Assembly (NCBI GenBank): GCA_041859045.1 | Contig: JBHELB010000012.1 | Location: 32,798 to 96,797, forward strand | Source: Candidatus Hydrogenedentales bacterium | GTDB taxonomy: Bacteria > Hydrogenedentota > Hydrogenedentia > Hydrogenedentales > SLHB01 | Direction of reading: 5' to 3' | DNA length: 64,000 bases | Part shown: piece by piece, positions 1-64,000 of the stretch | Position numbering within the stretch: position 1 is the stretch's first letter | How the letters are laid out: every line of letters starts with the position of its first letter | Translations under genes and position numbers: made by a program | Notes under the pieces: model-generated | What the model was told of the DNA's origin: nothing | What the model saw: the letters and a program-made list of their open reading frames with translations, nothing else | Database searches by the model: none

Positions 1-84
1 ATTTCTCGCACGATGGCGCATACAACGCGCGCGCGTGTTGCGCGACAGTGACCTCGTCGCGTTGTTGTCGCAGGAGAAGTACTC

Positions 85-1935
85 ATGAGCAATACCGTAC
101 GCACCCCGCGCTGGGTTTGGCTGCTGATCGCGGCGATGGCGCTCAGCGATCTGGGCGTGCATTTGTGGGTCACGTTTGCGCCCCCGCGCGGTTTCGTTGC
201 CACAGGCCTGCACACCTTCGACGATATCGTTTACCGCGTGGCGATGGATATGTTCGATAGCGGTTTCAACAATCCCTTCGCGGTTAACGGCGCGCCACTG
301 GGAACGCACGCCGCGGCCTACTTCGCCGTCCCCTGGTATTGGCTCTACGGCGCGGCGGGATTCCTGGCAACGCGGCTTCAGATGCCCCACTTCCTGATGT
401 TGGCTGTACTGAATGGGCTTGGACTCGCGTTCTATCTCTACGCGGGCTGGCGTTTTCTCGCGGCGATTGCGCCAGACCGTGTGCGGTTGGCGTTTGCGTT
501 GTGGACGCTCGGCGGGGGGCTGGGCGGGGCCATCTATCTATGGGCAATGCACAGCGGTTGGTTGTATGCGCCGGAAGCCGAGGCGGTGTTGCCGCGTTTG
601 CTGATGTATGACGTGATTGAGGGGGCGAATTTGCTGCCGATCCTGAACGGTCAGCGGTTTTACTACACATTTCCACTGGCGCTCGGGCTCGTGGGGTTCG
701 CGCGCATTGTTCACCGTCGTTCATTGGTGTTGACCGCGCCACTGTTGTTCGCAGCGTGCTTTCTGAACCTACGCGTTGCGCCGCCGCTACTCGTGGGGAT
801 ACTTGTCTACCTGGCCTGCATGCGCGACATTCCCGTGCGGCGCTGGGCCGCGATCGGCGCAGCGTGTATAGCGGCGACGGCCATCGGTGTGGCCGCGTCG
901 ATGCTCGCGATGTCGCTCAGCCCCGCCTTCACGCAAAACGCCGTGGCCAAGGTAAGTGCAGCGGCGTGGCTTACCCCGTTACTTGTCGCGGGTTTCTTCT
1001 ACATGGTTCCTGCTATCGCCGAAATCAGGCGATTGTCTACAGCGCTTGGGCCGATTCCGCGCATGCTCCTGTGCAGCGTCAACGGATACCTGCTCGCTTT
1101 TGTCGCGCTCTACATTGCCCACCACCTCTGGTACGGCAATGCGCTCGGTACGGGCGAGGCGGCGGCGGGCATTGCGGCTAGCGATCTGGCGTTGCTTGGC
1201 GGCGCGGCGGGAATCGCGTGGGCATGGCGGCGCGCGCCCCGACGCCGCATCGCGGACAAGGGCGCCTGGGTGGCGCTATGGGCGGTGGCGTTGTTGGCGT
1301 TGAGCGTCTCGGCGTTTGGTCAAGGCGCGTACCTTACGCTCGTGCCGCAACGGTTCATGGTCTTGCTGGGCCTTCCGCTGAGCCTGCTGACGGCGGAGTG
1401 CCTGACTCGTTGGCCACGCGCGGGGCGCGTCTATGCTGCCGTATTTCTGCTTGTTGGCGGGTTGACGGTTCTGGTTGGCGCACTAATGGTGCAGGGGCCG
1501 CTCGCCCATACGCCAGGGCGCGGCGCGTTGGCAGGTCACCACGCGGAGTACATGCGGGACTCGGAAACGGTGCTCCTGCAGGCGTTGGCGCCCGGAACGG
1601 TGCTGGCGCCTCCGAGCGAAGGGCCGCACTTCGGCGACGTGCTCGCGCTGCGGCCGGAAACGCGATCGGTCACGGGCGTCGGCGCGACGGATTTCGCCGA
1701 TCTCGCGCGGCGGAACACGGCGTACCGAGGCGCATATGGCTTCTTTTCTCCTGACGCCGCGAACCGTGCGGACGTTCTTGAGACCTTCGATGTCGATTTC
1801 GTGTATTGTCCGAGCACGCGCCCCGTTACGGACGTTACTCTGCGCGCGCTGCGCGAGTGGGAACGACTGCAACTCGTAGCGGCTACGGACGGCGGCGCGG
1901 TGTTCCGCGTGCGGAAGGGGAGGGCCTTGCCGTGA
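85..1935 (+). CDS. polytopic integral membrane protein, unassigned family; first gene of a coupled trio with a GT2 and a methyltransferase
   Basis: 616-aa ORF. ATG is preceded by GGAGAAG. Many hydrophobic segments consistent with 10 or more TM helices. Its stop overlaps the next gene's GTG start (GTGA). Confidence 0.6.
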   Translation: MSNTVRTPRWVWLLIAAMALSDLGVHLWVTFAPPRGFVATGLHTFDDIVYRVAMDMFDSGFNNPFAVNGAPLGTHAAAYFAVPWYWLYGAAGFLATRLQMPHFLMLAVLNGLGLAFYLYAGWRFLAAIAPDRVRLAFALWTLGGGLGGAIYLWAMHSGWLYAPEAEAVLPRLLMYDVIEGANLLPILNGQRFYYTFPLALGLVGFARIVHRRSLVLTAPLLFAACFLNLRVAPPLLVGILVYLACMRDIPVRRWAAIGAACIAATAIGVAASMLAMSLSPAFTQNAVAKVSAAAWLTPLLVAGFFYMVPAIAEIRRLSTALGPIPRMLLCSVNGYLLAFVALYIAHHLWYGNALGTGEAAAGIAASDLALLGGAAGIAWAWRRAPRRRIADKGAWVALWAVALLALSVSAFGQGAYLTLVPQRFMVLLGLPLSLLTAECLTRWPRAGRVYAAVFLLVGGLTVLVGALMVQGPLAHTPGRGALAGHHAEYMRDSETVLLQALAPGTVLAPPSEGPHFGDVLALRPETRSVTGVGATDFADLARRNTAYRGAYGFFSPDAANRADVLETFDVDFVYCPSTRPVTDVTLRALREWERLQLVAATDGGAVFRVRKGRALP

Positions 1936-2795
1936 CGAATGTGCCAGATGTCAGCGTCGCGCTCCTGACGCGCAACGCCGGGTCTCTACTGCGCCGGTTG
2001 CTCGAGAGTGTTGCTGCACAGGAGACGGAACGCGGCGTCGAGGTCGTTGCGTTGGACTCGTGCTCGACCGACGGCACGCCGGAATTGCTCAGCGAGTTCG
2101 GCGCGCGCGTGGAGCAACTTCCGCCTGAGGAGTTCAACTTCGGCACGGCGCGCGACCGCGTTTTCTCTCAGTGCAGGGGTGATGTGATCATTAGTCTTTC
2201 ACAGGACGCGATTCCCGCGCACCCGCGCTGGCTTGAACATCTTATCGAGCCGATCGTTGCCGACGGCGTCGCGGTGAGTTGCGGACGCAGTCTGCCCGAT
2301 CCGCAGCGTGCGATGCGGCAATTCCCTTGGGAAGCCAACGGTCTTTTCTACTTCACGCGCGAGATGCGGGCATTTTTCGAGCGCTACGGACGCGGTCTCT
2401 CCAATGCAAACGCCGCCTATCGACGCGAGGTGTGGGCACGACTTGGTTTTGGTCCGCAACGCATCGGCGAGGACTTCAAGTTCCAGCAAAAGCTGACGGC
2501 GGCAGGCCTGCCGATGGCGTTCCCGAGCGACGCGCCCGTGTTTCATCACCACGACTATTCGCTGGACGCGCTGTGGATGCGCTGCAAGTTGGAGGGCGAG
2601 GGCCTGCGCGACCTCGGTTTCCCCTACGGTCCACTTGACCTCGTTTCGGATCTCCTGTCGCCGCGCAAGTACGCGGTGTGGGCGCGCGATTTTGTGCAAG
2701 GACGCTTGCGCCGTCCAGCGGACTGGCTCTTTCCCGTGCTGCGGCCTTGCGCGGTGTACGCGGGCAATCGCGCGCAGGCGGAGACGTCCGCATGA
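1932..2795 (+). CDS. family 2 glycosyltransferase
   Basis: N-terminus VTNVPDVSVALLTRNAGSLLRRLLESV is a typical GT2 start. ALDSCSTDGT and a DxD-like region are present. The GTG start is inferred from a GTGA overlap with the upstream stop; the six-frame track starts the ORF earlier, inside the upstream gene. Confidence 0.7.
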   Translation: MTNVPDVSVALLTRNAGSLLRRLLESVAAQETERGVEVVALDSCSTDGTPELLSEFGARVEQLPPEEFNFGTARDRVFSQCRGDVIISLSQDAIPAHPRWLEHLIEPIVADGVAVSCGRSLPDPQRAMRQFPWEANGLFYFTREMRAFFERYGRGLSNANAAYRREVWARLGFGPQRIGEDFKFQQKLTAAGLPMAFPSDAPVFHHHDYSLDALWMRCKLEGEGLRDLGFPYGPLDLVSDLLSPRKYAVWARDFVQGRLRRPADWLFPVLRPCAVYAGNRAQAETSA

Positions 2796-3538
2796 GCGAC
2801 CGCATGCGCCGCTACTACGCCGAACATCCGCACATGGTGAGTTCGCCGTTTGGCGGCATCGAGGGTTTTCACAGTGACCTCGTTGAAAAGGTGACGCGTC
2901 GTCTTGGCATCTCCTGGATGGGCCGCCGCGTGCTGGACGTGGGGTGCGGGCGCGGATTTCTGGGCGATATCGTGCGCGCGAACGGCGGCGAGTACGTGGG
3001 CGCCGATCTCGTGGCCAGCCGTGCGGGCGTGCGCATGGCCGTGGCGGATGCGCAGCGTTTGCCGTTTGCCGACGCCTCCTTCGATCTTGTGTGCTGTATC
3101 GACGCCTTCGAACACATACCTGCGCCGCATGCCGCCGTGCAAGAGTTTCGCCGGGTGCTACGGCCCGACGGCTCGGTGTTTTTGTCGGCCCCAAACTACG
3201 GAAACGTCGCGGGGCTAGTAAAGAAGTGGTGCGAGTCACGGGGCGGTTACGCGCGCGATTCCTGGGCTCCCTTCGGGCGGTGGAGCCCGCAAGAACTCGA
3301 ACACGCGCTGACCTTGCGCGGGGTGCGTCGGCTGTTTAGCGCGGCGGGCGCGCGCCGCATGCAGTGCATCGGCTATGGTGCGGAGGTTGAGTTAGGTCTG
3401 TTCCCATGGATTGCTCACCCGCGCTTTCCCGAGGCGCTGTTGTATCGCCTGCAACGCCTGTTTCGCGCCGTCGGGCCGGGAGTGGCGCGCGTCTGGCCGG
3501 GGGCGAGTCTGCACGGCTTTTGGCGTATAGACTTCTGA
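2792..3538 (+). CDS. class I SAM-dependent methyltransferase
   Basis: VLDVGCGRGFLG glycine-rich SAM motif. ATGA overlap with the GT2 stop. Conserved acidic residues follow. Confidence 0.8.
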   Translation: MSDRMRRYYAEHPHMVSSPFGGIEGFHSDLVEKVTRRLGISWMGRRVLDVGCGRGFLGDIVRANGGEYVGADLVASRAGVRMAVADAQRLPFADASFDLVCCIDAFEHIPAPHAAVQEFRRVLRPDGSVFLSAPNYGNVAGLVKKWCESRGGYARDSWAPFGRWSPQELEHALTLRGVRRLFSAAGARRMQCIGYGAEVELGLFPWIAHPRFPEALLYRLQRLFRAVGPGVARVWPGASLHGFWRIDF

Positions 3539-3630
3539 CGGGCGGAAGGCCTTCCGCGCCAGAGATGTTTCCACTGTGCAGGGCCGAATGGTATGCTGTT
3601 GCACCGCTGAGGGGCAAGGGAGACAACACG

Positions 3631-6600
3631 ATGAGCCAGCAGACATCGCTGGAGGCGTTATGGGAGCGGAAGGCGTATCGCCGGGGATTCTGGGCACTCC
3701 TGGCGACGCAATTTCAGGGGGCATTCAACGACAACGCCTTCAAGCAGACGATCATCTTGTCGCTACCGGTGCTGTTGACGGCGCAGCATTACCCGGAATC
3801 GTGGCAGGGCTACGTAACGGGCGTGTCCACGCTGCTGTTTAACCTGCCGTTTATCCTGCTGCCGGGGATTGCGGGGGCACTGGCGGATCGCTACAGCAAG
3901 CAGAGCGTGGCGTTGGCCACCAAGTATTTCGAAGTAGCTATCATGGTCTTTGGGGCTGTTGCGTTCTATATCGGAAATCCGTACGCGATATGGGCGATGC
4001 TGTTCCTTATGGGCCTGCAGAGCACGCTCTTTAGTCCCGCGAAGTACGGCATTTTGCCGGAGACCCTCCCAGAAGGCCGTTTGTCTTGGGGCAACGGCGT
4101 CCTCGCGACGCTCACTTTCGTGGCGATCATTCTGGGTACGGGCGCGGTGGGCCCGCTGCTCGATCTGGCGGGCGGGAACGTCTATCTCATCGCGCTGCCG
4201 CTCATCGTGCTGTCGATCCTAGGCACACTCTCCGCGCGCTGGATCACACACCCGCCCGCGGCCGCGCCGGATCGTCCCTTGCCGTTGAACCCCTGGGCGG
4301 ACATGGGGCAGTACGTGCGCCTGTTCCTGGCCGATCGTTGGCTGCTGCTTACGATGCTTGGCATTACCTACTTCTGGTTCTGCGGGCAACTCATGATGAT
4401 GAACATCATCGAATTTGCCAAAGGCATCTCGTCGAACAACACCGGCATCTCGATCATGCTCGCGTCGCTCACGCTCGGCATCGGCGGCGGCAGCATGGCC
4501 GCGGGATATCTGTCGCGCGGACGGATCGAGGTGGGCCTTATCCCGCTTGGCGCGTTGGGGCTGTCGTTCTTCAGCGCGGTATTGGGCCTGAACACGGTGG
4601 GGCTGTGGGGCGGCTCCGCGCTCCTGTTTGCATTGGGATTCTTTGGCGGCATCTACGATCTGCCGATGCAGGCGACGTTGCAGCAGCGGAGCCCGGACAG
4701 CGTCAAGGGCGGCATGATCGCCGCGAACAATTTCTTCAATTTCGTCGGCATGGGCCTGGCCGCAGGGCTATTCATTCTGTTGTTTGGCGTGCTGCACGTC
4801 TCGCCGCGAGTCATTTTCCTGCTTAGCGCCGTGCTCACGCTCGCCGTGGGCATTTACATCTGCTATTTGTTGCCGATGTTCCTGCTGCGCTTCATTCTGT
4901 GGGTACTGGGGAACACGTTCTACCGCCTGACCGTCGCGGGCGCGCACCACGTACCGCAGAAAAGCGGCGCGCTCATCGTCGCCAATCACACGTCTTTCAT
5001 CGACGCGCTCGCGGTCATCGCGTCACTCGATCGCCCCATGCGGTTTCTGATGGACCATGAGATCTACGACCTGCCTTGGGTGCGCCCACTGGCGAAAGCG
5101 ATGAACGCGATCCCTATTTCGCCAAAGGACAGCCCACGCGAGTTGATCACCGCGCTCAAAACCGCCGCGAGCGCCATCGAGAATGGCGAGTTGGTTTGCA
5201 TCTTTGCCGAGGGGCAGATCTCGCGCACCGGCCAGCTGCTGCCGTTCCGAAAAGGATTTGAGCGGATCATGAAGGGCCTCGACGCGCCCATCATTCCCGT
5301 GTACCTCGATCAACTCTGGGGCAGCGTATTCAGCTATTCCGGCAACAAATTCTTCTGGAAAGTCCCGCGCAGTATTCCGTATCGCGTGACGGTCGCCTAC
5401 GGCGCGCCGATGCCGGGCGACAGCACGCCGCAGGCCGTGCGCCAGGCGATGCAGGAACTCGGCACAGAGGCGTTCCTTCTGCGCAAGCATCGTCAGCCCA
5501 TGTTGCATCGTGCGTTCGTGCGCAGCGTCCGGCGTAGGCCGTTCGCGTTGTGCATGGCCGACATGACGATTCCCAAGCTCTCGTATTTCAAAACCTACGT
5601 TGGCGCGCTCGTGTTTGCGCGCAAACTGAATGCGCTGCTCGACGATCACTCTATGGTCGGCGTCTTGTTGCCGTCCACCGTCGGCGGCGCGCTCACCAAT
5701 ATCGCGCTCCAATTTATGGGCCGGACGGCGGTCAATCTCAATTACACCGCCGCGCCGGACGCCGTCGCCTCCGCCGCGCGGCAGTGCAACATTCGTCACG
5801 TAATCACGGCGCACGCGTTCCTCGAAAAGGTGCCGATGGACGTCCCCGGCGAAGCGATCTATCTCGAAGACATCCGCAAAACCGTGACCGGACTCGACCG
5901 TATCACCGCGATGCTCATGGCGGTGTTTCTGCCGGTGCGCGTGATCGAGCGGCGTCTCGGCGGCCCGCGCAAGCGCTCGGTGGATGACCTCGCGACGATC
6001 ATCTTCTCGAGCGGCAGCGAGGGCGAGCCGAAGGGCGTGATGCTGAGTCATTTCAACATCAGTTGCAACATCGAAGCGACGCTGCAGGTCTTTCCGCATG
6101 AGGCCGGATTCGGCATGACGGGCATTCTGCCGTTCTTCCATTCCTTCGGTTACTTGGGCGGACTGTGGCTGCCGCTGTTTGGCGGGTTCTTTACGGTGTA
6201 CTACCCAAATCCGCTCGACGCGAAGACTGTGGGTTCCTTGATCGGCCAGTACCACCCGCAGTTCCTTATCGCCACGCCGACGTTTCTTCAGAACTTCATC
6301 CGCCGTTGCCTGCCTGAAGAAATGAGTTCACTCATCTACGTCGTGACGGGCGCGGAAAAACTCTCGCCGCGCATCCGCGAGGCGTTTCGGGCGAAGTTCG
6401 GCATCGAGCCACTCGAAGGCTACGGCACAACGGAATGCGCCCCGGTGGTGTCGGTGAACGTGCCCGATTTCCGCGCACCGGGCTTCTACCAAGTCGGCAC
6501 GAAGCACGGCACCATTGGCCATCCGGTTCCGGGCGTGAGTGTGCGCGTGATCGACCCCGACACCGAGGAACCACTGCAGGACGGCACTCCGGGACTTTTG

Positions 6601-7071
6601 TTGGTCAAAGGGCCGAACATCATGCAGGGCTACTTGGGGCAACCGGAGAAGACGGCGAAGGTCTTGCGAAACGGGTGGTATTCGACGGGCGACATCGCGG
6701 CGATCGACGAAGACGGGTTCATCACGATCACGGACCGCTTGTCGCGCTTCAGCAAGATCGCGGGCGAGATGGTGCCGCACAACAAAATCGAGGAAACGTT
6801 CCACGAGATGCTCGGGCTTCAGGAGCAGTCCCTGGCGATCGTGGGCGTGCCCGACGAATCTCGCGGCGAACGCCTGGTCTGCCTGCACACGCTGAGCGAA
6901 GACCTGCTCGACAGCCTTCTCGCGCGCTTGGACACGTGCTCACTGCCGAAACTCTGGATTCCCAAGCCCAGCGCCTTCTACCGCATCGAAACGATTCCCG
7001 TCCTCGGCACGGGAAAGGTCGATCTGCGCGCGCTAAAGAAGATGGCGAACGAACTTGACCTTGGCGTATAG
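3631..7071 (+). CDS. aas: tri-domain fusion: MFS lysophospholipid transporter (LplT-like), PlsC-type acyltransferase and AMP-binding acyl-ACP synthetase (Aas-like)
   Basis: The N-terminal ~400 aa carry 12 hydrophobic helices (MFS). The middle has the acyltransferase HxxxxD motif (ANHTSFID) and FAEGQISRTG. The C-terminus has AMP-binding motifs (IIFSSGSEGEPKG, GYGTTE, WYSTGD). ATG 3631 is preceded by AAGGGAGA. Confidence 0.8.
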   Translation: MSQQTSLEALWERKAYRRGFWALLATQFQGAFNDNAFKQTIILSLPVLLTAQHYPESWQGYVTGVSTLLFNLPFILLPGIAGALADRYSKQSVALATKYFEVAIMVFGAVAFYIGNPYAIWAMLFLMGLQSTLFSPAKYGILPETLPEGRLSWGNGVLATLTFVAIILGTGAVGPLLDLAGGNVYLIALPLIVLSILGTLSARWITHPPAAAPDRPLPLNPWADMGQYVRLFLADRWLLLTMLGITYFWFCGQLMMMNIIEFAKGISSNNTGISIMLASLTLGIGGGSMAAGYLSRGRIEVGLIPLGALGLSFFSAVLGLNTVGLWGGSALLFALGFFGGIYDLPMQATLQQRSPDSVKGGMIAANNFFNFVGMGLAAGLFILLFGVLHVSPRVIFLLSAVLTLAVGIYICYLLPMFLLRFILWVLGNTFYRLTVAGAHHVPQKSGALIVANHTSFIDALAVIASLDRPMRFLMDHEIYDLPWVRPLAKAMNAIPISPKDSPRELITALKTAASAIENGELVCIFAEGQISRTGQLLPFRKGFERIMKGLDAPIIPVYLDQLWGSVFSYSGNKFFWKVPRSIPYRVTVAYGAPMPGDSTPQAVRQAMQELGTEAFLLRKHRQPMLHRAFVRSVRRRPFALCMADMTIPKLSYFKTYVGALVFARKLNALLDDHSMVGVLLPSTVGGALTNIALQFMGRTAVNLNYTAAPDAVASAARQCNIRHVITAHAFLEKVPMDVPGEAIYLEDIRKTVTGLDRITAMLMAVFLPVRVIERRLGGPRKRSVDDLATIIFSSGSEGEPKGVMLSHFNISCNIEATLQVFPHEAGFGMTGILPFFHSFGYLGGLWLPLFGGFFTVYYPNPLDAKTVGSLIGQYHPQFLIATPTFLQNFIRRCLPEEMSSLIYVVTGAEKLSPRIREAFRAKFGIEPLEGYGTTECAPVVSVNVPDFRAPGFYQVGTKHGTIGHPVPGVSVRVIDPDTEEPLQDGTPGLLLVKGPNIMQGYLGQPEKTAKVLRNGWYSTGDIAAIDEDGFITITDRLSRFSKIAGEMVPHNKIEETFHEMLGLQEQSLAIVGVPDESRGERLVCLHTLSEDLLDSLLARLDTCSLPKLWIPKPSAFYRIETIPVLGTGKVDLRALKKMANELDLGV

Positions 7072-7115
7072 GCGGCGGTAAGTGCGCCAAGTCTGTGGAA
7101 TGAGGAGTATTTTGC

Positions 7116-7709
7116 ATGGCAATTCCTGAAAACGCGAATCCGATTGAGTTGTTCAAGGAATGGCTGGAAGAAGCCAAAGGTACGGACCTGAAAGAGCCGA
7201 CGTCGGTGGCGTTGGCGACGGCGGATGCGAATGGACGTCCGTCGGTGCGCATGGTGCTGCTCAAGGGAGTGGATGAGCGCGGTTTCACGTTCTACACGAA
7301 TCTCACCAGCCCGAAGGCGCAGCAACTCGACGCCAATCCGCGCGCGGCGTTGTGTTTTCACTACATGCCGCTCAAGAAACAGGTCCGCGTGGAGGGTGTG
7401 GTCGAACGGGTGAGCGACGAGGAGGCGGACGCGTATTTTGCGTCGCGTGCGCGGATTAGTCAGCTCGGCGCATGGGCCTCAAAGCAATCGCAGCCGCTGC
7501 CGGAACGTTTCGCGCTCGAGAAACGCGTCGCCAAGTACACCGCGCGATTCAACATCGGCAAGGTGCCGCGTCCATCGTTTTGGTCTGGATATCGCGTGAA
7601 GCCGGACTGGATCGAATTCTGGCACGAGAAACCGTTCCGGTTGCACGACCGCATCGTCTACCGCCGCACGGAATCCGGCGCGTGGGAAAGCCAGTGGTTG
7701 TTTCCGTAA
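7116..7709 (+). CDS. pdxH: pyridoxamine 5'-phosphate oxidase
   Basis: 197 aa. [21 protein letters not shown] and [19 protein letters not shown] are typical PNPOx blocks. RBS AGGAG. Confidence 0.85.
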
Positions 7710-7754
7710 GGGACCGCCGCCCGGCGGCCCCTTACGGCTAGACTTCCCGCAGGG

Positions 7755-9143
7755 CTACGCCGCCGCGTCCTTGAACTGCGCGATGAGCGTCTGAAGACTG
7801 GCCTTGGCGTCGCCAAACAGCATGCGCGTGTTCGGTTTGAAGAATAGGGGATTTTCAATTCCGGCGAATCCCGCCGCCATGGACCGTTTGAGCACGAAGC
7901 AAGTGCGGGCGCGATCCACTTCGATCGTGGGCATGCCGTAAATCGGACTGCCCTCGTCCTCGCGCGCGGCGGGGTTCACGACATCATTGGCGCCAATCAC
8001 AATCGCGACGTCGACGGTTTCCATCACGGGATTCACGTCGTCGGGCACAGCGAGCAACTCATACGGCACATTGGCCTCGGCCAACAGCACGTTCATATGC
8101 CCCGGCATGCGCCCCGCGACGGGATGAATACCGAATTTCACCTCGGCCCCATTGCGCTCGAGTATTTCGGCGAGTTCCCGCACGGCGTGTTGCGCTTGTG
8201 CGACCGCCATGCCGTAGCCCGGCACAAACAACACCGACTGCGCGGCTTCGAGCACGTAGTACGCGTCGTCGGCCGAAATGGGTGTCGCTTCGCCCTGCAC
8301 TCCGGCGCTCTTTTTCTTCGACGCCGATCCAAATCCGCTGAACAGCACGTTGCCCAGCGAGCGGTTCATCGCCTTGCACATGATGCTCGTGAGGATGATG
8401 CCGCTCGCGCCGACAAGCGAACCGGAAACGATGAGCACGGTGTTGCGGATGATGAAACCGGCGGCGCATCCGGCAAGCCCGGAGTAGCTGTTGAGCAGAG
8501 AAATCACCACGGGCATGTCTGCACCGCCGATGGGGATCGTCACCAGTACGCCCAGTACCAAAGACAACACAACCGCCGCGATGAACACAGGGTACAATTC
8601 CGCAGGATTTATGCAGAACGCCACGCCGCCGGCAATCAGCGCGGCAAGCACGAGCCCGTTCACGATCTGTTGGCCTCGAAAGAGGATCGGTTTGCCGGTA
8701 ATTTTCTCGGCGAGTTTGGCGTACGCAATCATGCTGCCCGAGAACGTCACGCCACCGATCAGCACGGCGAGGTAAATCGCAAGGACGGTGATGAAATCGC
8801 CCTCCGTCTCACGCGCGTGGATGCCGTTGTACTCATACCACCCGACCAACAGGCTTGCCAGACCGCCGAACCCATTAAACAGGGCGACAAACTCCGGCAT
8901 GGAGGTCATGGGGACGCGCAGCGCGGCGATCATGCCCGCCGTTGCGCCGAGGGCCACCCCCACCAAAATCCAGGTGTAAGACAAAATCCCTTGATCGAAC
9001 AGCGTCACGACGATGGCGAGCAGCATGCCCGTCGCGGATAGGATGTTGCCCCGACGCGCGGTGGCGGCCGAGCTCATCATCTTGAGGCCGAAAATAAACA
9101 GAATCGACGCGGCAATATAGCTGAGTTGTATAACAGTGGTCAC
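7755..9143 (-). CDS. pntB: NAD(P) transhydrogenase subunit beta
   Basis: 462 aa with an N-terminal membrane domain. The C-terminal dIII domain carries GYGMAVAQAQ...GIHPVAGRMPGHMNVLLAEA. Confidence 0.9.
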   Translation of the reverse strand: MTTVIQLSYIAASILFIFGLKMMSSAATARRGNILSATGMLLAIVVTLFDQGILSYTWILVGVALGATAGMIAALRVPMTSMPEFVALFNGFGGLASLLVGWYEYNGIHARETEGDFITVLAIYLAVLIGGVTFSGSMIAYAKLAEKITGKPILFRGQQIVNGLVLAALIAGGVAFCINPAELYPVFIAAVVLSLVLGVLVTIPIGGADMPVVISLLNSYSGLAGCAAGFIIRNTVLIVSGSLVGASGIILTSIMCKAMNRSLGNVLFSGFGSASKKKSAGVQGEATPISADDAYYVLEAAQSVLFVPGYGMAVAQAQHAVRELAEILERNGAEVKFGIHPVAGRMPGHMNVLLAEANVPYELLAVPDDVNPVMETVDVAIVIGANDVVNPAAREDEGSPIYGMPTIEVDRARTCFVLKRSMAAGFAGIENPLFFKPNTRMLFGDAKASLQTLIAQFKDAAA

Positions 9144-9436
9144 GACGATTTCCCCGGTTGTTTGCTCTTGAACATGGCCAGCATGCGATCGGTCACGAGA
9201 TAGCCGCCCACTACGTTAATCGTAGCCAGGGCCACTGCCGCCACGCCCAGCGCCGTCCCCAAGACCGAATCTCCCGCGCTGCCCGCGGCGACGATTGCGC
9301 CGACAATCGTGATGCCAGAAATCGCGTTCGAGCCGGACATCAGCGGCGTATGCAGTTGAGAGGGAACTTTCGAGATCAACTCGACGCCCAGAAAGATCGC
9401 CAGGGCGAAGGTGAAAAGCAACAGCATTGTAACCAT
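9140..9436 (-). CDS. pntA: NAD(P) transhydrogenase subunit alpha part 2 (membrane segment)
   Basis: 98-aa hydrophobic protein. Its end overlaps the pntB start and it sits directly downstream of the alpha-1 gene. This is the split-alpha arrangement. Confidence 0.8.
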   Translation of the reverse strand: MVTMLLLFTFALAIFLGVELISKVPSQLHTPLMSGSNAISGITIVGAIVAAGSAGDSVLGTALGVAAVALATINVVGGYLVTDRMLAMFKSKQPGKSS

Positions 9437-9439
9437 GAG

Positions 9440-10579
9440 TCAACTCCCTTTGGCTGCGTTACGGAAACGCTCATGCACAATCGCGCCGCTGTGCGTGATG
9501 AGGCACCCCTTCACGATCTCATCGTCGAGGCGTAGGTCCATCGTCTTCTTCTCCTTATCCCAGAACTCTTCGATTAAGGCGACAAGATTCGACGAGTACA
9601 TCTGGCTCGCGTGCGTCGCCACGCGTCCGGGAAGGTTGTGCAGTCCGAGCAGGCGCACGCCCTCGATCTCCACCTCTTTTCCAAGCTCGATCCCCTCGAC
9701 GTTCCCGCCCGACTCCACCGCAAGATCGACCACCACGCTGCCCGGGCGCATGCGGGCGATCATGTCGCGCGTGACGATCACGGGAGCGCGACGCCCAAAC
9801 ACCTGCGCGGTGGTGATCACGATGTCCGATTGCGCACAGACCTTCGCCATCCCCTCGCGTTGCAGCGCCTGCTGTTCCGGCGTCAACTCGCGCGCATAGC
9901 CGTCCTTGGTTTGACCCGTCTCGCCGAGATCGATCTTGACGAATTTCGCGCCTAGCGACAGCACCTGCTCTTCGACCACGGGCCGCGTGTCGAACGCTTC
10001 AACCCGCGCGCCCAGACGCTTCGCCGTTGCGATCGCCTGAAGTCCCGCCACGCCCGCGCCGATCACGAACACGCGCGCGGGACTAATCGTGCCCGCCGGC
10101 GTCATCATCATCGGCAGGATTTTGGTTAGCCGTTCCGCCGCGACGATCACCGCGACGTAGCCCGCGAGGTTCGCCTGAGAACTCAGGGCATCCATTTTTT
10201 GCGCGCGCGTGGTGCGAGGGATCATTTCCATGCTAATCGCGCTTATGCCCGCCGAAGCAAACGCGTCGAGCAGCGCCGACTCGTTAAACGGATCAAGAAA
10301 GCTTATGTGGACCGCGCCGCGCTTCATTTGCGCGGCCTCGACGAGCGTGGGCTTGCGCAGCCGCAACACGAGGTCTGCGCGCTCCAACGCACCGCCCCGA
10401 TCAGCGGTCACCGTCGCACCCACAGCGGCATACGCATCGTCGCGATGTCCCGCTTGGAGACCCACTCCGGATTCAACAGTCACGGTCGCGCCCAATTTCA
10501 CCAACTTCGACACACCCTCTGGCACGAGTGGAGCGCGAGACTCGTGCGCATCGGTCTCTTTCGGAACAAATACGTCCAT
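9440..10579 (-). CDS. pntA: NAD(P) transhydrogenase subunit alpha part 1 (alanine dehydrogenase-like dI domain)
   Basis: 379 aa. Contains a Rossmann motif VFVIGAGVAGLQA and MDVFVPKETDAHESRAPLVPEGVSKL. Confidence 0.85.
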   Translation of the reverse strand: MDVFVPKETDAHESRAPLVPEGVSKLVKLGATVTVESGVGLQAGHRDDAYAAVGATVTADRGGALERADLVLRLRKPTLVEAAQMKRGAVHISFLDPFNESALLDAFASAGISAISMEMIPRTTRAQKMDALSSQANLAGYVAVIVAAERLTKILPMMMTPAGTISPARVFVIGAGVAGLQAIATAKRLGARVEAFDTRPVVEEQVLSLGAKFVKIDLGETGQTKDGYARELTPEQQALQREGMAKVCAQSDIVITTAQVFGRRAPVIVTRDMIARMRPGSVVVDLAVESGGNVEGIELGKEVEIEGVRLLGLHNLPGRVATHASQMYSSNLVALIEEFWDKEKKTMDLRLDDEIVKGCLITHSGAIVHERFRNAAKGS

Positions 10580-10758
10580 AGTGTCCCCTTTCTTGGCATT
10601 CTAACACCGTCACCCCCGGGAATATGCCAGGCAGGGCAGTCCTCCAAAATTGAACCGCGTTTTCCCCGGAATCCCCGACGCCTTTTCTCTTCAATTCAGG
10701 TTCCCGCTCGGCTACGATAGACGCGTCGGGGAAACATTACAACAGGGAGGGACATCGA

Positions 10759-12159
10759 ATGGACGACAGAAAGCGCGCGCGCGCCATGGCGCGGCGAACG
10801 TTCCTGAAGCGCGGGGCCGGCGCAGTCTCGGCTGGGTTCGCGCTGGCCCATGGCCTGCCCGCCGGGGCAAGTGCGACGAGCGAATCCACAGCGGCAACGA
10901 ATCAAACCAGCGTGTCCGCCGCGAACGAAAAGTACACGTGCACATACTTCGAATTCTCAAAACATCCCGACTCCGACTCCACCTGGGCGCTGTCGGTCGG
11001 TCCGGATGGTCGCATTTACGCCGGGGCCTGCGCAGAGACCGTGCCGGGCGGCGTGGCGTGGGTGGTGCGCTACAACGAGAAGAAGAACGCGCTCGACTAC
11101 CTCTTTCAAGCCGACAAGCTTGTGGACGATCCCGGCGACAGCGGGCGTGCCACGCAGTGCAAAATCCACTACAGTTTCGCTCCGTCGATGCACGACAACA
11201 TCATGTACATGGCCACGCATCTCTCTGGTCCGCCCATCGATCTCCCGCGGTACTCGCCGTGGCTGTTCTGGCACGATCCGAAGCGCTGTTTCCGCGGCGC
11301 GGCGCTCATTGCCTACGACACCCGCCGAGACAAGGTGCTCTGGTGGGATACGCTGATCCCGAAGGAAGGGTGTCGCTGCCTGCTGCATGACGAGGAGCGT
11401 GGATTGCTCTACGCGCTCAGCTATCCGCGAGATCATTTCATTATCTACGACATCAAGAAACGCGAACGCCGCGATCTCGGACGGATCGGGTCGGTAAACG
11501 CGCAGACGCTGTTTCTCGATCGACGCCACCGGGTCTGGACAACGAATGACGATGGGCAACTTATTAAGTACGATCCCGAAACGGATCGCCTCAGCGCATC
11601 TCCGTTCACCTTGCCCCACAACCCACAGTTTCAGACCGGCTGGCATAGCGTGTTCTACGATGTCGCGCCATCGCCGGACGGAGAGTGTGTCTACGCCTCG
11701 ACGTGGATCGCTCAGCCGCACCTCATGCGCATATGGCCGAACGAGGGCGAATGGCCGCGCGTGGAAGACCTCGGTCCCGGGACTCAGGACCGCGATCCGT
11801 CCTTCCCGGTCGACACGTTCCTCGATCACTGCGGCGGTCTGACGTTCGCGGGCGACGGTAACCTCTATTATGTCGCGTCGCGCTGGCGCGACCCCGTGTA
11901 CATGCCGACGCCGTCAGAACGCAAGGAGCGCGAAGGCGTGGTGTGGCGGCTGAATCCTGTGACGCTCGAACGTGAAGAGGTCACGACGCTGAATCACCCC
12001 AAGAACATGGCGCAGTACGCAGCGCGCGGGGCGGTCGATCACAATGGCGACCTCTTCTTCGCACACATTGGATCGCGCCCGTCGGGCCTCTTCCGTGTGG
12101 AAATGCCCGCCAACCGCAAACGCCCGAACGCCCATCTCCCCATCCGGATGTGGGGGTAG
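10759..12159 (+). CDS. Tat-signal secreted protein, predicted beta-propeller repeats
   Basis: The N-terminus RRTFLKRGAGAVSAGFALAHG...ASA is a twin-arginine signal. Repeated blocks (GRIYAGA, GLLYALS, GQLIKYD, GECVYAS, GNLYYVAS, GDLFFAH) resemble propeller blades. RBS GGGAGGG. Confidence 0.6.
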   Translation: MDDRKRARAMARRTFLKRGAGAVSAGFALAHGLPAGASATSESTAATNQTSVSAANEKYTCTYFEFSKHPDSDSTWALSVGPDGRIYAGACAETVPGGVAWVVRYNEKKNALDYLFQADKLVDDPGDSGRATQCKIHYSFAPSMHDNIMYMATHLSGPPIDLPRYSPWLFWHDPKRCFRGAALIAYDTRRDKVLWWDTLIPKEGCRCLLHDEERGLLYALSYPRDHFIIYDIKKRERRDLGRIGSVNAQTLFLDRRHRVWTTNDDGQLIKYDPETDRLSASPFTLPHNPQFQTGWHSVFYDVAPSPDGECVYASTWIAQPHLMRIWPNEGEWPRVEDLGPGTQDRDPSFPVDTFLDHCGGLTFAGDGNLYYVASRWRDPVYMPTPSERKEREGVVWRLNPVTLEREEVTTLNHPKNMAQYAARGAVDHNGDLFFAHIGSRPSGLFRVEMPANRKRPNAHLPIRMWG

Positions 12160-12168
12160 GAAATAAAC

Positions 12169-13269
12169 ATGAAATCAAAAAAGAAAAAATACGACATGAA
12201 CTCGCCGGAAACGGAAGCGTTAATGGCGAAAATTGGCCACGGCAGTTTCACTCTCGAGGGACACTTTGTGGCGTTTCCACTCTGTTTTCCCGGCGCGAGC
12301 ACGCCCATTCCCCTCGATGAGAGCAAAATCACCGCGCTCGACACGCACGGCGACCAGGTCTACGGCGGAACGAGCGGAAACGCGGCGCATTTGTTCGTCG
12401 CTGATTTCCGCGGTGCGACCGGCGCAGTGTTGGATCTTGGCGCGATCGAGAAGGCTAACCACTGCGCGGCGGTCTGTTGTGCGGCGGATCAACTCGTTGC
12501 CCTCGTGAATGCTCCTAACGCGGGCCGTGTCGTGCTGTCCCCGTACCACGCCAAATTCGCCGATCTGATCCAGGAATGGGGGTTCCAGCGAAAGCCCTTC
12601 AAGGACCTCGGTGCGCCGGTTCCCGGCGAGAAGATTGTTCACGGCGTGACATTGCCAGAGGGCAAGCTGGTTCTCGGTGCAACGACCGGCCACTTGTTCC
12701 TAGTCGATGTCGCCGCAGCGAAGATGGAGGTCCTCGGCGAGGTTCCCGGCAAGGGCGAACTCGTCGTTACGTCGAGCGGCGCGGTCTTGGGCCAGGATGG
12801 TCCCGAGCACTTATGGCGCTTCGACCCGAAGTCGCGCGAACTACAACGCCGCGCCGTGGCGTTGCCCAAAGGCAATTGGGACGCGCCGCTGGTCTGGGCG
12901 CGTGATGCGCACGCCGGCCTGCTCTACACGGCCGACGCCCAAGGCCAACTGTACGCCTGCGACGAATCCAAGGGGTATGCGTTCACCCCACGCGCCAAAG
13001 CGCCGCTCGCTCCTGTGGGGCCGATGGCGGTATCGCTGGACGGACGCCTCTTTGGCGCGTGCGGCAACGAAATGGCGCATACCTTCGTCCTCGAGCCCAA
13101 CGCCTCCGAGGCGCGCGACCTCGGCGTTGCCTTGTCGGTGTTGCAGCGCCGCCGCTACGGCTACGAGTTCGGCGCGGCAGTAACCGGCCCCGACGGTCAG
13201 ATCTACTTCGGCGAAAGCGACAACCTCGGCCATCTCTTCATCTACTTCCCGCGCATCTGGCGGGCATAG
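12169..13269 (+). CDS. beta-propeller-like hypothetical protein, paralogous in style to the upstream gene; no signal peptide
   Basis: 366 aa. Repeated G-x-hydrophobic-Y/F blocks (DQVYGG, GHLFLVD, GQLYACD, GRLFGACG, GQIYFGE). 9-nt gap after the upstream gene. RBS GGTAGGAAA. Confidence 0.55.
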   Translation: MKSKKKKYDMNSPETEALMAKIGHGSFTLEGHFVAFPLCFPGASTPIPLDESKITALDTHGDQVYGGTSGNAAHLFVADFRGATGAVLDLGAIEKANHCAAVCCAADQLVALVNAPNAGRVVLSPYHAKFADLIQEWGFQRKPFKDLGAPVPGEKIVHGVTLPEGKLVLGATTGHLFLVDVAAAKMEVLGEVPGKGELVVTSSGAVLGQDGPEHLWRFDPKSRELQRRAVALPKGNWDAPLVWARDAHAGLLYTADAQGQLYACDESKGYAFTPRAKAPLAPVGPMAVSLDGRLFGACGNEMAHTFVLEPNASEARDLGVALSVLQRRRYGYEFGAAVTGPDGQIYFGESDNLGHLFIYFPRIWRA

Positions 13270-13276
13270 CCAATTG

Positions 13277-13330
13277 AACCGAGGGAGACGTCCTCCAACA
13301 TGGACGTTTCCCTCGGTTTGCCCGGATTTT
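13277..13330 (+). terminator. intrinsic terminator after the beta-propeller gene pair
   Basis: 17-bp stem (13277-13293 / 13302-13318, one mismatch) with an 8-nt loop, then a T-rich tract GTTTGCCCGGATTTTCGG, starting 8 nt after the stop codon. Confidence 0.6.
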
Positions 13331-13411
13331 CGGCGCACGGTATGATACTCCTCGGCGTCGCACACGGCTGTTTGGAGATATACCCGCGGCACTGCCGCGT
13401 TTCGGAGTAGC

Positions 13412-16246
13412 ATGAGCACATCCCCAGTGAAGGCCCGTCTCGAGGCGACGGGCTGTGAAGTCTGTTTCGACGATCTCACCCGGCAACTCTATGCCACGGA
13501 CGCCTCGCTGTATCAGATTCCGCCGATGGCGGTGGCTTTTCCGCGCACAGCGGAGGAGGCCGCGCGTGTCATTGGCGCGGCGGCCGAGTCGGGCGTCGCG
13601 GTGACGCCGCGCGGCGCAGGCACTGGGCTGGTCGGCGGGGCAATCGGCTCGGGGATCGTCGTGGATCTCGCGCGGCACCTGCGCGGCATTGGCCCGCTTG
13701 ATCGCGAGCGCATGACGGTGCGCGCAGGCGCGGGGGTTGTGCTCGATGCGCTTAACGCTTGGCTCAAACCCCACGGTCTCTGCTTTGGCCCGGATGTCGC
13801 CACGAGCTCGCGCGCGACAATCGGCGGCATGATCGCCAATAACTCTTCCGGCGCGCGCGCGCCGATCTACGGTCTCACTGCGGACCATGTGGTTGCGCTC
13901 GACGCCGTGCTGGCGGATGGGCGCACGGTGACCATCGACCGCGAGAGCGCAGCGCTCGGCGCGGTGCGAGATGCCGTGGGCAAGATAGTAGCGCGCTGCG
14001 AGGGGGAAATCCGCGCGCGTATGCCCGAAGGCCTCGTGAAACGCTGGCCTGGTTATGCGTTCGATCGCTGGTTGAAGGACCCGGGAAATCTGCTGACGAT
14101 GCTTGTCGGCAGCGAAGGTACGCTCGCGGGGATCACTGGGGCCGAACTCAAGGTAGTGCCGATTCCTAGAAAAAAAGTCCTCGTGTTGCTGTATTTCCCC
14201 ACCGTACTCGAGGCCATGAGCGCAACGGTTGATTTGCTCGACCTGAAGCCGGCCGCGATAGAGCACATCGACCGTATCCTTTTCGATCAAACGCGCGGAC
14301 AACTCGCGTTCGAACCCACGCGCGCGTTGATGGGCCTCGACGATGAAGCAACGAACGCGATTCTGATGGTCGAGTTCTACGACAATATCGACGACCGCGT
14401 GGATGCGCTGCTCCATCGCAATCTCGGCACGCGCCACCAAGTGCTTACGGACGCGAAAGAGATGGAGCGCGTCTGGGCGTTGCGCAAAGCAGGCGTCGCT
14501 TTGCTCATGGGCCGCAAGGGGGCGGCCAAACCCATCGTGGGCATCGAGGATACCGCCGTGCGGCCCACGCAGTTGCCGGAGTACGTGCGCGCGTTTCAAG
14601 AACTACTCAAACGTTTCGACCTCGACGGTTCGTTCTACGGGCATGCGGCCTCGGGATTACTCCATATACGCCCCGTGCTCGATCTGCATACGGGCGACGG
14701 CGTGCGGCGCTTCCGAGAACTTACCACCGAAGTCTCCGCGTTGGTCAAGGAATTCAACGGCTCGATCTCGGCGGAGCACGGCGTGGGTATTGCCCAGACG
14801 CCGTACCTGCGCGAGCATCTCGGCGGTACGCTCGTCGAGGCCACGCGTGAAGTCAAGGCGTTGTTTGACCCGAAGGGCCGAATGAACCCTGGCAAACTGT
14901 TGGCGGAACCGGGATTCGAATCCACCGAGCATCTGCGCTGGGGCGCGGGCTATGCCATTCCGACACCGTTTGAACCCGTGCTGCGGTTCGCGGCGAAAGA
15001 CGGCTCGTTTGTCGGCAATCTCGAGCAGTGCAACGGCTGCGGCGGCTGCCGGAAGGAAACGCCGACGATGTGCCCGACGTTCATTGCCACTGGCGATGAG
15101 ATTATGTCCACACGCGGGCGCGCCAACGTCATTCGCGCCGTGCTCGACGGCCGCCTCGACAGCGGCAAGGACCCGCTGCTGAGTCCTTCGCTCGACAAGG
15201 CCCTGGGCTACTGTCTCGCGTGTAAGGCATGCACCGCCGAATGCCCCTCGAACGTAAATATGGCCCTGATGAAGGCCGAGTTGTTGCATGCAAAGCAACG
15301 CAAGTTCGGCGTTCCCCTGCGCGAGCGCGTGTTCAGCCTCGTGGACGTCCTCGGCGCGCTGGGTACGTTGACGCCCGGGCTCGCCAACGCCGCGCTGAAA
15401 TGGCGCTGGCTGCGTCAACTGCTGCGGGCCACGTTGGGCATCGCGCTGCAGCGTCCGTTGCCGCCGTATGCGCGGCAACGGTTTGACCGCTGGTTCCACG
15501 GCCGCGCGCGCGTGGATAAGGCAGGGCGTGGGAAAGTCTACCTCTGGGACGACACCTTCGTGCGCTTTCACGAGCCGAACGTGGGGCAAGCCGCAGTGAC
15601 GGTGCTCGAAGCGGCGGGCTTCGAGGTGGCGTTGGTGGAGGGGCGCAAGTGCTGCGGGCGCCCGGCGTTCAGCGTGGGACGTCTCGATCGCGCCCGCGCA
15701 CTCGGGGAACACAATGTTCGGCTGATTCGTGCGCGCGGCGGCGATGAGCCGATCCTGTTCCTTGAACCGTCATGCTATGCGATGTTCGCGGAAGACTACC
15801 GTGAACTCGGCATCGATGGCGCGGAGGAAGTGGCGAAGCGCTGTCTTCTGTTCGAACAATTCGTGTGGGATCTCGTGGAGCGCGAGCCCGATGCGTTGCA
15901 CTTTGACTGCGCGTGCACACGTGTCGCGGTGCATGCGCATTGCCACGCCAAGGCGCTCTCGGACACCAGCGTACAGACGAAGTTACTGTCGCGCATTCCC
16001 GATGCGGTCGTGACCATGCTCAACACGGGGTGCTGCGGCATGGCGGGGGCCTTTGGCGCGTGTGAAGAGAAATACGACGTATCGGTGAAAGTCGCGGAGC
16101 CGCTGGTGCAACAACTGAATGCCTTGGAGCCCGGCGCGGCGGTCGTGGCGAGCGGCACGAGCTGCCGCCATCAGATCACGCACCTGACCGAGTCCGAGCC
16201 GTTGCACATTGCGGAACTGCTGGCACGGGCACTTGCCCGGCGCTAA
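13412..16246 (+). CDS. FAD-linked oxidase fused to a 4Fe-4S/CCG-domain module (GlcD-GlcF-like; YdiJ / D-2-hydroxyacid dehydrogenase family)
   Basis: 944 aa. N-terminal FAD-binding PCMH-type domain (VTPRGAGTGLVGGA). Middle CxxCxxCxxxC ferredoxin motifs (CNGCGGCRKE, CLACKACTAECP). Two C-terminal CCG motifs (KCCGRP, GCCGMAGAFG). Confidence 0.8.
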   Translation: MSTSPVKARLEATGCEVCFDDLTRQLYATDASLYQIPPMAVAFPRTAEEAARVIGAAAESGVAVTPRGAGTGLVGGAIGSGIVVDLARHLRGIGPLDRERMTVRAGAGVVLDALNAWLKPHGLCFGPDVATSSRATIGGMIANNSSGARAPIYGLTADHVVALDAVLADGRTVTIDRESAALGAVRDAVGKIVARCEGEIRARMPEGLVKRWPGYAFDRWLKDPGNLLTMLVGSEGTLAGITGAELKVVPIPRKKVLVLLYFPTVLEAMSATVDLLDLKPAAIEHIDRILFDQTRGQLAFEPTRALMGLDDEATNAILMVEFYDNIDDRVDALLHRNLGTRHQVLTDAKEMERVWALRKAGVALLMGRKGAAKPIVGIEDTAVRPTQLPEYVRAFQELLKRFDLDGSFYGHAASGLLHIRPVLDLHTGDGVRRFRELTTEVSALVKEFNGSISAEHGVGIAQTPYLREHLGGTLVEATREVKALFDPKGRMNPGKLLAEPGFESTEHLRWGAGYAIPTPFEPVLRFAAKDGSFVGNLEQCNGCGGCRKETPTMCPTFIATGDEIMSTRGRANVIRAVLDGRLDSGKDPLLSPSLDKALGYCLACKACTAECPSNVNMALMKAELLHAKQRKFGVPLRERVFSLVDVLGALGTLTPGLANAALKWRWLRQLLRATLGIALQRPLPPYARQRFDRWFHGRARVDKAGRGKVYLWDDTFVRFHEPNVGQAAVTVLEAAGFEVALVEGRKCCGRPAFSVGRLDRARALGEHNVRLIRARGGDEPILFLEPSCYAMFAEDYRELGIDGAEEVAKRCLLFEQFVWDLVEREPDALHFDCACTRVAVHAHCHAKALSDTSVQTKLLSRIPDAVVTMLNTGCCGMAGAFGACEEKYDVSVKVAEPLVQQLNALEPGAAVVASGTSCRHQITHLTESEPLHIAELLARALARR

Positions 16247-16256
16247 GGAGACGGCC

Positions 16257-17255
16257 ATGAAATCCACGCCGCGAAAGCCTGTACCGCGCAATGGTTGCGC
16301 ACGCAGCATTGCCTCTTCGCTGGTCGTCCTCCTGCTGATCGCGGCACTTCTGCTATTGCTCAACGCGCGCACGCCGTCCGCCGCCAACTCCGCGCGAACC
16401 CTCGAGCGTCTCGCCCAGACTCCTTCTCCCGCGCAACCCTTTGCCGTCTCGGTGGCGCTGCTTTCCCTTGATGAGCGCGCGAACCGTCATACTCCCCCGC
16501 TCGACGCATGCACTGATGCCGCGAAGCAAGCGGTCCAGCTTGGTGCGGAAATCGTGGTTGTGCATGGCGCGCACTTCCCCGCCACCCGCGCCGCGCTGAA
16601 GAAGACATTGGCGCAGGAGGGCTTTGGCGAAACCACCTATTTTTCGAGCGGACTTGTCGGCAGCGGTCTATTCATCGCCAGCCGCTACGCCATCGAGGGC
16701 ATCGCATACCACCGCTTCCGTCACGCCGGTGACTGGTATCGCCCCTGGGAGGGCGACTGGTATGCCGGACGCGGCGTGGGGATCGCCTGCCTCCGGCTCT
16801 CGCCCGCGGGGCCTCTCCTCTACATCGCCGCGCTCGAGCTGCAACAGCGGTATGAGGGCAGCGAACATGAGCATATCCGCGCCGATCAACTCCGCGAAGT
16901 CGAAACCCTGGCCGAAACGCTTGCCGCGCAAGGCCCACTTCTGATCGCCGGCGGCTTCGGATTTCCCTCGGGTGACGCCGAGCCCCAGGCCTTTGCCGAT
17001 CGCGTGAGGGCCGTCCGGCTGACACCGTCCGAAGACCGCGATAACGCGATCCTCGCCGTGTTGCCGCACGAGTACCGCGCTCAGGCTGACTCCCCCGCAT
17101 CCTTGAAGCTGGTTCGAGGCACTCTGGAGCGCCACGCCGGATATGTCGTCCGTTGTCGCGCCGAACTGACCCCGCCCGAGACGCCGCCTGCTCCGGAAGC
17201 CTCCAGCGCCCCCGCCCCGCCTCCTGCCGACACGGCTACGCCCGGTTCCTCCTGA
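16257..17255 (+). CDS. membrane-anchored hypothetical protein with a Pro/Ala-rich C-terminal tail
   Basis: RBS AAGGAG before ATG 16257. One N-terminal TM helix (LVVLLLIAALLLLLNA). No family recognised. Confidence 0.5.
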   Translation: MKSTPRKPVPRNGCARSIASSLVVLLLIAALLLLLNARTPSAANSARTLERLAQTPSPAQPFAVSVALLSLDERANRHTPPLDACTDAAKQAVQLGAEIVVVHGAHFPATRAALKKTLAQEGFGETTYFSSGLVGSGLFIASRYAIEGIAYHRFRHAGDWYRPWEGDWYAGRGVGIACLRLSPAGPLLYIAALELQQRYEGSEHEHIRADQLREVETLAETLAAQGPLLIAGGFGFPSGDAEPQAFADRVRAVRLTPSEDRDNAILAVLPHEYRAQADSPASLKLVRGTLERHAGYVVRCRAELTPPETPPAPEASSAPAPPPADTATPGSS

Positions 17256-17290
17256 AAACTTCGCCATTTTTGTGGAGTTTTGGGCGGTCT

Positions 17291-17300
17291 TGTGTATAAT
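17291..17300 (+). promoter_or_regulatory. extended -10 promoter element (TGTGTATAAT) for the deacetylase-like gene
   Basis: TGnTATAAT match about 35 nt upstream of ATG 17335. It is flanked by the inverted repeat TGGGCGG (17281-17287) / CCGCCC (17302-17307). The -35 is weak. Confidence 0.35.
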
Positions 17301-17334
17301 CCCGCCCTTGTTGGCGCAAAAGGAGTATTGAAAT

Positions 17335-18153
17335 ATGTTTTCGCCGAAATTCCACTGGTCATGCCTCTGCCTTTTCCTGGTGATAGTAAGTCTGACTTCC
17401 GCTCTGCCTGCCGCTGCCGCGCCGAGGGAAATTCTGGTCGTATTCCGCTATGACGACTACGCCAATTTTACCCCTCTCGACGTTGATCAGGCCGTGATCA
17501 ACGCCTTCCAGCGTCACCGCGTGCCTCTCACCATTGCCGTTATTCCGTTCACCAACCGATTCAGCGACCCTCAGCGCACCCCGCTCACCCCCCTAAAGGT
17601 TGCCATCCTGAATCAGGCCCTTCGATGGGGACACGTCGAGGTCGCTCAGCACGGCTACTCGCACGAGGGGATTGTGCCGGGGCCAACCGCAGAGAATTCA
17701 GAGTTTGCGGGCCGCCCTGCCGAGGAACAGCTCAAACGCATCGCCGAAGGCAAAACCGCGCTCGACTCCGTGTTGATACGCCCCGTCCGGAGTCTTGTTC
17801 CTCCGTGGAACACCTACGATGTCAGCACACTCACAGCGGCGCAGGCGTGTGGCCTTAAGGTGTTTTCCGCCGCGGACTTCGGCTCGAATCGTCCCGCAGA
17901 CTGTACGCTACGCTTTGTGCCCTGCGGCAGTCCGCTTAGCGCGCTGAAAAAGTCTGTCGAAGCCGCCCGCGCGAGCAACCAACGCGTGTGTCTTGTCAGC
18001 GCTCTGTTGCACCCCCAGGAGGTTAAAGACCGTTTCTCGAACGGGCTTTTCACGTTTCAGGAACTCGAAGATATTCTCATGTGGGTAAAGGCTCAGCCCG
18101 ACGTGCGCGCGGTTACGCTCAGTCAGGCGGCGCGGCGGTACAAACAGTCATAG
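17335..18153 (+). CDS. secreted polysaccharide deacetylase-like protein (divergent NodB/DUF2334-like)
   Basis: Signal peptide (LCLFLVIVSLTSALPAAAAP). VVFRYDDY block resembles the NodB TFDDG region. His-containing motifs (VAQHGYSHE) are present. RBS AAAGGAG. Confidence 0.45.
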   Translation: MFSPKFHWSCLCLFLVIVSLTSALPAAAAPREILVVFRYDDYANFTPLDVDQAVINAFQRHRVPLTIAVIPFTNRFSDPQRTPLTPLKVAILNQALRWGHVEVAQHGYSHEGIVPGPTAENSEFAGRPAEEQLKRIAEGKTALDSVLIRPVRSLVPPWNTYDVSTLTAAQACGLKVFSAADFGSNRPADCTLRFVPCGSPLSALKKSVEAARASNQRVCLVSALLHPQEVKDRFSNGLFTFQELEDILMWVKAQPDVRAVTLSQAARRYKQS

Positions 18154-18255
18154 CCCGATGAACGCACGCTCATGGGTTGCTTTCCACCAGTTTTACTGGT
18201 AAAATCCGCGTTTTTCTGGAAGTAATGTCTTGGTGGGGTAGAGGAGAGGTATACC

Positions 18256-18543
18256 ATGCCGACCTACTCGTATGAATGCAAGAAGTGCGAGCACGTAACA
18301 ACGGTCTTTCATGCGATGAGCGCGACGCCGAAGGTGAAGTGCGAAGAGTGCGGAGGCACGCGCATGATCCGTTTGCTGGGCGCAGGCGCAGGGCTCATTT
18401 TCAAGGGCTCCGGCTTCTATGAAACCGATTACAAGCGCGGCGGCGGCAGCGCCTCGGGCAGCAGCGCCAAGTCCGAGACCAAGACCGAATCCAAATCCGA
18501 CGCGAAACCGGCAAAGAAACCGTCGTCGACCGACGCCGCCTAG
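18256..18543 (+). CDS. FmdB-family zinc-ribbon protein
   Basis: MPTYSYECKKCEH...KVKCEECGG has a CxxC-x17-CxxC zinc ribbon. The Gly/Ser/Lys-rich low-complexity tail is typical of the FmdB family. RBS GGAGAGG. Confidence 0.75.
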   Translation: MPTYSYECKKCEHVTTVFHAMSATPKVKCEECGGTRMIRLLGAGAGLIFKGSGFYETDYKRGGGSASGSSAKSETKTESKSDAKPAKKPSSTDAA

Positions 18544-18623
18544 AGCATTTTCACCGAAAATGCCTACGGCGCACCCGCCAAAGTGGCGTGGTGAAAATGC
18601 TCTAATGTCGGAGACCGTAGGCA
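18542..18623 (+). repeat. nested/alternative inverted repeats in the fmdB-argD intergenic region (candidate RNA structure)
   Basis: Perfect 14-bp IR AGAGCATTTTCACC (18542-18555) / GGTGAAAATGCTCT (18590-18603). It encloses a 5-bp hairpin CGCCA-AAG-TGGCG (18576-18588). A second 9-bp IR TGCCTACGG (18561-18569) / CCGTAGGCA (18615-18623) is mutually exclusive with the first. Confidence 0.4.
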
Positions 18624-18709
18624 TAAAAACGTAAAATGCCCTAAGGGATGCGCATAGTCCCGTGGACAATATTCCGCGGGACGCGGCTCGAACTACGGAG
18701 GGACTCTCA

Positions 18710-19897
18710 ATGGACAGCACTCAACGGGCGGAACTAAACGATCGCCACATCATGAAGACCTATGGACCGCGCTCGCTGGCGTTGGTCCGGGGCGAAGGCG
18801 CGCGCGTGTGGGATGCGGACGGCCGAGAGTACCTCGATTTTTTTGCGGGCATCGCCGTGACGAACCTGGGCCATGCGCATCCGGCGGTAACCCAGGCCAT
18901 CACCGAGCAGGCGCAAAAACTGCTGCACGTCTCGAACCTCTATTACATTGACCCGCAGATCGAGCTCGCGACGTTGTTGAGCCAGCACTGCTTTGCGCCG
19001 CGTTGGTTCTTTTCGAATTGCGGCGCCACGGCGAATGAAGCGGCGATCAAACTCGCGCGGCGGTATTGGTGGAAGAAGGGTCTGTACAAACCCACCATCA
19101 TCACCATGGACCACGGTTTTCACGGCCGCACGCTGGCCGCGATTACGGCCACGGCCCAGCCCAAATACCATCAGGGGTTCCAGCCCTTGCCCACGGGCTT
19201 TGTCTATGCGCCGTACGACGACCTCGATGCCCTCGAAGCAGCGATCACGCCGGACGTCGGCGCGATCATGCTCGAAGCGCTTCAGGGCGAGGGCGGCGTG
19301 CGCGTACCGTCGGCGGGCTACCTGCGGGGCGTGCGAGAGCTGTGCGATCGCCATCGGGTCCTCATGATTCTCGACGAAGTGCAGACCGGGTTCGGACGCA
19401 CCGGTAAATTGTTCGCCTATGAACACTCGGGTATCGCGCCCGACGTGATCACGTTGGCGAAAGCCTTGGGCAATGGGGTGCCGATTGGCGCAATGGGCGC
19501 GACGGAAGACGTCGCCACGGGTTTCGATCCCGGCATGCACGCCTCGACCTTCGGCGGCAATCCGCTGTGCTGCGCGGCGGCGTTGGCCACGGTCAAGACC
19601 CTCACCGCGCCGGGGTTCATCGACGCGGCGGCGGCGACGGGCGCCTATTTTATGGACGGCTTGGGCGCGCTGGCCAAGCGCCGGACGCAAGTGAAAGAGG
19701 TGCGAGGGCTGGGTCTAATGATCGGCGTTGAATTGAGTACGGCGGTCGCCCCGGTAATCGCGCGGATGCTCGAAGCGGGCATCATCTGCGGTCCGGCGGG
19801 CCCGAACGTGATTCGTTTTGTGCCGCCGCTCATCGTGACGAAGAAGGAAGTGGACCAAGTGCTGTCGGCGCTCGACGCGGCGTTGGGAGAAGTTTGA
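18710..19897 (+). CDS. argD: acetylornithine aminotransferase (class III PLP aminotransferase)
   Basis: MKTYGPRSLALVRGEGARVWDADGREYLDF, DEVQTGFGRTGK (PLP lysine region) and GNPLCCAAAL. RBS GGAGGG 8 nt upstream of ATG 18710. Confidence 0.85.
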   Translation: MDSTQRAELNDRHIMKTYGPRSLALVRGEGARVWDADGREYLDFFAGIAVTNLGHAHPAVTQAITEQAQKLLHVSNLYYIDPQIELATLLSQHCFAPRWFFSNCGATANEAAIKLARRYWWKKGLYKPTIITMDHGFHGRTLAAITATAQPKYHQGFQPLPTGFVYAPYDDLDALEAAITPDVGAIMLEALQGEGGVRVPSAGYLRGVRELCDRHRVLMILDEVQTGFGRTGKLFAYEHSGIAPDVITLAKALGNGVPIGAMGATEDVATGFDPGMHASTFGGNPLCCAAALATVKTLTAPGFIDAAAATGAYFMDGLGALAKRRTQVKEVRGLGLMIGVELSTAVAPVIARMLEAGIICGPAGPNVIRFVPPLIVTKKEVDQVLSALDAALGEV

Positions 19898-20853
19898 TGT
19901 ATACCGATTTTGTGACCATGCGCGACTTGACGGGCGATGAGATCCTCGCCCTACTGGACCTCGCGGACGATCTGAAGCACCGGCAGCACAACGGGCAGTC
20001 GCACCGTCTGCTCGAAGGCCAGTCGTTGGCCATGATCTTCGAGAAGCCGAGCCTGCGCACGCGGGTGACGTTCGAGGTGGGCATCTTCCAGCTCGGCGGC
20101 CACGCCGTGGTGATGGAATCGAAGGAGTCGCGCTTGGGCGAACGCGAGTCGGTGCCGGACGTCGCGCGCAACCTCGACCGCTGGGTCGATGGCATCATGG
20201 CACGTACGTTCAGTCACGAGGCGGTGGAAGATCTTGCGCGGCATGCGTCGGTGCCGGTGATCAACGCGTTGACGGATAAGCTGCATCCGTGCCAGGTGCT
20301 GGCCGATGCGCAGACCCTGCGCGAGCACAAGGGCGACGATTTCTCGAGCCTGAAAGTGGTGTTTGTGGGCGACGGCAACAACGTGTGTGCGTCGTGGTTC
20401 AATTTCGCCGCGCGCCTGCCGCTCAATGTCACGCTCGTGTGCCCGCCGGGATACGAGGCCGATAGCGAAATCTTTGCATATGCCCGCGAACACGCGAAGG
20501 GCGAGGTGGTCATGACGCACGATCTCGAGGCGGGCCTCAAAGACGCCGACTGCATCTACACCGATGTCTGGGCGAGCATGGGTCAGGAAGAAGAGTCCGA
20601 ACGGCGCAAGCGCGTCTTCGCACCGTACCAAGTGAACGCGCAGGTCATGGCGATGGCGAAGAAAGACGCCGTGTTCATGCACTGTCTGCCCGCCAAGCGC
20701 GGCCTCGAGGTCACCGACGACGTGCTCGACGGTCCGCAGTCGATCGTGTTCGACGAAGCGGAGAACCGCCTCCACGCGCAGAAGGCCGTGATGGTCACGC
20801 TCATGCGCAAAGGCCCGGACGGCCTCTGCGCAAAGCGCCGCGCCCGGCAGTAG
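19897..20853 (+). CDS. argF: ornithine carbamoyltransferase
   Basis: PSLRTRVTFEVG (STRTR carbamoyl-phosphate motif), HCLPAKRGLEVTD and VFVGDGNNV. TGATG overlap with the argD stop. Confidence 0.9.
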   Translation: MYTDFVTMRDLTGDEILALLDLADDLKHRQHNGQSHRLLEGQSLAMIFEKPSLRTRVTFEVGIFQLGGHAVVMESKESRLGERESVPDVARNLDRWVDGIMARTFSHEAVEDLARHASVPVINALTDKLHPCQVLADAQTLREHKGDDFSSLKVVFVGDGNNVCASWFNFAARLPLNVTLVCPPGYEADSEIFAYAREHAKGEVVMTHDLEAGLKDADCIYTDVWASMGQEEESERRKRVFAPYQVNAQVMAMAKKDAVFMHCLPAKRGLEVTDDVLDGPQSIVFDEAENRLHAQKAVMVTLMRKGPDGLCAKRRARQ

Positions 20854-20859
20854 TCGGGC

Positions 20860-22581
20860 TCACCCTTCTTCGTGCCGCAAGATTTCGCGCATGCGGATTT
20901 CGCGCGCCTGAAGGTATTCGCCCATGGGCTTGAGGCTCATCGCGTACCCCCCTGCCGTCAGCGCGAGAAACACCAGGGCGAGCAGCAGTCCGACGGGAAA
21001 AGACTGGAAACTCAGGGCCAAATCCGCGAAGTACACGATGAACAGCGACGCAAAGACCAAGGGCAGCGTCGCGACACGAATCAGGAACGCCCAAAACATG
21101 TTCGTGCCCCCCGCGGAATTCGCGCGAAGATTGTCGCGGTTCAGCGGAATCGGCAAATAGATCGACTGCACGTTACCGGCAGTGCAGGCCAATAGACAGG
21201 TCTGCATGGACAGGACCAGCGCTGTCACGAAGAAAATGGGCCGGACCTCGCCCATAAATGCAATCGCGACCGCCAATCCCAGAAACAGCAACACGCCCAA
21301 TGGACCGAGGACGAGGTTGCGGGCGGCGAGGTATTTCCAGCGCGGCGCGGGCAGCAACATCAACGCCTGAAACCCTCGACCATCCAAGCCGAAGGTGTTG
21401 TTCAGCAGACTGCTCGAGAACAGGGTGGAGAGCCCAGCCGCCGCCAAGAGCGCAAGGTCGTGATTTTTGGAGGAAATATCGAGGACGTTCTGCTTCCAGA
21501 AGAAGAAGAACACAAACACGGCCGAGAAGACATACTGCATAAAGATCTGCATTCTGATTTGCGGATGACGGAAATAGAGCAGCGCCGTGGAGAAAACCAA
21601 GGCCTGCAAGTCATCGCTCAGAAACGGCAGCGTGGCGGCCGTGCGGATGCTCTTTGCACGCACAGACGTGACCGCCTTCTGTGGCGCCACTTTGCGAAGC
21701 TTCCCCCCCACTCCGCGGTAATGACGCAGCGTCGTGCGTAGCGCAAGGCCATAGCCGACCGCACCCACGCCCAGCATCCCCAGGCCGAAAAGCCCGGCAG
21801 CCCCGTAGCGATGCTCGGCAACCGCCTGCGCGCCAAGCGCCATCCACCCCGGCGGCAACGCTAGGTTTACGCGGCGGAATGTCGTTTCGATGGTGTGTGG
21901 CGAGGGTCCTTGATGGGAGACCTGTTCCGAGGACGCGTTATGTCTATTATTGTGAAAGAAGACGTTCTGGGCGATCATAGGGCCTTGCGATAGCAGAACG
22001 ATGCACAAGGTGGCCACGCTGATAATCACCCGGCGACGCCGCTTGTTCTCGAACATGACGGCGATCCACCCACGCACGTGATAGCACCACGCCTCGAGCA
22101 TCAGCAGAAAGATCACGGTTAAGGGAATGATGAGCAGCATGCGCGGTCCCTGGCTAATCGCGAGCCCGAGACTGAATCCGGTTGCGACGGAAAGGACCAG
22201 GCCGTTTCCAGGCGCCATGCACGCGGCGAGAAAGTTGAGTGCAAACACCGCGCGTAGCGATACGGGAAGATGAAGCAGCTTGCGCAGGTCGATACCGGCA
22301 CCGCGGGAAATCTCGGTGAGTAGCGCTGACGCCCAGAAGATGAGTATGGCGAAAATGGCGGCATCGAAACCGAGCACGAGTGCCATACCGTCGAGTTTGC
22401 CCCGCTCAAGAAAAAATCCTAGCGAGAAAGAACCGATACTGGCGCCCAGTACGGACAATACGCCAAAGAGCACATACACCGTGCGCACGACCAAGGCCGC
22501 CCGCGCAGAGGTCGAGCGCGTCCATATGCGCCAAAGGATCGTCAGGCGCAGCCAGATCAGGGCGAGGAGTTGGTCACGCAT
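20860..22581 (-). CDS. large polytopic ABC-transporter permease (573 aa), coupled to the upstream ATPase
   Basis: More than 10 hydrophobic helices. Its start ATG (22579-22581) overlaps the ATPase stop (ATGCGTGA). Confidence 0.6.
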   Translation of the reverse strand: MRDQLLALIWLRLTILWRIWTRSTSARAALVVRTVYVLFGVLSVLGASIGSFSLGFFLERGKLDGMALVLGFDAAIFAILIFWASALLTEISRGAGIDLRKLLHLPVSLRAVFALNFLAACMAPGNGLVLSVATGFSLGLAISQGPRMLLIIPLTVIFLLMLEAWCYHVRGWIAVMFENKRRRRVIISVATLCIVLLSQGPMIAQNVFFHNNRHNASSEQVSHQGPSPHTIETTFRRVNLALPPGWMALGAQAVAEHRYGAAGLFGLGMLGVGAVGYGLALRTTLRHYRGVGGKLRKVAPQKAVTSVRAKSIRTAATLPFLSDDLQALVFSTALLYFRHPQIRMQIFMQYVFSAVFVFFFFWKQNVLDISSKNHDLALLAAAGLSTLFSSSLLNNTFGLDGRGFQALMLLPAPRWKYLAARNLVLGPLGVLLFLGLAVAIAFMGEVRPIFFVTALVLSMQTCLLACTAGNVQSIYLPIPLNRDNLRANSAGGTNMFWAFLIRVATLPLVFASLFIVYFADLALSFQSFPVGLLLALVFLALTAGGYAMSLKPMGEYLQAREIRMREILRHEEG

Positions 22582-23350
22582 CTGCGGCGCTCCCCAGCCA
22601 GGAGAGGGCGACCTCCGAATAACCGGTCTCGCCGACGGCCTGAACGAACAGGTCCTCGAGGGAAAGTCCCTGGGCGAGGTTGCCCATCTCACCCTGCACG
22701 ACGAGTTTGCCCTTGTGGATGATGCCGACGTGCGTGCACAGGCGTTCGACGATCTCGAGGACATGTGACGTGATGAAAACCGTCGCGCCACGCTTCACCA
22801 TTTGCTCGAGCGCGGCGCGGATCGTGCGCGCGGCAATGGGGTCGACGCCCTCGAAGGGTTCGTCCAAGAAGAGCAACGCCGGATCGTGAATAATCGCGGC
22901 GGCCAGGGCGAGTTTCTTGCGCATCCCGTGCGAAAAATCGAGGATATACGTCTTGTCTGTGTCCGATAGGCCCAGCATTTCGAGCAATTCCTCGCGGCGC
23001 GTCTCGATCTGCGCCTTGGGCAAGCGGTACATCCGGCCGATAAACGTCAGGTACTCGCGCGCGGTCAGGCTGTCGTAGAGGCAAAGGTCTTCGGGCACGA
23101 CGCCGATGCGTTGTTTGACGACGAGCGGTTCCGCAAAGAAGTCGTGACCAAGCACACGCGCCTTGCCCGCGCTTGGTGCGATGAGGCCGGTGAGGATTTT
23201 GATGGTCGTTGATTTGCCCGCGCCATTGGGTCCGAGGAAGCCGTACACACTGCCCGTCGGCACGCACAGGTCAATGCGGTCTACCGCGGTGAACGTGCCA
23301 AACACCTTACTCAACTGTCCCGTCTCGATGCACCAGCCGTTCTGCGACAT
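22574..23350 (-). CDS. ABC transporter ATP-binding protein
   Basis: Walker A GPNGAGKST, signature LSHGMRKKLALAAA and Walker B LLFLDEPFEGVD. Confidence 0.85.
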   Translation of the reverse strand: MSQNGWCIETGQLSKVFGTFTAVDRIDLCVPTGSVYGFLGPNGAGKSTTIKILTGLIAPSAGKARVLGHDFFAEPLVVKQRIGVVPEDLCLYDSLTAREYLTFIGRMYRLPKAQIETRREELLEMLGLSDTDKTYILDFSHGMRKKLALAAAIIHDPALLFLDEPFEGVDPIAARTIRAALEQMVKRGATVFITSHVLEIVERLCTHVGIIHKGKLVVQGEMGNLAQGLSLEDLFVQAVGETGYSEVALSWLGSAADA

Positions 23351-23421
23351 AGAGAATTCCCCGCTCTTCCCCAGTGGACTATGCCGCAGTGTAGCACAGA
23401 GTAGATGGACAACGGCACCGG

Positions 23422-24495
23422 CTACTTTCGTTCGAAGGTCACGATCCCCTGCCCCAACTGCACCATCGCGTCGGAAGAGAGAAACGCCGCGGCATCGCGG
23501 TTCTCTTTGAGGTATGCATCGAAAAACGCCGTGCTCGCCGCGAGCACGCAGGCGTAGATGTGTTCGGGGTCCGTGCCGATGGAGTTCAGCGCGAGTGTGC
23601 GCTTGAACAGGGCGCGCTCCACCCGCCCGCGCAACGGCCCCACGAAGGCTTCGGGATCGGACGCGCCCGGGCCGAGGTACGACAGGTGATGCGCGCCTTT
23701 AAGGTAGACCATGTATTTGTTCCCTGGTGGAGAGAAAAGATACGGTTCGAGCCGCCAGGTGCCCTCGAGCAACGGCCGGCCCGGATCGCGCGTGCCCGAC
23801 ATCACCATCAAGGGCAGGTCCATCTCTTTCCATGAGTCCTCTTCGAGTCCCCACTGATCGCGTCCTGGCCCTGACAACACCAGCGCCGCTTTGAAGCGCG
23901 GATCTCGCAGGCGTTGCGCGTCGCCGTTCGGGTACAGAATCGTGCCCGCCGCGAGCAATGCCGTATAGCCGCCGAACGAATGTCCCGCCACCGCGCATCG
24001 CTCAGGATCTATCTTGTCCGTGAGTTCGGGCAACGCATCGGCAATCGCGTCCAGCCCATCCAACACCGCGCTCAGATCGCGAACGCGATCGGCCCACGCG
24101 TCCGGCCCCAACTCATCCGCCCTCCGGAACTCCTCCACGGCGCGGCCGAGATCAAACGCGCCGCGCGGCGCACGATCCGCCAGGTGTGTGGGATGAATCA
24201 CGACGTAGCCGTGGCTGGCCCAATGAATCCCAAGCCCCGGGGCGTAGTCCTTCGAGCCGCCGACGCCATGAGAGAACACGATCACCGGAAACGGGCCCGG
24301 CGCGTCGGGATAGTAAATCTTCACCGGCACGGCACGCCCACGCTGCGGGTCGTCCACATCCCACTCGTTCACAATGCCGACTTCGTACAGCCCCAGCGCG
24401 CCGGAATACGTCGCGTCCGCGCGAGCCAGCGGACTTAACACTGCACAGAGCGCAAACGCTGCGAGCAAAACAGACAGGAAGTGTGACGGTCGCAT
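23422..24495 (-). CDS. secreted alpha/beta-hydrolase (PAF-acetylhydrolase / dienelactone-hydrolase-like esterase)
   Basis: Signal peptide MRPSHFLSVLLAAFALCAVLSPLARA. Nucleophile elbow GHSFGG. VIVFSHGVGGS block. Confidence 0.7.
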   Translation of the reverse strand: MRPSHFLSVLLAAFALCAVLSPLARADATYSGALGLYEVGIVNEWDVDDPQRGRAVPVKIYYPDAPGPFPVIVFSHGVGGSKDYAPGLGIHWASHGYVVIHPTHLADRAPRGAFDLGRAVEEFRRADELGPDAWADRVRDLSAVLDGLDAIADALPELTDKIDPERCAVAGHSFGGYTALLAAGTILYPNGDAQRLRDPRFKAALVLSGPGRDQWGLEEDSWKEMDLPLMVMSGTRDPGRPLLEGTWRLEPYLFSPPGNKYMVYLKGAHHLSYLGPGASDPEAFVGPLRGRVERALFKRTLALNSIGTDPEHIYACVLAASTAFFDAYLKENRDAAAFLSSDAMVQLGQGIVTFERK

Positions 24496-24663
24496 GGTGG
24501 AATTCCTTTTTACTACATGTAGCTATCATACCCCACGCGACGCGAAACGTTGCGCTCCTCGTCAAACTAAAAAAGAAAACTTTGGGAGACGAAAGTCTTC
24601 TCCTGCAACCGACGGAAATGCGCTGCTGAAGAACGAATATCCAAGTTATTGTGCTTCGAGGGG

Positions 24664-24692
24664 TTGACAAGCGCACAGTAGACCGGTACACT
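24664..24692 (+). promoter_or_regulatory. sigma70-like promoter (TTGACA-17-TACACT) for the small ORF and possibly znuABC
   Basis: TTGACA at 24664-24669, a 17-nt spacer, then TACACT at 24687-24692. It lies about 95 nt upstream of ATG 24789. Confidence 0.4.
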
Positions 24693-24699
24693 ATCATCA

Positions 24700-24717
24700 G
24701 CGTGCGAAGCCGCACGC
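24700..24717 (+). promoter_or_regulatory. perfect palindrome GCGTGCG-AAGC-CGCACGC just downstream of the -10 (candidate operator)
   Basis: 7-bp inverted repeat with a 4-nt spacer at about +8 to +25 relative to the putative -10. This position suits a repressor site, for example Zur-like regulation of znu. Confidence 0.3.
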
Positions 24718-24788
24718 GACTCGTCGGCCGTATCGGCGAGGCGGAAGTTTGGTAAAGTGGCAACACGTAACGAGAAGGGGAAGCTGAC

Positions 24789-24908
24789 ATGGAAAAGGGT
24801 TGGGACAACATCTTCGATCCGACTACGTGGGAATTCTGGGTAGCGTCGCTGTTCATTTGGTTCATCACCATCCCCGGCGCGATCCTGAAGTGGATCGGCG
24901 TCTTCTAA
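24789..24908 (+). CDS. 39-aa Trp-rich single-TM mini-protein (possible leader or small membrane protein) upstream of znuA
   Basis: MEKGWDNIFDPTTWEFWVASLFIWFITIPGAILKWIGVF. RBS GAGAAGGGGAAG before the ATG. It is below the 60-aa cutoff of the supplied track. It has its own promoter candidate and a terminator hairpin. Confidence 0.45.
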   Translation: MEKGWDNIFDPTTWEFWVASLFIWFITIPGAILKWIGVF

Positions 24909-24935
24909 ATCGGAAGACGAATTTCTGACGTTATT

Positions 24936-24976
24936 GGGACGCGGGATCGTAAGGTCCCGCGTCTCTGTTTTGTTGG
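24936..24976 (+). terminator. intrinsic terminator/attenuator between the mini-ORF and znuA
   Basis: 11-bp stem GGGACGCGGGA (24936-24946) / TCCCGCGTCTC (24955-24965) with an 8-nt loop, then TGTTTTGTTGG. Only about 40 nt remain before the znuA RBS. Confidence 0.5.
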
Positions 24977-25015
24977 AGAAGGCGGAAATATTCCTATTCC
25001 CCGGAGGACGGACCC

Positions 25016-25894
25016 ATGATCCGGTGCTGCGTCGTGGTGCTGTTGAGTCTCGTTGCGAGTTCGGCGTATGCCGAACTGCACGTTGTGGCGACGGTTCAGC
25101 CCTTGGCCGAGATCGTGCGCGGCGTCGCCGGAAACCGGGCCGCAGTGCAACGCATGTTGCCGCCGGGCGTCTCCCCACATACTTATTCCCCAAAGCCCAG
25201 CGACATGAAGGCCGTCGACGCCGCACAGGTAGTATTCTGGGTAGGCGCGGGGGTGGACGACTGGGCGGCCAAACTGCCGCATTCACGAAAAATTTCGCTT
25301 TTCGAATTACTTCCTCAATCGCTTCGCGTTCGCGGCGAAGCGCATCATGATCACGAGGAACATGGCGAGGAACCACATGAGGAAACCGCATGGGACGCCC
25401 ACTTCTGGATGGACCCTCAAGCGGTGAAAGCGGTGTTACCGGGGCTCGTCAAGGCATTGAGCGACCTTGATGCTGCCGGGCGCGGGGAATATGAGAGCAA
25501 CGCCGCCCGGTTCTCTGCGGAACTGGATGCGCTGGACGCCGAACTGGCGGCGCTCTTGTCTCCAATCAAAGGAAAGACGGTGGTCTCGTTTCACCCCTCG
25601 ATGCTCTACCTGATCAAGCGCTACGGACTCGTGGATGGCGGCAGTATTGAGCCGTTCCCCGGCAAGGAACCGACACCGCAATATCTCAAGGCGCTGCAGG
25701 AACGTCTGCGGAGCACAGGAACGAAGGCGATTTTCACCGAGCCGACGTTGCCGCCGGGGCCGGGGCGTGTGTTGGCGGAAGCCGCCGGGGTCAAACTGTC
25801 AGAACTGGACGGCATGGGCGGTCAGCCGGGCCGCGAGACCTTACGGGAGATTCTGCTCTACAATGCCCGGCAATTGGCTGAGGCGCTGCAATGA
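25016..25894 (+). CDS. znuA: zinc ABC transporter substrate-binding protein
   Basis: Signal peptide. ELHVVATVQPLAEIV block. His/acidic-rich loop GEAHHDHEEHGEEPHEE typical of ZnuA. RBS GGAGGA. Confidence 0.85.
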   Translation: MIRCCVVVLLSLVASSAYAELHVVATVQPLAEIVRGVAGNRAAVQRMLPPGVSPHTYSPKPSDMKAVDAAQVVFWVGAGVDDWAAKLPHSRKISLFELLPQSLRVRGEAHHDHEEHGEEPHEETAWDAHFWMDPQAVKAVLPGLVKALSDLDAAGRGEYESNAARFSAELDALDAELAALLSPIKGKTVVSFHPSMLYLIKRYGLVDGGSIEPFPGKEPTPQYLKALQERLRSTGTKAIFTEPTLPPGPGRVLAEAAGVKLSELDGMGGQPGRETLREILLYNARQLAEALQ

Positions 25895-26649
25895 ATCCCG
25901 CCGCTATCGAGACAGAAGGCCTGCGCGTCCGCGTCGGCGCCACGCTGGCGCTCGACGATCTGAACGTGTCTGTGCCGCCGGGAACGTTTACCGCAGTGAT
26001 TGGACCGAACGGCGCGGGAAAATCCACGTTGCTTCGAGCGCTGCTCGGTTTGCTGACGCCAGAGGCTGGGCGGATTCGGCTGTTTGGAGAGCCGCTCGCC
26101 CACGCGCCGGCGGAATGGCTGGGCTACGTTCCCCAATTCAAGACCCATGACCTCACCTTTCCTGCGCGCGCGGTGGATCTTGTGGTATCGGGACTGCGGC
26201 GGAGCTGGCCGTGGCGTGCATCTCGTGGCGAGCGCGCAAAGGCGGAGGCCGCACTCGCACGGGCGGGCGCAGGACACCTGGCGGACCGATTGCTTCCTGG
26301 CCTATCGGGCGGCGAGCTGCAACGCGTCCATCTGGCGCGGGCGCTGGTGCGTCAGCCACGACTGGTGTTACTCGACGAGCCCAACGCGGGCATGGACGCC
26401 AGCGCGGAAGCGGACATGTACCATGTACTCGAGGCGTATCCCGCGCAAACCGGCGCAACGGTGGTCATGGTGACGCACGACTGGGAAGGCGCGCGGTACC
26501 ACGCCAGCCACGTGCTGTTGCTGCACCGTCAACTCATCGCGTTTGGTCCACCGGCCGACGTGCTCGAGGAGCGGCGGCTGAGTCAGGCCTTCGGCCATGC
26601 GCTGCCGGGACATGCCGCGCTTCCCCCAGGAGGGCACCCCAATGCTTGA
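25891..26649 (+). CDS. znuC: zinc ABC transporter ATP-binding protein
   Basis: Walker A GPNGAGKST, LSGGELQRVHLARAL and Walker B LVLLDEP. ATGA overlap with znuA. Confidence 0.85.
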   Translation: MNPAAIETEGLRVRVGATLALDDLNVSVPPGTFTAVIGPNGAGKSTLLRALLGLLTPEAGRIRLFGEPLAHAPAEWLGYVPQFKTHDLTFPARAVDLVVSGLRRSWPWRASRGERAKAEAALARAGAGHLADRLLPGLSGGELQRVHLARALVRQPRLVLLDEPNAGMDASAEADMYHVLEAYPAQTGATVVMVTHDWEGARYHASHVLLLHRQLIAFGPPADVLEERRLSQAFGHALPGHAALPPGGHPNA

Positions 26650-27445
26650 GGTCATGAGCCTACCCTTCATGCAGCGCGCGCTGGTCGCGGGGTTATTGGT
26701 GGGGGGCTTGGCGGGGTTCTACGGTGTCTTCGTCACGCAGCGTGGGTTGAGCTTCATGGGCGACGGCCTTGCGCACGCCGCGTTTGGCGGCGCGGCGCTG
26801 GGGATACTCCTTGGCGTGGCGCCGTTGTGGGTGGCGGCGGCGTGGGCAATGGTGACGGCCCTGGCGATCGTCTGGGTGCAACATCAGGGGCGTCTGCGCG
26901 GCGACGCGGCCATTGGCATATTCTTTGCCGTGTCGATGTCGCTCGGCGTCGTGTTTTTGTCGAAGACCGAGTCGTTCACCGGCGATGCGTTCAACTACCT
27001 GTTCGGTTCGATCCTGTTTGTGACGTGGAGCGACGTGGCGGTGGGTGCCGTGTTACTGGCAGTGTCCTTGCTTCTGCTGCCGTTGTGGGGGCGCTGGGCC
27101 TATGCCACGTTCGACCGCGAACTTGCGCAGGCCGATCGGCTCAATGTCAATCGTTTGGACTACGTGCTCGCCCTCTGTGTTGCGGCGACGGTCGTCGTAT
27201 CCGTGAAAATCGCCGGCATTGTGTTGGTATCGGCGTTCCTGATCATTCCCCCGGCGACGGCCCGGTTCTTGGCGCGGTCTTTCTCGGGTATGACGCTATG
27301 GTCTGTTGGCCTTGGTATGGCCAGCGCCGCCCTGGGGCTTTGGTTTTCCTATGCCCAGGACTTGCCGACGGGCCCCGCGATGGTGCTGGTGCAAGCGGCG
27401 GCGTTTGTCTGCGCGCTGACATTTAGCCAATTTCGAAAACCTTGA
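26643..27445 (+). CDS. znuB: zinc ABC transporter permease
   Basis: About 267 aa with 8-9 TM helices. Its start overlaps the znuC 3' end. It is the third gene of the znu-type operon. Confidence 0.85.
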
Positions 27446-27856
27446 CTACAGGTCGAACAACACCCGCGCTTCCCATCCCGCTTCGTCCTGGCGAATTTCG
27501 AGTCCGTGCCGCGTAGCGGCTTTTACCTCCGTCTCCCGCTCGTCGGGCGTCACCTCATACCCTTCGAGATGGAGCGTCAGGGCGCCGTCCTCGTGCAAGG
27601 TCACTTCAAAATGGGACGCGGCAAAGTGCTGGACGTCTAGAAGGTAGATGAGTTCGCGCAGCACATGGGCGAGCGCCTCCTCCGGCGAGTCGGCGGGCGG
27701 CAGTGTAACGCGCTGCCTCAGCGCACGCTCCTTGCGCGGAACCGTCAGTGTGACGGCATAGAGCGCACGCGCCGCCGCCTCAGCCAGTTCCGCGAAGTCA
27801 CGCCCTCGACACCACGCCACAACGTCGGCGGTATGCGGTTCGAGGCGGTATTCCAT
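27446..27856 (-). CDS. archease-family protein
   Basis: 136 aa. The N-terminus MEYRLEPHTADVVAWCRG matches the archease HTAD block. Size and C-terminal pattern match the family. Its start lies 1 nt after the stop of the upstream radical-SAM gene. Confidence 0.8.
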   Translation of the reverse strand: MEYRLEPHTADVVAWCRGRDFAELAEAAARALYAVTLTVPRKERALRQRVTLPPADSPEEALAHVLRELIYLLDVQHFAASHFEVTLHEDGALTLHLEGYEVTPDERETEVKAATRHGLEIRQDEAGWEARVLFDL

Positions 27857-27857
27857 A

Positions 27858-29960
27858 CTACTCCGCGTGGTTAAGGAAGGTCAGGCCAAAGCGCAGGCCC
27901 ATCATGAACTCCGACCACAGCGCACGCGGCAGCTTCAGTAGATCGATCGCTCGGATCTTTCCTTCGCGCAGTCGTTGCAGCATGCCCGCTCGGAAGGCGT
28001 TTAACTGGCGACGGCGCGCGACCCAGTGAATGGCCATCGTTTCGAACCAAGTCAGAAGCCCTTGGTGCATATAGTCACGTGCAGCCACAACGTTGTCCCA
28101 AGTCGGACGCTGCACGTCGAGACTGCGAACATAAGCTTCGATTTCCGCGGCCTTCTCCCCCAGTCGTCTGCGCAAACGACGACGGCCGATCGCCGAGTTC
28201 TCGCCAAGACGCCGTAATTGGGCGGCCGCCGCGTCGAGCGTAGCGCGCAGTTCCTGCATAGCCACGTCGCACCGGCCCGCGAGACTGCTCTCCGTGACGC
28301 GCAACTGCATTTCGGTCCATGCCGCACGCAGTTCGGCGTAGGTGCGCCAGTGGGGGTCGTCGGCGCTGCGCGTGAGAAGCCAGATCTCCTGGAACTCAAA
28401 AAACAGCCTCGCGTATGTCTTTACGCCCCAAGCCAAATCCCGCGCGCGACGCCAGGCATAGCGCGGTACGGACTCCCGCGGATACTCGGGGCGACGCTCG
28501 CGGCGGTTCTTGAGACGAAAAACACCGGTCACCATCGGGTGCGTCTGCGCTACTGTCGAGTAGCGGTACCAGATGTAGGTGCAGAACATCTTCCAGTAGC
28601 GGTGACGAGGTGTGCGTAAGAGCGCGGTCACGATGCTCTCCGGGTTATACATCGCCTCGTACGCGCCCACAAAGGTCCGGCGCCATTCGCCCGGCGCGAA
28701 ACTCGGATGCCGAAACGTCTCGTGATTGCTGTCAAGGCTATTGAGGTCTGCGTCGATCGGCACGCGCTTTTTCACCATGCGCTTATGGTCGAGCGATCCC
28801 GGAAGCGGCGTCATCATGAAGAACGTCGCCATGTCCACCTTTAGGCTGTCCCGAAGCAAGGCGACATCCCGCTGGACGCTCACAGGCGTGTCGTGCGGCA
28901 ACCCGACAATGTAGGCGGCATGGACCAAGATATCGGCCCCGCGCCAAGTCTCCACCATCGCCTGGAAGTCACTCACCTGATTCTGCGACTTGCCGGTTGC
29001 CTGAACGTTGGCGGGGTTGACGGTTTCGAGCCCGATAAACACAAGGTAGCAGCCCGCCGCCGCGGCCTTCTCGACAAAACCGGGAATATGGTGCGCCTGA
29101 GTGTCAACCTGCATCATAAACCCAATTTCGAGACCGCGGGCGCGTAACGCGATCAACCCGTCGAGCAACGTCTCCCAAATAGGGCTCCGGGAGAAGTTGT
29201 CGTCCGTGAAAAAATAGAGCCGAACGCCGCGCGCGTAGTTCTCCTCGATACTCCGGAGGATGGACTGCGGACTGCGCGCGCGCATGGCGCGTCCCTGAAC
29301 GTTGATGATGGTGCAGAACGAGCAGCCGAATGGACAGCCCCGGCTGGTATCCACCGTTCCCATGTCCTTAAACACGAAATGACGCAAGTAGGCGTTATCG
29401 GGCTGCGGTACAGGGGCGTTCTCGAGCGACGGCGGGACATCGGCGCAATAAATGGGCTGCAGCGTCCCCGCCAGCGCGTCGGACAGGATGCTCTCGATAA
29501 AGCCAGGGGCCTCGGCTTCCCCCCGAATCAGGGTGACGCCATGATCGAGCAGGCGCTGCAATTCGGCTGTGGGCTCGTCGAACATCGCCAGCACGCCGCT
29601 GACGTGGAAGCCGCCGATCATCACACGAACCCCTTCGTCGCGCAGACGCAGCGCCAAATTCGCCGCACGGGGAAACTGATTGCTCTGGACGCCGACCAGC
29701 CCGACCAGGACTCCGCCGGGATTCCGGCGATGTGCGCGCACGATCCGGCTCATCGGCACCGTCTGAACCGTGTCATCGTAGGTTTCGACCGAAATCTCCA
29801 CATCGGAGAAGGCCTCCGAATGCGCGGCGTTCTCGGTCAACGTCTTGAGGACGCACAAGGAATTGGACGGCAACACCCCGCGCCAGTACCGCAGCACATA
29901 GCCGTCGTCGTCATATCGCGAGGGAAGGATGAAAAATACCTGGAGAGATTTATTTCGCAT
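27858..29960 (-). CDS. B12-binding-domain radical SAM protein (class B radical SAM; 700 aa with a long Arg/Trp-rich C-terminal extension)
   Basis: N-terminal B12-binding-like Rossmann region (VGVQSNQFPRAANLALRLRDEGVRVMIGGFH). Radical-SAM cluster motif CPFGCSFC. A roughly 250-aa C-terminal extension is beyond the core. Confidence 0.85.
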   Translation of the reverse strand: MRNKSLQVFFILPSRYDDDGYVLRYWRGVLPSNSLCVLKTLTENAAHSEAFSDVEISVETYDDTVQTVPMSRIVRAHRRNPGGVLVGLVGVQSNQFPRAANLALRLRDEGVRVMIGGFHVSGVLAMFDEPTAELQRLLDHGVTLIRGEAEAPGFIESILSDALAGTLQPIYCADVPPSLENAPVPQPDNAYLRHFVFKDMGTVDTSRGCPFGCSFCTIINVQGRAMRARSPQSILRSIEENYARGVRLYFFTDDNFSRSPIWETLLDGLIALRARGLEIGFMMQVDTQAHHIPGFVEKAAAAGCYLVFIGLETVNPANVQATGKSQNQVSDFQAMVETWRGADILVHAAYIVGLPHDTPVSVQRDVALLRDSLKVDMATFFMMTPLPGSLDHKRMVKKRVPIDADLNSLDSNHETFRHPSFAPGEWRRTFVGAYEAMYNPESIVTALLRTPRHRYWKMFCTYIWYRYSTVAQTHPMVTGVFRLKNRRERRPEYPRESVPRYAWRRARDLAWGVKTYARLFFEFQEIWLLTRSADDPHWRTYAELRAAWTEMQLRVTESSLAGRCDVAMQELRATLDAAAAQLRRLGENSAIGRRRLRRRLGEKAAEIEAYVRSLDVQRPTWDNVVAARDYMHQGLLTWFETMAIHWVARRRQLNAFRAGMLQRLREGKIRAIDLLKLPRALWSEFMMGLRFGLTFLNHAE

Positions 29961-30125
29961 AAGGCATGCTCCATCTTGTCTGATCGGTTGATCATAGCAC
30001 GTCCGGCGGAGGGGATCATATGGGAGTTTGTCGACTCGTCAGCGCGCCCCGTTGGGCGCCGCACACGGATTGACAGCTTTCGCATCCCGTGTTAGGGTAG
30101 CCGCCAGGCGCTTGCGAGAGGTGGC

Positions 30126-31250
30126 GTGGCCACGGTGGAGGGAGCGAGCCCGGTGGAAGACAGGCCCGATTCGCGCAGTTTGAGATGCGTACGGCCGTGC
30201 CCATTCGTCTCGCGCCACTGGGCGCGCGGCTTCACCTTCATCGAACTCCTGGCGGTGATCACGATCGCGAGCATCGTCGCAGCGATTCTGCTTCCGGTTT
30301 TGGCCCGAGCGCAACAGGCCGCCATGCGGTCGCACTGCCTCAACAACATGAGGGAACTCGGCATCATGTTTCATATGTTCGCCAACGAACATCAGGGGCA
30401 GTTCCCGCCCGGAGCCCCGAACGGGTATTGGGGGGAACCCCAGACGGCCCCCGATCCCGCGCGTTTTGTGCGCAACAACTACATTTTTGACCCCACCGCG
30501 CTTATGCCGGCCTACACGGACTCGCTCAAAGTGCTCTATTGCCGCGCGGCGGATCGCCCCGTGGCCGACCCCGAGATGACGTGGTATGGCGACGTGACCT
30601 TCACGCCGCCGTATCTGAATTCGCTAATGGCCCGTGACCAACGCAACGAGGAGCGCCTGAAAACGCTCGTGCGCAATGAACCCCGGCCTGACCCGGATTG
30701 CGTGACATGCCAAATGTACACCTACTTTCCCTACACTGTGGCGGACGAGGAACAGGCGCTCTTTTTGCGCGACGAACTCGACCGCCGCATGGCTGCGGGC
30801 GAAATCGACTTTATGCGCAAGGATTTGGCCGCGCCTGGGGGCCATGCGCCCGGAGGCGGCACGACGTTTTTTCGGATGCGCTTCGGAATCGAGAGAGTCT
30901 TCATCACGGATATCAACAACCCTGCCGCCGCCGCTGCGTCTGAGGCCTCCATTCCCGTGTTGCTGGACTCGTTTTCGTTGGGCACCTCCTACCACTTCAA
31001 CCATATCTACCCGCTTGGGGGCAATGTTCTCTTTATGGATGGGCACGTCGAGTTTCGACGTCTCGGCGATGCCCGCCGCAATTTCCCGTATACCGTCGAC
31101 CTTGTGGAATGGATGCGCCTGAACGTGTACACCAACGCCCCTCTGGCAGGGTTTGCCCCGTGGTGCAGCAACCGGCCGCCCGAAGTCCCCTTTGAGCCGC
31201 GGTACCGGTATTACCCCCACGACCCCATGTACAGCGGACTTTACTTTTGA
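30126..31250 (+). CDS. prepilin-type N-terminal cleavage/methylation domain protein with a DUF1559-like C-terminus
   Basis: GFTFIELLAVITIASIVAAILLP is a class III signal / pseudopilin helix. The C-terminal NVLFMDGHVEF resembles the DUF1559 signature, a family expanded in Planctomycetota. The start codon is uncertain. Confidence 0.7.
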   Translation: MATVEGASPVEDRPDSRSLRCVRPCPFVSRHWARGFTFIELLAVITIASIVAAILLPVLARAQQAAMRSHCLNNMRELGIMFHMFANEHQGQFPPGAPNGYWGEPQTAPDPARFVRNNYIFDPTALMPAYTDSLKVLYCRAADRPVADPEMTWYGDVTFTPPYLNSLMARDQRNEERLKTLVRNEPRPDPDCVTCQMYTYFPYTVADEEQALFLRDELDRRMAAGEIDFMRKDLAAPGGHAPGGGTTFFRMRFGIERVFITDINNPAAAAASEASIPVLLDSFSLGTSYHFNHIYPLGGNVLFMDGHVEFRRLGDARRNFPYTVDLVEWMRLNVYTNAPLAGFAPWCSNRPPEVPFEPRYRYYPHDPMYSGLYF

Positions 31251-31347
31251 CAGGGAAACTGCGCAGACTACTGTTGACGCCGTTTGGGGCGGGGTGTCCC
31301 TGCTCGCGAGTGGAAGCGGAAAACGAGCCGAAAGGGTAATCCAGACG

Positions 31348-33021
31348 ATGAATGGCATGATGTTCAGACGCGCGATAGCGGTTTTGGTGTTGCTGGCAGG
31401 TTTGAGCACCGAGGCGTTGGCCCTGGGCCCGGAAGCCCAGCGTCGGGTCACCATTACCGCGTTGCAATTGGCGCGCCGCAGTTTCCCGGAAGCGTTCCGG
31501 GCGGGCACGGTCGATTACGAGAAGGACCTGGTGCAGGGCGCGCTCTCGGGCCCGGCCCAGATCATGAAAGTCGAGGACATCGCCGGCTACCAGGGCGCGG
31601 CGAGCATCATCGCCAACGAGATCCAGTTGCTGCGCAAGGCGCGCACGTTCGGCACGGGCAGTTACTTCGCATACCGCATGGGTATACTCGCCGCGCTGAG
31701 TTCGGATAGTGTGTTTCCGTTCACCTTCGACTATTCGGAACAAACGGTGGCGCTGCGCAAGAAGCTCGAGGTCGACCTCGATGCTCACCTCCCCAAATTC
31801 GCCTTCTCGCCGGGAAATGAAGCGCCGCAGTTCGTGCGCGATCCCATCGATTACATCACGCATCAGCGGAAGCTATTCGCCGACGCACCTCGAATTCTGG
31901 AAGTTGACTACGCCGGAGGAAGCAACACCAGCACCTATGTCATCAACGCCGGCGACGACATGATCTCGCATGCCATCCTGACGGTCGCCAGCTTCTGGTA
32001 CACCGTCCTGCGCCCCGAAAAGGATTCGTCGGATACGCCGCCGTCACAGGAAGCGCTGACGTGGTACTTCGTGTCGGAAATCGACTACCTGTTGCAGGTC
32101 AAGCGGAATCCGTCGGAGGCGAACCGCGCCTACGCCAATTTCGCGAGCACGAACCCCGGCATTATGGCCGCGTACGAGAAGGTCGGCGATGCCTACTACG
32201 CATCGGGCGACGTGCCGCGCGGGGTGAAGGAATGGCAGCAAGCGCTGAATTTCCAGGGGGCCGCGCGCGCGCGGTTGGCAAAAAAACTGGCCGACCACTT
32301 CCTCGAGGAAGGCGACCGCTACCTTCGCCGCGCCGATCCGGTGACGCCGGAAACCAAGGAGCGTGATCTGGAAGACGCGCTCGACAATTTCCAGAACGCG
32401 CTCAGCTACGACCGCGCCAGTGAGGAAGCGGCCGGAATGATCAGCAAGACGCGCTCCGCCATCAAGGCGCGCGACGAGCGCCGCGAACTGGCCATCCGCA
32501 TGGTCGCTTCGGCGGAAAAAGTGCTGCGTGAGGCCGAGACCAGCGAGGTGTCCAAGGCCTACGCCGACGCGATTCAGAAGTACAACAACGCGACGATGCT
32601 GTATGGCAAGGTGAGCACGGAGTTCAAGGCCCAAGCGGAGGCCGCCAAGCAAGGCGCGCAGAGCTCGAAGAAGCGCGTGGCCAAGATCATCAATGACCTT
32701 ATCGATCAGGCCCAGGCCACGGTCGAGGAAGGCGATCGCATGGTCGAGCAGAATCAGTACGATCAGGCGATGGAAAAGTACAAGACTGTGCCGAGCATCT
32801 TGGGGCCGATTCCGGACGATCCGAGCACGACGTGGGGCAAGGATAAGAAGGAATGGGAGCAGAAGGCCCAGACGCAGCTCGACCAGGCACAGATCGAAAA
32901 AACGCGTTGGGAAGAAGAGCAGAAACGCCGTGCGGCGGCTCAGGCCAAGGCGGCTGCGGAAAAAGGCGGCGCTGCGCCCGCTCCAGCTCCGGCACCGGCG
33001 CCCGCGCCGGCTCCCCAATGA
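31348..33021 (+). CDS. secreted coiled-coil/TPR-like protein with a C-terminal (PA)n tail
   Basis: Signal peptide MNGMMFRRAIAVLVLLAGLSTEALA. The C-terminal half is Lys/Glu/Ala/Gln-rich and helical. It ends APAPAPAPAPAPAPQ. RBS AAGGG. Confidence 0.55.
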   Translation: MNGMMFRRAIAVLVLLAGLSTEALALGPEAQRRVTITALQLARRSFPEAFRAGTVDYEKDLVQGALSGPAQIMKVEDIAGYQGAASIIANEIQLLRKARTFGTGSYFAYRMGILAALSSDSVFPFTFDYSEQTVALRKKLEVDLDAHLPKFAFSPGNEAPQFVRDPIDYITHQRKLFADAPRILEVDYAGGSNTSTYVINAGDDMISHAILTVASFWYTVLRPEKDSSDTPPSQEALTWYFVSEIDYLLQVKRNPSEANRAYANFASTNPGIMAAYEKVGDAYYASGDVPRGVKEWQQALNFQGAARARLAKKLADHFLEEGDRYLRRADPVTPETKERDLEDALDNFQNALSYDRASEEAAGMISKTRSAIKARDERRELAIRMVASAEKVLREAETSEVSKAYADAIQKYNNATMLYGKVSTEFKAQAEAAKQGAQSSKKRVAKIINDLIDQAQATVEEGDRMVEQNQYDQAMEKYKTVPSILGPIPDDPSTTWGKDKKEWEQKAQTQLDQAQIEKTRWEEEQKRRAAAQAKAAAEKGGAAPAPAPAPAPAPAPQ

Positions 33022-34664
33022 GTATAGGCCCGATGCGTATCCCAGCTCTTGACTCGCGTGTCCGGCGGTTCGTACCGCCGGTGCGCGTTCTTTGGGCCAC
33101 CACCGGCGACGCCGCGCCACAACGGGCGGAATCCTTGCTTGGACTGACTGAAGCGGACTGCATTCTTGAGCACCGTGGTGGCGAAGCCCCGGGGCTTCTG
33201 CTCGATTTCGGACGGGAACTCCACGGCGGCATTCACATAATCAACGGTCCTGTGCCCTCTCACGCCCCGACGCGGGTCCGCATCCGCTTTGGCGAGTCCG
33301 CGAGCGAGGCGATGGGCGAACCCAACCAGGATCATGCCATCCACGATCAGGAATGCCTCGTGCCGTGGTATGGTCAGATGGAGTTTGGCAATACTGGATT
33401 TCGCTTCGTGCGTATCGATCTCGTGACGCCGGGCGAATGCCTGGAACTGAAGCGCTGTTGCGCGGTCGAGTTGATGCGCCCGCTGGAATACCAGGGGCGC
33501 TTCGTGTGCGACGACGAGCGACTGAATACCATCTGGCAAACCGGCGCGCGCACCGTGCACGCGTGCATGCAGGACCTCCTCTGGGACGGCATCAAGCGTG
33601 ACCGCCTGGTCTGGATCGGCGATATGCACCCCGAAGCGATGGTGATCAGCACGGTGTTCGGTGCGCACCCGATCGTGCCTGCAAGCCTCGATTTCGTGCG
33701 CGATCATACTCCGCTGCCCGGCTGGATGAACGCCAACAGTTCCTACTCCCTATGGTGGGTCCTCATTCAACACGTCTGGCACCTTTACCACGGCAACACG
33801 GAATACCTCGCGGCGCAACGCGATTACCTGCTTCCCTTGCTTGCGCAGTTGCGCTCGAGAATCGACGCTGACGGCAGCGAGCAACTCGACAACCATCGCC
33901 TCCTGGACTGGCCCACGAGTGAAGACCCGACAGCGCTCCACGTGGGATTGCAGGCGCTCCTTTCCATGGCGCTAGACGCCGGGGCCGAACTCTGTTCGTT
34001 GCTCGACGAACCCGAGGAGCAGACCGCATGTCTCATCGCCGCGCAACAACTGAGAACACACGTCCTCCCAGAGACAAAGCGGAAATCGCCCAACGCCCTT
34101 CTGGCGCTGGCGGGCCTGACCGATGCGCACGACGTGAACACGCGTATCCTTGCCCAGGAGCCGTTGCACGACATATCGACGTTTTACGGGTATTACGTGC
34201 TCGAGGCGCGGGCGCTCGCGGGAGATTACGCCGGGTGCCTTGATGTGATTCGGCGTTATTGGGGCGCCATGCTCGATTTCGGCGCAACGACGTTCTGGGA
34301 GGACTTCGATCTTTCCTGGACGGAAAACGCCGGGCGCATCGATGAACTGCCGGTTCCTGGAAAAGCGGACCTGCACCGTGACTTCGGCAACTACTGTTAC
34401 AAGGGACTGCGCCACAGTCTATGCCATGGCTGGGCCGCCGGTCCCACGGCCTGGCTCACGCGTCACGTGCTCGGCCTGCAGCCGCTCTCGCCTGGCTGCG
34501 CGTTGGTGCAAGTGCGCCCGAATCTTGGGGGACTCGAGTACGCCGAGGGCGCACTGCCCACGCCGCATGGCCTTGTTGAGGTGCGTCATCGCCGTTGCGC
34601 CGATGGCCGCATCGAGACGGAATGCACGGCGCCTCCCGGCGTGCGCACGACGCTCGATAGGTAA
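33018..34664 (+). CDS. (alpha/alpha)6-barrel glycoside hydrolase-like protein (GH78 alpha-L-rhamnosidase-like), cytoplasmic
   Basis: LWDGIKRDRLVWIGDMHPE resembles the GH78 catalytic-region block. CHGWAAGPTAWL matches the six-hairpin glycosidase pattern. ATGA overlap with the upstream gene. No signal peptide. Confidence 0.45.
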   Translation: MSIGPMRIPALDSRVRRFVPPVRVLWATTGDAAPQRAESLLGLTEADCILEHRGGEAPGLLLDFGRELHGGIHIINGPVPSHAPTRVRIRFGESASEAMGEPNQDHAIHDQECLVPWYGQMEFGNTGFRFVRIDLVTPGECLELKRCCAVELMRPLEYQGRFVCDDERLNTIWQTGARTVHACMQDLLWDGIKRDRLVWIGDMHPEAMVISTVFGAHPIVPASLDFVRDHTPLPGWMNANSSYSLWWVLIQHVWHLYHGNTEYLAAQRDYLLPLLAQLRSRIDADGSEQLDNHRLLDWPTSEDPTALHVGLQALLSMALDAGAELCSLLDEPEEQTACLIAAQQLRTHVLPETKRKSPNALLALAGLTDAHDVNTRILAQEPLHDISTFYGYYVLEARALAGDYAGCLDVIRRYWGAMLDFGATTFWEDFDLSWTENAGRIDELPVPGKADLHRDFGNYCYKGLRHSLCHGWAAGPTAWLTRHVLGLQPLSPGCALVQVRPNLGGLEYAEGALPTPHGLVEVRHRRCADGRIETECTAPPGVRTTLDR

Positions 34665-34688
34665 GAACGGCGCAGGAAAATCTGCCCG

Positions 34689-35792
34689 CTACACCGCGCT
34701 ATGCTCGAAGGCCTCTTCCCGTGCTCGCGCACGCTCAAAACCGCCGTCGCCGGTGATATCGAGCACGATCTTACCGAACTGAAGACCGGACTCCATCCGC
34801 GCCATGGCTTCGCGCACGCGCGCCAACGGCTCGACCGAATCGAGAATCGGGTGAAGATTGGCCGCGGCTACGGCATTGAGGAGTTGGCGAAAATCCTCGT
34901 TCGATCCCATCGTGGACCCAAGCACCGAGATTTGGTTCCAATACAACGCGGAAAGATTGACCTGCGCGGCGGCCCCGGTGGTGACGCCGCAATGCACAAT
35001 GCGTCCCCCGCGCCGGACCGCGTCAAAGTTGATCGGCCACGTCTCCGCGCCAACCGTATCGAACACAACGTCCACGCCGCGGCCGTGCGTCAATCGCCGC
35101 ACCGCGCCCGCCACGTCTTCTTCAAACCGATAGTTGATGGCATGCCGCGCCCCCAGCGCACGGGCGCGGTCAAGTTTTTCCTCCGAGGAGGACGTGACGA
35201 TGACCTCGACGCCGGCCAACTCGGCCAATTGCAGGCCCGCAAGGGCCACGCCGCCGCCGATACCGTGGATCAGAAGCGTTTCGCCGGGCAGGATACGCGC
35301 GCGGGAGTGCAGCATGCGCCACGCAGTAAGGTACGCAAGGGGCAACGCCGCCGCCTCGATGGGGCTCAGGTGCCCCGGCGCGAGATGCACGTTCGTCTCG
35401 GGCACAAGCACGCGTTCGGCGTAAGTTCCCGGACAGCCCATGCCCACGATGCTGAACGAAAGGCACTCGCTCTGCTGCCCGCGCAGGCAGTACTCGCACA
35501 CGCCGCAGGACAGCGCGGGATTGATGATCACTTCCTGGCCGGGCTTGACGGACTTCACCATCGGCCCGACTTCCGCCACCACGCCCATGCCGTCCGACCC
35601 AAGCACATGCGGCATGCTCAACTCGAGCCCCGGTCGCCCGCGGCGAATCCAAATATCGAGGTGATTCAACGCCGCCGCACGCAGGTCAATGACCACGCCA
35701 AAGTCACGCGCCCTCGGCGGGGCAATGTCTTCGACCTGGATCTGATCCAGCCCGCCGTGCTCACGGATAACCGCTGCCTTCATCGCCGTCAC
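34689..35792 (-). CDS. zinc-type alcohol dehydrogenase / quinone oxidoreductase (MDR superfamily)
   Basis: MKAAVIREHGGLDQIQVEDIAPP. Structural-Zn cysteine cluster CGVCEYC. Nucleotide-binding LIHGIGGGVALAGLQLA. Confidence 0.8.
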   Translation of the reverse strand: MTAMKAAVIREHGGLDQIQVEDIAPPRARDFGVVIDLRAAALNHLDIWIRRGRPGLELSMPHVLGSDGMGVVAEVGPMVKSVKPGQEVIINPALSCGVCEYCLRGQQSECLSFSIVGMGCPGTYAERVLVPETNVHLAPGHLSPIEAAALPLAYLTAWRMLHSRARILPGETLLIHGIGGGVALAGLQLAELAGVEVIVTSSSEEKLDRARALGARHAINYRFEEDVAGAVRRLTHGRGVDVVFDTVGAETWPINFDAVRRGGRIVHCGVTTGAAAQVNLSALYWNQISVLGSTMGSNEDFRQLLNAVAAANLHPILDSVEPLARVREAMARMESGLQFGKIVLDITGDGGFERARAREEAFEHSAV

Positions 35793-35804
35793 CTCGCTCC
35801 AGAC

Positions 35805-36062
35805 TTATTTCATCTGGTCCAGAGGAATAGACTCGTCAATCAGCATGATCGGAATGTCGTCGCGAACAGGATAGAGGTACTTCCCATCCTCCCGCACCAA
35901 CCCCGAGTCCATCGTCGCGTCGACCTTCTCGCCCGCGCGGTTCTTCAGCGTCCCCGCGCGCACGGCATCGTTCACCTTCGCGACCAAGCCCTCATCGGCC
36001 AACTTCACCGGCGTCTTGTTCTCGGGACACACCAAAATCTTCAGCAATTCCGCGTCAACCAT
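35805..36062 (-). CDS. Trm112-family small zinc-ribbon-like protein
   Basis: 85 aa. The LLKILVCPENKTPVKL...DGKYLYPVRDDIPIMLIDESI pattern is characteristic of Trm112/DUF343 proteins. Confidence 0.7.
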   Translation of the reverse strand: MVDAELLKILVCPENKTPVKLADEGLVAKVNDAVRAGTLKNRAGEKVDATMDSGLVREDGKYLYPVRDDIPIMLIDESIPLDQMK

Positions 36063-36127
36063 GGTCCTTCTCCTCGCTAAACGTTCAGAGGTCTATTGTA
36101 TCGCACGCCGTCCATCGCGCCAAGCTA

Positions 36128-37891
36128 TCAAGGCCCCGTCTTCCGTTCCTTGTCTCGATGCTGTACGTCCCCATGCGCGTCGATCTTCTCCTGCACGCCC
36201 GCCAACTCGGGATCGAGCCGCCGCGCGCGCCGCCACTCGGCCACGGCCTTCGTCGCGTCGCCATTGAGTAAATACGCATCGCCGAGATGATTGCGCAGCT
36301 CGGCATCGTCGGAATCCATGCTGATAATGGCCTTACGAATCAATTCGATGGCCTTTTTCGCGTTGCCGCGGCGGTAATACACCCAGCCCAGGCTGTCCAG
36401 GTAATAGCCATTGGCGGGATCCAGCTCGACCGCCTTATTCAGCAGGGCTTCGGCCTCGTCCAGGTTACGATTCTCGTCCGCGTAGAGGTAGCCCAGAAAA
36501 TTCATCGAATCGGGATCGTTCGGATCGGCGGCCAGCGCCGCCTTGCCGTGCGCCTCCGCCTCGGCCGAGCGCTTCTGCTCGCTGTAAAGGTTTGCCAGGT
36601 ACACGTGGAACCACTTGTCATTCGGCCACGTCTCGAGGGCCGCGCGTAGAACCTTCTCCGCCTCATCGTTTTCGTCGAGCGCCAGCAGCAGACGCGCGGC
36701 GAACACTTCCAGCACCCGCGAGCGCGGCGCTTCGGTGTGCAGCGCGCGCAGCTCATCCGTCAAGAAACGCCCCATGTCATTGCCGAAAACCCGAACGAGA
36801 TGCAGCAGGAAGCCACGAGTCTCCGCATCGACATCCGACTCGATGCCGTCGAGCGCTTGAACCGTCTCCGCGCACGGAACGCCGCTGCGCCGCTGCGCGA
36901 TAGCCTTCAACACATATCCCACCAGCGGAGCGGCCTTCGGCGGCGTGGCCTCCACGGCCTCGGCCTCGCGCCCCAACCGCAGCAAAAGGCAGGTGCGGTC
37001 AAGGTTGTGTTTTGGTGTGGCGCCGGGATCGGCGAGTATGCGGTCGATCTGCGCCAGCGCGCCCGCCCAATCGCCCTGCCGCGCCAATGCTCCCGCAAAG
37101 CTCTCCCGCGCTTCGATGTGCCCCGGCTCCGTTTCGAGAAACGTCCGCAAGTGCTTCTCCGCCGCCGGATAGTCGTCCAAATCCAAACACAACAACCCGA
37201 GAATGTGACGGGCGGCGACTTCCGACGGATCGAGTTCGAGCGCCCGTTCGAGTTCGGCGCGGGCGGCCTTCGCGTCGTTCATGCGCGCAAGGTTCAGCCC
37301 AAGACGCAGGTGAAGCGCGGCGACGTCCGGGTACTTTTTGAGAAGTTGCTCATAGATCTCAACCGCCGACACAAGGTCGTTCGCGTGCTCTTCGAGGAGC
37401 GCCAGTTCCTGGTACCCGAGCGGACTGCCCGAGGTGTCCATCTCGATCACGCTGCGGAATGCCGCCTCGGCCTCGTCGTAACGTCCGGCCTGGCGGCACA
37501 GCCAGCCGAGCATCATCACGATGGCGAGATCGTTCGGGCGCGCCGCCACGGCCCGCTGACACGCCGCCACCGCCTTGTCGTCGTTCTTGAGCAGCATGTA
37601 GCCCTGGGTGGTCGCCAGCGCGAGATCGAAATCGCTGGGGAGTAGGTCGGACGCGGCCTGCAGTTCGCGCGCGGCATCCTCGAACCGTCCCGAACGCTGG
37701 TATACGACCGCGGCCAAGTAGTGCGCGATCGCGTCCGCGCGCGGCGAAACCCCAGACGTCGGCGAAATAACGCGCGCGCCTTCGAATTCGCGCGGATGCC
37801 GGGTGGCGCAGCCCGTCAAAACCGCCACCAGAATCGTGACTATCGCTACGCCTTGTAGGCCAAAGGATTTGCTCAAGCGCTTTTGCATCAT
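36128..37891 (-). CDS. TPR-repeat lipoprotein
   Basis: Lipoprotein signal (LTGCAT lipobox) after MMQKRLSKSF. More than 10 TPR-like repeats follow (AxxxxGxxxxAxxxY spacing). Confidence 0.75.
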   Translation of the reverse strand: MMQKRLSKSFGLQGVAIVTILVAVLTGCATRHPREFEGARVISPTSGVSPRADAIAHYLAAVVYQRSGRFEDAARELQAASDLLPSDFDLALATTQGYMLLKNDDKAVAACQRAVAARPNDLAIVMMLGWLCRQAGRYDEAEAAFRSVIEMDTSGSPLGYQELALLEEHANDLVSAVEIYEQLLKKYPDVAALHLRLGLNLARMNDAKAARAELERALELDPSEVAARHILGLLCLDLDDYPAAEKHLRTFLETEPGHIEARESFAGALARQGDWAGALAQIDRILADPGATPKHNLDRTCLLLRLGREAEAVEATPPKAAPLVGYVLKAIAQRRSGVPCAETVQALDGIESDVDAETRGFLLHLVRVFGNDMGRFLTDELRALHTEAPRSRVLEVFAARLLLALDENDEAEKVLRAALETWPNDKWFHVYLANLYSEQKRSAEAEAHGKAALAADPNDPDSMNFLGYLYADENRNLDEAEALLNKAVELDPANGYYLDSLGWVYYRRGNAKKAIELIRKAIISMDSDDAELRNHLGDAYLLNGDATKAVAEWRRARRLDPELAGVQEKIDAHGDVQHRDKERKTGP

Positions 37892-37943
37892 GACGCGGTT
37901 CCTGTCCGGATTCGAGGCCTCGCAACGGGCAGCGCGCATGGGG

Positions 37944-38807
37944 TCATGCGCCGCCGAGATCCAACTCTAACAGTACACCGCCTTGCGCGCACTCCGCAAC
38001 CGGCGAAAAACTTCGGCGATGCGCGGGGCACGGCCCCAAACGCCGCAGCGCCTCAAGGTGCGCCGCCGTGCCATAGCCCTTATGCTCGCCAAATCCGTAA
38101 CCGGGGTACTGATGATCGAGTTCGTGCATGACGCGGTCGCGGGTGACCTTGGCCACGATGCTCGCCGCGGCGATGGACTGCGAACGGGCGTCGCCTTTGA
38201 TGATGCGCTTGTGCGGCCAACGACAACCGGGAATCGTAAACCCATCGACGAGCAGAAAATCGGGACTCGGATCGAGTTGTCCCGCGGCCTGAACCATCGC
38301 GGAGTAGTTGGCGGTTTGGATACCCAGGAGATCGATCGTCTCCGGCGGAATCAGCACCACGCCGATGGCGTGTCCGCCTTGGCTTAGCTCGACAAAGAGC
38401 GCCTCGCGCTGTTCGGCCGTCAACTGCTTCGAGTCGTTTAGCCCCGGCACCGGGTGTTTCAGCACGACGGCCGCCGCCGCCAACGGTCCCGCCAAAGGCC
38501 CCCGACCCGCTTCGTCCACGCCGGCAATGCAACGGAAACCGCCATCAACCGCCTCGCGCTCGAAAGACATCATCTCCTCGATACGCGCCGTCTCTCGCGC
38601 CGCGCGATCCATTTGGCGAAGAACGGACTTGTAGATGGATTGGGCGCCCGGACGCGGATCGGTTTCGAGAGCGGCCAAGAACGCGTCGTCGTACGGCGGC
38701 CCCGCCGAAGCCCGCGCGCGAAGTTCGCTCACCCCTGGACGCTGTTCACCCTGTTCCTTCACGAAAGTCTCCTCGTCAATCCCAGGGGGTATTCTACGCC
38801 GACGCAC
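37944..38807 (-). CDS. rnhB: ribonuclease HII (ORF has a ~80-90 aa N-terminal extension; the real start may be internal, near 38570)
   Basis: AGVDEAGRGPLAGPLAAAAVVL catalytic block. The core resembles RnhB. The ORF extends about 90 codons upstream of the usual N-terminus. Confidence 0.75.
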   Translation of the reverse strand: MRRRRIPPGIDEETFVKEQGEQRPGVSELRARASAGPPYDDAFLAALETDPRPGAQSIYKSVLRQMDRAARETARIEEMMSFEREAVDGGFRCIAGVDEAGRGPLAGPLAAAAVVLKHPVPGLNDSKQLTAEQREALFVELSQGGHAIGVVLIPPETIDLLGIQTANYSAMVQAAGQLDPSPDFLLVDGFTIPGCRWPHKRIIKGDARSQSIAAASIVAKVTRDRVMHELDHQYPGYGFGEHKGYGTAAHLEALRRLGPCPAHRRSFSPVAECAQGGVLLELDLGGA

Positions 38808-38909
38808 ACACGTTTTGAATCATGCCCAGGAGTAGTCTGCTGTGGCCCCAAAACAAAGACCCAGGGAGAACCCTCTTGGGCGTCTCCCTGGGTCTAGATC
38901 GTGGTTTGT

Positions 38910-39878
38910 TTATCCTTGCCAACGAGTACGGGCGCAACCCGCCGCGCCGATCACTCCGGCGTCGCCGCCGAGTTCGGCCAGCACGATCTGCGCGCGCTTG
39001 GCGGGTACCTCGAAACACTGCCTCGCCACCGTCTCGCGCAACGGCTCCAGCAGCAACGCGCCCGCCGCCGTCATGCCGCCGTACAGCACAATCTTCTCTG
39101 GATTCAGCAAGTTGATCAGACTCGCAATACCGCAGCCGAGATAACGCCCCGTCTCCGCGAGCACCCATTTCGCGAATTCATCGCCCTGGGTCGCCGCTTC
39201 GGAGATCATCTTGCCCGTGAGCTTGCTTGTGTCCCCTGCGCACGCCGTTGTCAGCGTCGTCGCGCGTCCCGCCTCGATCCCCTCGACGGCCGTGCGCACC
39301 ATGCCCGTCACGCTACCATAGGCCTCGAGGCACCCTCGCGCGCCACAACCGCACAAACGGCCATCGCGCACAATGCACAAATGCCCGGTTTCGGCCGCAG
39401 TGCCGTCAATGCCGCGCATGAGCTTGCCAAACACAATAAGGCCGCCGCCCACGCCCGTGCCGAGCGTCAGCATGCAGACCGTCTCCGCGCCGCGCGCCGC
39501 ACCCGACCAGAACTCGCCGTAGCAAGCGACGTTGGCGTCGTTCTCTACAAACACGGGAAATCCCATACGATGCGTCATCAGTTCGGCCAGCGGCACGTGG
39601 TGCCAACCGGGCAGATTGGGCGGCGTGTAGACAACACCGGTCTGCCAGTTCATCGGCCCCGGCGCGCCAATCGCCCCGGCGCACACGTCGGCGCGTGTCA
39701 TGCCCGCCTGGCTGAGCGCGCTGTCAATCGACGCCTCCATGGCGGCCATCACGGCCTCCGGCCCGCCCGGCGCGTTGGTTTCGCGCGAGTCACGCGAAAT
39801 AAGTTTTCCCTCTGCCGTCACCACCGCGCTACGCGCGTTGGTACCGCCCAAGTCCACGCCGATAAACACCTGACTCAC
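38910..39878 (-). CDS. glk: ROK-family glucokinase
   Basis: GVDLGGTNARSAVV ATP-binding start. ROK zinc motif CGCGARGCLEAYGS. The stop overlaps the gltX region. Confidence 0.8.
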   Translation of the reverse strand: MSQVFIGVDLGGTNARSAVVTAEGKLISRDSRETNAPGGPEAVMAAMEASIDSALSQAGMTRADVCAGAIGAPGPMNWQTGVVYTPPNLPGWHHVPLAELMTHRMGFPVFVENDANVACYGEFWSGAARGAETVCMLTLGTGVGGGLIVFGKLMRGIDGTAAETGHLCIVRDGRLCGCGARGCLEAYGSVTGMVRTAVEGIEAGRATTLTTACAGDTSKLTGKMISEAATQGDEFAKWVLAETGRYLGCGIASLINLLNPEKIVLYGGMTAAGALLLEPLRETVARQCFEVPAKRAQIVLAELGGDAGVIGAAGCARTRWQG

Positions 39879-41356
39879 GCCTTGACCTCCTGTACTGACT
39901 GAATAACTTCGGCGGCGCGTTCAAGACGCGCCAGACATTCCTCGCGCCCCAACAACTCGGCCAACTCGAACAACCCCGGGCCCACGCTCTTCCCCGTCAG
40001 CGCCAAGCGCGTGGGATGTACGTAATGCCCGAGCGAACCGCCAGACATCGCCACCAAATTTTCGAACGCGGCCTTGAGCGTGTCATGGGTCCACTCGGAG
40101 ACCGAATCGACCGCCGTACGGATAGCCTGCATGCGGGCAGGCGCCTCGGCGTTCTTCCAATGCTTATTGACCGCCTTCTCCTCATATTCCTGCGGCGTGG
40201 AGAAGAAGAAGTCCGTGTAACCGACAATGTCGGCGAGGGTCGAAATCTTCTCCTGGCAGATCGCGGCCATTTTCGTCAGCCATTCCGGCGATTTCGTCGA
40301 AGTATCCAACCCGGCGCGCTGCATGAACGGAATAACCCGGTCGCGCAGCTCTTCCGGAGACAATCGGCGCAGGTGCTGGCCGTTCAGCCACTGGAGTTTC
40401 TTCAAGTCGAACTTCGCGGCCGACTGCCCCAGACGGTCCAACGTGAACGCTTCGACCAGCTCGTCCCGAGTAAACAGCTCACGGCCTTCCTCGGCGGGCG
40501 TCCAGCCAAGCAACACCACGTAGTTGATCAGCGCCTCCGGCAGATAGCCGTCTTCGCGCCAATCGAGCACGTTCGCGCCACGCATACGCTTGCTGTACTT
40601 TCGGCCTTGCTCGTCGAGCACCAGCGGCAAGTGCGCGAACTGCGGCAGCGGATACCCAAGCGCCTGGAACAACAACACGTGCCGCGCCGCGTTCGTCAGG
40701 TGGTCGTCGCCGCGAATCACGTGCGTGATCTGCATCAACCCGTCGTCCACCACCACGGCGAGATGGAAAATCGGATCGCCGTTTGATTTCGCGATGATGA
40801 AGTCGTCTATCTCGCGGTTGTCGATGCGCACAACGCCGCGCACAAGATCGTTGATCTCGGTCACGCCCTCGGGTACCCGAAACCGAATCGCGTACGGCGC
40901 GTCGCCCATTGCGGCGATTTTCTCCGGCGACGCATCGCGCCAAGTACCGTCGTAACGGGGCGGACGTTTCTCCGCCGCGGCGCGCTCGCGCATGGCTTCG
41001 ATCTCTTCCGGCGTGCAGAAGCACTTATACGCCTTCCCCTCGGCAAGCAGGCGTTGGGCCTCGCGCACGTGCAAGTCGCGCCGCTGGGATTGACGGTACG
41101 GACCAAGTGCGCCTTTCTCCGGCTGGCCGCCGAATTCAGGGCCTTCATCCCAGTCGATGCCGAGCCACTGAAACCCGTCGCACATCGCGTCGGCGAATTC
41201 CTCGCTGCTGCGCTCGGCGTCGGTGTCTTCGAGCCGCAGAATGAACACGCCGCCGGTCTTGCGTGCGTAGAGCCAGTTGAACAACGCCATCTTGGCCGTA
41301 CCGATATGCAGAAAACCCGTCGGCGATGGCGCAATACGAACCCGGACCGTACTCAT
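39875..41356 (-). CDS. gltX: glutamate--tRNA ligase
   Basis: VRVRIAPSPTGFLHIGTAKMALFNW is the HIGH-region block. KYSKRM-like KMSKS region. The start is trimmed to MSTVRVR; the six-frame ORF starts 26 codons earlier. Confidence 0.9.
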   Translation of the reverse strand: MSTVRVRIAPSPTGFLHIGTAKMALFNWLYARKTGGVFILRLEDTDAERSSEEFADAMCDGFQWLGIDWDEGPEFGGQPEKGALGPYRQSQRRDLHVREAQRLLAEGKAYKCFCTPEEIEAMRERAAAEKRPPRYDGTWRDASPEKIAAMGDAPYAIRFRVPEGVTEINDLVRGVVRIDNREIDDFIIAKSNGDPIFHLAVVVDDGLMQITHVIRGDDHLTNAARHVLLFQALGYPLPQFAHLPLVLDEQGRKYSKRMRGANVLDWREDGYLPEALINYVVLLGWTPAEEGRELFTRDELVEAFTLDRLGQSAAKFDLKKLQWLNGQHLRRLSPEELRDRVIPFMQRAGLDTSTKSPEWLTKMAAICQEKISTLADIVGYTDFFFSTPQEYEEKAVNKHWKNAEAPARMQAIRTAVDSVSEWTHDTLKAAFENLVAMSGGSLGHYVHPTRLALTGKSVGPGLFELAELLGREECLARLERAAEVIQSVQEVKA

Positions 41357-41455
41357 GATGCCTCCCTTATAGCTGGTTCTCCGGACGGAGAAACAAGGGC
41401 ATACGGTACACGAAACGGGCTGTGCAATGCACATTGAAGCGCCGCGCCGTCGGTC

Positions 41456-41743
41456 TCAGGCCGGATTTTTCGCCGCATCCCGGTTCAGGCGGTACACAAA
41501 TGCGAGGATTTCGGCCACGGCCTTATACAGGTCTTCGGGAATCGCGGTATCGATGTCGAGTTTCGAGAGGATCGTGACGAGATCGGGGTCTTCGTGGATA
41601 TGAACGCCGTGCTCGCGGGCCAGTTCAAGAATGCGCTCGGCGAGGAGTCCGCTGCCTTTTGCGGCAATACGCGGCGCGGCGTCACGCTGCGCGTCGTAGC
41701 GCAGAGCAACCGCCCGTTTGCGTGGTAAGCGCGGTTTCTCCAT
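41456..41743 (-). CDS. FlhB C-terminal-domain-like protein (YscU/FlhB export-switch-domain homologue, stand-alone)
   Basis: MEKPRLPRKRAVALRYDAQRDAAPRIAAKGSGLLAERILELAREHGVHIHEDPDLV matches the FlhB/YscU C-terminal block. It lies 5 nt downstream of the FliK-like gene. Confidence 0.65.
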   Translation of the reverse strand: MEKPRLPRKRAVALRYDAQRDAAPRIAAKGSGLLAERILELAREHGVHIHEDPDLVTILSKLDIDTAIPEDLYKAVAEILAFVYRLNRDAAKNPA

Positions 41744-41747
41744 CGCT

Positions 41748-42944
41748 TTACGCCCCCACGTCGAGGCCGCCGAGGCCCGCGAACAGGTCCGAGATGGCCT
41801 CGAGGCGATTGCCTTGCCACAACACGGCGCGCACTTCGGCACGCGCGTAGCCCGCTTCTCCCAGCGCTGCGGAAAGTGTCTGCGCCGCTTCGTTAATACG
41901 CGAGACCGTCTCCTCGGAACCCGCGCGGAACGTGCATTGGCAGTGCCCGCGCACGGCACGCAGCGTCACCCACAAATCGCCGAGGTGTGTCGTGCTCAGA
42001 TCGAGGACCAGCGAGGCGTTTTCCGCATCGAAGGGTTCGCCGCGTCCCTGGCCGCCGAGCAGATGCACCAGCGCCCGGCGTATAGGAGACTGTTCAGGGA
42101 AAGGCACTTCAAAAAACACGTAGGGCAACTCGGTTCCGCGGAGATTCTGCAGGTGACTGCCTGTTAAGCGGTCCAGTACCGCCGAGAGCCGCGACGAAAA
42201 CTCCTCGAATTGACCCGCCGCCCGCAGGCGTTCCGCCAACTCTGGATCGTCGCGCAAGGCGAGTATTTGTGCCCGAAGATCGTTGGACAACGGGGCGGTG
42301 TCGTCACTCAACGCGAGACGCGCCTCGATGGGCCTCGCAGCCTGTTCGCTCCATCGGCGCGCCCATGCACGCAGCCGCTCGGCGTCAATGCCGGGCAACT
42401 GCGCCAACAACGAGGTCAGCCCGGCGGCCTTTCCGGGCTCCAAGAAGCCTGCGGCGGCGAGTTGCTGCGCCATTCGGGCAAGGTTGTCGAGCGCGGACCC
42501 GAGGTCCTGTCGCGCGAGAAAGAGGCTCAACAGTTGCCGCATCGCGTCCGCCGGAAGCGGCGGTTGGTTGGGCAACACGGCCTGGGCCGCAGTCATGGAC
42601 TCGGCATCCGTTGCGCCGAGTTGGGCAAGCGCGGCCAACAGCGGCGCGGCGAGTCCGGCGGTTCCGGTGGTGGAAGAAGGCACTGGGGTCGCGGCCTGCG
42701 GCGTAACGCGTAAGGCCAAACCGTGGGCGGTCTGTTGCACTTCCACCTGAACCCGCTGCCCCGGACTCAGCCCCGAATCCGCGGCAACAGGCACGCGCGC
42801 GCCCGCAATCTGAAGCGCGAGTCCATCCCCCTGGGCCAGTACGCGGGAGGAAAGCACTTGGCCGGGACGCAGCGTGGGGGCGGCTTGAGTCAGCGGAACT
42901 GAAAGCGCGGGCGAAATGCCCCCTGGGCCCGGGAGGCCGCCCAC
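41748..42944 (-). CDS. flagellar hook-length control protein FliK-like
   Basis: Pro/Ala/Gln-rich N-terminal region. The C-terminal block LDLSTTHLGDLWVTLRAVRGHCQCTFRAGSEETVSRINEAAQTLSAALGEAGY resembles the FliK C-terminal domain. Located in a flagellar gene run. Confidence 0.5.
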   Translation of the reverse strand: MGGLPGPGGISPALSVPLTQAAPTLRPGQVLSSRVLAQGDGLALQIAGARVPVAADSGLSPGQRVQVEVQQTAHGLALRVTPQAATPVPSSTTGTAGLAAPLLAALAQLGATDAESMTAAQAVLPNQPPLPADAMRQLLSLFLARQDLGSALDNLARMAQQLAAAGFLEPGKAAGLTSLLAQLPGIDAERLRAWARRWSEQAARPIEARLALSDDTAPLSNDLRAQILALRDDPELAERLRAAGQFEEFSSRLSAVLDRLTGSHLQNLRGTELPYVFFEVPFPEQSPIRRALVHLLGGQGRGEPFDAENASLVLDLSTTHLGDLWVTLRAVRGHCQCTFRAGSEETVSRINEAAQTLSAALGEAGYARAEVRAVLWQGNRLEAISDLFAGLGGLDVGA

Positions 42945-42945
42945 G

Positions 42946-43707
42946 TCAGTGGCCTTTGTCTTTGCGCAGGCTGAGGATCAACCGCACCTCGCCTTTGCCG
43001 ATCCCGAGTTCCTGGGCGATCTGGGGAATGCTCATGCCCGCGTCGCAATACTGATAGACCCTGGCCTGAAGCGGCGTCAGCTTGGTCTGGCCGTTGCCGC
43101 CGGCTTGCGCGGCGGCAGGCGCGGGCCGAGGCGCAACGGGCGCTGCCGCAGGCACCGGTTCCGACTGCAAGTCCAGCAGCGTGCGGAAGGCATCCCGCGT
43201 CGCTTCGGCATCGCCGGGTTCCACGGGCGGTGCCTCTGGTACGTCAAAGGCGTGCGGATCGGGGGCATCGCCAACGAGATCGAGCCCCACCCAGCGCTCG
43301 GATTCTGGAATATAGCCATACGGGAGATCTAGCTGAGCCGTTGCAGACCCTTCGGACTCGGGCGCAAACGTTTCCGGCGCGGGGGGCGGCGTCAAGCGCT
43401 CGGCGCGTAGCGCTTCCACCTCCTGCCGTAGGGTCTCGACGGTCTTCACGAGTTCCGGAAATCGCCTGGAAGCGTCGCGGACGCGCTGAGAGAGCACCTT
43501 CTGCTGCTCAAGGATGTCGCGGACGGTCTGGAAGAGAATCGCGAGTTGCGTCCGATCCACTTGGCGGGCGCGAAGTTGGTACCTGAAGCGGCTGACAGTG
43601 CGGCGCAACGTCAGAAAGATCGCTCCGACGGCACACACGGCTCCTAGAAGGAACACTGCCGCCCAGAGCAGGGTGTCCAGCCGCATTAGGTTTCCGATTT
43701 CGCCCAT
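42946..43707 (-). CDS. membrane-anchored coiled-coil protein with a C-terminal LuxR/sigma-region-4-like HTH (putative flagellar-locus regulator)
   Basis: Starts MGEIGNLMRLDTLLWAAVFLLGAVCAVGAIFLTL (one TM helix). Coiled-coil VETLRQEVEALRAERL. C-terminal KLTPLQARVYQYCDAGMSIPQIAQELGIGKGEVRLILSLR HTH. The trimmed start is uncertain. Confidence 0.5.
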   Translation of the reverse strand: MGEIGNLMRLDTLLWAAVFLLGAVCAVGAIFLTLRRTVSRFRYQLRARQVDRTQLAILFQTVRDILEQQKVLSQRVRDASRRFPELVKTVETLRQEVEALRAERLTPPPAPETFAPESEGSATAQLDLPYGYIPESERWVGLDLVGDAPDPHAFDVPEAPPVEPGDAEATRDAFRTLLDLQSEPVPAAAPVAPRPAPAAAQAGGNGQTKLTPLQARVYQYCDAGMSIPQIAQELGIGKGEVRLILSLRKDKGH

Positions 43708-43777
43708 GTTGCGTGTGTGTGCGAGGCTATGCCCCGTTTCCCCAGCGTTGCCGCCCGCCGCCCCCAGGACGCGGCGG

Positions 43778-44110
43778 TCAGATGGTAATGTCCAGTTGAC
43801 GCCCTTCTTCGCTCTCGCCGGTTTCGGTATGCACCTCGGCATCGTACAGCATTTGCGTAGGCGCGTTCGGCGCGGGCTGCCGTTTCCGTTTTCGCTGGTC
43901 CGGGTTGCGCCGGCGTCCCTGCGCGTCCACCTGCTCACTTTGCGCGTGCGGCGTTTGCTGCACCGACGTTTCGACCGCCACACGATTCGCCTCGACCTGC
44001 GCCGCCAAACGTTGCTGCGCCGCCAACGAGGCGCGATCCATCACCTGCTGCACGCGCTCTGCGGCAGCGATGCGGGCGGTCTCGGTCTGTAAGTCGATGG
44101 GTTGAGGCAT
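43778..44110 (-). CDS. hypothetical 110-aa Gln/Ala/Arg-rich protein translationally coupled to fliA (candidate sigma-28 partner or anti-sigma factor; positional inference only)
   Basis: Its ATG lies 2 nt after the fliA stop, with GGGAGG 6 nt upstream. No recognisable family. Confidence 0.5.
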   Translation of the reverse strand: MPQPIDLQTETARIAAAERVQQVMDRASLAAQQRLAAQVEANRVAVETSVQQTPHAQSEQVDAQGRRRNPDQRKRKRQPAPNAPTQMLYDAEVHTETGESEEGRQLDITI

Positions 44111-44112
44111 CG

Positions 44113-44859
44113 TCAGCCTCCCTGCATGGCCTTGCGCAAGGTTTTCATCGCGGCGCTGTGGATTTGACAGATCCGCGACTCCGAAACCTCGAGCACCATG
44201 CCCACTTCTTTGAGGGTCAATTCCTCATAATAATATAAGTTTAACACCTTTTGCTGCTGTTCGGGGAGTTTGAGAATCGCGTCGACGATGCGATCCAGCC
44301 GTTCTTTCTCCACCGCGACCGCCTCGGGGCCCGCCACCGTTGCGTCGGCGGTCACGTCGACTTTGCGCGCATGGGCGCTGTCCTCGGACGGCAAGTAGTC
44401 GTCGAGAGAGAGCATTTGCACGGCCTGGAGCTGGGCCATCGCATCCTCGACCTGTTCGGGCGTCGAGCCGATTACCTCCGCCACGGCTTCCGCGGAAGGT
44501 TCGCCGCCTTGCTGGTGCCGAAGCTGCTCGCGGGCGCTCCCCATTTTACGAGCCATCGTGCGTAGCGACCGCGGGGCCCAGTCGAGCGATCGGATCTGAT
44601 CGAGGATCGCGCCGCGTACGCGGATGGATGCATAGGTGCTGAATTTCACGTCTTGCTTCGGATCGAATTTTTCGACGGCGTCGATGAGTCCGAGGACGCC
44701 CCAGCCGATGAGGTCATCGAGGTCCACGCTCGACGGAACGTGCATCGCCATGCGCCCGGCGATGTAGTTCACCACCTGCATGTTCTGGACAATCAAGCGC
44801 TCGCGCGCCGACTCGTCGCCGCGCTCTTTCCATTGTGTCCAGAGGGTCCGATCGTCCAT
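44113..44859 (-). CDS. fliA: flagellar sigma factor sigma-28 (FliA/WhiG family)
   Basis: Region 2 block VVNYIAGRMAMHVP...DLIGWGVLGLIDAVEKFD. Region 4 HTH LTLKEVGMVLEVSESRICQIHSAAMKTLR. 248 aa. Confidence 0.85.
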   Translation of the reverse strand: MDDRTLWTQWKERGDESARERLIVQNMQVVNYIAGRMAMHVPSSVDLDDLIGWGVLGLIDAVEKFDPKQDVKFSTYASIRVRGAILDQIRSLDWAPRSLRTMARKMGSAREQLRHQQGGEPSAEAVAEVIGSTPEQVEDAMAQLQAVQMLSLDDYLPSEDSAHARKVDVTADATVAGPEAVAVEKERLDRIVDAILKLPEQQQKVLNLYYYEELTLKEVGMVLEVSESRICQIHSAAMKTLRKAMQGG

Positions 44860-45812
44860 TACCCGCCCAAACTTTGTATACGGGCCTGCGGACTGATGAT
44901 TTCCGTGATCCGCAACCCGAACTTTTCATCCACCACGACGACATCGCCGCGTGCCACGAGCTTGTCGTTGACGAGCAGTTCAACGGGCTCATCCACAAGG
45001 TGCCCGACCTCGATGATCGACCCAGGCCCCAAGGCGAGAATTTCGCTAATCGGCATCTCGACCCGCCCCAAGCGTGCAGTGGCCACGAGGCGAATATCGA
45101 GGACCATTTCGATATTGCTGGGCATGCGGGCTGGGGGAACTTCCGGCGCAGGCGGCGGCGGGGATGCGGCAGGCTGACCGCCCGTAACTTGGGACAAGAT
45201 ATCGCCCACTTCGTCTTGACTCAACAGTGGCTCGCTGGCTTCCTGTTTGCCCGCATCCATGCTTTGTTTCTCCTGCGGAATCACGTCCTCGAGTTGCCGG
45301 GAAAACAGCAGTACTCCGCCGCCTTGGATACTGGGTAGTATCGGCGCGCGAAACGATGCGGCCGCCGCCGCGTCGCCGAGCACTTCCGCCAGCAAGCCGA
45401 CCGCTTCGGCGCCGCCCGGCGATACCGCGAAGCCCTGCAACACGAGTTCGCGCCCATAGGCCTCTTTGAAATGGCTCACCCCCCCGCCCATGCAGGGATC
45501 GAAGACGTCTCTGTAACCGGCGAGGTCCTCGACGCTGGGAGTTTCTTCCGGCGTGGGCTCCTCGCCCATCACCAACTGCGCGATCGCCATTGCGTCGCCG
45601 CCGTTCATCAATACCGCGATCCCGCCGCCGCCCTGAATCCGGGCGTGCAACACCACGCCGTACGTGGATAGGGATTCCAGCAGTCGATCCGGCGTTAACA
45701 CCTCGGCGTCGTCCGCGGTGAACGGCACATCGGCCGTCAGCAACGCGCCGATCACATCGCAATACCCCTTCAGAAACCCTGCGGCGAAGGTATCGGCGGC
45801 CGTCCTGCTCAT
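44859..45812 (-). CDS. fliN: flagellar motor switch protein, FliY type (CheC-like domain fused to a FliN/SpoA C-terminal domain)
   Basis: C-terminal SpoA block LDIRLVATARLGRVEMPISEILALGPGSIIEVGHLVDEPVELLVNDKLVARGDVVVVDEKFGLRITEI. A CheC-like N-terminal region precedes it. Its stop abuts the fliA start. Confidence 0.75.
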   Translation of the reverse strand: MSRTAADTFAAGFLKGYCDVIGALLTADVPFTADDAEVLTPDRLLESLSTYGVVLHARIQGGGGIAVLMNGGDAMAIAQLVMGEEPTPEETPSVEDLAGYRDVFDPCMGGGVSHFKEAYGRELVLQGFAVSPGGAEAVGLLAEVLGDAAAAASFRAPILPSIQGGGVLLFSRQLEDVIPQEKQSMDAGKQEASEPLLSQDEVGDILSQVTGGQPAASPPPPAPEVPPARMPSNIEMVLDIRLVATARLGRVEMPISEILALGPGSIIEVGHLVDEPVELLVNDKLVARGDVVVVDEKFGLRITEIISPQARIQSLGG

Positions 45813-45848
45813 GGCGTTCCTTTCGCGGTCTTGTAAATTGCCAGTCGC

Positions 45849-46835
45849 TTAATCATCGCGCTCGACGCTCACCAACTGGATCGCGCTTTGCTCGCCCAAC
45901 CGCCCCGGCGCGGCCTTGAAGCGGCCCAGGGTCCCAACCTCGACGTTAATCGGCTCCTTCACGTCGGAGTCGAGTTGGATCACATCGCCCACCTGCAAGT
46001 GAGCCACTTCGCTCAGCGGTAACACGGCATGGCCGAGAATCGCGTCCACGGGGATGGTCACATGCCGCAGCGTGCGAACAATCTGTTCGCGCGTGCGTTG
46101 GGCCATCGCCGCCGACATTTTGCGAATGTACCGCGTCTGTTGTGAGATTTGATCGAGCACGGGGTTCAACACCAGCAGCGGAATGCACATATTCATCGTG
46201 CCCACGCTGTCGCCGATGTGCATTTCATACCCGACCAGGATAACCATTTCGCTGCCCGCCACGATCTGCACAATCAGCGGGTCGCTTTCCATCGCCTGCA
46301 CGCTCATGCGGAACTCGATCAACTGAACCCAGGAACGTTTCCAACAATCGAGGATCATCAACACGACGCGGTTCACGACGCGGTTCTCGATCTCGGTGAG
46401 TTCGCGTGAACGGTCGAACCCTGCGCCTTTGCCGCCGAGCAGGCGATCCACCATTGGAAACACGATGGCGGGGTTCAGTTCGACCACCGCCTTGCCCTCG
46501 AGCGGGGCCATGTCGATGATGGACAACGAAGTGGGCCGCGCCACCGACAGGATAAATTCGTCGTAGGTCAGTTGGTCGATCGCCATCAGGTCCACGCGCA
46601 CGACGCTGCGCAGGAATGGCGGGAGAATAATGCTCAACTCGCGCGCAAACGCTTCGAATAGACTCTGAAGTCCCTTGAACTGCTCTTTTGATACACGCTC
46701 GGGACGGCGGAAGTCATACGTACTCATGTCGCGCGCTTCCACGGAGGAGAAGTCGCGTTCTTCGACCTGAATCTCGCCCTTGGAGACCGCGCCAAGGAGC
46801 AGATCTATTTCGTCCTGGCTCAGAATATCCGCCAT
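45849..46835 (-). CDS. fliM: flagellar motor switch protein FliM
   Basis: MADILSQDEIDLLL N-terminus (CheY-P binding peptide). FliM middle domain. 328 aa. Confidence 0.85.
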   Translation of the reverse strand: MADILSQDEIDLLLGAVSKGEIQVEERDFSSVEARDMSTYDFRRPERVSKEQFKGLQSLFEAFARELSIILPPFLRSVVRVDLMAIDQLTYDEFILSVARPTSLSIIDMAPLEGKAVVELNPAIVFPMVDRLLGGKGAGFDRSRELTEIENRVVNRVVLMILDCWKRSWVQLIEFRMSVQAMESDPLIVQIVAGSEMVILVGYEMHIGDSVGTMNMCIPLLVLNPVLDQISQQTRYIRKMSAAMAQRTREQIVRTLRHVTIPVDAILGHAVLPLSEVAHLQVGDVIQLDSDVKEPINVEVGTLGRFKAAPGRLGEQSAIQLVSVERDD

Positions 46836-47174
46836 GCCGCCTCACCCCATGTCGTTCGGCCGTTGTCGGCCAAAACTCGGGTTTCCTCCGGAGTCCGCGC
46901 ACAGAATTCACGCGAAACTGGCGCAAGCCGTCCACCGCGCCCGAAGCCGATCGTGCGCGCGGACAGACCCGTGCGCGGCGAGTATAGCATAGGACTATGG
47001 AACGCGCAACCGCTCAGAAACCCTAAGCCCATGAAATTCGGCTAGATACGAAGCGAGCCGCCGTGCGTCAACCTTTGGGCCTGCCCGGCGTTTCTAGAGG
47101 TGAAGTGAGCGTACACCCCGCATCTCCCCATGCGACGCTCGCAGCCTCCTCCTTCGCTGCAGAGGGGCTGGCCC

Positions 47175-47190
47175 AAGAGGCCGGCCTCTT
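47175..47190. terminator. perfect 16-nt GC-rich palindrome AAGAGGCCGGCCTCTT between the secreted-protein gene and the fliM promoter region (possible insulator or terminator)
   Basis: 8-bp stem with no loop, 12 nt downstream of the minus-strand gene's stop. No clear U-tract. Confidence 0.3.
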
Positions 47191-47202
47191 CTGCATTTGT
47201 AC

Positions 47203-48975
47203 TCACCGGGCAATCGGGAACACCTGCGTCTCAAACGGGTTCAGCGTGACCTCGTGAGGGGTTTCGTCGCTGGAGAGGGTGACGCTCACGGGAGCTTTCG
47301 TGGTGTTGATGGCCAGCACCTCTTGCTTGCGCCGTGTCACCCACACACCGTCGCGAACCCCGTCACACAAAGCTCCCCGCTGCCGCAGTTCTTGCATGCA
47401 GCACTCCTCTGTGGCCGAGTCGAGCGTCAGGAAACGATAGACATTCCCTTTTCCGACGGTGGTACCCTGGGTTGTCGCACTGTTGATCCACTCCAGAGAC
47501 TGGCCGTCCACGGTCTCCGCGGCCTGGGCGGACACCCATATGAGCGCCCCTCCCTTCCGCACCCAGGCCATAAGTCGCGATGCCGTCGCCGCTTCCACCA
47601 CATGCGTGTCAATCGCAATAAGCACAGGATATTTCCTCAACGCACCGTCGCGAATCAGTTGCTCGTCGAGCACGTCGTAGTCGAACAAATCGCGCAGAGT
47701 AGAGCCCTTCTCGATCGCCGGCATGACGTTCTCGTTAAGATAGTGCAACGTCGTGGGCGCAAGAATAGCGGCCGACACCTGGCCTCGTTCGCCGGTGAAC
47801 AGCGGAAGATACCGCGTCGCGGTAGACATGTGCTTATTGAGCTCGTAACTGAACAGTCGCGATGCCCCACACGAAATGTCCGTGAAGGTGCGCAACTGGA
47901 AAAGGGATTCGTCGAGGCTCCCTGCGGCTTCGGTACGATAAGGGACGCCGTAATACGCGTAAGCGGTGCTGGTCCACTTATCGGCCCAGTACGCGCCGTG
48001 GCTATCCGCGCTTTGGAGCGTCACGCCCATGCGCGCACCCATCTTGGCGAAGCTCGGGTTGTGTGTTCCCCATGACACGGGGTTCATCCATCCGCTGTTT
48101 CCGCCGGGCTTTGCGGAAGTGCGGGCTTTGCCGAAGAGGTCCGATACGATACCGATCGAACCGCGAGAGAACTCGACCAGAGCGGCGTGATACCACCGAA
48201 CAAAATCCAACCAGCGACGACGCTCGTGTGTGTCGCGTTGGGCATAGCCAGGGATATGGTCCTCGCGCAAGACCTCTGGGAATTGAATCTCGTCAAACCG
48301 GGCGTACGAAGTGCCCCAGGCTTCGTTTAGTTTTGCGATATTCCCATAAGTCTTCTTAATAGCGCGCTGAAAGGCGGGCAAAGCGTACCGATCGCCGCAC
48401 CAGTACCGGCCATCCGGACAGTTGCCGACGTCTACCACGAAGTTCGCGTTCGGCAGTGGATAGTTGCCCTCGGCGTATGGCCCAAGCAAACAGGCGTATA
48501 CCTCTCGCAGATCCGGCATGGCTTTCCGCAGCGCCACATAGAAGCGACGATACCACTCGAGCGTGCGTGAGTCGTAGATGGAGAGCATGTAGCATTCTTC
48601 GGCGCGGGTGGAACGCATGAGCGTGATTCGCGGGTCCTTTCGTAGCCAGACTGGAGGATAGTGGCACCAGATGTACGGGATGTACACCAGCCCGGCCGCT
48701 TCTACCCTGCGCTTCACCTCGAGATGGTGAGACCAGTCCCAGATTCCTTCCTCGCGCTCAACCGCGCCCCACGCAATGTAGTCCTCATATCCCCAAAGCC
48801 CTTGCGCTTTGAGTTGCTGCAATGATTCGACGGAAGGGATTTCAGGAACGTAAGTGAGATTGGGGGCGCATCCAATGGGGGAATGACTGATGTAGTCGAC
48901 CGAAAGGTTCCCGGTCGTCAATACCGGACCGGACACCGCCGCCCCCAGTGCGGCTACAAGTCCCCAAAACAGCAT
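47203..48975 (-). CDS. secreted hypothetical protein (590 aa), possible TIM-barrel glycoside-hydrolase-like fold
   Basis: Signal peptide MLFWGLVAALGAAVSG. Trp/Tyr-rich, with EGIWDWSHHLEVKRRVEAAGLVYIPYIW. GC appears lower than the core genome (about 58%). Confidence 0.45.
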   Translation of the reverse strand: MLFWGLVAALGAAVSGPVLTTGNLSVDYISHSPIGCAPNLTYVPEIPSVESLQQLKAQGLWGYEDYIAWGAVEREEGIWDWSHHLEVKRRVEAAGLVYIPYIWCHYPPVWLRKDPRITLMRSTRAEECYMLSIYDSRTLEWYRRFYVALRKAMPDLREVYACLLGPYAEGNYPLPNANFVVDVGNCPDGRYWCGDRYALPAFQRAIKKTYGNIAKLNEAWGTSYARFDEIQFPEVLREDHIPGYAQRDTHERRRWLDFVRWYHAALVEFSRGSIGIVSDLFGKARTSAKPGGNSGWMNPVSWGTHNPSFAKMGARMGVTLQSADSHGAYWADKWTSTAYAYYGVPYRTEAAGSLDESLFQLRTFTDISCGASRLFSYELNKHMSTATRYLPLFTGERGQVSAAILAPTTLHYLNENVMPAIEKGSTLRDLFDYDVLDEQLIRDGALRKYPVLIAIDTHVVEAATASRLMAWVRKGGALIWVSAQAAETVDGQSLEWINSATTQGTTVGKGNVYRFLTLDSATEECCMQELRQRGALCDGVRDGVWVTRRKQEVLAINTTKAPVSVTLSSDETPHEVTLNPFETQVFPIAR

Positions 48976-49033
48976 ACAGGCTCTCCCATAGTCTATGGGC
49001 TACGCACCCCTGCTTTAGTTTAAGTCACATGGC

Positions 49034-49765
49034 TCACGAAATTCGAGGATTTCGGAGAATCGATCGCTTCAGTTCCTCGACGAAAAGGACCGGCGAAGTT
49101 CGATGCAGCATCGCGTGGCAGTTGGGGCACACCGGTCTCAAGTCGCGGACGGGATCGACGACATACTCCGCATTTATCTCCGCGAGAGGAATGACATGAT
49201 GCACATGAATATAATCCCGTCCAAGCTCGCCGTAGACGAACTCAAAAGAAAAACCGCATATCCAGCACGAGCAGCCGTAATGCTCTATGCATTTTCGCCG
49301 CGCAAGTGCACTGCGCTCATACAGATTGACCATAACGGAAAACATCATCCCTTCGCGCAAAGGCTCGTCTTCCGCAACATCTTCCGCAATATCGTCCGCG
49401 TGAAAATCAAGCAGCGCATCTTGATCAAGTTGCGTCTTCTGAATAGCAGCGACTAGTTCCGGCAAGAGACGCCACGTGCATGCTACGCCATCCCAGACGG
49501 ATATAACCGAAAACCAACTAGGCGCTTTCGGGAATGCATAGTGCGGCGGCAAAATGCCTGTATATTGCGAAATCACTCTTGCGGCATTGCCGATAATATT
49601 ATTTGCGGGAGAATGGCTGGAGTACCCGAGCAAGGCCGCCACTTGTCCCGCCGTCGCTTCATGTCCTGGAAACGAATACAACGCCCAAATAGCGTTTCGT
49701 TGAAGTTCACTCAAAGGCGCGTGCTGCAGCGCGTCAATGAACTGCTCGGTCGAAGGCGTCGCCAT
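49034..49765 (-). CDS. HNH endonuclease-domain protein (McrA-like; candidate type IV modification-dependent nuclease)
   Basis: C-terminal CIEHYGCSCWICGF...YIHVHHVIPLAEINAEY...LRPVCPNCHAMLH gives a CxxC...HH...N...CxxC HNH zinc-finger nuclease motif. The N-terminal ~150 aa are unrecognised. The region is low-GC. Start trimmed to MATPSTEQF. Confidence 0.65.
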   Translation of the reverse strand: MATPSTEQFIDALQHAPLSELQRNAIWALYSFPGHEATAGQVAALLGYSSHSPANNIIGNAARVISQYTGILPPHYAFPKAPSWFSVISVWDGVACTWRLLPELVAAIQKTQLDQDALLDFHADDIAEDVAEDEPLREGMMFSVMVNLYERSALARRKCIEHYGCSCWICGFSFEFVYGELGRDYIHVHHVIPLAEINAEYVVDPVRDLRPVCPNCHAMLHRTSPVLFVEELKRSILRNPRIS

Positions 49766-49980
49766 TGTCTTTTTCGCTCCTAGTGCGTTCCACCAAAAAT
49801 GACCGCCGCAAAACGCCTCCGAATCAAGCGAATGCGGCCAACAATTAACTCCGGTAAGCATAGCAGATTAGGCAAATAGGCGACTGAGAAAGAGGATGCC
49901 TCCGCACAGGGACGTAGGAGACCGCCAGCCCTTCGCGGATGCGATGGCCTCCTCTGGAGGTTTGGCCCCCCCTTCCGAGG

Positions 49981-50009
49981 TTTGACAACACCGGCGGGGT
50001 TTGGTACTT
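49981..50009 (+). promoter_or_regulatory. candidate serA promoter (TTGACA-17-TACTTT) embedded in a triplicated GAGGTTTG motif
   Basis: TTGACA at 49981-49986, TACTTT at 50004-50009. GAGGTTTG occurs at about 49956, 49975 and 50109. Confidence 0.3.
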
Positions 50010-50122
50010 TCGCCAGTCATAGTGGCCGCGAATTTCCTGCAGTTGAAGGGGGATTCGCCGCATGGAGCGGCCGGGCTTGGGGCTCGGCGAAAACGTGCCG
50101 TCAGCGGGAGGTTTGAACCGTC

Positions 50123-51700
50123 ATGCCCAAGATTCTCGTGCTCGATAATCTCAGCGAAGAAGGCGTTGCCGTATTCCGCCAAGCGGGTTTCGAGGTAGAT
50201 GTTAAGCCTCCGCAGAAACCGGACGAGTTGGCGGCAATCATCGGGGACTACGACGGCCTTGTCGTGCGCAGCGCCACCAAGGTAACCCCTGAGGCCCTCG
50301 TTTCGCCGGGCAAGCTGAAGGTCATCGGGCGCGCGGGCGCGGGCACGGACAATATCGACAAGGACGCCGCCACGAAACAGGGCATCGTCGTGATGAACAC
50401 GCCGGGCGGCAACACGATCTCGACATGCGAACACACCTTTGCGCTGCTGTTCGCGCTGTGCCGCAATGTGCCCAAGGCCCACGTCTCGATGATGGAAGGC
50501 CGTTGGGACCGCAAGAAATTCATGGGCGCCGAACTCTACGGCAAGACGCTGGGCATTATCGGCGTGGGCCGGATCGGCGGCGAAGTGGCCAAGCGCGCGC
50601 AGGCGTTTGAAATGAAGGTGCTCGCGTATGACCCGCTGCTGACGCAGCTCAAGGCCGAGGCGCTCGGCGTCGAACTGGTGAGCGTCGAGGAACTCGTCGA
50701 ACGCGCGGATTTCATCAGCATCCACGCGCCGAAGACGGAAAAGACAAATAATCTCGTCACGCTCGATGTGCTCAAGAAGATGAAGCCGACCTGCCGTATC
50801 GTCAATTGCGCCCGCGGCGGCATCGTTAACGAGGCCGACCTCGCCACGGCGCTGAAAGAGAAGATCATCGCCGGGGCCGCGCTCGACGTGTACACGTCTG
50901 AACCGTTTGAGAATAATCCGTTCCTCGGACTCGACAATATCATTATGACTCCGCACCTGGCGGCCTCGACCGATGAGGCGCAGTTGACGGTGGCCGTGGA
51001 TGTTGCGCGTCAGATGGTCGAGTACTTGACCACCGGCGCGATCGTAAATGCGGTGAACGTGCCCAGCCTCGACAGCGAGCAGCGCAAGGCGCTCCAGCCG
51101 TTGATTTTCCTTGCCGAACGCGTTGGCAAGTTTCAGTCGCTCTACACCCAGGGCAAGCCGCAGTCCATCGAGGTCGAATACCTCGGCGACCTCGGCGTCA
51201 CCGACACGTACCCGATCACCGCGTCCGTGCTTGTCGGATTCCTGTCACCCACCGTCGAGACCGTCAACATGGTCAGCGCCCCGGCCCTGCTCCAGCGCCA
51301 CGGCATCGAGTTTAAGGAGACGCGCAGCCCGCGCATCACCAACTACGCTTTCGAAATCTGCGTCAAGGTGGTGACCGATACGGAGGCCCACAGCGTTTCC
51401 GGCACCTTGTTCAACAACAACGACCCGCGCATCTGCGTCATCGACGGCACCCGCGTCGACGCCGTGCCGGAAGGGTGGATGTTGGTGTGCATCAACGACG
51501 ACAAGCCGCTCATCATCGGCCGCGTCGCGACGCTTATCGGCGAGGCAGGCGTCAACATCGCCAACCTTGTCCTTGGCCGTGACGAACGCGGTGGGCGCGC
51601 CGCCACCATCCTGAATCTCGACGATTGCCTCTCCGACGATCTCATGGAGAAGATTCGTAAAGTTCCCCACGTCAACCAGGCCCGCCTCTTGCAGTTGTGA
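50123..51700 (+). CDS. serA: D-3-phosphoglycerate dehydrogenase
   Basis: 525 aa. MPKILVLDNLSEEG start. NAD-binding GIIGVGRIGGEVA. C-terminal ACT domain. RBS GGGAGG. Confidence 0.9.
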   Translation: MPKILVLDNLSEEGVAVFRQAGFEVDVKPPQKPDELAAIIGDYDGLVVRSATKVTPEALVSPGKLKVIGRAGAGTDNIDKDAATKQGIVVMNTPGGNTISTCEHTFALLFALCRNVPKAHVSMMEGRWDRKKFMGAELYGKTLGIIGVGRIGGEVAKRAQAFEMKVLAYDPLLTQLKAEALGVELVSVEELVERADFISIHAPKTEKTNNLVTLDVLKKMKPTCRIVNCARGGIVNEADLATALKEKIIAGAALDVYTSEPFENNPFLGLDNIIMTPHLAASTDEAQLTVAVDVARQMVEYLTTGAIVNAVNVPSLDSEQRKALQPLIFLAERVGKFQSLYTQGKPQSIEVEYLGDLGVTDTYPITASVLVGFLSPTVETVNMVSAPALLQRHGIEFKETRSPRITNYAFEICVKVVTDTEAHSVSGTLFNNNDPRICVIDGTRVDAVPEGWMLVCINDDKPLIIGRVATLIGEAGVNIANLVLGRDERGGRAATILNLDDCLSDDLMEKIRKVPHVNQARLLQL

Positions 51701-51739
51701 GGCAGGCGACGGGATATGGACATATCCTTGGAGTGAGGG

Positions 51740-52150
51740 GTGGTGGACACGCTGAGCGTCGAAGACCGCAGCCGCACAATGGCGAGCATCCGGGGAAAGG
51801 ACACGATCCCGGAAAGGAAAGTGCGCAGCGCTCTTCACGGCTTGGGATATCGGTACAGGCTACATGTGGCTGATCTGCCTGGAAAGCCCGATATCGTTTT
51901 TCCAAACCGCATGAAGCTGGTCTTTGTTCATGGATGTTTCTGGCATAGCCACCAATGCAGGGGCGGGCGCAATCGCCCTGTAACGAATGTTGACTATTGG
52001 AGTGAAAAGCTGCATAAGAATGTAGAGCGAGATAGGCGTAATATCCGGCGCCTTCGCCGCCTTGGGTGGGGTGTTTTGGTGGTTTGGGAATGCCAGACGA
52101 GGGATATGAGCAAAGTCGTGAGTAGGCTTCTCCGTTTTTTGGAAGGTTGA
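51740..52150 (+). CDS. vsr: very-short-patch repair endonuclease
   Basis: 136 aa. RGKDTIPERKVRSALHGLGYRYRLHVADLPGKPDIVFPNRMKLVFVHGCFWHSH is the canonical Vsr block. Confidence 0.85.
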   Translation: MVDTLSVEDRSRTMASIRGKDTIPERKVRSALHGLGYRYRLHVADLPGKPDIVFPNRMKLVFVHGCFWHSHQCRGGRNRPVTNVDYWSEKLHKNVERDRRNIRRLRRLGWGVLVVWECQTRDMSKVVSRLLRFLEG

Positions 52151-52156
52151 CCTAAG

Positions 52157-53314
52157 ATGTCGAGCCGACGTCTCAGCTACTATGAGTTCTTCGCCGGAGC
52201 GGGCATGGCCCGGCTGGGACTCGGCACGCGTTGGGAATGCACTTTTTCTAACGATTTTTCTGAGAAGAAAGCGACTTCCTACCGCCTTAACTTTGCTCCA
52301 GCAAACGAATTCCGTTGCCAAGACGTGGCAACGTTGCGTTCCGCCGATCTTCCTGGGCACCCCCATATGGCGTGGGCGTCTTTTCCATGCCAAGACTTGT
52401 CTCTAGCAGGAACTCGCAGGGGGCTTGACGGTGAACGAAGCGGAACATTTCGGTCTTTTTGGCATTTGATGAAGAATATGACCGACGAAGGTCGCGGCGT
52501 ACCACTCATCGTACTGGAAAACGTTCCTGGTGCCATAACCTCAAACAATGGCGCCGATTTTCGCGAGCTTGTGAGCACGCTTGTTGAGGCGCAATACCGT
52601 GTTGGCGCAATGGTAATGGATGCAGCGTTGTTTCTTCCTCAGTCCCGAGCGCGCCTTTTCGTTGTGGCCATTCAAAAGAACGTGGCGTTTTCCAAACGTG
52701 TATGCGATGTTCAGCCCGTGCCGTGGTGGCATCCCAAGACGCTTGTGGACGCTTACCAAACGCTTTCGAGGCAGGCGCAGAGAGAGTGGGCATGGTGGTC
52801 TCTGCCGTTACCTTCGAAAAGGCCGATCGAGCTGGCTTCGCTAATCGAGGAAAATCCTTCCGGAGTCGAATGGGACTCTCCTGAGCAGACGCAGCATTTG
52901 CTCGCGTTGATGTCCGAGCGAAATCTCGAAAAAGTCCGCCAGGCGCAAGAACTGGGCAGGCGGATCATAGGAACTCTCTATCGGAGAACCAGATTAACGC
53001 CAAGCGGTGATCGTGTTCAGCGCGCGGAAGTGCGATTTGACCAGATCGCCGGCTGTCTTCGGACGCCGGCTGGCGGCTCAAGCCGTCAACGGCTGCTGAT
53101 CGTCGAGGGAAACTCGATTCGTTCACGCCTGATCTCCGCAAGAGAAGTTGCTCGATTGATGGGCGTTCCTGATACATACACGCTTCCAAGGGACTACAAC
53201 GAAGCCTACCATCTCATGGGCGACGGTTTGGCCGTTCCAGTAGTCGCGTGGCTTGAGTCCCACTTGCTGCGTTCTTTGGCGCAATCCGCAAAACGTTTGC
53301 TGGAGGCCGCTTAG
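52157..53314 (+). CDS. dcm: DNA (cytosine-5)-methyltransferase
   Basis: Motif I FFAGAGMARLG, motif IV FPCQDLSLAG (PC) and motif VI ENVPG. 385 aa. Confidence 0.9.
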   Translation: MSSRRLSYYEFFAGAGMARLGLGTRWECTFSNDFSEKKATSYRLNFAPANEFRCQDVATLRSADLPGHPHMAWASFPCQDLSLAGTRRGLDGERSGTFRSFWHLMKNMTDEGRGVPLIVLENVPGAITSNNGADFRELVSTLVEAQYRVGAMVMDAALFLPQSRARLFVVAIQKNVAFSKRVCDVQPVPWWHPKTLVDAYQTLSRQAQREWAWWSLPLPSKRPIELASLIEENPSGVEWDSPEQTQHLLALMSERNLEKVRQAQELGRRIIGTLYRRTRLTPSGDRVQRAEVRFDQIAGCLRTPAGGSSRQRLLIVEGNSIRSRLISAREVARLMGVPDTYTLPRDYNEAYHLMGDGLAVPVVAWLESHLLRSLAQSAKRLLEAA

Positions 53315-54198
53315 TGAGTAAGCCCAAGGAACCAGCAATAATCCCATGTGTTTCCTCTCCAGAAACTCAAAAGCGCATAAAGGATTACATTCAAGCCCTC
53401 AAAGAGCATGCTCACGAAATTGGAGATCATGGCCTTAGCAAGACTGAATTTCATGATTCCGGTCTCTTTCGAAGCGCCATAGAGAGCATTCGCGGAACGC
53501 TTGCTGCGACCACGAGAGAAAAACGCTCGTTTACGGAAGCGATCCTCGAAGAATTACGCCAACGCGGCGAAATTGCCGAATGGGAATTTACTGGCGCAGG
53601 AGAGCGACATGACTACAGTGTTCGCACGAAGAACGGGCGGATCGTAATCATCGAGACAAAAGGGTGTTTGGACGGAAACAACACCAATATCTTTGAGCGT
53701 CCACCGCAGGCAGACGAATTCATAATCTGGTCTTTGTGTCAAAACCCCGGCGCCGATCCACGTAAGAATGCATGGTCGGGGATACATACTCGGTTGAGCG
53801 CGGAGATTATTCACCGTCAGCAACGAGTTGACGGATTGGTTATTTGGGACATGCTTTGCGGCACGGTAGGACGCCCTTGCCCGAAGACAGACAAAGAGAC
53901 GAAACGACTGACGAGGAACTCAAACGAGAAACGGCTGCCGCCGCCCTGTCTGTATCTTTTCCCGCGAAGTCTCCCGGATGCGAGAAACAATCCCGCTCCG
54001 GAAGTGCATAAGCTTCGAGACGTCGCTTTTCTAAATGCGCTATCCCGCGTTTTTGGCGCGGATTCCTCAAGCGTTGTCGAGGTGCACATTGAAGCGCGCA
54101 TGGAGGGCGCGGACGTGCAGCGAAGAACGCGATTTGTCCGAGGAAAGGCCGAGATCGCTGTTTCCGAGTGGACGAAGGTAAACCGGGCAAGAAGATAG
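53314..54198 (+). CDS. hypothetical protein, candidate PD-(D/E)xK type II restriction endonuclease partner of the dcm-type methyltransferase
   Basis: GTG start overlaps the MTase stop (TAGTG). HDYSVRTKNGRIVIIETKGC contains a D...E-x-K-like arrangement. Lowest GC in the window (about 45-50%). No other family recognised. Confidence 0.45.
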   Translation: MSKPKEPAIIPCVSSPETQKRIKDYIQALKEHAHEIGDHGLSKTEFHDSGLFRSAIESIRGTLAATTREKRSFTEAILEELRQRGEIAEWEFTGAGERHDYSVRTKNGRIVIIETKGCLDGNNTNIFERPPQADEFIIWSLCQNPGADPRKNAWSGIHTRLSAEIIHRQQRVDGLVIWDMLCGTVGRPCPKTDKETKRLTRNSNEKRLPPPCLYLFPRSLPDARNNPAPEVHKLRDVAFLNALSRVFGADSSSVVEVHIEARMEGADVQRRTRFVRGKAEIAVSEWTKVNRARR

Positions 54199-54334
54199 CA
54201 CTGTACAAGGCCTTGGCTGAACAGGTAAACTTCACCCGCTGCGCCGATCCGGCGTTCGCTAAATTAATATCGTTACTTCGGCAATGGTTTCCTGAAGCCA
54301 ATCGCATGTAGTACAACGCCAAGAGGGAGACTGC

Positions 54335-55573
54335 ATGATGTCTAGCTACCAGTTCGCGAAGGTTCCGGCAGGCGAGAAGATCACGGCGCGGAAGGACGGC
54401 ACGCTTGATACGCCGGACCGGCCGATTGTGCCGTTCATCGAGGGCGATGGCACGGGGCCGGATATCTGGCGCGCGTCGCAGCTCGTGTTCGATGCGGCGG
54501 TGAAGCATTGCTACGGCGGCAAGCGTGAAATCGCGTGGATGGAAGTGTACGCGGGCGAGAAGGCGAATCAGGTCTGCGGCACGTATCTGCCCGATGAGAC
54601 GCTTCAGGCCATCCAGGAGTTCCTGGTCGGCATCAAGGGGCCGCTGACGACGCCGGTCGGCGGCGGGTTCCGCAGTCTGAACGTCACGCTGCGGCAGAAA
54701 CTCGATCTGTTTGCGTGCGTACGGCCCGTGCGCTGGTTCGAGGGCGTGCCGAGCCCGGTCAAGGAACCGGAAAAGGTGGACATGGTCATCTTCCGCGAAA
54801 ACACGGAAGACGTCTATGCCGGGCTCGAGGTCGAGGAAGGCTCCGAGAGCGCGAAAAAGCTGCTCGGCTTTCTCAAGCAGGAATATGGATGGGACATTCG
54901 CCCCGATTCGGGCATCGGCATCAAGCCGATCAGCCGCACCGGCACGCAGCGCATCGTTCGCGCCGCGCTGAACTACGCGGTCAAGCACGGGCGTAAGTCG
55001 GTCACCATCGTCCACAAGGGCAACATCCAGAAGTTCACCGAGGGCGCGTTCCGCAAGTGGGGCTACGAGTTGGTCAAGGCGGAGTTCGCGGACAAGGCGG
55101 TGGGCTGGGACGACTGCGGCGGCAATCCCGGGGATAAAATCCTGGTGAAGGACGCGATCGCGGACATTTTCTTGCAGCAAATTCTCACGCGTCCGAGCGA
55201 GTTCGACGTGGTGGTGACGATGAATCTGAACGGCGACTACATGAGCGACGCCCTGGCGGCTCAGGTCGGCGGTATCGGAATCGCCCCGGGGGCGAACATC
55301 AACTACGAAACAGGGGCATCTATCTTCGAGGCCACCCACGGCACGGCGCCAAAATACGCGAATCTGGACAAAGTAAACCCGTGCAGCGTAATCCTGTCGG
55401 GCCTGATGATGTTCGAGCATATGGGCTGGCCCGAGGTCACGGAAGTGGTCACGGCGGCCTTGGTAAAGACGTTCCGGTCCAAAGTGGTAACCTACGATTT
55501 TGCTCGTTTAATGACGGGCGCGCAAGAGGTTAAGTGTAGTGAGTTTGGGCGGGAGATTGTGAGAAATCTATAA
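54335..55573 (+). CDS. icd: NADP-dependent isocitrate dehydrogenase
   Basis: 412 aa. [34 protein letters not shown] and [26 protein letters not shown] blocks. Confidence 0.9.
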
Positions 55574-55678
55574 AAACTAGCAGGACCGGCGGCAATTTCG
55601 ACCTTTGCGGAATTGCACATTGACGTCTCCTTGATTTTCTGTTAGCATTAGCAGGGACGACACAAGGGGGATAGCGTT

Positions 55679-56446
55679 ATGGGACCGGTCTTGTCGGACG
55701 TACAACGCATGCAAAGCGACCTTGATCTGACGACGCCGGAGGCGCACGCGCGGCTCGCGCGACTGTACCGTTACGCCCAGGTAGGACGCTGCGTAAGCAG
55801 CGTGACGCACGATGTGAACAACTTTCTTGGCGCCATCCTGGCATACGTGGAACTGATTGAGTTGGACAGCACTTTGACGCCGGAATCGACCCGCATGGTG
55901 CAGGAGATCGTGAACGCCGTGCGGAAATCGAGCGCGTTGGTGAACAATTTGACGGATGTCTCGCGGCGCGAGCGCATGGATCTGCGGATGACGGATTCGG
56001 CGCAGTTGATGGAACGCGTGCTTGACCTTCGCCGTTACGATATGAAGGTTGCTCAGGTTGGGCTGAAGACAGACTATGCAACCAGCTTGCCCACGCTGTT
56101 GATCGATCTGCCGAAAGTGGAGCAATCGCTTATCTACCTTGTCAGCAACGCCATCGAAAACGTCGCGGGAATGGAACGTCGTCAAGTGCATGTGACGGTG
56201 ACGCCGAGTGGAGACGGGGTGGAGTTTGTGGTGTTCGATTCGGGCGAACCGGTTCCCGGGGAAAACCGCGAGCACATATTCGAACCGTTTTTCACGACCA
56301 AAGAGGCCGAACACGTTGGCCTAGGGCTGACCATCGCGCGGGAAACCGCGCGGTTGCACGACGGCGATCTGGTCTATGAGCCCGATCGCGGATTCGTGAT
56401 GCGGCTGCCCAAACAGAATTCTCTCGCCTCAAAAGCCGTAGGGTAA
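55679..56446 (+). CDS. soluble histidine kinase core (HisKA + HATPase_c) without a sensor domain
   Basis: H-box SVTHDVNNFLGAILAYVELIEL. N/G boxes VSNAIENV and EPFFTTKEAEHVGLGLTIARE. 255 aa, no TM helix. Confidence 0.75.
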   Translation: MGPVLSDVQRMQSDLDLTTPEAHARLARLYRYAQVGRCVSSVTHDVNNFLGAILAYVELIELDSTLTPESTRMVQEIVNAVRKSSALVNNLTDVSRRERMDLRMTDSAQLMERVLDLRRYDMKVAQVGLKTDYATSLPTLLIDLPKVEQSLIYLVSNAIENVAGMERRQVHVTVTPSGDGVEFVVFDSGEPVPGENREHIFEPFFTTKEAEHVGLGLTIARETARLHDGDLVYEPDRGFVMRLPKQNSLASKAVG

Positions 56447-56461
56447 GCGACTAAAGAACAG

Positions 56462-56514
56462 AACAATCGGGGAGTCTCCTCTTGGAGAAGACTCCCCGAT
56501 TGTTATTTTTTCTT
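56462..56514. terminator. strong bidirectional intrinsic terminator between the convergent HK and flavodoxin genes
   Basis: About 16-bp perfect stem AACAATCGGGGAGTCT / AGACTCCCCGATTGTT with further pairing inside. Followed by TATTTTTTCTT on the + strand and preceded by an A/T-rich run (a U-tract on the - strand). Confidence 0.7.
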
Positions 56515-56575
56515 ACGCATTACGCAATCTCAGACGAATGCGCATTCTAGCGAGCGATGGTGTCGCCCAAACGCG

Positions 56576-57085
56576 CTAGAGGCCGAGTTCCTGCTTGAGC
56601 TGTGTCGACCAACGCGCGACGCGGTCCTCGGTCAAGTCACGCTGCCGATCCATGTCGATCGGAAGTCCGACGAACTTGCCGTCGATAACCGCCGTCGTGC
56701 CTTTGTAGGTGTAGCCCTCGTCCGGCCACATGCCCACGACGCGCGCGCCTTTCTCGAGTACCTTGTCGTAGATCGTTCGCATGGCGTTCTGGAACGACTC
56801 GCCATAACCGACCTGATCGCCCAGCCCGAACAAGGCCACGGTCTTTCCGGTCAGATCCACGTCGTCCAGTTCCCAGATGAAATCCGCCCAGTGCTCTTGC
56901 AGTGCGCCCAAGCCATAGGTTGAAGTGCCTAGAATCAGCACGTCGTATTCCTCAAGCGATTCCGGCGAAGCTTCTTCAACATCCACCAGCGCCACGCGAT
57001 CCTCGCCCAACTGGGCCTGAATCATCTGCGCAACCTTCTTGGTATTGCCATACGTGCTGCCGAAAAACAGTCCAATCCGACTCAT
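56576..57085 (-). CDS. fldA: long-chain flavodoxin
   Basis: MSRIGLFFGSTYGNTKKVAQ FMN phosphate-binding loop. 169 aa. Start trimmed to MSRIG; the six-frame ORF starts 26 codons earlier. Confidence 0.85.
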   Translation of the reverse strand: MSRIGLFFGSTYGNTKKVAQMIQAQLGEDRVALVDVEEASPESLEEYDVLILGTSTYGLGALQEHWADFIWELDDVDLTGKTVALFGLGDQVGYGESFQNAMRTIYDKVLEKGARVVGMWPDEGYTYKGTTAVIDGKFVGLPIDMDRQRDLTEDRVARWSTQLKQELGL

Positions 57086-57345
57086 GGTGTTCACTACTCC
57101 TCTGTCTTTGAAAAAGCAGCCGCGCCGTGCGCGATCCGCCATAACGGGGCAGCCTCCCCACACAAAAAACGAGCCCTATTATCGTAAAAACGCCGGGCTG
57201 TTTTCCACTTCGGTTTGTCAGCGGACAGCCGGTTTAGCCCCATTACGGCCCGTATGACGTAAGGCGATTCCCGATAGCCTCAAAGGAAAAAGACTGAACC
57301 CTCGTTTTTCAAAGAATTGCTAGGAAAATACAGATATAACGCGGT

Positions 57346-57351
57346 ATAATA
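57346..57351 (+). promoter_or_regulatory. TATAAT -10 element about 35 nt upstream of the MEDS-like kinase gene
   Basis: GCGGTATAATAG with TATAAT at 57346-57351. No good -35 at 17-nt spacing (TTGCTA lies 28 nt upstream). Confidence 0.25.
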
Positions 57352-57384
57352 GTTTGAGGGGCGCGGGTTGAGGGTACAGTACGA

Positions 57385-60300
57385 ATGGGCAACCCGATAC
57401 AGACGAATCTCTCGCTGACCGCAGTCACTGAGGCGTTCGAAGCCTTATACAGGGCCTCGCTACCACCATTCTCGAAGAGGCTCACCACTTCCGAAATACT
57501 GGCCGAGTTGGCGGAAGGCAGCCATCTTTGTGGGGTGTTTGCGTCGGAAGATGAATACTGGGACATCGTCCCCGCGTTTATCCGGGGGGGGCTACATCGA
57601 AAACAACGTGTGTTTTACGTCGCCAGTACCCACGCGTTGGATGATATTCGTCAGGTCATGACCGATCAAGGGATGGATGTCGCTTCAAGCGAGGCTTCGG
57701 GCGCGCTTATTCTTGAACACGCGGAGAATGTCTATCTCGCGGGAGGGAGATTCGAACCGAAACGCATGTTCGCCACCATACGCCATGCGGCGGCGGAAGC
57801 GCGGGCGCAAGGGTTCACTGGTCTCCGGATAACGGGGGAAATGAGTTGGGCGCTATGCGGCGCACCGGGGACGGAAGCGCTGGGATTTTACGAAGCGCAT
57901 GTCGGCGCGGTTCTTCGCGAAACTGGAACTACGGCGCTCTGCCAATACGATCTTCATCGCTTTCCGCCCGCCATGCTCACCGCCGTGATTATTACGCATC
58001 CCGTGGTAATGGTGCAGGGGGAGCTGATTGAGAATCCCTGTTACTCGGACCCGGAAAATGTGGGTGAACAGACGCCAGACGCGGTTGTCTTACAGTGCTT
58101 GCTCGGCGGAATGTTGGCGCGCGCGCAAGCGCAACGACAGCTCGAACGCGAGCAGAGCCGGTTTCGCGCCTTGTTCGAATCGAGTCCGTTGGGCATCGTC
58201 GTGTTTGAGGCGCCCTCGCTGCGGTACACGGCCGTGAATCCGGCGTTTTGCGATCTAGTGGGATATAGCGAAGCCGAACTTTTGCGCCTGAGCGCTTTCG
58301 ACATCACCCCACCGGAGGAGATGAAAGAAGAAATTTTGGAGGCGCAGCGATACTTGAGGGGAGAAGTACCCGTATTTCGACGGGAGAAATATTACCTTCG
58401 AAAAGACGGCGACAGAGTCGCTGCGTCGGTGGTGGCGTCGCTCATTTCGGAAGGAGCGGAGGAGCCTTATGGGATCGCGTTGATCGAGGACATCAGCGCG
58501 CGGCGGGATGCGGAGATGGTCTTGCGTCGGTCGGCGGAGGAGCTTACGCGGCTTGTTGACGCGCGCACGCTCGAATTGCGCCGGACCGCGCAGGAACTGG
58601 GCGACGAAGTAACACGGCGCAAGCAAATTGAAGCGGCGTTGAGTGCGGCGAACACGGAGCTTGAGCGCATTTTTTCGAGCGCTCAAGTGCTGATGGAGTA
58701 TTTGGATAAAGACTTCACCATTCTTCGCGTCAACCATGCGTACGCCGCGGCGGATGGTCGTCCGGTCGGTTTCTTTGTGGGAAAAAGCCACTTCGACTTG
58801 TACCCGGACGAGCGCGTTCGGGAAATCTTTCAACGCGCGGTTGAAACAGGCGAACCGCATTCCGCGTCTGAGGATTGCTTTGCGCATTCGGCGCATCCTG
58901 GGAGTAGAGCCACCTATTGGGATTGGGATCTTCTTCCGTTGAAAGACGCGGCGGGAAACGTGGAGGCCTTGCTGCTCTGTCTAGTCGATCGCACGAGCCA
59001 TGTGCGTTCGCAGGCCCGAAAGCAATTGGCGCTGGAGACGCTGGAGATTTTGCAGTCACCGTGCAGCCAGCGTGAAATTATCGAGAAGCTACTGGAGCGT
59101 GTGCTCGATTTCACTGGATGCGAGATGGGGGGCATCCGCCTCAAGGCGAACGCGGATTTCCCATACTACGCGGTGCGCGGCTACTCCGAGGAATTCGTGC
59201 GGTCGGAGTGTTCGCTGCTTGCACGCGACGAGTGCGGGCATATACGAAGCGATAACGTGGGCCGCCCCTTGCTCGAGTGCGTTTGCGGCGATCTTGTTCG
59301 CGGCATCACGACGCCAACATACGCGCCTTACATGACCGCGCGGGGGAGCTTTTGGACGAATTCCGTCTCGCAGATCGTGGTCTCGCTTAAGGACACTCCG
59401 CAGCCAAACCGTCGAGGGCGCTGTGTGAGCGAGGGGTTCGAATCGGCTGCGCTGATCCCCCTGCACGCGGGGGAGGATATCATTGGACTTTTGCAGTTGA
59501 ACGATCGTCGTCCGGATTGTTTCAGCGAAGATCTTGTGGAGTTCCTAGAGGATCTGGGCAGCAGCATCGGCGTGGCGATGGCCCGCGGACAGAGTGAGAA
59601 TCAACTGCGGGCACGACTCAAAGAGTTGAAATGCCTTTACGGGGTTATCGACACCATCGGCGAGAACGCAGCCGCCGACGTTACCCTGCAGAATGTCATC
59701 AACCTTATTCCGTCCGCGTTTGCCGTTCCGGAAAAGACGCATGCCCGCTTGATCCTCGATGGGCACAGTTATGTGACATCCGAATTCGCCGAGGGTATTC
59801 ATCGGATTTGCGCGGAAATCGGTTCTGCGCGCGCGAGTTCCGGCGTACTCGAGGTGCATCTGGCGGCAGGCGAGGACTTGGACTTCGAGATCGAGGAGCT
59901 GAGCCTGCTCCATGCGATCGCGGAGCGCATCGAGCGGTACACGGAGCGGCAGCGTCTGCAGGCGGAACTGATCCGAACGGAGCGCCTTGCCGCTACGGGA
60001 AAATTGGCGGCGTCGGTGGCGCACGAGATCAACTCGCCACTTCAGGCGATTGGGGTGCTGCTCAACAGCATGCGTCGGAGCCAGGCGATGGAGAGTGGTT
60101 TATTTGGGCAATTGGGAGTGATCGAACAGGCCTTCGGCAGTATTCGGGAGACGGTACGAAGGTTATTGGACCTCAGCCGCCCGGCGCCGCCCGCCCGAGT
60201 TCTGCTCGATCTCAACGAGATCGCGCGGCAAACCGGCGCGCTGGTAAGTGCATTTCTGCGCAAGGATCGCATCGCGCTCACGCTTGAGTTGGACGAATCC

Positions 60301-60690
60301 CTGCCCCGTGTTCTTGGCGCGCCAGACCAGCTTAGTCATCTTCTGATGAACCTCGTGAACAACGCCCAAGAGGCGATTGTCTCGTCGCGCATGGCCGCTG
60401 GAAACCGGCTGGATCGGATCCTGCTTCGCTCGCGCCGCGATGCCCTAGGCGTTACGCTGGTTGTTGACGACAGCGGACCGGGTATCGCGGAGGAAGATGC
60501 GGAACGCATCTTCGATCCGTTCTATACGCGCAAGAAGAAACAAGGTATCGGTATCGGGTTGTTTAGTTGTCGAGAGATCATCGCCGAACACGGCGGGAGT
60601 ATTCGTGCGGAACGCTCGCCCCTGGGTGGCGCGGCAATGGTTGTGACGTTGCCCGCCAGCGAGCCGGAGGATGTCCATGAGGCCTTATGA
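57385..60690 (+). CDS. cytoplasmic multi-domain sensor histidine kinase: N-terminal MEDS-like domain, PAS repeats, GAF-like region, HisKA, HATPase_c
   Basis: The N-terminal ~200 aa (GVFASEDEYWDIVPAFIRGG...LRITGEMSWAL) resemble the MEDS/DcmR-type sensory domain. PAS-like SPLGIVVFEAPSLRYTAVNPAFCDLVGYS. H-box AASVAHEINSPLQAI. HATPase LVNNAQEA / DDSGPGI / GIGIGLF. No TM helix. Confidence 0.8.
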   Translation: MGNPIQTNLSLTAVTEAFEALYRASLPPFSKRLTTSEILAELAEGSHLCGVFASEDEYWDIVPAFIRGGLHRKQRVFYVASTHALDDIRQVMTDQGMDVASSEASGALILEHAENVYLAGGRFEPKRMFATIRHAAAEARAQGFTGLRITGEMSWALCGAPGTEALGFYEAHVGAVLRETGTTALCQYDLHRFPPAMLTAVIITHPVVMVQGELIENPCYSDPENVGEQTPDAVVLQCLLGGMLARAQAQRQLEREQSRFRALFESSPLGIVVFEAPSLRYTAVNPAFCDLVGYSEAELLRLSAFDITPPEEMKEEILEAQRYLRGEVPVFRREKYYLRKDGDRVAASVVASLISEGAEEPYGIALIEDISARRDAEMVLRRSAEELTRLVDARTLELRRTAQELGDEVTRRKQIEAALSAANTELERIFSSAQVLMEYLDKDFTILRVNHAYAAADGRPVGFFVGKSHFDLYPDERVREIFQRAVETGEPHSASEDCFAHSAHPGSRATYWDWDLLPLKDAAGNVEALLLCLVDRTSHVRSQARKQLALETLEILQSPCSQREIIEKLLERVLDFTGCEMGGIRLKANADFPYYAVRGYSEEFVRSECSLLARDECGHIRSDNVGRPLLECVCGDLVRGITTPTYAPYMTARGSFWTNSVSQIVVSLKDTPQPNRRGRCVSEGFESAALIPLHAGEDIIGLLQLNDRRPDCFSEDLVEFLEDLGSSIGVAMARGQSENQLRARLKELKCLYGVIDTIGENAAADVTLQNVINLIPSAFAVPEKTHARLILDGHSYVTSEFAEGIHRICAEIGSARASSGVLEVHLAAGEDLDFEIEELSLLHAIAERIERYTERQRLQAELIRTERLAATGKLAASVAHEINSPLQAIGVLLNSMRRSQAMESGLFGQLGVIEQAFGSIRETVRRLLDLSRPAPPARVLLDLNEIARQTGALVSAFLRKDRIALTLELDESLPRVLGAPDQLSHLLMNLVNNAQEAIVSSRMAAGNRLDRILLRSRRDALGVTLVVDDSGPGIAEEDAERIFDPFYTRKKKQGIGIGLFSCREIIAEHGGSIRAERSPLGGAAMVVTLPASEPEDVHEAL

Positions 60691-61249
60691 GATAATGTTG
60701 GTGGATGACGATCCGTTGGTTTTGTTGAGCATGGGCGAGGCGCTCGAGAACGAGGGCTATGTGGTCGTGCGTGCAGACAGTGGCGAGATGGCACTCGGGC
60801 AGTTGGCGGGAAACCGGTTCGATCTGGTTATGACCGATTTGGTCATGCGTGAAATCGACGGGCTCAGCGTGCTTCATCGCGCCAAGGAGCTGTATCCAGA
60901 CGTCCCTGTGCTGATTCTGACCGGCTATGGCGACCTGAATACCGCGGTTGAGGCCCTGCGGGCTCGCGCCGATGATTATTTGTTGAAGCCGTGCGCGCTG
61001 GAGGAGATTCTCTTTCGCGTGTCGCGCTGCATCGATCGCCTTGAGTTGGAGCGCAAGCTCAAGCTGTACGAATCCATGCTGCCCGTCTGCTGCGTATGCA
61101 AACGTATTCGCGACGATACCCATCAACTGCCGGGAACAGGGTCGTGGGTGGAAATGGAAAACTATCTTCACTCACGCGGTCATATCGAGGTGACGTCGAC
61201 GTACTGCCCCACGTGCTACACGGCCGCGACGCGCGAGTTGAGCGATTAG
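60677..61249 (+). CDS. response regulator: receiver domain plus a C-terminal CxxC-x28-CxxC (Cys4) tail of unknown function
   Basis: Receiver LVDDDP...DLVMTDLVM...LILTGYGD...KPC. C-terminus PVCCVCKRIRDD...STYCPTCY. ATG overlaps the kinase stop. Confidence 0.8.
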   Translation: MRPYEIMLVDDDPLVLLSMGEALENEGYVVVRADSGEMALGQLAGNRFDLVMTDLVMREIDGLSVLHRAKELYPDVPVLILTGYGDLNTAVEALRARADDYLLKPCALEEILFRVSRCIDRLELERKLKLYESMLPVCCVCKRIRDDTHQLPGTGSWVEMENYLHSRGHIEVTSTYCPTCYTAATRELSD

Positions 61250-61289
61250 CGTAGCAACGCCGTGCGTAATGCCAGTCGCTCAACGCGTT

Positions 61290-63995
61290 TCAGCTATTGG
61301 GCCGTTCGTCCAACACGCTGCGTACTTTACGCAAGAGCGCGTTTGGAGCATAGGGTTTTTGGATCATCTGTAGGCCGTCGTGCAGAACGAAGTGAGTATG
61401 GATGGCGTTCTCGCTGTAGCCGCTGGAGAAGAGCGCATACACGTTGGGGCTAACGTTTCGGATGTGTCCGAGCGCTTCGTTTCCTCCCATGCGCGGCATA
61501 ACGACGTCGAGAATAACCAACGCGATGTCATCGGCGTTCTGTTTGAACACCAAGACCGCTTCTTCGCCGTTGCTCGCGGTGAGTACGCGATATCCGGCCC
61601 GTTCCAAGATCATCTGTGCGAGTTTGCGCACCGTTTCGTTATCTTCCGCAAGGAGAATGGTCTCATTTCCACCGATCACGTGGCTTTCCAGCATGGGGCC
61701 GATGGCTTCGGCGTCGCGTTCGCAAACGGGCAGGTACATTTTGAAGGTCGTTCCTTGGCCGACCTCGCTGTAGGTATTGATCATGCCGTCGTGTTGCGTG
61801 ATGATGCCATAGACTGTCGCTAGTCCTAAGCCCGTGCCTTTGCCCTCTTCTTTGGTGGTGAAGAAGGGATCAAAAGCGCGACCCAAAATCTCTTCGGGCA
61901 TCCCGCAGCCCGTGTCGGTCACGCTCAGCAGGACAAAGCGCCCCGGCTTAGCCCATGCGTGGGTGGCGCAGTACTCGGAATCGATGCGGACGTTTTGCGT
62001 TTCGATGCTCAGCGAGCCGCCGTCGGGCATGGCGTCGCGGGCGTTAAGGCACAGATTCATCAGCGCTTGCTCGAGCATGCCGGGATCGGCATAGACCGAA
62101 CCCAGGCGGTTTCCGGGGAGCCATTCGAGATGAATGTGTTCGCCGATCACGCGGTGAATCATCTTGATGAAATTTTCGATGAGCACGTTGAGATCGAGCA
62201 CTTTCGGCTGCATCACCTGGCGGCGGCTGAACGCCAGCAATTGGCGCGTCAGTTGGGCGGCGCGCTCAGCCCCTTTCTTAATCTCGAGGAGTTCCTCGCG
62301 CGGTTCGTTTTTCTCCTCGGCTTCATCCAGAAGGAGTTGCGAATAGCCGAGAATGGCCTGGAGAATGTTGTTGAAATCATGGGCCACGCCTCCGGCCAAT
62401 TGCCCAACCGCCTCCATCTTCTGGGCCTGACGGTACTGTTCCTCCAACGCCAGGCGGCTAGTGATGTCGTTCTTCACGGCAACGTAATTGACGATTTTTC
62501 CTTCTGCGTCGTGGAGCGGCGAGACGGTCATGTCTTCGGTATAGAGAGTTCCGTCTTTGCGGCGGTTCACGAGTCGGCCTTGCCAGATCTTTCCATCCAT
62601 AATCGTCTGCCAAAGAGAGGCGTAAAAGGCGTCATCTTGCACATCGCTTTTCAGAATGTTCGGTTTTTGCCCAATCGCCTCTTTTCTTTGAAAGCCCGTC
62701 ACTTCCTCGAAGGCTGGATTCACGTATTCGATCATCCCATCGCGATCGGTGATGACCACCATTTCGCCCGCTTGCTCGATGGCCATGGCCAAACGCGCCC
62801 GCTCGGCCTCGGCGCGTTTGCTCTCGGTGATGTCCTCCATCGCGCCCATGATGCCGATGATGTTGCCTGAGCCGTCGCGCAGCGGCGCGGTGGAAAGACG
62901 GCCGATAAAGCGCCGCCCATCCTTTCTTAAACGGGTTACTTCCTTTCCGGTGGAGCTTTCTCCGCGCACTACCGCCTGGCGCATCGCGAAGAATTCGTCT
63001 TGGTTCTCGTCTGGGACGATGGGCAGCGGTTTGCCAATGATCTCTTGGGCGGCCCAGCCGAAGATTTTTTCGGACGACGCGTTCCACGTCTGCACGATGC
63101 CGTCCATATTGATACAGTAGAGCGCCACCGGCGAGCACGTGATCATGGCCCGCTGGAATGCCTCGCTTGCCCGCAGCGCCTCTTCCGCGGTGCGGCGCGC
63201 GCTGATGTCGTGCACGATGGAATACAGCAGCGCCCTGCCATCCAACGAGATCGGCCCGCTGAAGACTTCCACGTCTCGCGTCGAACCGTCGGCCAGACGG
63301 TGCGTGAATTCAAAATGGGTCCGTTTTGCTTCCCGTGCGTCCTCGATCTTGCGCCGCACTTCTTCTGAGTTCAACGTATTGATCTCGTCGACGCGCTTAC
63401 GGCAGAGCGTTTCGCGTGGCCAGCCGTAGAAGGCGCAGGCCGCGGGGTTGGCGTCCACGATCCGCCCGTCCTGTGGGTCGACAATCAGCATTACGGCGTG
63501 ATTGTTTTCGAATAGACTTCGGTAGCGTTCTTCGCTCTGGGCCAAGACTTGCCCCGCCTGCCGCCGTCGCTCACCCTCCAGGAAGATATGCGCGGTGACC
63601 AAAAAGGCCAAGGGGTAGAAGATCAGAATTGGCGCTCCGAAGCGTTTGAACACCATGAAGCCCACGCCGCCGGGGATTAGGAATTGCAGCGCGAGCATGA
63701 TGGCATGCACCACAATGCCGAACGCCAGTAGATGCCATAGCCCTACCCAACGCTCATCGCGTCTGCGCAAGAACCGCAGGCATACACCCAGCGCCGCCGC
63801 TTCGATAATCACCCCAACGCCCGCCGTAGCACCCGGACCGCCGAGATAGAGGCGGTAGGCGCCACAGATTGCCGAGGACACTGCCGCAGGAACCACGCCG
63901 CCAAACAATCCCGCCAAGCTGAGCACGATGGAACGGCCGTCGTAGATTACGCCGGGGGCAAAACGGACAGGCGTCATCATGCCCACTACGCCCAC
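61290..63995 (-). CDS. hybrid sensor histidine kinase (membrane N-terminal domain, multiple PAS, HisKA, HATPase_c, C-terminal receiver); the N-terminus is probably truncated by the window edge
   Basis: H-box [40 protein letters not shown]-terminal receiver [20 protein letters not shown]...[10 protein letters not shown]. At least three PAS-like segments. The ORF runs into the window end at 63995-64000. Confidence 0.8.
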
Positions 63996-64000
63996 TAGGG

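Follow-up and report, generated by a model that had tools for sequence, protein, structure and literature searches.

A putative gene for a Trp-rich single-pass membrane protein, with promoter and terminator, upstream of a znuABC-type operon in Candidatus Hydrogenedentota

In the rplL-rpoB region of Escherichia coli, a partial terminator acts as a constitutive internal attenuator and sets the ratios at which the genes are expressed. At the other end of transcripts, 5'-terminal stem-loops with a stabilizing role are represented by ompA-type examples and by examples from Bacillus. Small membrane proteins that bind transporters form a known class (PMC12648545), and type I toxins constitute a further described class of small membrane peptides (PMC12648545). 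A search of the literature for leader or small-protein control of znuABC found no case. The locus analyzed here comprises a sigma70-type promoter, a palindrome, a Shine-Dalgarno (SD) sequence, a 39-codon open reading frame (ORF) and an intrinsic terminator, a combination that exceeds chance, placed directly upstream of genes for a Znu-type importer.

The locus lies within a 64,000-nt stretch of DNA (the window) whose source is a member of Candidatus Hydrogenedentota; the best foreign matches of its glutamyl-tRNA synthetase, GltX, are 78% and 74% identical, the 74% match being one named Hydrogenedentales. The GC content of the window is 61%, and its long genes have GC fractions of 0.66, 0.46 and 0.73 at first, second and third codon positions, respectively. 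The 39-codon ORF (hereafter the mini-gene, when taken together with its signals) adjoins znuABC on the same strand, 107 nt upstream of znuA. The features of the region are as follows.

24664-24692, plus strand: sigma70-type promoter, with -35 motif TTGACA at 24664-24669, a 17-nt spacer and -10 motif TACACT at 24687-24692 (consensus scan).
24700-24717, plus strand: perfect 7-4-7 palindrome GCGTGCG-AAGC-CGCACGC (read from the sequence; predicted folding energy -13.2 kcal/mol).
24720-24740, plus strand: second hairpin of the 5' untranslated region (UTR), 8 bp including two G-U pairs (fold).
24775-24780, plus strand: Shine-Dalgarno sequence AAGGGG, 8 nt before the ATG (read from the sequence).
24789-24908, plus strand: 39-codon ORF, stop codon included in the coordinates, for a putative Trp-rich single-pass membrane protein (ORF listing, codon score, AlphaFold2).
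24899-24919, plus strand: hairpin in whose loop the UAA stop codon lies, -10.4 kcal/mol (fold).
24936-24974, plus strand: intrinsic terminator, with a 13-bp stem at 24936-24965, a GUAA loop and the tail TGTTTTGTT (hairpin scan, fold).
24984-24994, plus strand: AT-rich mini-palindrome GGAA-ATA-TTCC (read from the sequence; single copy in the window, chance level).
25003-25008, plus strand: Shine-Dalgarno sequence GGAGGA of znuA, whose ATG is at 25016 (read from the sequence).
25016-25894, plus strand: znuA, encoding a periplasmic metal-binding protein that has a signal peptide and a loop rich in His and acidic residues, HHDHEEHGEEPHEE (Pfam ZnuA, E = 1e-62).
25891-26649, plus strand: znuC, ABC ATPase (Pfam).
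26642-27445, plus strand: znuB, ABC-3 permease (Pfam; the gene caller places the start at 26642, the longest ORF starts at 26597).

The three genes 3' of the mini-gene match the ZnuA, ABC_tran and ABC-3 families of Pfam. Among NCBIfam models, the ZnuA product matched those of MntC, ZnuA and AztC, all under their cut-offs; since it falls between the three models, zinc is the likely, rather than the proven, substrate of the importer. Comparison of the window with L033, a Logan contig from the same organism, revealed three substitutions (25585, 25618 and 25678), all at third codon positions of znuA, while the mini-gene and the intergenic region were identical between the window and same-organism contigs. 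With three SNPs only, all in znuA, variation between strains is too low to estimate selection. The neighborhood of gltX (38900-41434 of the window) was also compared with those of L043 and L045, the closest available Hydrogenedentota relatives. Gene order was kept for the adjacent ROK-family gene only, and no znu locus was found near gltX in either relative; thus, synteny could not be used for finding the orthologous intergenic region. Elsewhere in the window, a 1221-aa ORF on the plus strand (3406-7071) fuses a major facilitator superfamily (MFS) transporter with acyltransferase and AMP-binding (acyl-ACP synthetase-like) domains, that is, a lysophospholipid recycling fusion of the Aas/LplT type. 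A near-palindrome, GCGAAACGTTGCGC, at 24541-24554, stands about 45 nt upstream of a divergent alpha/beta-hydrolase gene (23422-24495, minus strand) and may serve that gene as an operator or as an element of its 5' UTR.

The sigma70-like promoter that the original prediction had assigned to the mini-gene, TTGACA-17-TACACT, is the sole such match between positions 24300 and 25300. In a scan with the sigma70 consensus, promoter rules for Hydrogenedentota not being established, it also stood alone in reaching 10/12 within 60 kb; the remaining matches scored 9/12 and their number was that expected from shuffled sequence. We infer a transcription start at about 24699. The palindrome, likewise foreseen at the likely start site, begins 8 nt after the -10 motif, which corresponds to predicted position +1/+2, and has no second copy in the window. 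On average, the window contains one perfect stem of 7 bp or more per 1641 nt, which gives a probability of about 0.004 for one to start within a given 7-nt interval. Most likely, and most simply, the palindrome is a stabilizing stem-loop at the 5' terminus: a stem at the first transcribed bases resembles the ompA-type and Bacillus stem-loops, and a stabilizing role would be in line with the other signals of the unit, the best promoter and a strong terminator. Alternatively, the palindrome is possibly an operator. In the closest relative, a near-palindrome rich in GC stands upstream of znuA; its supposed likeness to this element failed an alignment test.

The predicted transcript has a structured 5' UTR of about 90 nt, measures about 275 nt from promoter to terminator and is more structured than shuffled sequences (folding z = -3.2). 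Within 376 nt (24700-25076) there is a cluster of four perfect stems, each of 7 bp or more with a loop of 3-8 nt, where 0.23 would be expected (Poisson p ~1e-4); they start at 24700, 24899, 24940 and 25058. The stem at 25058, AGTTCGGC-GTAT-GCCGAACT, lies inside the signal-peptide codons of znuA.

The ORF itself, with its good ribosome binding site, 39 codons and five Trp, was found as predicted. Its product, MEKGWDNIFDPTTWEFWVASLFIWFITIPGAILKWIGVF, has Trp at 5 of 39 residues, versus 1.6% in the products of the window's genes (binomial p = 3.6e-4), and the Trp codons are dispersed (codons 5, 14, 17, 24 and 35). GC fractions at the three codon positions are 0.38, 0.40 and 0.80, and this third-position bias is absent from the two other frames. 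The codon log-odds score, 0.463 per codon, is the best among the 321 ORFs of 30-60 aa in the window and reaches the 83rd percentile of 40-codon chunks from real genes; it is partly due to a Phe/Ile-rich composition and so amounts to strong, not conclusive, evidence of coding. Four independent Logan assemblies from this organism also have the ORF called as a gene by gene callers, and the identical 39-aa protein is on record from an NCBI genome. With this strong coding signature, the ORF looks like a genuine small-protein gene. The G-run of its SD pairs with CCCC at 24872-24875 with a probability of 0.98. Nothing was drawn from this pairing, as 37% of controls with shuffled ORFs were equally closed. 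A His-rich (HLVHHHP) 42-aa ORF read in an alternative frame from a TTG codon (24800-24928, plus strand) was set aside as not coding, having a GC3 of 0.40 and no usable SD.

The single-sequence AlphaFold2 model of the peptide consists of two helices, at residues 2-8 and 11-35 (mean pLDDT 87.5). Trp 14, 17, 24 and 35 fall within an 80-degree arc, on one face of the long helix. The N-terminal 16 residues bear a net charge of -3 and the last ten a net charge of +1; by the positive-inside rule, these terminal charges suggest an N-out, C-in topology, with the short acidic N-terminal helix turned outward. The predicted single-transmembrane small protein agrees with both the coding signature and the helical model, and the product would belong to the known class of small single-helix membrane proteins.

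A hairpin of 11 bp followed by a U-tract had been proposed downstream of the ORF. Both hairpin and tract are there, but the stem counts 13 bp, including two G-U pairs. The structure is GNRA-capped, has a predicted energy of -26.2 kcal/mol and precedes a stretch of 9 nt of which 7 are U. Within 60 kb, only two hairpins, this one included, combine a stem of 13 bp or more with a T-tail, and strong intrinsic terminators seem to be rare in the source genome. The other one (56462-56504, minus strand) has a 20-bp stem followed by CTGTTCTTT and stands 3' of a minus-strand ORF (56576-57163).

Relatives of the peptide were sought at several levels. A word-indexed search of 5.8 billion protein clusters, with the 39-residue query extended by one codon, and an exhaustive phmmer search of 1.84 billion protein representatives returned the query only; as a 39-residue query cannot detect relatives of less than about 60% identity in such databases, the term orphan means here that no close relative was found. 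Two DNA-level scans of JGI metagenome contigs, one run with the peptide as a self-alignment and the other with the degenerate pattern FIWFITIPG, gave no relative; the single match to the pattern lies inside a helicase gene and was attributed to chance. The peptide had no match in Pfam, NCBIfam or PDB sequences, even with E up to 10, and no paralogue was found, the gene being in single copy. Rfam 15, applied to the whole window at gathering thresholds and to 24450-25100 at E up to 10, gave nothing real, two snoRNA matches (E = 2.6 and 9.7) being ascribed to chance. The original prediction had suggested looking for the peptide upstream of znu operons in relatives, and this yielded none: tblastn gave no match in about 35 related znu loci, no hydrophobic or transmembrane small ORF was found upstream of znuA in 30 relatives, and local alignment of related znuA upstream regions with the intergenic region of the window gave no similarity beyond shuffles. 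The closest ZnuA (L036) is 53% identical, and the 204-bp spacer upstream of its gene does not contain the mini-gene. By these searches, the mini-gene is a lineage-specific orphan, for which the lack of relatives precludes a test of purifying selection.

The relatives were informative in another respect. In six of them (L002, L005, L027, L038, L041 and L042), a TTGACA promoter and a Fur/Zur-type box, GAKAA-N3/4-TTATC, are found directly upstream of znuA. These elements lie about 40-120 nt before the znuA match in L002, L005 and L027, at positions 540-580 of L038, at about positions 285-320 of L041 and at about positions 155-190 of L042. In L038, where TTGATAATATTTATCAA exemplifies the box, a gene of the FUR family overlaps or abuts the start of znuA. 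These data bear out the view that Zur control is the norm for such operons. A search for GAKAA-N4-TTMTC near 24500-25015, allowing up to one mismatch, gave no match, and tblastn with the FUR protein of L038 and with E. coli Zur detected no Fur-family gene in the window. Judging from its sequence, the znu locus of the mini-gene departs from the Zur-box norm.

How znuABC is transcribed was considered next to these findings. From the end of the terminator hairpin (24965) to the SD of znuA (25003) there are 37 nt, close to the 40 nt or so that had been thought to leave no room for a separate promoter, and a scan with the sigma70 consensus, promoter rules for the phylum not being established, showed no candidate in this interval even at 7/12. 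The only plus-strand candidate, CTGACG-19-TAAGGT, lies inside the hairpin and is at background density. No element other than the mini-palindrome GGAA-ATA-TTCC presented itself as a candidate operator or weak -10 region close to znuA, and znuA could have an unrecognized promoter, for example around the AT-rich GGAAATATTCC. In the absence of a recognizable znuA promoter, partial read-through of the terminator is the simplest route to znuABC expression, and a plausible one. Against it, termination at a hairpin of -26 kcal/mol with 7 U in 9 nt may be too efficient to supply an operon with transcripts.

The main idea of the original prediction was an attenuator or leader with regulated read-through into znuABC, a co-regulated small membrane protein being its second option. 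In a leader-peptide attenuator, translation of the 39 codons would control termination at the hairpin. The succession of a short SD-led ORF, an intrinsic terminator and an operon without a separate promoter agrees with such a leader, as does the fact that the locus is devoid of the Fur-type box found in relatives. However, the defining feature of an attenuator is a competing, ribosome-dependent antiterminator, and folding of the transcript from 24699 revealed no pairing that competes with the terminator stem. Pair probabilities within the terminator are 0.9996-1.0; a fold with the 3' arm unpaired is less stable by 21.9 kcal/mol, and the best one in which the 5' arm is made to pair upstream lies about 15 kcal/mol above the minimum. 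Furthermore, the stop codon ends at 24908 and the stem begins at 24936, a 27-nt gap across which a terminating ribosome cannot reach the terminator stem; only the stop-codon hairpin could be opened. The Trp codons are distributed as in a membrane helix and do not relate logically to an operon that imports metal, and the ORF, hydrophobic and with a gene-like codon score, resembles that of a functional protein. Finally, no leader was found upstream of orthologous znu operons in about 35 relatives, of which the closest has a ZnuA just 53% identical. Leader-peptide attenuation thus appears very unlikely, although antitermination dependent on a factor is possible. The main rival to read-through is a different one, namely that the two units are unrelated neighbors, the terminator being efficient and znuABC having an unrecognized promoter of its own, possibly zinc-regulated and maybe through the AT-rich palindrome at 24984-24994. 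The strength of the terminator speaks for it, and so do the position of that palindrome, just before the znuA SD in a genome of 61% GC, and the upstream region of the closest relative's znuA, which also has no obvious consensus promoter or box. On the other hand, the 37 nt available contain no candidate even at 7/12, a start after AATATT would leave some 4 nt before the SD, and the palindrome is at chance level. On balance we regard this arrangement as unlikely.

Other explanations concern the product of the mini-gene. Like KdpF, MgtS, MgtR or AcrZ with their transporters, it might serve the ZnuBC importer as an accessory subunit or regulator, with one promoter serving the whole locus and the terminator setting the stoichiometry. 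Its location on the same strand 107 nt upstream of znuA, where a shared promoter is likely, the single transmembrane helix, whose Trp stripe along one side would lend itself to helix packing, and the precedent of small membrane proteins that bind transporters (PMC12648545) are all in keeping with this idea. We nonetheless consider it rather improbable, since adjacency in one genome is weak evidence, a strong terminator separates the gene from znuA, no co-occurrence with Znu transporters was observed in any relative examined and both zinc and ABC transporters go unmentioned in a 2025 review of small membrane proteins. Doubtful to a greater degree is an extension of this idea, by which the lineage would have replaced Zur-box control: the Trp-rich protein, co-transcribed with the importer, would act on ZnuBC as a subunit or regulator, and the terminator, perhaps together with a factor binding the palindrome or hairpin, would tune the amount of transporter. 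If the ORF were accidental, the transcript could be a small RNA without coding function or a regulatory RNA 5' of znuABC. This would account for the discrete promoter-to-terminator unit of about 275 nt, its folding z of -3.2 and the lack of protein homologues; yet coding is favored by a GC3 of 0.80 specific to this frame, by the highest codon score and by the well-spaced SD, chance would hardly produce five Trp together with a clean hydrophobic helix of 25 residues, and no Rfam family was matched even at E up to 10, all of which makes such an RNA hard to credit. Least credible is a type I toxin-like gene, that is, a hydrophobic membrane peptide made from a structured mRNA under antisense RNA control. 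The peptide has fewer than 60 aa and one transmembrane helix, and its transcript is rich in hairpins, with a structured UTR of about 90 nt and a paired SD. However, this pairing is no stronger than in the shuffled-ORF controls, the gene is in single copy with no paralogue, and a near-consensus, constitutive-looking promoter would be odd for a toxin. Besides, a consensus scan of the minus strand showed no promoter or terminator apart from a single site inside znuA, which has a 19-nt spacer and, at 8/12, is at chance level.

We give somewhat better than even credence to the reading in which the mini-gene is genuine and restricted to its lineage, encodes a single-pass membrane protein of 39 residues and forms an autonomous and highly expressed unit, and znuABC is expressed by constitutive partial read-through. 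According to this scheme, the near-consensus sigma70 promoter would fire at about 24699 and produce an mRNA starting with the perfect 7-bp stem-loop, which most likely protects the 5' end. The well-spaced SD would then drive translation of the 39-codon ORF, and the GNRA-capped terminator would end the transcript after about 275 nt. A minority of polymerases would pass the terminator and generate znuABC mRNA. Presumably, constitutive partial termination would set a high ratio of small protein to transporter, with no ribosome-sensed attenuation involved.

If this reading is right, the locus adds another small membrane protein without a family, from a candidate phylum with almost no experimental biology, and it illustrates how genes of less than 60 aa escape length cut-offs in spite of clear expression signals. 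It also flags a zinc-uptake operon that does not have the Fur-type operator of its relatives. Should Zur-box control truly have been replaced as outlined above, this would be the first instance of small-protein or terminator-based control of a Znu-type zinc importer. The importance of the locus depends on a link between the peptide or the terminator and zinc import being demonstrated, and its practical value is modest. Promoter, 5' hairpin, ORF and terminator make up a testable cassette.

The mini-gene can be compared with several known systems. Like the type I toxins Hok, TisB, Ibs and AapA1, it is predicted to specify a small hydrophobic single-helix peptide from a long structured mRNA; unlike them, it shows no antisense signals, occurs in single copy, has a strong, constitutive-looking promoter and carries an acidic rather than a basic terminus. 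The operon downstream is of the same type as Zur-repressed znuABC operons (ZnuA, ABC ATPase, ABC-3 permease), but no Fur-type box is found near either promoter region and no Fur-family gene in the window. The trp, his and pyrBI attenuators share with the mini-gene a short SD-led ORF and a hairpin with a U-tract before the structural genes, to which Trp codons may be added. In contrast to these leaders, the mini-gene has no antiterminator or pause hairpins and its stop codon is too far from the terminator; its Trp codons are dispersed and unrelated to the substrate, and its peptide is predicted to form a hydrophobic membrane helix.

KdpF of kdpFABC, MgtS, MgtR and AcrZ, which bind transporters, offer a comparison for the protein. 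These measure 29-49 aa, compared with 39 here, and have one transmembrane helix; location directly before a transporter operon, in the same orientation, is another point in common. There is no sequence relationship, however, and the transporter partner of the mini-gene product is putative, with no co-occurrence with Znu in other genomes and no such partner of ZnuABC known. Moreover, kdpF is translationally contiguous with kdpA, whereas the mini-gene is parted from znuA by a strong terminator. For the organization of the transcription unit, a parallel is E. coli rplL-rpoB. Partial termination has been shown experimentally in that system, whereas here it is deduced from sequence and the upstream gene is a 39-codon orphan. 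What the two have in common is the order of a strong promoter, an intrinsic terminator and downstream genes without a strong promoter of their own, an arrangement yielding a high/low expression ratio with no sensing leader.

Follow-up and report, generated by a model that had tools for sequence, protein, structure and literature searches.

The window, the whole 64-kb stretch of DNA that we analysed, carries on its minus strand a gene for a radical SAM protein (rSAM) and a gene for an archease, which form a tight co-directional pair. The upstream neighbour of the pair is divergent, and the znuABC operon downstream of it is convergent. The genes and the features within them are as follows.

27446..27856, minus strand: archease gene (ORF of 136 aa, ATG start)
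27857..27864, minus strand: junction, with GGAG (27861-27864) in the rSAM 3' end, the TAG stop (27858-27860) and the spacer nucleotide (27857)
27858..29960, minus strand: rSAM gene (ORF of 700 aa, ATG start, TAG stop)
27861..28700, minus strand: C-terminal domain, all-helical and strongly basic (residues 421-700; family-conserved, no Pfam model)
28761..29375, minus strand: rSAM core barrel (about residues 196-400; PF04055, CX3CX2C)
29313-29336, minus strand: CX3CX2C cluster motif, CPFGCSFC in translation (residues 209-216)
29451..29960, minus strand: N-terminal alpha/beta Rossmann-like domain, B12-binding-like (residues 1-170; from AF2 secondary structure and Foldseek)
30015..30042, minus strand: weak match to a sigma-70-like promoter (CTGACG-16-TATGAT), some 55 nt before the rSAM start codon

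The archease ATG (27854-27856) lies 1 nt past the rSAM TAG, the minus strand reading ...GCGGAG TAG t ATG, and is separated by 4 nt from the GGAG, a spacing that is short, yet usable for a Shine-Dalgarno sequence. The initial annotation had described this 1-nt junction with its embedded GGAG and had taken the two genes for an operon; both statements agree with the coordinates on the minus strand and with the orientation of the flanking genes. In six independent Logan assemblies the same archease follows rSAM at a distance of 1 nt and is abutted by a convergent ABC-3 permease gene, and the arrangement is thus no assembly artefact; the contigs concerned are short and fall inside the span of the window, and an exact look-up of the rSAM product gave no match. 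In a relative at 88% nucleotide identity (L177) the junction is identical to that of the window (GGAGTAGTATG), while the downstream flank differs. The promoter match is one site where shuffled sequences lead one to expect 1.0, so that it is not significant alone; scanning for promoters and terminators around the pair gave nothing informative, and neither tRNA genes nor Rfam elements, riboswitches included, were detected in the 64-kb window. All named close relatives are Candidatus Hydrogenedentota, and not the Planctomycetota suggested initially.

The radical SAM protein and its family

The 700-aa product of the upstream gene matched Pfam PF04055 with 49.5 bits (cutoff 29.5) over residues 205-364. 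This match, the cysteine-cluster motif and a predicted barrel that fits solved rSAM structures place the protein in the radical SAM superfamily, as first annotated. Among 120 sequences of the family, C209, C213 and C216 are invariant, C304 being the sole further invariant cysteine. The N-terminal domain carries a GGFHVSG motif, of which G116, G117, F118, H119, V120 and G122 are likewise invariant in the 120 sequences.

A Foldseek search with the AF2 model of the protein (pLDDT 92, pTM 0.90) gave AprD4, TsrM, CysS, MgmA, TokK, MiaB and OxsB as top matches, and the alignments to AprD4 (TMt 0.70), TsrM, TokK and OxsB span the N-terminal domain together with the core. Profile searches of the PDB returned AprD4, TokK, TsrM, MgmA and CysS, and TIGR04013 aligns with residues 65-250. 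Class-B enzymes are therefore the best matches by sequence profile and by fold, at an identity of only 11-19%. Like the class-B enzymes AprD4, TsrM, TokK, CysS, MgmA and OxsB, the protein begins with a Rossmann-like domain, continues with a CX3CX2C barrel and ends in a C-terminal domain; unlike in these enzymes, that last domain comprises 280 residues, is basic and helical, and has no counterpart in them. All 22 NCBIfam matches, the weak class-B ones included, stayed far under the cutoff of the respective model, one of them with 54 bits where 600 are required. The initial label of a class-B (cobalamin-type) enzyme thus holds for the architecture, with a Rossmann-like domain before the core, and for the likeness in fold, but is not borne out by sequence models, since the B12-binding model PF02310 gave no match at E<=0.1. 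As judged from its predicted structure, the protein is class-B-like in architecture, and its family is uncharacterised. AprD4, the best match, is a cobalamin-independent dehydratase, so that cobalamin use by the rSAM protein cannot be assumed. No cobalamin riboswitch was found in the 64-kb window.

The methylthiotransferases MiaB, RimO and MtaB share the three-domain layout and were matched by fold at E of about 1e-10. The rSAM protein differs from them in lacking the auxiliary-cluster cysteines of UPF0004 (three in MiaB/RimO-type enzymes; here C304 is the only other invariant cysteine) and in lacking TRAM, neither domain being matched in Pfam; its C-terminal domain, unlike that of MiaB and RimO, is a helical bundle. 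Methylthiotransferase models of NCBIfam gave 13-22 bits, against cutoffs above 250.

The C-terminal domain (residues 421-700) has a pI of 10.7, a net charge of +20, 15.4% Arg and 4.3% Trp. The Arg/Trp-rich extension pointed out in the initial annotation is thus real, but it is not unusual, since all 120 of the 120 closest homologues carry it. When the isolated domain was used in a fold search, generic four-helix bundles alone were returned, with no recognised nucleic-acid-binding homologue, and the fold therefore provides no functional lead; the suggestion that the extension binds nucleic acids found no backing there. TRAM, PUA, THUMP and other RNA-binding Pfam domains had no match in the rSAM protein.

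The family is large (at least 7996 homologues at E<=1e-10) and spans at least 10 phyla. No archease was found at 77 of 80 species-level genome loci of the family, the P0016 and P0004 loci are stand-alone, and most members, those of other Hydrogenedentota included, have neither archease nor RtcB nearby. Neighbour clustering and a Pfam tally revealed lineage-restricted operon partners only and no family-wide one: the 68 same-strand adjacent ORFs tallied at the 80 genome loci included other rSAM proteins (8), TilS (6), GFO/IDH/MocA (3), thioesterase (3) and archease (2). Taken together, these results indicate that the rSAM protein needs no archease. In other phyla the neighbours are sometimes tRNA or RNA genes, namely tilS, hfq, queA, truA and tyrS. 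A corrinoid adenosyltransferase gene lies beside one member of the family, an anecdotal observation.

Two further roles were considered for the family. A sugar-modification role, with an AprD4-like enzyme next to an NAD epimerase or a GFO oxidoreductase, was dropped as a general explanation because such neighbours occur at just 2 and 6, respectively, of the 80 unbiased loci. A defence system was rejected as well: the only match in PADLOC was a generic rSAM one, of 31 bits, to the candidate model PDC-M51A, and none of its defence models matched the archease.

The archease and its neighbourhood in relatives

Archease assists the RNA ligase RtcB as a cofactor, promoting its guanylylation and its turnover. 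The identity of the window protein as an archease, as initially proposed, was confirmed by a full-length match to Pfam PF01951 (96.5 bits, cutoff 25; residues 3-136 on positions 1-136 of the 136-position profile), although the NCBIfam equivalog NF001617 scored 65 bits, below its cutoff of 126. In the archease of P. horikoshii, activation of RtcB needs His9, Asp12, Lys117 and Asp141 and the C-terminal carboxylate one residue later (PMC3973293). The counterparts in the window protein are H8, D11, K112 and D135-L136-stop, all of them kept; none of 86 aligned archeases departs from D11, K112 or D135, and 80 of the 86 have H8. The protein thus carries the full signature of a functional archease, with an H-x-x-D near the N-terminus, the lysine within EVKA(A/V)T(Y)H, and a C-terminal Asp that has a single residue after it (metal site). 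Within the otherwise Y-dominated KAATYHG motif it has Y116R, a substitution also seen in L149, where RtcB adjoins the archease. Comparison with L177 gave a dN/dS of 0.11, i.e., purifying selection, which indicates a working gene.

As had been noted, the 64-kb window shows no RtcB: tblastn with two Hydrogenedentota RtcBs gave 24.6 bits at best at E<=10. Accordingly, no same-strand rtcB (PF01139) adjoins the archease, and none lies within the 27-34 kb of the window on its two sides. In metagenomes and genomes, the archeases nearest to that of the window, probably from Hydrogenedentota, share 39-47% identity with it. Among the 17 closest loci, the same rSAM gene lies upstream in 14, is absent in one, and the upstream sequence is too short in two; RtcB follows the archease in 11, and the order in most is rSAM-archease-rtcB. 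RtcB after the archease was seen in genome loci L009, L010 and L012 (PF01139, 355-570 bits) and L086, and also in L089, L091, L093-L097 and L099-L101. The pairing with rSAM therefore recurs in related genomes and is not a one-off juxtaposition. The idea that the archease stands outside its classical context and serves the rSAM protein fares poorly in the light of these RtcB genes. None of the more distant archeases (29-36% identity, L105-L167) has this rSAM gene, and RtcB is adjacent in 46 of 63, as in the classical operon.

The spacing of the three genes follows two configurations, in which the rSAM-archease gap and the archease-RtcB gap are inversely related. In configuration A, 40-127 nt separate rSAM from the archease, which is tightly followed by RtcB. 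In configuration B, the rSAM-archease gap is -11 to +12 nt and RtcB is distant or absent nearby: the RtcB match starts 563, 595 and 3477 nt past the archease stop in L086, L012 and L104, respectively, and there is no RtcB in the neighbourhood in the window, in L084/L102/L103 or in L090. The two genes overlap by 11 nt in L084 (GCA_029974275.1 and GCA_022706165.1 represent the L084/L085 lineage), and no RtcB lies within 7-8 kb of the archease in L084/L102. In a neighbour-joining tree of rSAM the configuration-B loci that it includes cluster, which suggests that the tight junction arose once and that RtcB then became unlinked step by step. The window and L084 are sisters in this tree and also in the archease tree, where L012 and L090 are placed elsewhere, the rSAM-linked archeases form one clade, and the branches of both RtcB-unlinked lineages (window and L084) are longer. 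The longer branches could reflect changed constraints.

In at least 12 loci rSAM, archease and RtcB are co-directional and close while their flanks differ, with tyrS-epimerase upstream in some loci; in others the string adjoins glycoside-hydrolase genes, the gene of a TPP-dependent enzyme or unannotated ORFs. Across these lineages the rSAM-archease adjacency persists better than do the archease-rtcB adjacency and the upstream neighbours of rSAM. Two loci depart from the string: in L090 the archease is intact and the rSAM next to it is a truncated remnant with an in-frame TGA, and in L098 archease-RtcB occurs without rSAM. The archease, then, does not need such an rSAM protein.

Origin and possible function of the gene pair

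Our observations cover the identities of the genes, the way they join, the occurrence of all three among relatives, the conserved residues and the purifying selection. In their light, the archease is probably a conventional RtcB cofactor that has remained in the transcription unit of rSAM. Because relatives carry RtcB directly after the archease, the window most likely represents a broken-up archease-RtcB operon and no new enzyme partnership. It resembles the archease-RtcB operon of tRNA splicing and RNA repair (Desai et al. 2014, PMC3973293; Desai et al. 2015, PMC4604427) in the PF01951 family, in the essential His/Asp/Lys/Asp residues and C-terminal carboxylate, and in the RtcB that directly follows the archease in most close relatives; it differs in that rtcB is neither adjacent nor within 64 kb, and in that the archease is coupled to an upstream rSAM gene.

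The window would then be a derived state of an rSAM-archease-rtcB string. In the lineage to which the window belongs, most likely Hydrogenedentota, archease-rtcB lies directly downstream of a housekeeping-type rSAM gene. In one sub-clade the archease start would have moved up against the rSAM stop, so that the archease came to be transcribed and probably translationally coupled with rSAM. Insertions and rearrangements would have pushed rtcB away, until it was gone from the neighbourhood in the window and its sister lineage. The archease is still functional, its client presumably being an RtcB encoded elsewhere in the genome, and the class-B-like activity of the rSAM protein would be independent of it, with no physical interaction expected between the two proteins. 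Three observations count against this explanation: RtcB is absent from the 64-kb window, the rSAM-archease adjacency outlasts changes of the flanks (window versus L177 included), and the archease branches are longer in the RtcB-unlinked window and L084. Neutral synteny seldom lasts at 40-55% protein identity.

It is possible, though on the unlikely side, that rSAM, archease and RtcB form a single RNA repair or modification module in the phylum, in which RNA would be the substrate of the rSAM protein; the enzyme might, for instance, install or restore a modified nucleoside in tRNA or rRNA resealed by RtcB, or process damaged ends. The archease would serve RtcB, and the window operon would hold two of the three genes, rtcB lying elsewhere. 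The close spacing of the co-directional genes in a dozen or more loci whose flanks differ, and the rSAM gene upstream of most of the closest archeases, are consistent with such a module. So are the strongly basic helical C-terminal domain, a three-part layout (flavodoxin/Rossmann-like N-terminal domain, core, C-terminal substrate domain) resembling that of the RNA-modifying MiaB and RimO, and the occasional tRNA/RNA neighbours in other phyla. However, the association is limited to one clade, that of the rSAM-linked archeases, and looks vertically inherited, the window and L084 being congruent in both trees; most of the family, in other Hydrogenedentota too, has no archease or RtcB nearby; and the family's neighbours are heterogeneous (other rSAM proteins, thioesterases, sugar oxidoreductases). 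In addition, configuration A places its 40-127-nt spacer between rSAM and the tight archease-rtcB pair, the C-terminal fold has no nucleic-acid-binding homologue, and the RNA-binding Pfam domains searched for are missing.

The reading of the initial annotation, that the archease was recruited, independently of RtcB, to help the rSAM protein as accessory factor or chaperone, appears quite improbable. The tight coupling with RtcB out of reach (a 1-nt gap in the window, an 11-nt overlap in L084), the purifying selection on the archease in an RtcB-unlinked lineage, the junction that is kept while the downstream flank changes and the longer archease branches in both unlinked lineages would fit it. 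It also has a precedent: as cited in PMC3973293, Pyrococcus archease modulates a tRNA m5C methyltransferase and improves its specificity (Auxilien et al. 2007). The case is similar in that archease aids an enzyme which is not RtcB, uses SAM and works on nucleic acids, its gene sometimes sharing the operon, and different in that the partner is a classical Rossmann-fold methyltransferase, the putative partner here being a radical SAM enzyme. Against recruitment, the metal-binding and RtcB-activation residues are all kept, which one would expect of an archease that goes on serving RtcB; in sister lineages that share the tight junction, RtcB is still found 0.5-3.5 kb away; the archease of L090 persists beside a dead rSAM gene; and, judging by the 77 archease-free loci among 80, most of the rSAM family appears to work without archease. 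The literature searched, with the RtcB-neighbourhood survey of Burroughs and Aravind (2016; PMC5062991) outside its scope, gave nothing relevant linking archease or RtcB to a radical SAM partner, nor an rSAM gene immediately upstream of archease-rtcB. That the archease is a decaying relic of rtcB loss with no current function, as the absence of RtcB from the window, the longer branches and Y116R might suggest, is highly improbable and already largely refuted by the dN/dS of 0.11 against L177, the reading frame and junction being intact, every invariant archease-family residue present, the PF01951 match full length and Y116R shared with L149 next to its RtcB.

We thus doubt, without dismissing it, the broader proposition that the Hydrogenedentota rSAM protein is an unrecognised component of archease/RtcB RNA repair, or that the archease doubles as an rSAM cofactor. 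If it held, the rSAM protein would act on RNA sealed by RtcB, and selection would keep the rSAM-archease core pair after rtcB leaves; such a functional link would add to RtcB-based RNA repair a radical SAM step of a kind that the literature searched does not describe. If, instead, the archease is an ordinary RtcB cofactor, the locus would be a case study in the break-up of an operon, where the archease is captured by a neighbouring unit as its client's gene moves off, and a caution against inferring function from a single tight gene junction. As a lead, the locus points to a very large uncharacterised rSAM family, with a class-B-like core and a conserved basic helical C-terminal domain, which in one phylum is persistently joined to archease-rtcB.

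The gene pair and its surroundings

We found that the minus-strand interval 27446-29960 is occupied by two ORFs, encoding a radical-SAM protein (rSAM) and an archease, with the following neighbours:

27446-27856, minus strand: archease, 136-aa ORF, ATG start
27858-29960, minus strand: rSAM, 700-aa ORF, ATG start
30126 onwards, divergent: gene with an N-terminal methylation motif, upstream of rSAM
end at 27445, convergent: znuA/znuC/znuB operon, downstream of archease and abutting its stop codon
37944-38807, minus strand: RNase HII
39875-41434, minus strand: class-I Glu/Gln tRNA synthetase (with RNase HII, ~8-11 kb upstream of the rSAM start)

The gene identities and tight junction given in the initial annotation were confirmed. 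Archease gives a full-length match to Pfam Archease PF01951 (96.5 bits; cutoff 25), and rSAM matches Radical_SAM PF04055 (49.5 bits) and contains CPFGCSFC. The junction reads GGAG-TAG-t-ATG, placing the archease ATG 1 nt past the rSAM stop and 4 nt 3' of GGAG. Flanked by a divergent gene upstream and the abutting convergent znu operon downstream, the co-directional pair forms a self-contained two-gene unit, which, together with the 1-nt junction, supports the proposed operon. The arrangement recurs in six independent Logan assemblies and is thus not an assembly artefact. No intergenic bases separate znuB (ABC-3 permease, end 27445) from the archease stop codon (27446-27448), leaving no terminator space on either side at 27443-27448. 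Unrelated plus-strand genes intervene between the pair and the RNase HII and tRNA synthetase genes, which have no evident link to it. The window (GC content 61.3%) contains no tRNA genes or Rfam elements and, as had been claimed, no RtcB, the RNA ligase that is the classical client of archease (top tblastn score 24.6 bits, E<=10).

The radical-SAM protein and its family

The rSAM family comprises at least 7996 proteins at E<=1e-10, the best 120 of which are all ~700 aa, and in the genome collection it spans Hydrogenedentota, Planctomycetota, Nitrospirota, Acidobacteriota, Omnitrophota, Sumerlaeota, Bdellovibrionota and other phyla. Every named close homologue belongs to Candidatus Hydrogenedentota, as do the MAGs that supply the sister locus; the window is therefore probably not from Planctomycetota. 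N-terminal methylation motifs are found on genes of both Hydrogenedentota and Planctomycetota. No curated model covers rSAM: all 22 NCBIfam matches, to class-B-type or methylthiotransferase families, fell far under cutoffs. Against PDB, the family profile finds AprD4, TokK, TsrM, MgmA and CysS. With a pLDDT of 92 and a pTM of 0.90, the AlphaFold2 model is of high confidence; it has three parts:

residues 1-170: N-terminal alpha/beta domain
between the N-terminal domain and the C-terminal helices: barrel
residues 425-700: seven long C-terminal helices

The top Foldseek matches of this model are AprD4, TsrM, CysS, MgmA, TokK, MiaB and OxsB. Profile matches, modelled domains and Foldseek ranking together point to a class-B-like architecture. 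The earlier label 'class-B (cobalamin-type)' is supported as far as architecture and fold similarity go; cobalamin use is putative, and Pfam B12-binding was undetected in rSAM.

At seven homologous loci from Acidoferrales and relatives (L055, L066, L071, L072, L074, L079, L083), rSAM lies 40-195 nt upstream of a conserved same-strand tilS-hpt-ftsH string, and at some further Acidobacteriota loci hfq precedes rSAM. At L022, L024, L025, L026, L045 and L082, a second, smaller rSAM (~260-370 aa, PF04055) follows 1-26 nt downstream on the same strand, an arrangement that points to these lineages having a two-rSAM operon.

Recurrence and configurations of the pair

In an unbiased rSAM-side sample of 80 species-level genome loci, archease lies downstream of rSAM in three (L009, L010 and L012, all Hydrogenedentota), followed by RtcB (PF01139) in every case. 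The RtcB match at L010:8585-10020 falls in two frames (8585-9517 and 9532-10020), a MAG-contig frameshift that stems from misassembly or else marks a pseudogene. Among loci of individual close rSAM homologues, that of P0003 (65% identity) has an 11-nt rSAM-archease overlap followed by a DUF2007 gene, and its 7.6 kb contain no RtcB; at P0005 245 nt separate rSAM from archease, after which the contig ends; at P0016 and P0004 rSAM stands alone.

The archease-side sample comprised the 80 nearest archease relatives from a metagenome scan. The 17 closest (39-47% identity) have rSAM directly upstream in 14 cases (one, L098, is without it; upstream sequence is too short in two) and RtcB directly downstream in 11. 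The pairing therefore recurs in related genomes. Among more distant archeases, rSAM was found in 0/63 and adjacent RtcB in 46/63. In an NJ tree of archeases, those linked to rSAM make up a single clade; in the rSAM tree, archease-linked rSAMs fall inside one Hydrogenedentota-type clade with unlinked rSAMs interspersed.

Measured junctions revealed an inverse relation between the rSAM-archease spacer and the archease-RtcB distance. Spacers of 40-127 nt accompany a close RtcB (L009, L010, L089, L091, L093-L097, L099-L101). At spacers between -11 and +12 nt, RtcB matches begin 563 (L086), 595 (L012) or 3477 nt (L104) past the archease stop, or the neighbourhood is without RtcB (window, L084/L102/L103, L090). 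The rSAM tree groups the tight-junction loci included in it, with the window and L084 (a Hydrogenedentota sister lineage) as sisters; the archease tree also pairs these two and places L012 and L090 elsewhere. Features of three such loci are:

L104, 7409-10884, opposite strand: 739-aa glycoside-hydrolase-like gene (GHL6) between archease and RtcB
L084, 835-2634: queA and truA (tRNA modification), just upstream of the pair
L084, 5940-6383, same strand: DUF2007 gene, 15 nt past archease
L090 (metagenome contig), 1269-2523: rSAM remnant directly followed by intact archease (2113-2523), then IlvD

The L104 gene looks like an insertion splitting an archease-rtcB pair.

Role of the archease

In Pyrococcus horikoshii archease, H9, D12, K117, D141 and the C-terminal carboxylate position are needed for RtcB activation (Desai et al., PMC3973293). 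Their window counterparts are H8, D11, K112 and D135-L136-stop; in 86 collected archeases D11, K112 and D135 are invariant, and H8 occurs in 80. Measured against L177, an 88%-nt-identical relative, archease dN/dS is 0.11. The junction is identical in the two, and the sequence downstream of archease is unrelated, placing a rearrangement breakpoint exactly at the archease 3' end. One oddity is Y116R (codon 27509-27511) in the KAATYHG motif (EVKAATYH), where 81/86 archeases have Tyr; a 91%-identical relative shares the substitution, as do four unrelated archeases (L132, L148, L149, L167), one of them with RtcB adjacent. The most likely reading, which we consider probable, is that of a conventional RtcB cofactor stranded in an rSAM transcription unit, its rtcB presumably lying at another site of the genome.

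A minority hypothesis, rather unlikely in our estimation but kept alive by the following observations, is that rSAM, archease and RtcB form a true three-gene RNA module. rSAM-archease adjacency outlasts both archease-rtcB adjacency and the upstream neighbours of rSAM (tyrS-epimerase at some loci, queA/truA at L084, and unrelated genes at L091, L093, L104 and in the window), the archease tree has longer branches for the two RtcB-unlinked lineages, and across phyla rSAM occasionally adjoins tRNA/RNA genes (tilS, hfq, queA, truA, tyrS). Other rSAMs, thioesterases and sugar oxidoreductases, however, adjoin it just as often. The literature searched, the main RtcB-neighbourhood survey lying outside it, links no radical-SAM partner to archease or RtcB.

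The original proposal that archease serves rSAM in a two-protein partnership finds no support in the comparative evidence and is improbable: RtcB follows archease in relatives, rSAM is without archease in most genomes, archease-RtcB occurs without rSAM in L098 and all distant relatives, and at L090 (no RtcB within 5.5 kb) intact archease follows an rSAM pseudogene that retains only residues 422-698 (C-terminal domain), begins right past a T2SSE stop codon and has an in-frame TGA (1585-1587) in place of invariant W527; the last three points argue against an obligate rSAM-archease partnership.

For a stranded RtcB cofactor, the simplest history would start from an ancestral string of rSAM followed by archease-rtcB. 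In one lineage archease would have been fused onto the rSAM transcription unit, and rtcB may afterwards have been progressively displaced, as by the glycoside-hydrolase-like gene of L104.

Follow-up and report, generated by a model that had tools for sequence, protein, structure and literature searches.

What do the three genes that separate serA from icd in this Hydrogenedentales contig encode, and is the third a restriction endonuclease of a new kind? In the window (the whole 64,000-nucleotide stretch of DNA analysed here), the housekeeping genes serA and icd are the neighbours of an island of three genes that run co-directionally on the + strand. A gap of 6 bp lies between vsr and dcm, and one base is common to the TAG stop of dcm and the GTG start of the third gene, ORF3 (...GCT TAG TG AGT...; Table 1). 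An earlier sequence-only reading had described three packed, co-directional genes with a TAGTG overlap; the open reading frames were recovered as it described them, and the overlap amounts to a single base. The layout is that of a complete type II restriction–modification (R-M) system, with separate, adjacent methyltransferase and endonuclease genes, each encoding a single polypeptide, and without an ATPase or specificity subunit. From the comparisons presented below we regard it as very probable that the island is a self-contained, horizontally acquired type IIP R-M cassette of the KasI family, carrying its own Vsr gene and lodged in the serA–icd spacer.

Table 1. Coordinates of the island genes, their junctions and the flanking genes (positions in the window).
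Feature	Position	Strand	Description
serA (D-3-phosphoglycerate dehydrogenase), native left flank	50123-51700	+	2-Hacid_dh, PGDH_inter and ACT domains (Pfam)
Left junction, serA stop to vsr start	51701-51739	n/a	39 bp
vsr	51740-52150	+	136 aa, GTG start; very-short-patch-repair T:G mismatch endonuclease
dcm, C5-cytosine methyltransferase	52157-53314	+	385 aa; M.KasI-like clade
TAGTG stop/start overlap, dcm/ORF3	53312-53316	+	read directly from sequence
ORF3, KasI-family type IIP restriction endonuclease (predicted)	53314-54198	+	294 aa, GTG start; PD-(D/E)xK core D100, E114, K116
Right junction, ORF3 stop to icd start	54199-54334	n/a	136 bp
icd (isocitrate dehydrogenase), native right flank	54335-55573	+	PF00180 / Iso_dh 9e-91

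The first two genes are identified by curated models. Vsr matches TIGR00632 at 1.8e-45 (154 bits against a curated cutoff of 97.85), PF03852 at 6e-28 and the PADLOC Vsr model at 4.5e-35, and its translation carries the motifs GKPDIVF, which holds the catalytic PD, and HGCFWH. The methyltransferase matches PF00145 (4e-38) and TIGR00675 (9e-39), both above cutoff, as well as the PADLOC MTase_II model PDLC03243 (6e-95). Motifs I (FAGAGM), IV (FPCQDLS) and VI (ENV), already seen in the initial inspection, are present in the translation and stand in the standard order together with motifs VIII (QSRARLF) and IX/X (GDGLAVPVV). The same clade of methyltransferases is also found paired with an unrelated DUF4928 nuclease. 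Together with the restriction-endonuclease model match of ORF3, these assignments bear out the proposal of a complete type II R-M module with Vsr, all of whose components are present.

ORF3 matches nothing in Pfam or NCBIfam, and to that extent its earlier description as a protein of no recognisable family holds. The description fails elsewhere: PADLOC REase_II model PDLC03501, a type II restriction-endonuclease model derived from REBASE, matches ORF3 over its full length at 5.4e-100 (residues 9–291, model positions 3–284 of 285), and the family comprises more than 3000 proteins, including gp34 of Burkholderia phage AH2. Homology searching returned 3066 relatives. The best 120 are spread over many phyla at 54–66% identity to ORF3, and nearly all of them bear the label 'hypothetical protein'; searched at the level of 50%-identity representatives, the homologues fall into 228 clusters. 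Cluster look-ups of eight representatives for a named family entry were uninformative, and a search seeded with AH2 gp34 returned only 'hypothetical protein', with KasI absent among the best 120 matches.

The sequence-only reading had proposed a PD-(D/E)xK restriction endonuclease from the string HDY...IVIIETKGC, which corresponds to residues 99–118 of ORF3. Its D100, E114 and K116 are the correct D...ExK residues. All three are invariant among 26 close homologues, whose alignment has 63 invariant columns, every one of them kept by ORF3; in a set of 29 representatives reaching as low as 26% identity, 25, 25 and 28 sequences retain them, respectively. In an AlphaFold2 model of ORF3 (mean pLDDT 85.3, pTM 0.84), a central core is flanked by a helical domain at the N-terminus and a beta domain at the C-terminus. 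D100 stands immediately before a strand formed by residues 101–105, with E114 and K116 within the strand 110–116; this is the arrangement expected of a PD-(D/E)xK core, and it is on that modelled core that the conserved residues fall. The best Foldseek matches to the model are EcoO109I, SfsA and AvaII, all with E-values of 0.025 or weaker. Solved PD-(D/E)xK enzymes such as AvaII, EcoO109I and NgoMIV may share with the model an alpha-beta-beta-beta-alpha-beta core bearing D...ExK. Searches of the PDB by sequence and profile gave chance matches only (a MAP kinase at 0.1 and a MarR-type regulator at 0.17), and no solved structure of the ORF3 family was found among PDB entries by these means. Membership of the PD-(D/E)xK superfamily is thus supported mainly by motif and modelled topology.

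An alternative is that ORF3 is a non-nuclease accessory of the Dcm/Vsr module, or that the methyltransferase derives from a Druantia type II system. The missing Pfam and NCBIfam matches of ORF3 would fit the first version, and the second has in its favour that the best PADLOC match of the methyltransferase is DruM2, at 2e-144. Against them stand the full-length REase_II match, the D...ExK triad conserved on a PD-(D/E)xK-like core and published work connecting the family with KasI, a commercial enzyme, and we give this alternative almost no credence. We rejected a Druantia type II methylase in particular: DruE, DruF and DruG are not found nearby, and apart from vsr and the endonuclease gene the methyltransferase is surrounded by serA and icd alone.

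The restriction-endonuclease assignment is accompanied by a strict genomic association. We sampled 80 metagenome loci carrying an ORF3 homologue, judging the upstream gene where 400 bp or more of sequence preceded the homologue. In every one of the 66 judgeable loci, the next gene upstream is a homologous dcm in the same orientation; linkage of methyltransferase (M) and endonuclease (R) is obligatory in this family. Vsr is a frequent companion, occurring in 36 of the 48 loci whose flanking DNA sufficed in both directions: 16 have the order vsr-M-R, 20 the order M-R-vsr, and the other 12 are without vsr in their flanks. The M-R(-Vsr) module is also carried by plasmids of Ralstonia, Xanthomonas, Methylomonas, Sphingomonas, Kozakia and the Roseobacter group, and the M-R-Vsr module by the Burkholderia phages AH2 and Menos.

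The phage proteins provide the connection to a characterized enzyme. At 52% identity, ORF3 aligns with AH2 gp34 along 91% of its length (tblastn, 1e-92), and gp34 itself matches PDLC03501 over its full length at 2.7e-134. In turn, gp34 is reported to be 64% identical to KasI of Kluyvera ascorbata, and the adjacent phage product gp35 to be 63–66% identical to M.KasI (PMC3483164). For KasI, the cleavage site is G^GCGCC and the sequence is publicly available (PMC2875022); the main texts of the 2008 and 2012 surveys of PD-(D/E)xK enzymes do not mention the enzyme. These relationships are consistent with placing ORF3 in the KasI family by two-step homology, the first step at ~52% (ORF3 to gp34) and the second at 64% (gp34 to KasI), the latter taken from the BLAST statement of a single paper. 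Most likely, then, ORF3 belongs to a known and widespread restriction-enzyme family and does not represent a new type of enzyme. The family may constitute a distinct, structurally unsolved PD-(D/E)xK lineage of more than 3000 members, whose methyltransferase clade is common to the DUF4928 nucleases. It also exposes a gap in annotation: the KasI endonucleases form a large, highly conserved family with neither a Pfam or NCBIfam model nor a solved structure, and for want of such a model its members are labelled 'hypothetical protein' by annotation pipelines.

The earlier expectation of a probably new specificity is not supported by this comparison, which points to a KasI isoschizomer; from homology to KasI, the recognition site is probably GGCGCC. 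The methyltransferase suggests the same. Aligned with AH2 gp35, its target-recognition region is 47% identical and its N- and C-terminal cores 53–56%, and long conserved blocks inside the recognition region are common to the methyltransferases of AH2, Menos and Kozakia. With the recognition region about as conserved as the cores and these long blocks kept, its target is probably the same as that of gp35.

A different outcome would be a KasI-family system whose recognition sequence or cut position has shifted within a clade ~50% divergent from the characterized members, which would amount to a new specificity. Identity to the AH2/KasI-like clade is indeed only ~52% for the endonuclease and 47–56% for the methyltransferase, and the pairing of this methyltransferase clade with a DUF4928 nuclease implies that partners can be swapped in the lineage. 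Restriction enzymes that share ~50% identity generally prove to be isoschizomers. The endonuclease family is, moreover, unusually uniform, given the 54–66% identity across phyla among the best 120 of 3066 homologues and the 63 invariant columns, and the methyltransferase keeps its long recognition-region blocks in common with AH2, Menos and Kozakia. We therefore consider a shifted specificity rather unlikely.

We also compared palindrome frequencies with a maximal-order Markov expectation in the window, in 55 carrier loci, in 34 non-carrier relatives and in 46 unrelated loci. GGCGCC occurs 32 times in the window against 62 expected (O/E 0.52), compared with an O/E of 0.86 in relatives without the island and 0.76 in the pooled metagenome carriers. 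Other GC-rich palindromes are equally low, with window O/E values of 0.43 for GCCGGC and 0.61 for CCGCGG, and GGCGCC avoidance was rejected as non-specific evidence for the target site, a point that the idea of a shifted specificity can claim in its favour. Three GGCGCC sites lie within the island itself, which we counted against the GGCGCC reading.

Returning to the KasI-family assignment, the island can be set beside three known systems. In the KasI system of Kluyvera ascorbata, as here, an endonuclease of ~285–294 aa is encoded directly downstream of a ~380-aa C5-methyltransferase; the host is a member of the Enterobacteriaceae rather than of the Hydrogenedentota, the sequences have diverged by ~50%, and the island differs in having vsr upstream of M. 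Homologous M, R and Vsr genes form one co-directional block in the 'DNA protection and repair module' of phage AH2 (gp35-gp34-gp33-gp32) and in Menos (gp049-051). The AH2 order is M-R-(GIY-YIG)-Vsr, with an additional GIY-YIG 'excinuclease' (gp33), whereas the island has vsr first and lacks a GIY-YIG gene; the AH2 module lies beside an integrase on a temperate phage, whereas the island has no mobility gene. EcoRII/Dcm-Vsr and other m5C R-M systems with a linked vsr follow the same logic as the island, with an m5C methylase that protects, a PD-(D/E)xK nuclease that restricts and a Vsr that repairs deamination. The EcoRII/SsoII comparison drawn in the sequence-only reading is apt as far as this m5C-plus-Vsr logic goes; as a statement of ancestry it fails, as nucleases of the EcoRII type show no sequence relationship to ORF3. 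The PDB includes EcoRII, PspGI and Ecl18kI, and ORF3 matched none of the three by sequence or profile. The sites differ too, CCWGG for the EcoRII type against a probable GGCGCC here.

By analogy with these systems, the methyltransferase would transfer methyl groups from SAM to a cytosine of its palindromic recognition site, most probably GGCGCC, in each strand of the host DNA. ORF3 would be a Mg2+-dependent PD-(D/E)xK enzyme, presumably a homodimer, that cuts the same site in DNA lacking the methylation, such as that of an invading phage or plasmid; a cut at G^GCGCC is predicted from KasI. At T:G mismatches arising from deamination of 5-methylcytosine, Vsr would nick on the 5' side of the T, and short-patch repair would then restore the C, offsetting the mutagenic cost of methylation. 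The vsr-M-R order and the one-base overlap of M and R suggest co-transcription and translational coupling; with the coupling we propose, the nuclease would never be made without the methylase. No controller protein gene was found at the island. If active, the system would constitute a probable GGCGCC-specific restriction barrier, which is of practical concern for transforming or culturing Hydrogenedentota.

The cassette might instead be decaying or silent, its methyltransferase and Vsr perhaps active and its endonuclease inactive or not expressed. Neither inside nor ahead of the island did a sigma-70 scan, one not calibrated for this phylum, pick up a promoter-like site, and a terminator scan of the junctions gave no match. 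Inactivation has precedents in the family: the endonuclease gene on the Kozakia plasmid is split into two ORFs, and one homologue (P0130) has G, R and T at the triad positions. The island offers little sign of such decay, with three intact, full-length ORFs and an ORF3 that keeps its invariant columns, D100, E114 and K116 among them; coupled with the scan's want of calibration, this makes a silent cassette quite improbable in our estimation.

How the cassette is placed in the chromosome was assessed against relatives. The serA product is 67–78% identical to its best-matching Hydrogenedentota homologues, which assigns the window to this phylum. Among 34 related loci of the Hydrogenedentota, 31 have icd 28–421 bp downstream of serA (tblastn coordinates); of the remaining three, one ends within serA and two have no icd match. 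In none of the 34 are the two genes separated by vsr, dcm or ORF3. In the window serA and icd are 2.63 kb apart, and set against the short distance in relatives this spacing indicates that the insertion is real, upholding the earlier suggestion of an insert between serA and icd. Judged by sequence comparison, the ~2.6-kb island is foreign DNA, horizontally acquired into a short serA–icd spacer. We found no integrase, transposase or other mobility gene at the island. Candidate target-site duplications and terminal repeats around it were chance-level matches only (the strongest inverted pair in the flanks spans 25 nt at 72%), and the serA–icd spacers of relatives are too diverged for the exact breakpoints to be placed. 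The locus offers a clean example, of modest significance, of a minimal R-M-Vsr cassette without a mobility gene in a conserved housekeeping spacer of an uncultured phylum. Synteny upstream of serA is not kept in the relatives, so an HNH gene upstream is not callable as an insertion by the same comparison.

Base composition sets the island apart from its flanks, in the direction that the sequence-only reading had noted and with different figures: where 45–55% against ~65% GC had been given, we measured 54.0% for the island (52.3–55.4% per gene) against ~61% for the flanks (61.3% in serA, 60.6% in icd). GC3 is 0.53–0.59 in the three island genes, compared with 0.825 in serA and 0.811 in icd; island and flanks differ far more at third codon positions than in overall GC.

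The island's C5-methyltransferase (52157–53314) belongs to a clade that is also found with a second type of nuclease. Relatives with 52–54% identity (49% in the recognition region) are paired with a non-KasI-family nuclease on approximately 20 plasmids from Pseudomonas, Achromobacter, Serratia, Aeromonas and Burkholderia. At the one such locus inspected, on plasmid pAX22, this partner is a DUF4928 protein matching the PADLOC REase_II model PDLC03543 (5e-43). DUF4928 may thus provide an alternative endonuclease, possibly a neoschizomer, whose site equals or resembles that of the KasI-family enzyme. The best PADLOC match of the window methyltransferase is DruM2, the Druantia type II methylase model (PDLC00028, 2e-144), stronger than its best MTase_II model match (6e-95), although the PADLOC profile search found no Druantia genes accompanying it. 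PDLC00028 evidently extends to M.KasI-like restriction–modification methylases too.

KasI-family modules themselves vary in content. Those of Burkholderia phage AH2 and the Kozakia plasmid carry an additional GIY-YIG nuclease gene, whereas the window island has none; a GIY-YIG gene is also among the annotated features under the match on a Methylocystis plasmid (H14). In Kozakia baliensis pKB14400_4, the endonuclease gene is split into two annotated open reading frames (ORFs) beside an intact methyltransferase and vsr, and looks like an inactivated gene.

Features discussed here, with coordinates in the window or in the compared locus
Feature	Locus	Coordinates	Strand	Position or composition
HNH protein gene, 275 aa	window	49034–49861	−	directly upstream of serA
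Antisense ORF, 197 aa	window	51245–51838	−	overlaps serA
Antisense ORF, 526 aa	window	53840–55420	−	overlaps icd
Histidine-kinase-like ORF, 255 aa	window	55679–56446	+	downstream of icd
vsr + dcm pair	Hydrogenedentota relative (L027)	14209–16686	−	~3.3 kb downstream of icd, opposite strand
Methyltransferase + DUF4928 protein genes	pAX22 (L165)	3495–5572		
GIY-YIG gene gp33	phage AH2 (L164)	4862–5437		between R (endonuclease gene) and vsr
GIY-YIG gene	Kozakia plasmid (L003)	96–671		directly upstream of M (methyltransferase gene)
Split KasI-family endonuclease gene	K. baliensis pKB14400_4 (L003)	2093–2951		two ORFs: 2093–2491, 2556–2951

Around the insert, the native serA–icd–kinase order is conserved, as the histidine-kinase-like ORF is syntenic in 16 related loci. 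One Hydrogenedentota relative holds near icd a vsr and dcm that are 43% and 36% identical to the window genes and form a different pair from the island's, which indicates that m5C systems have been gained more than once in this neighbourhood. On the other side of serA, the HNH gene (GC 52%, GC3 0.587) looks foreign by composition. The C-terminal half of its product resembles E. coli McrA, a 5-methylcytosine-specific restriction enzyme (PDB 6ghc, 1.3e-6), and also hits a PADLOC model for methyl-directed REases of type IV (4e-7); the N-terminal ~140 aa have no family assignment. The protein is thus a possible m5C-dependent nuclease, and its location 1.9 kb from the island m5C methyltransferase prompts the question of whether the two are compatible.

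The long antisense ORFs over icd and serA seem to be a side effect of the coding strand's high GC3, and their tblastn 'conservation' only mirrors the sense genes. Across the whole window, several 6-bp palindromes besides GGCGCC are strongly rarer than expected under a maximal-order Markov model, namely GGATCC (2 observed, 12.3 expected), CAGCTG (1 against 8.8), GTGCAC (7 against 19.2) and GCCGGC (21 against 49), and these depletions may reflect further restriction systems of this genome.
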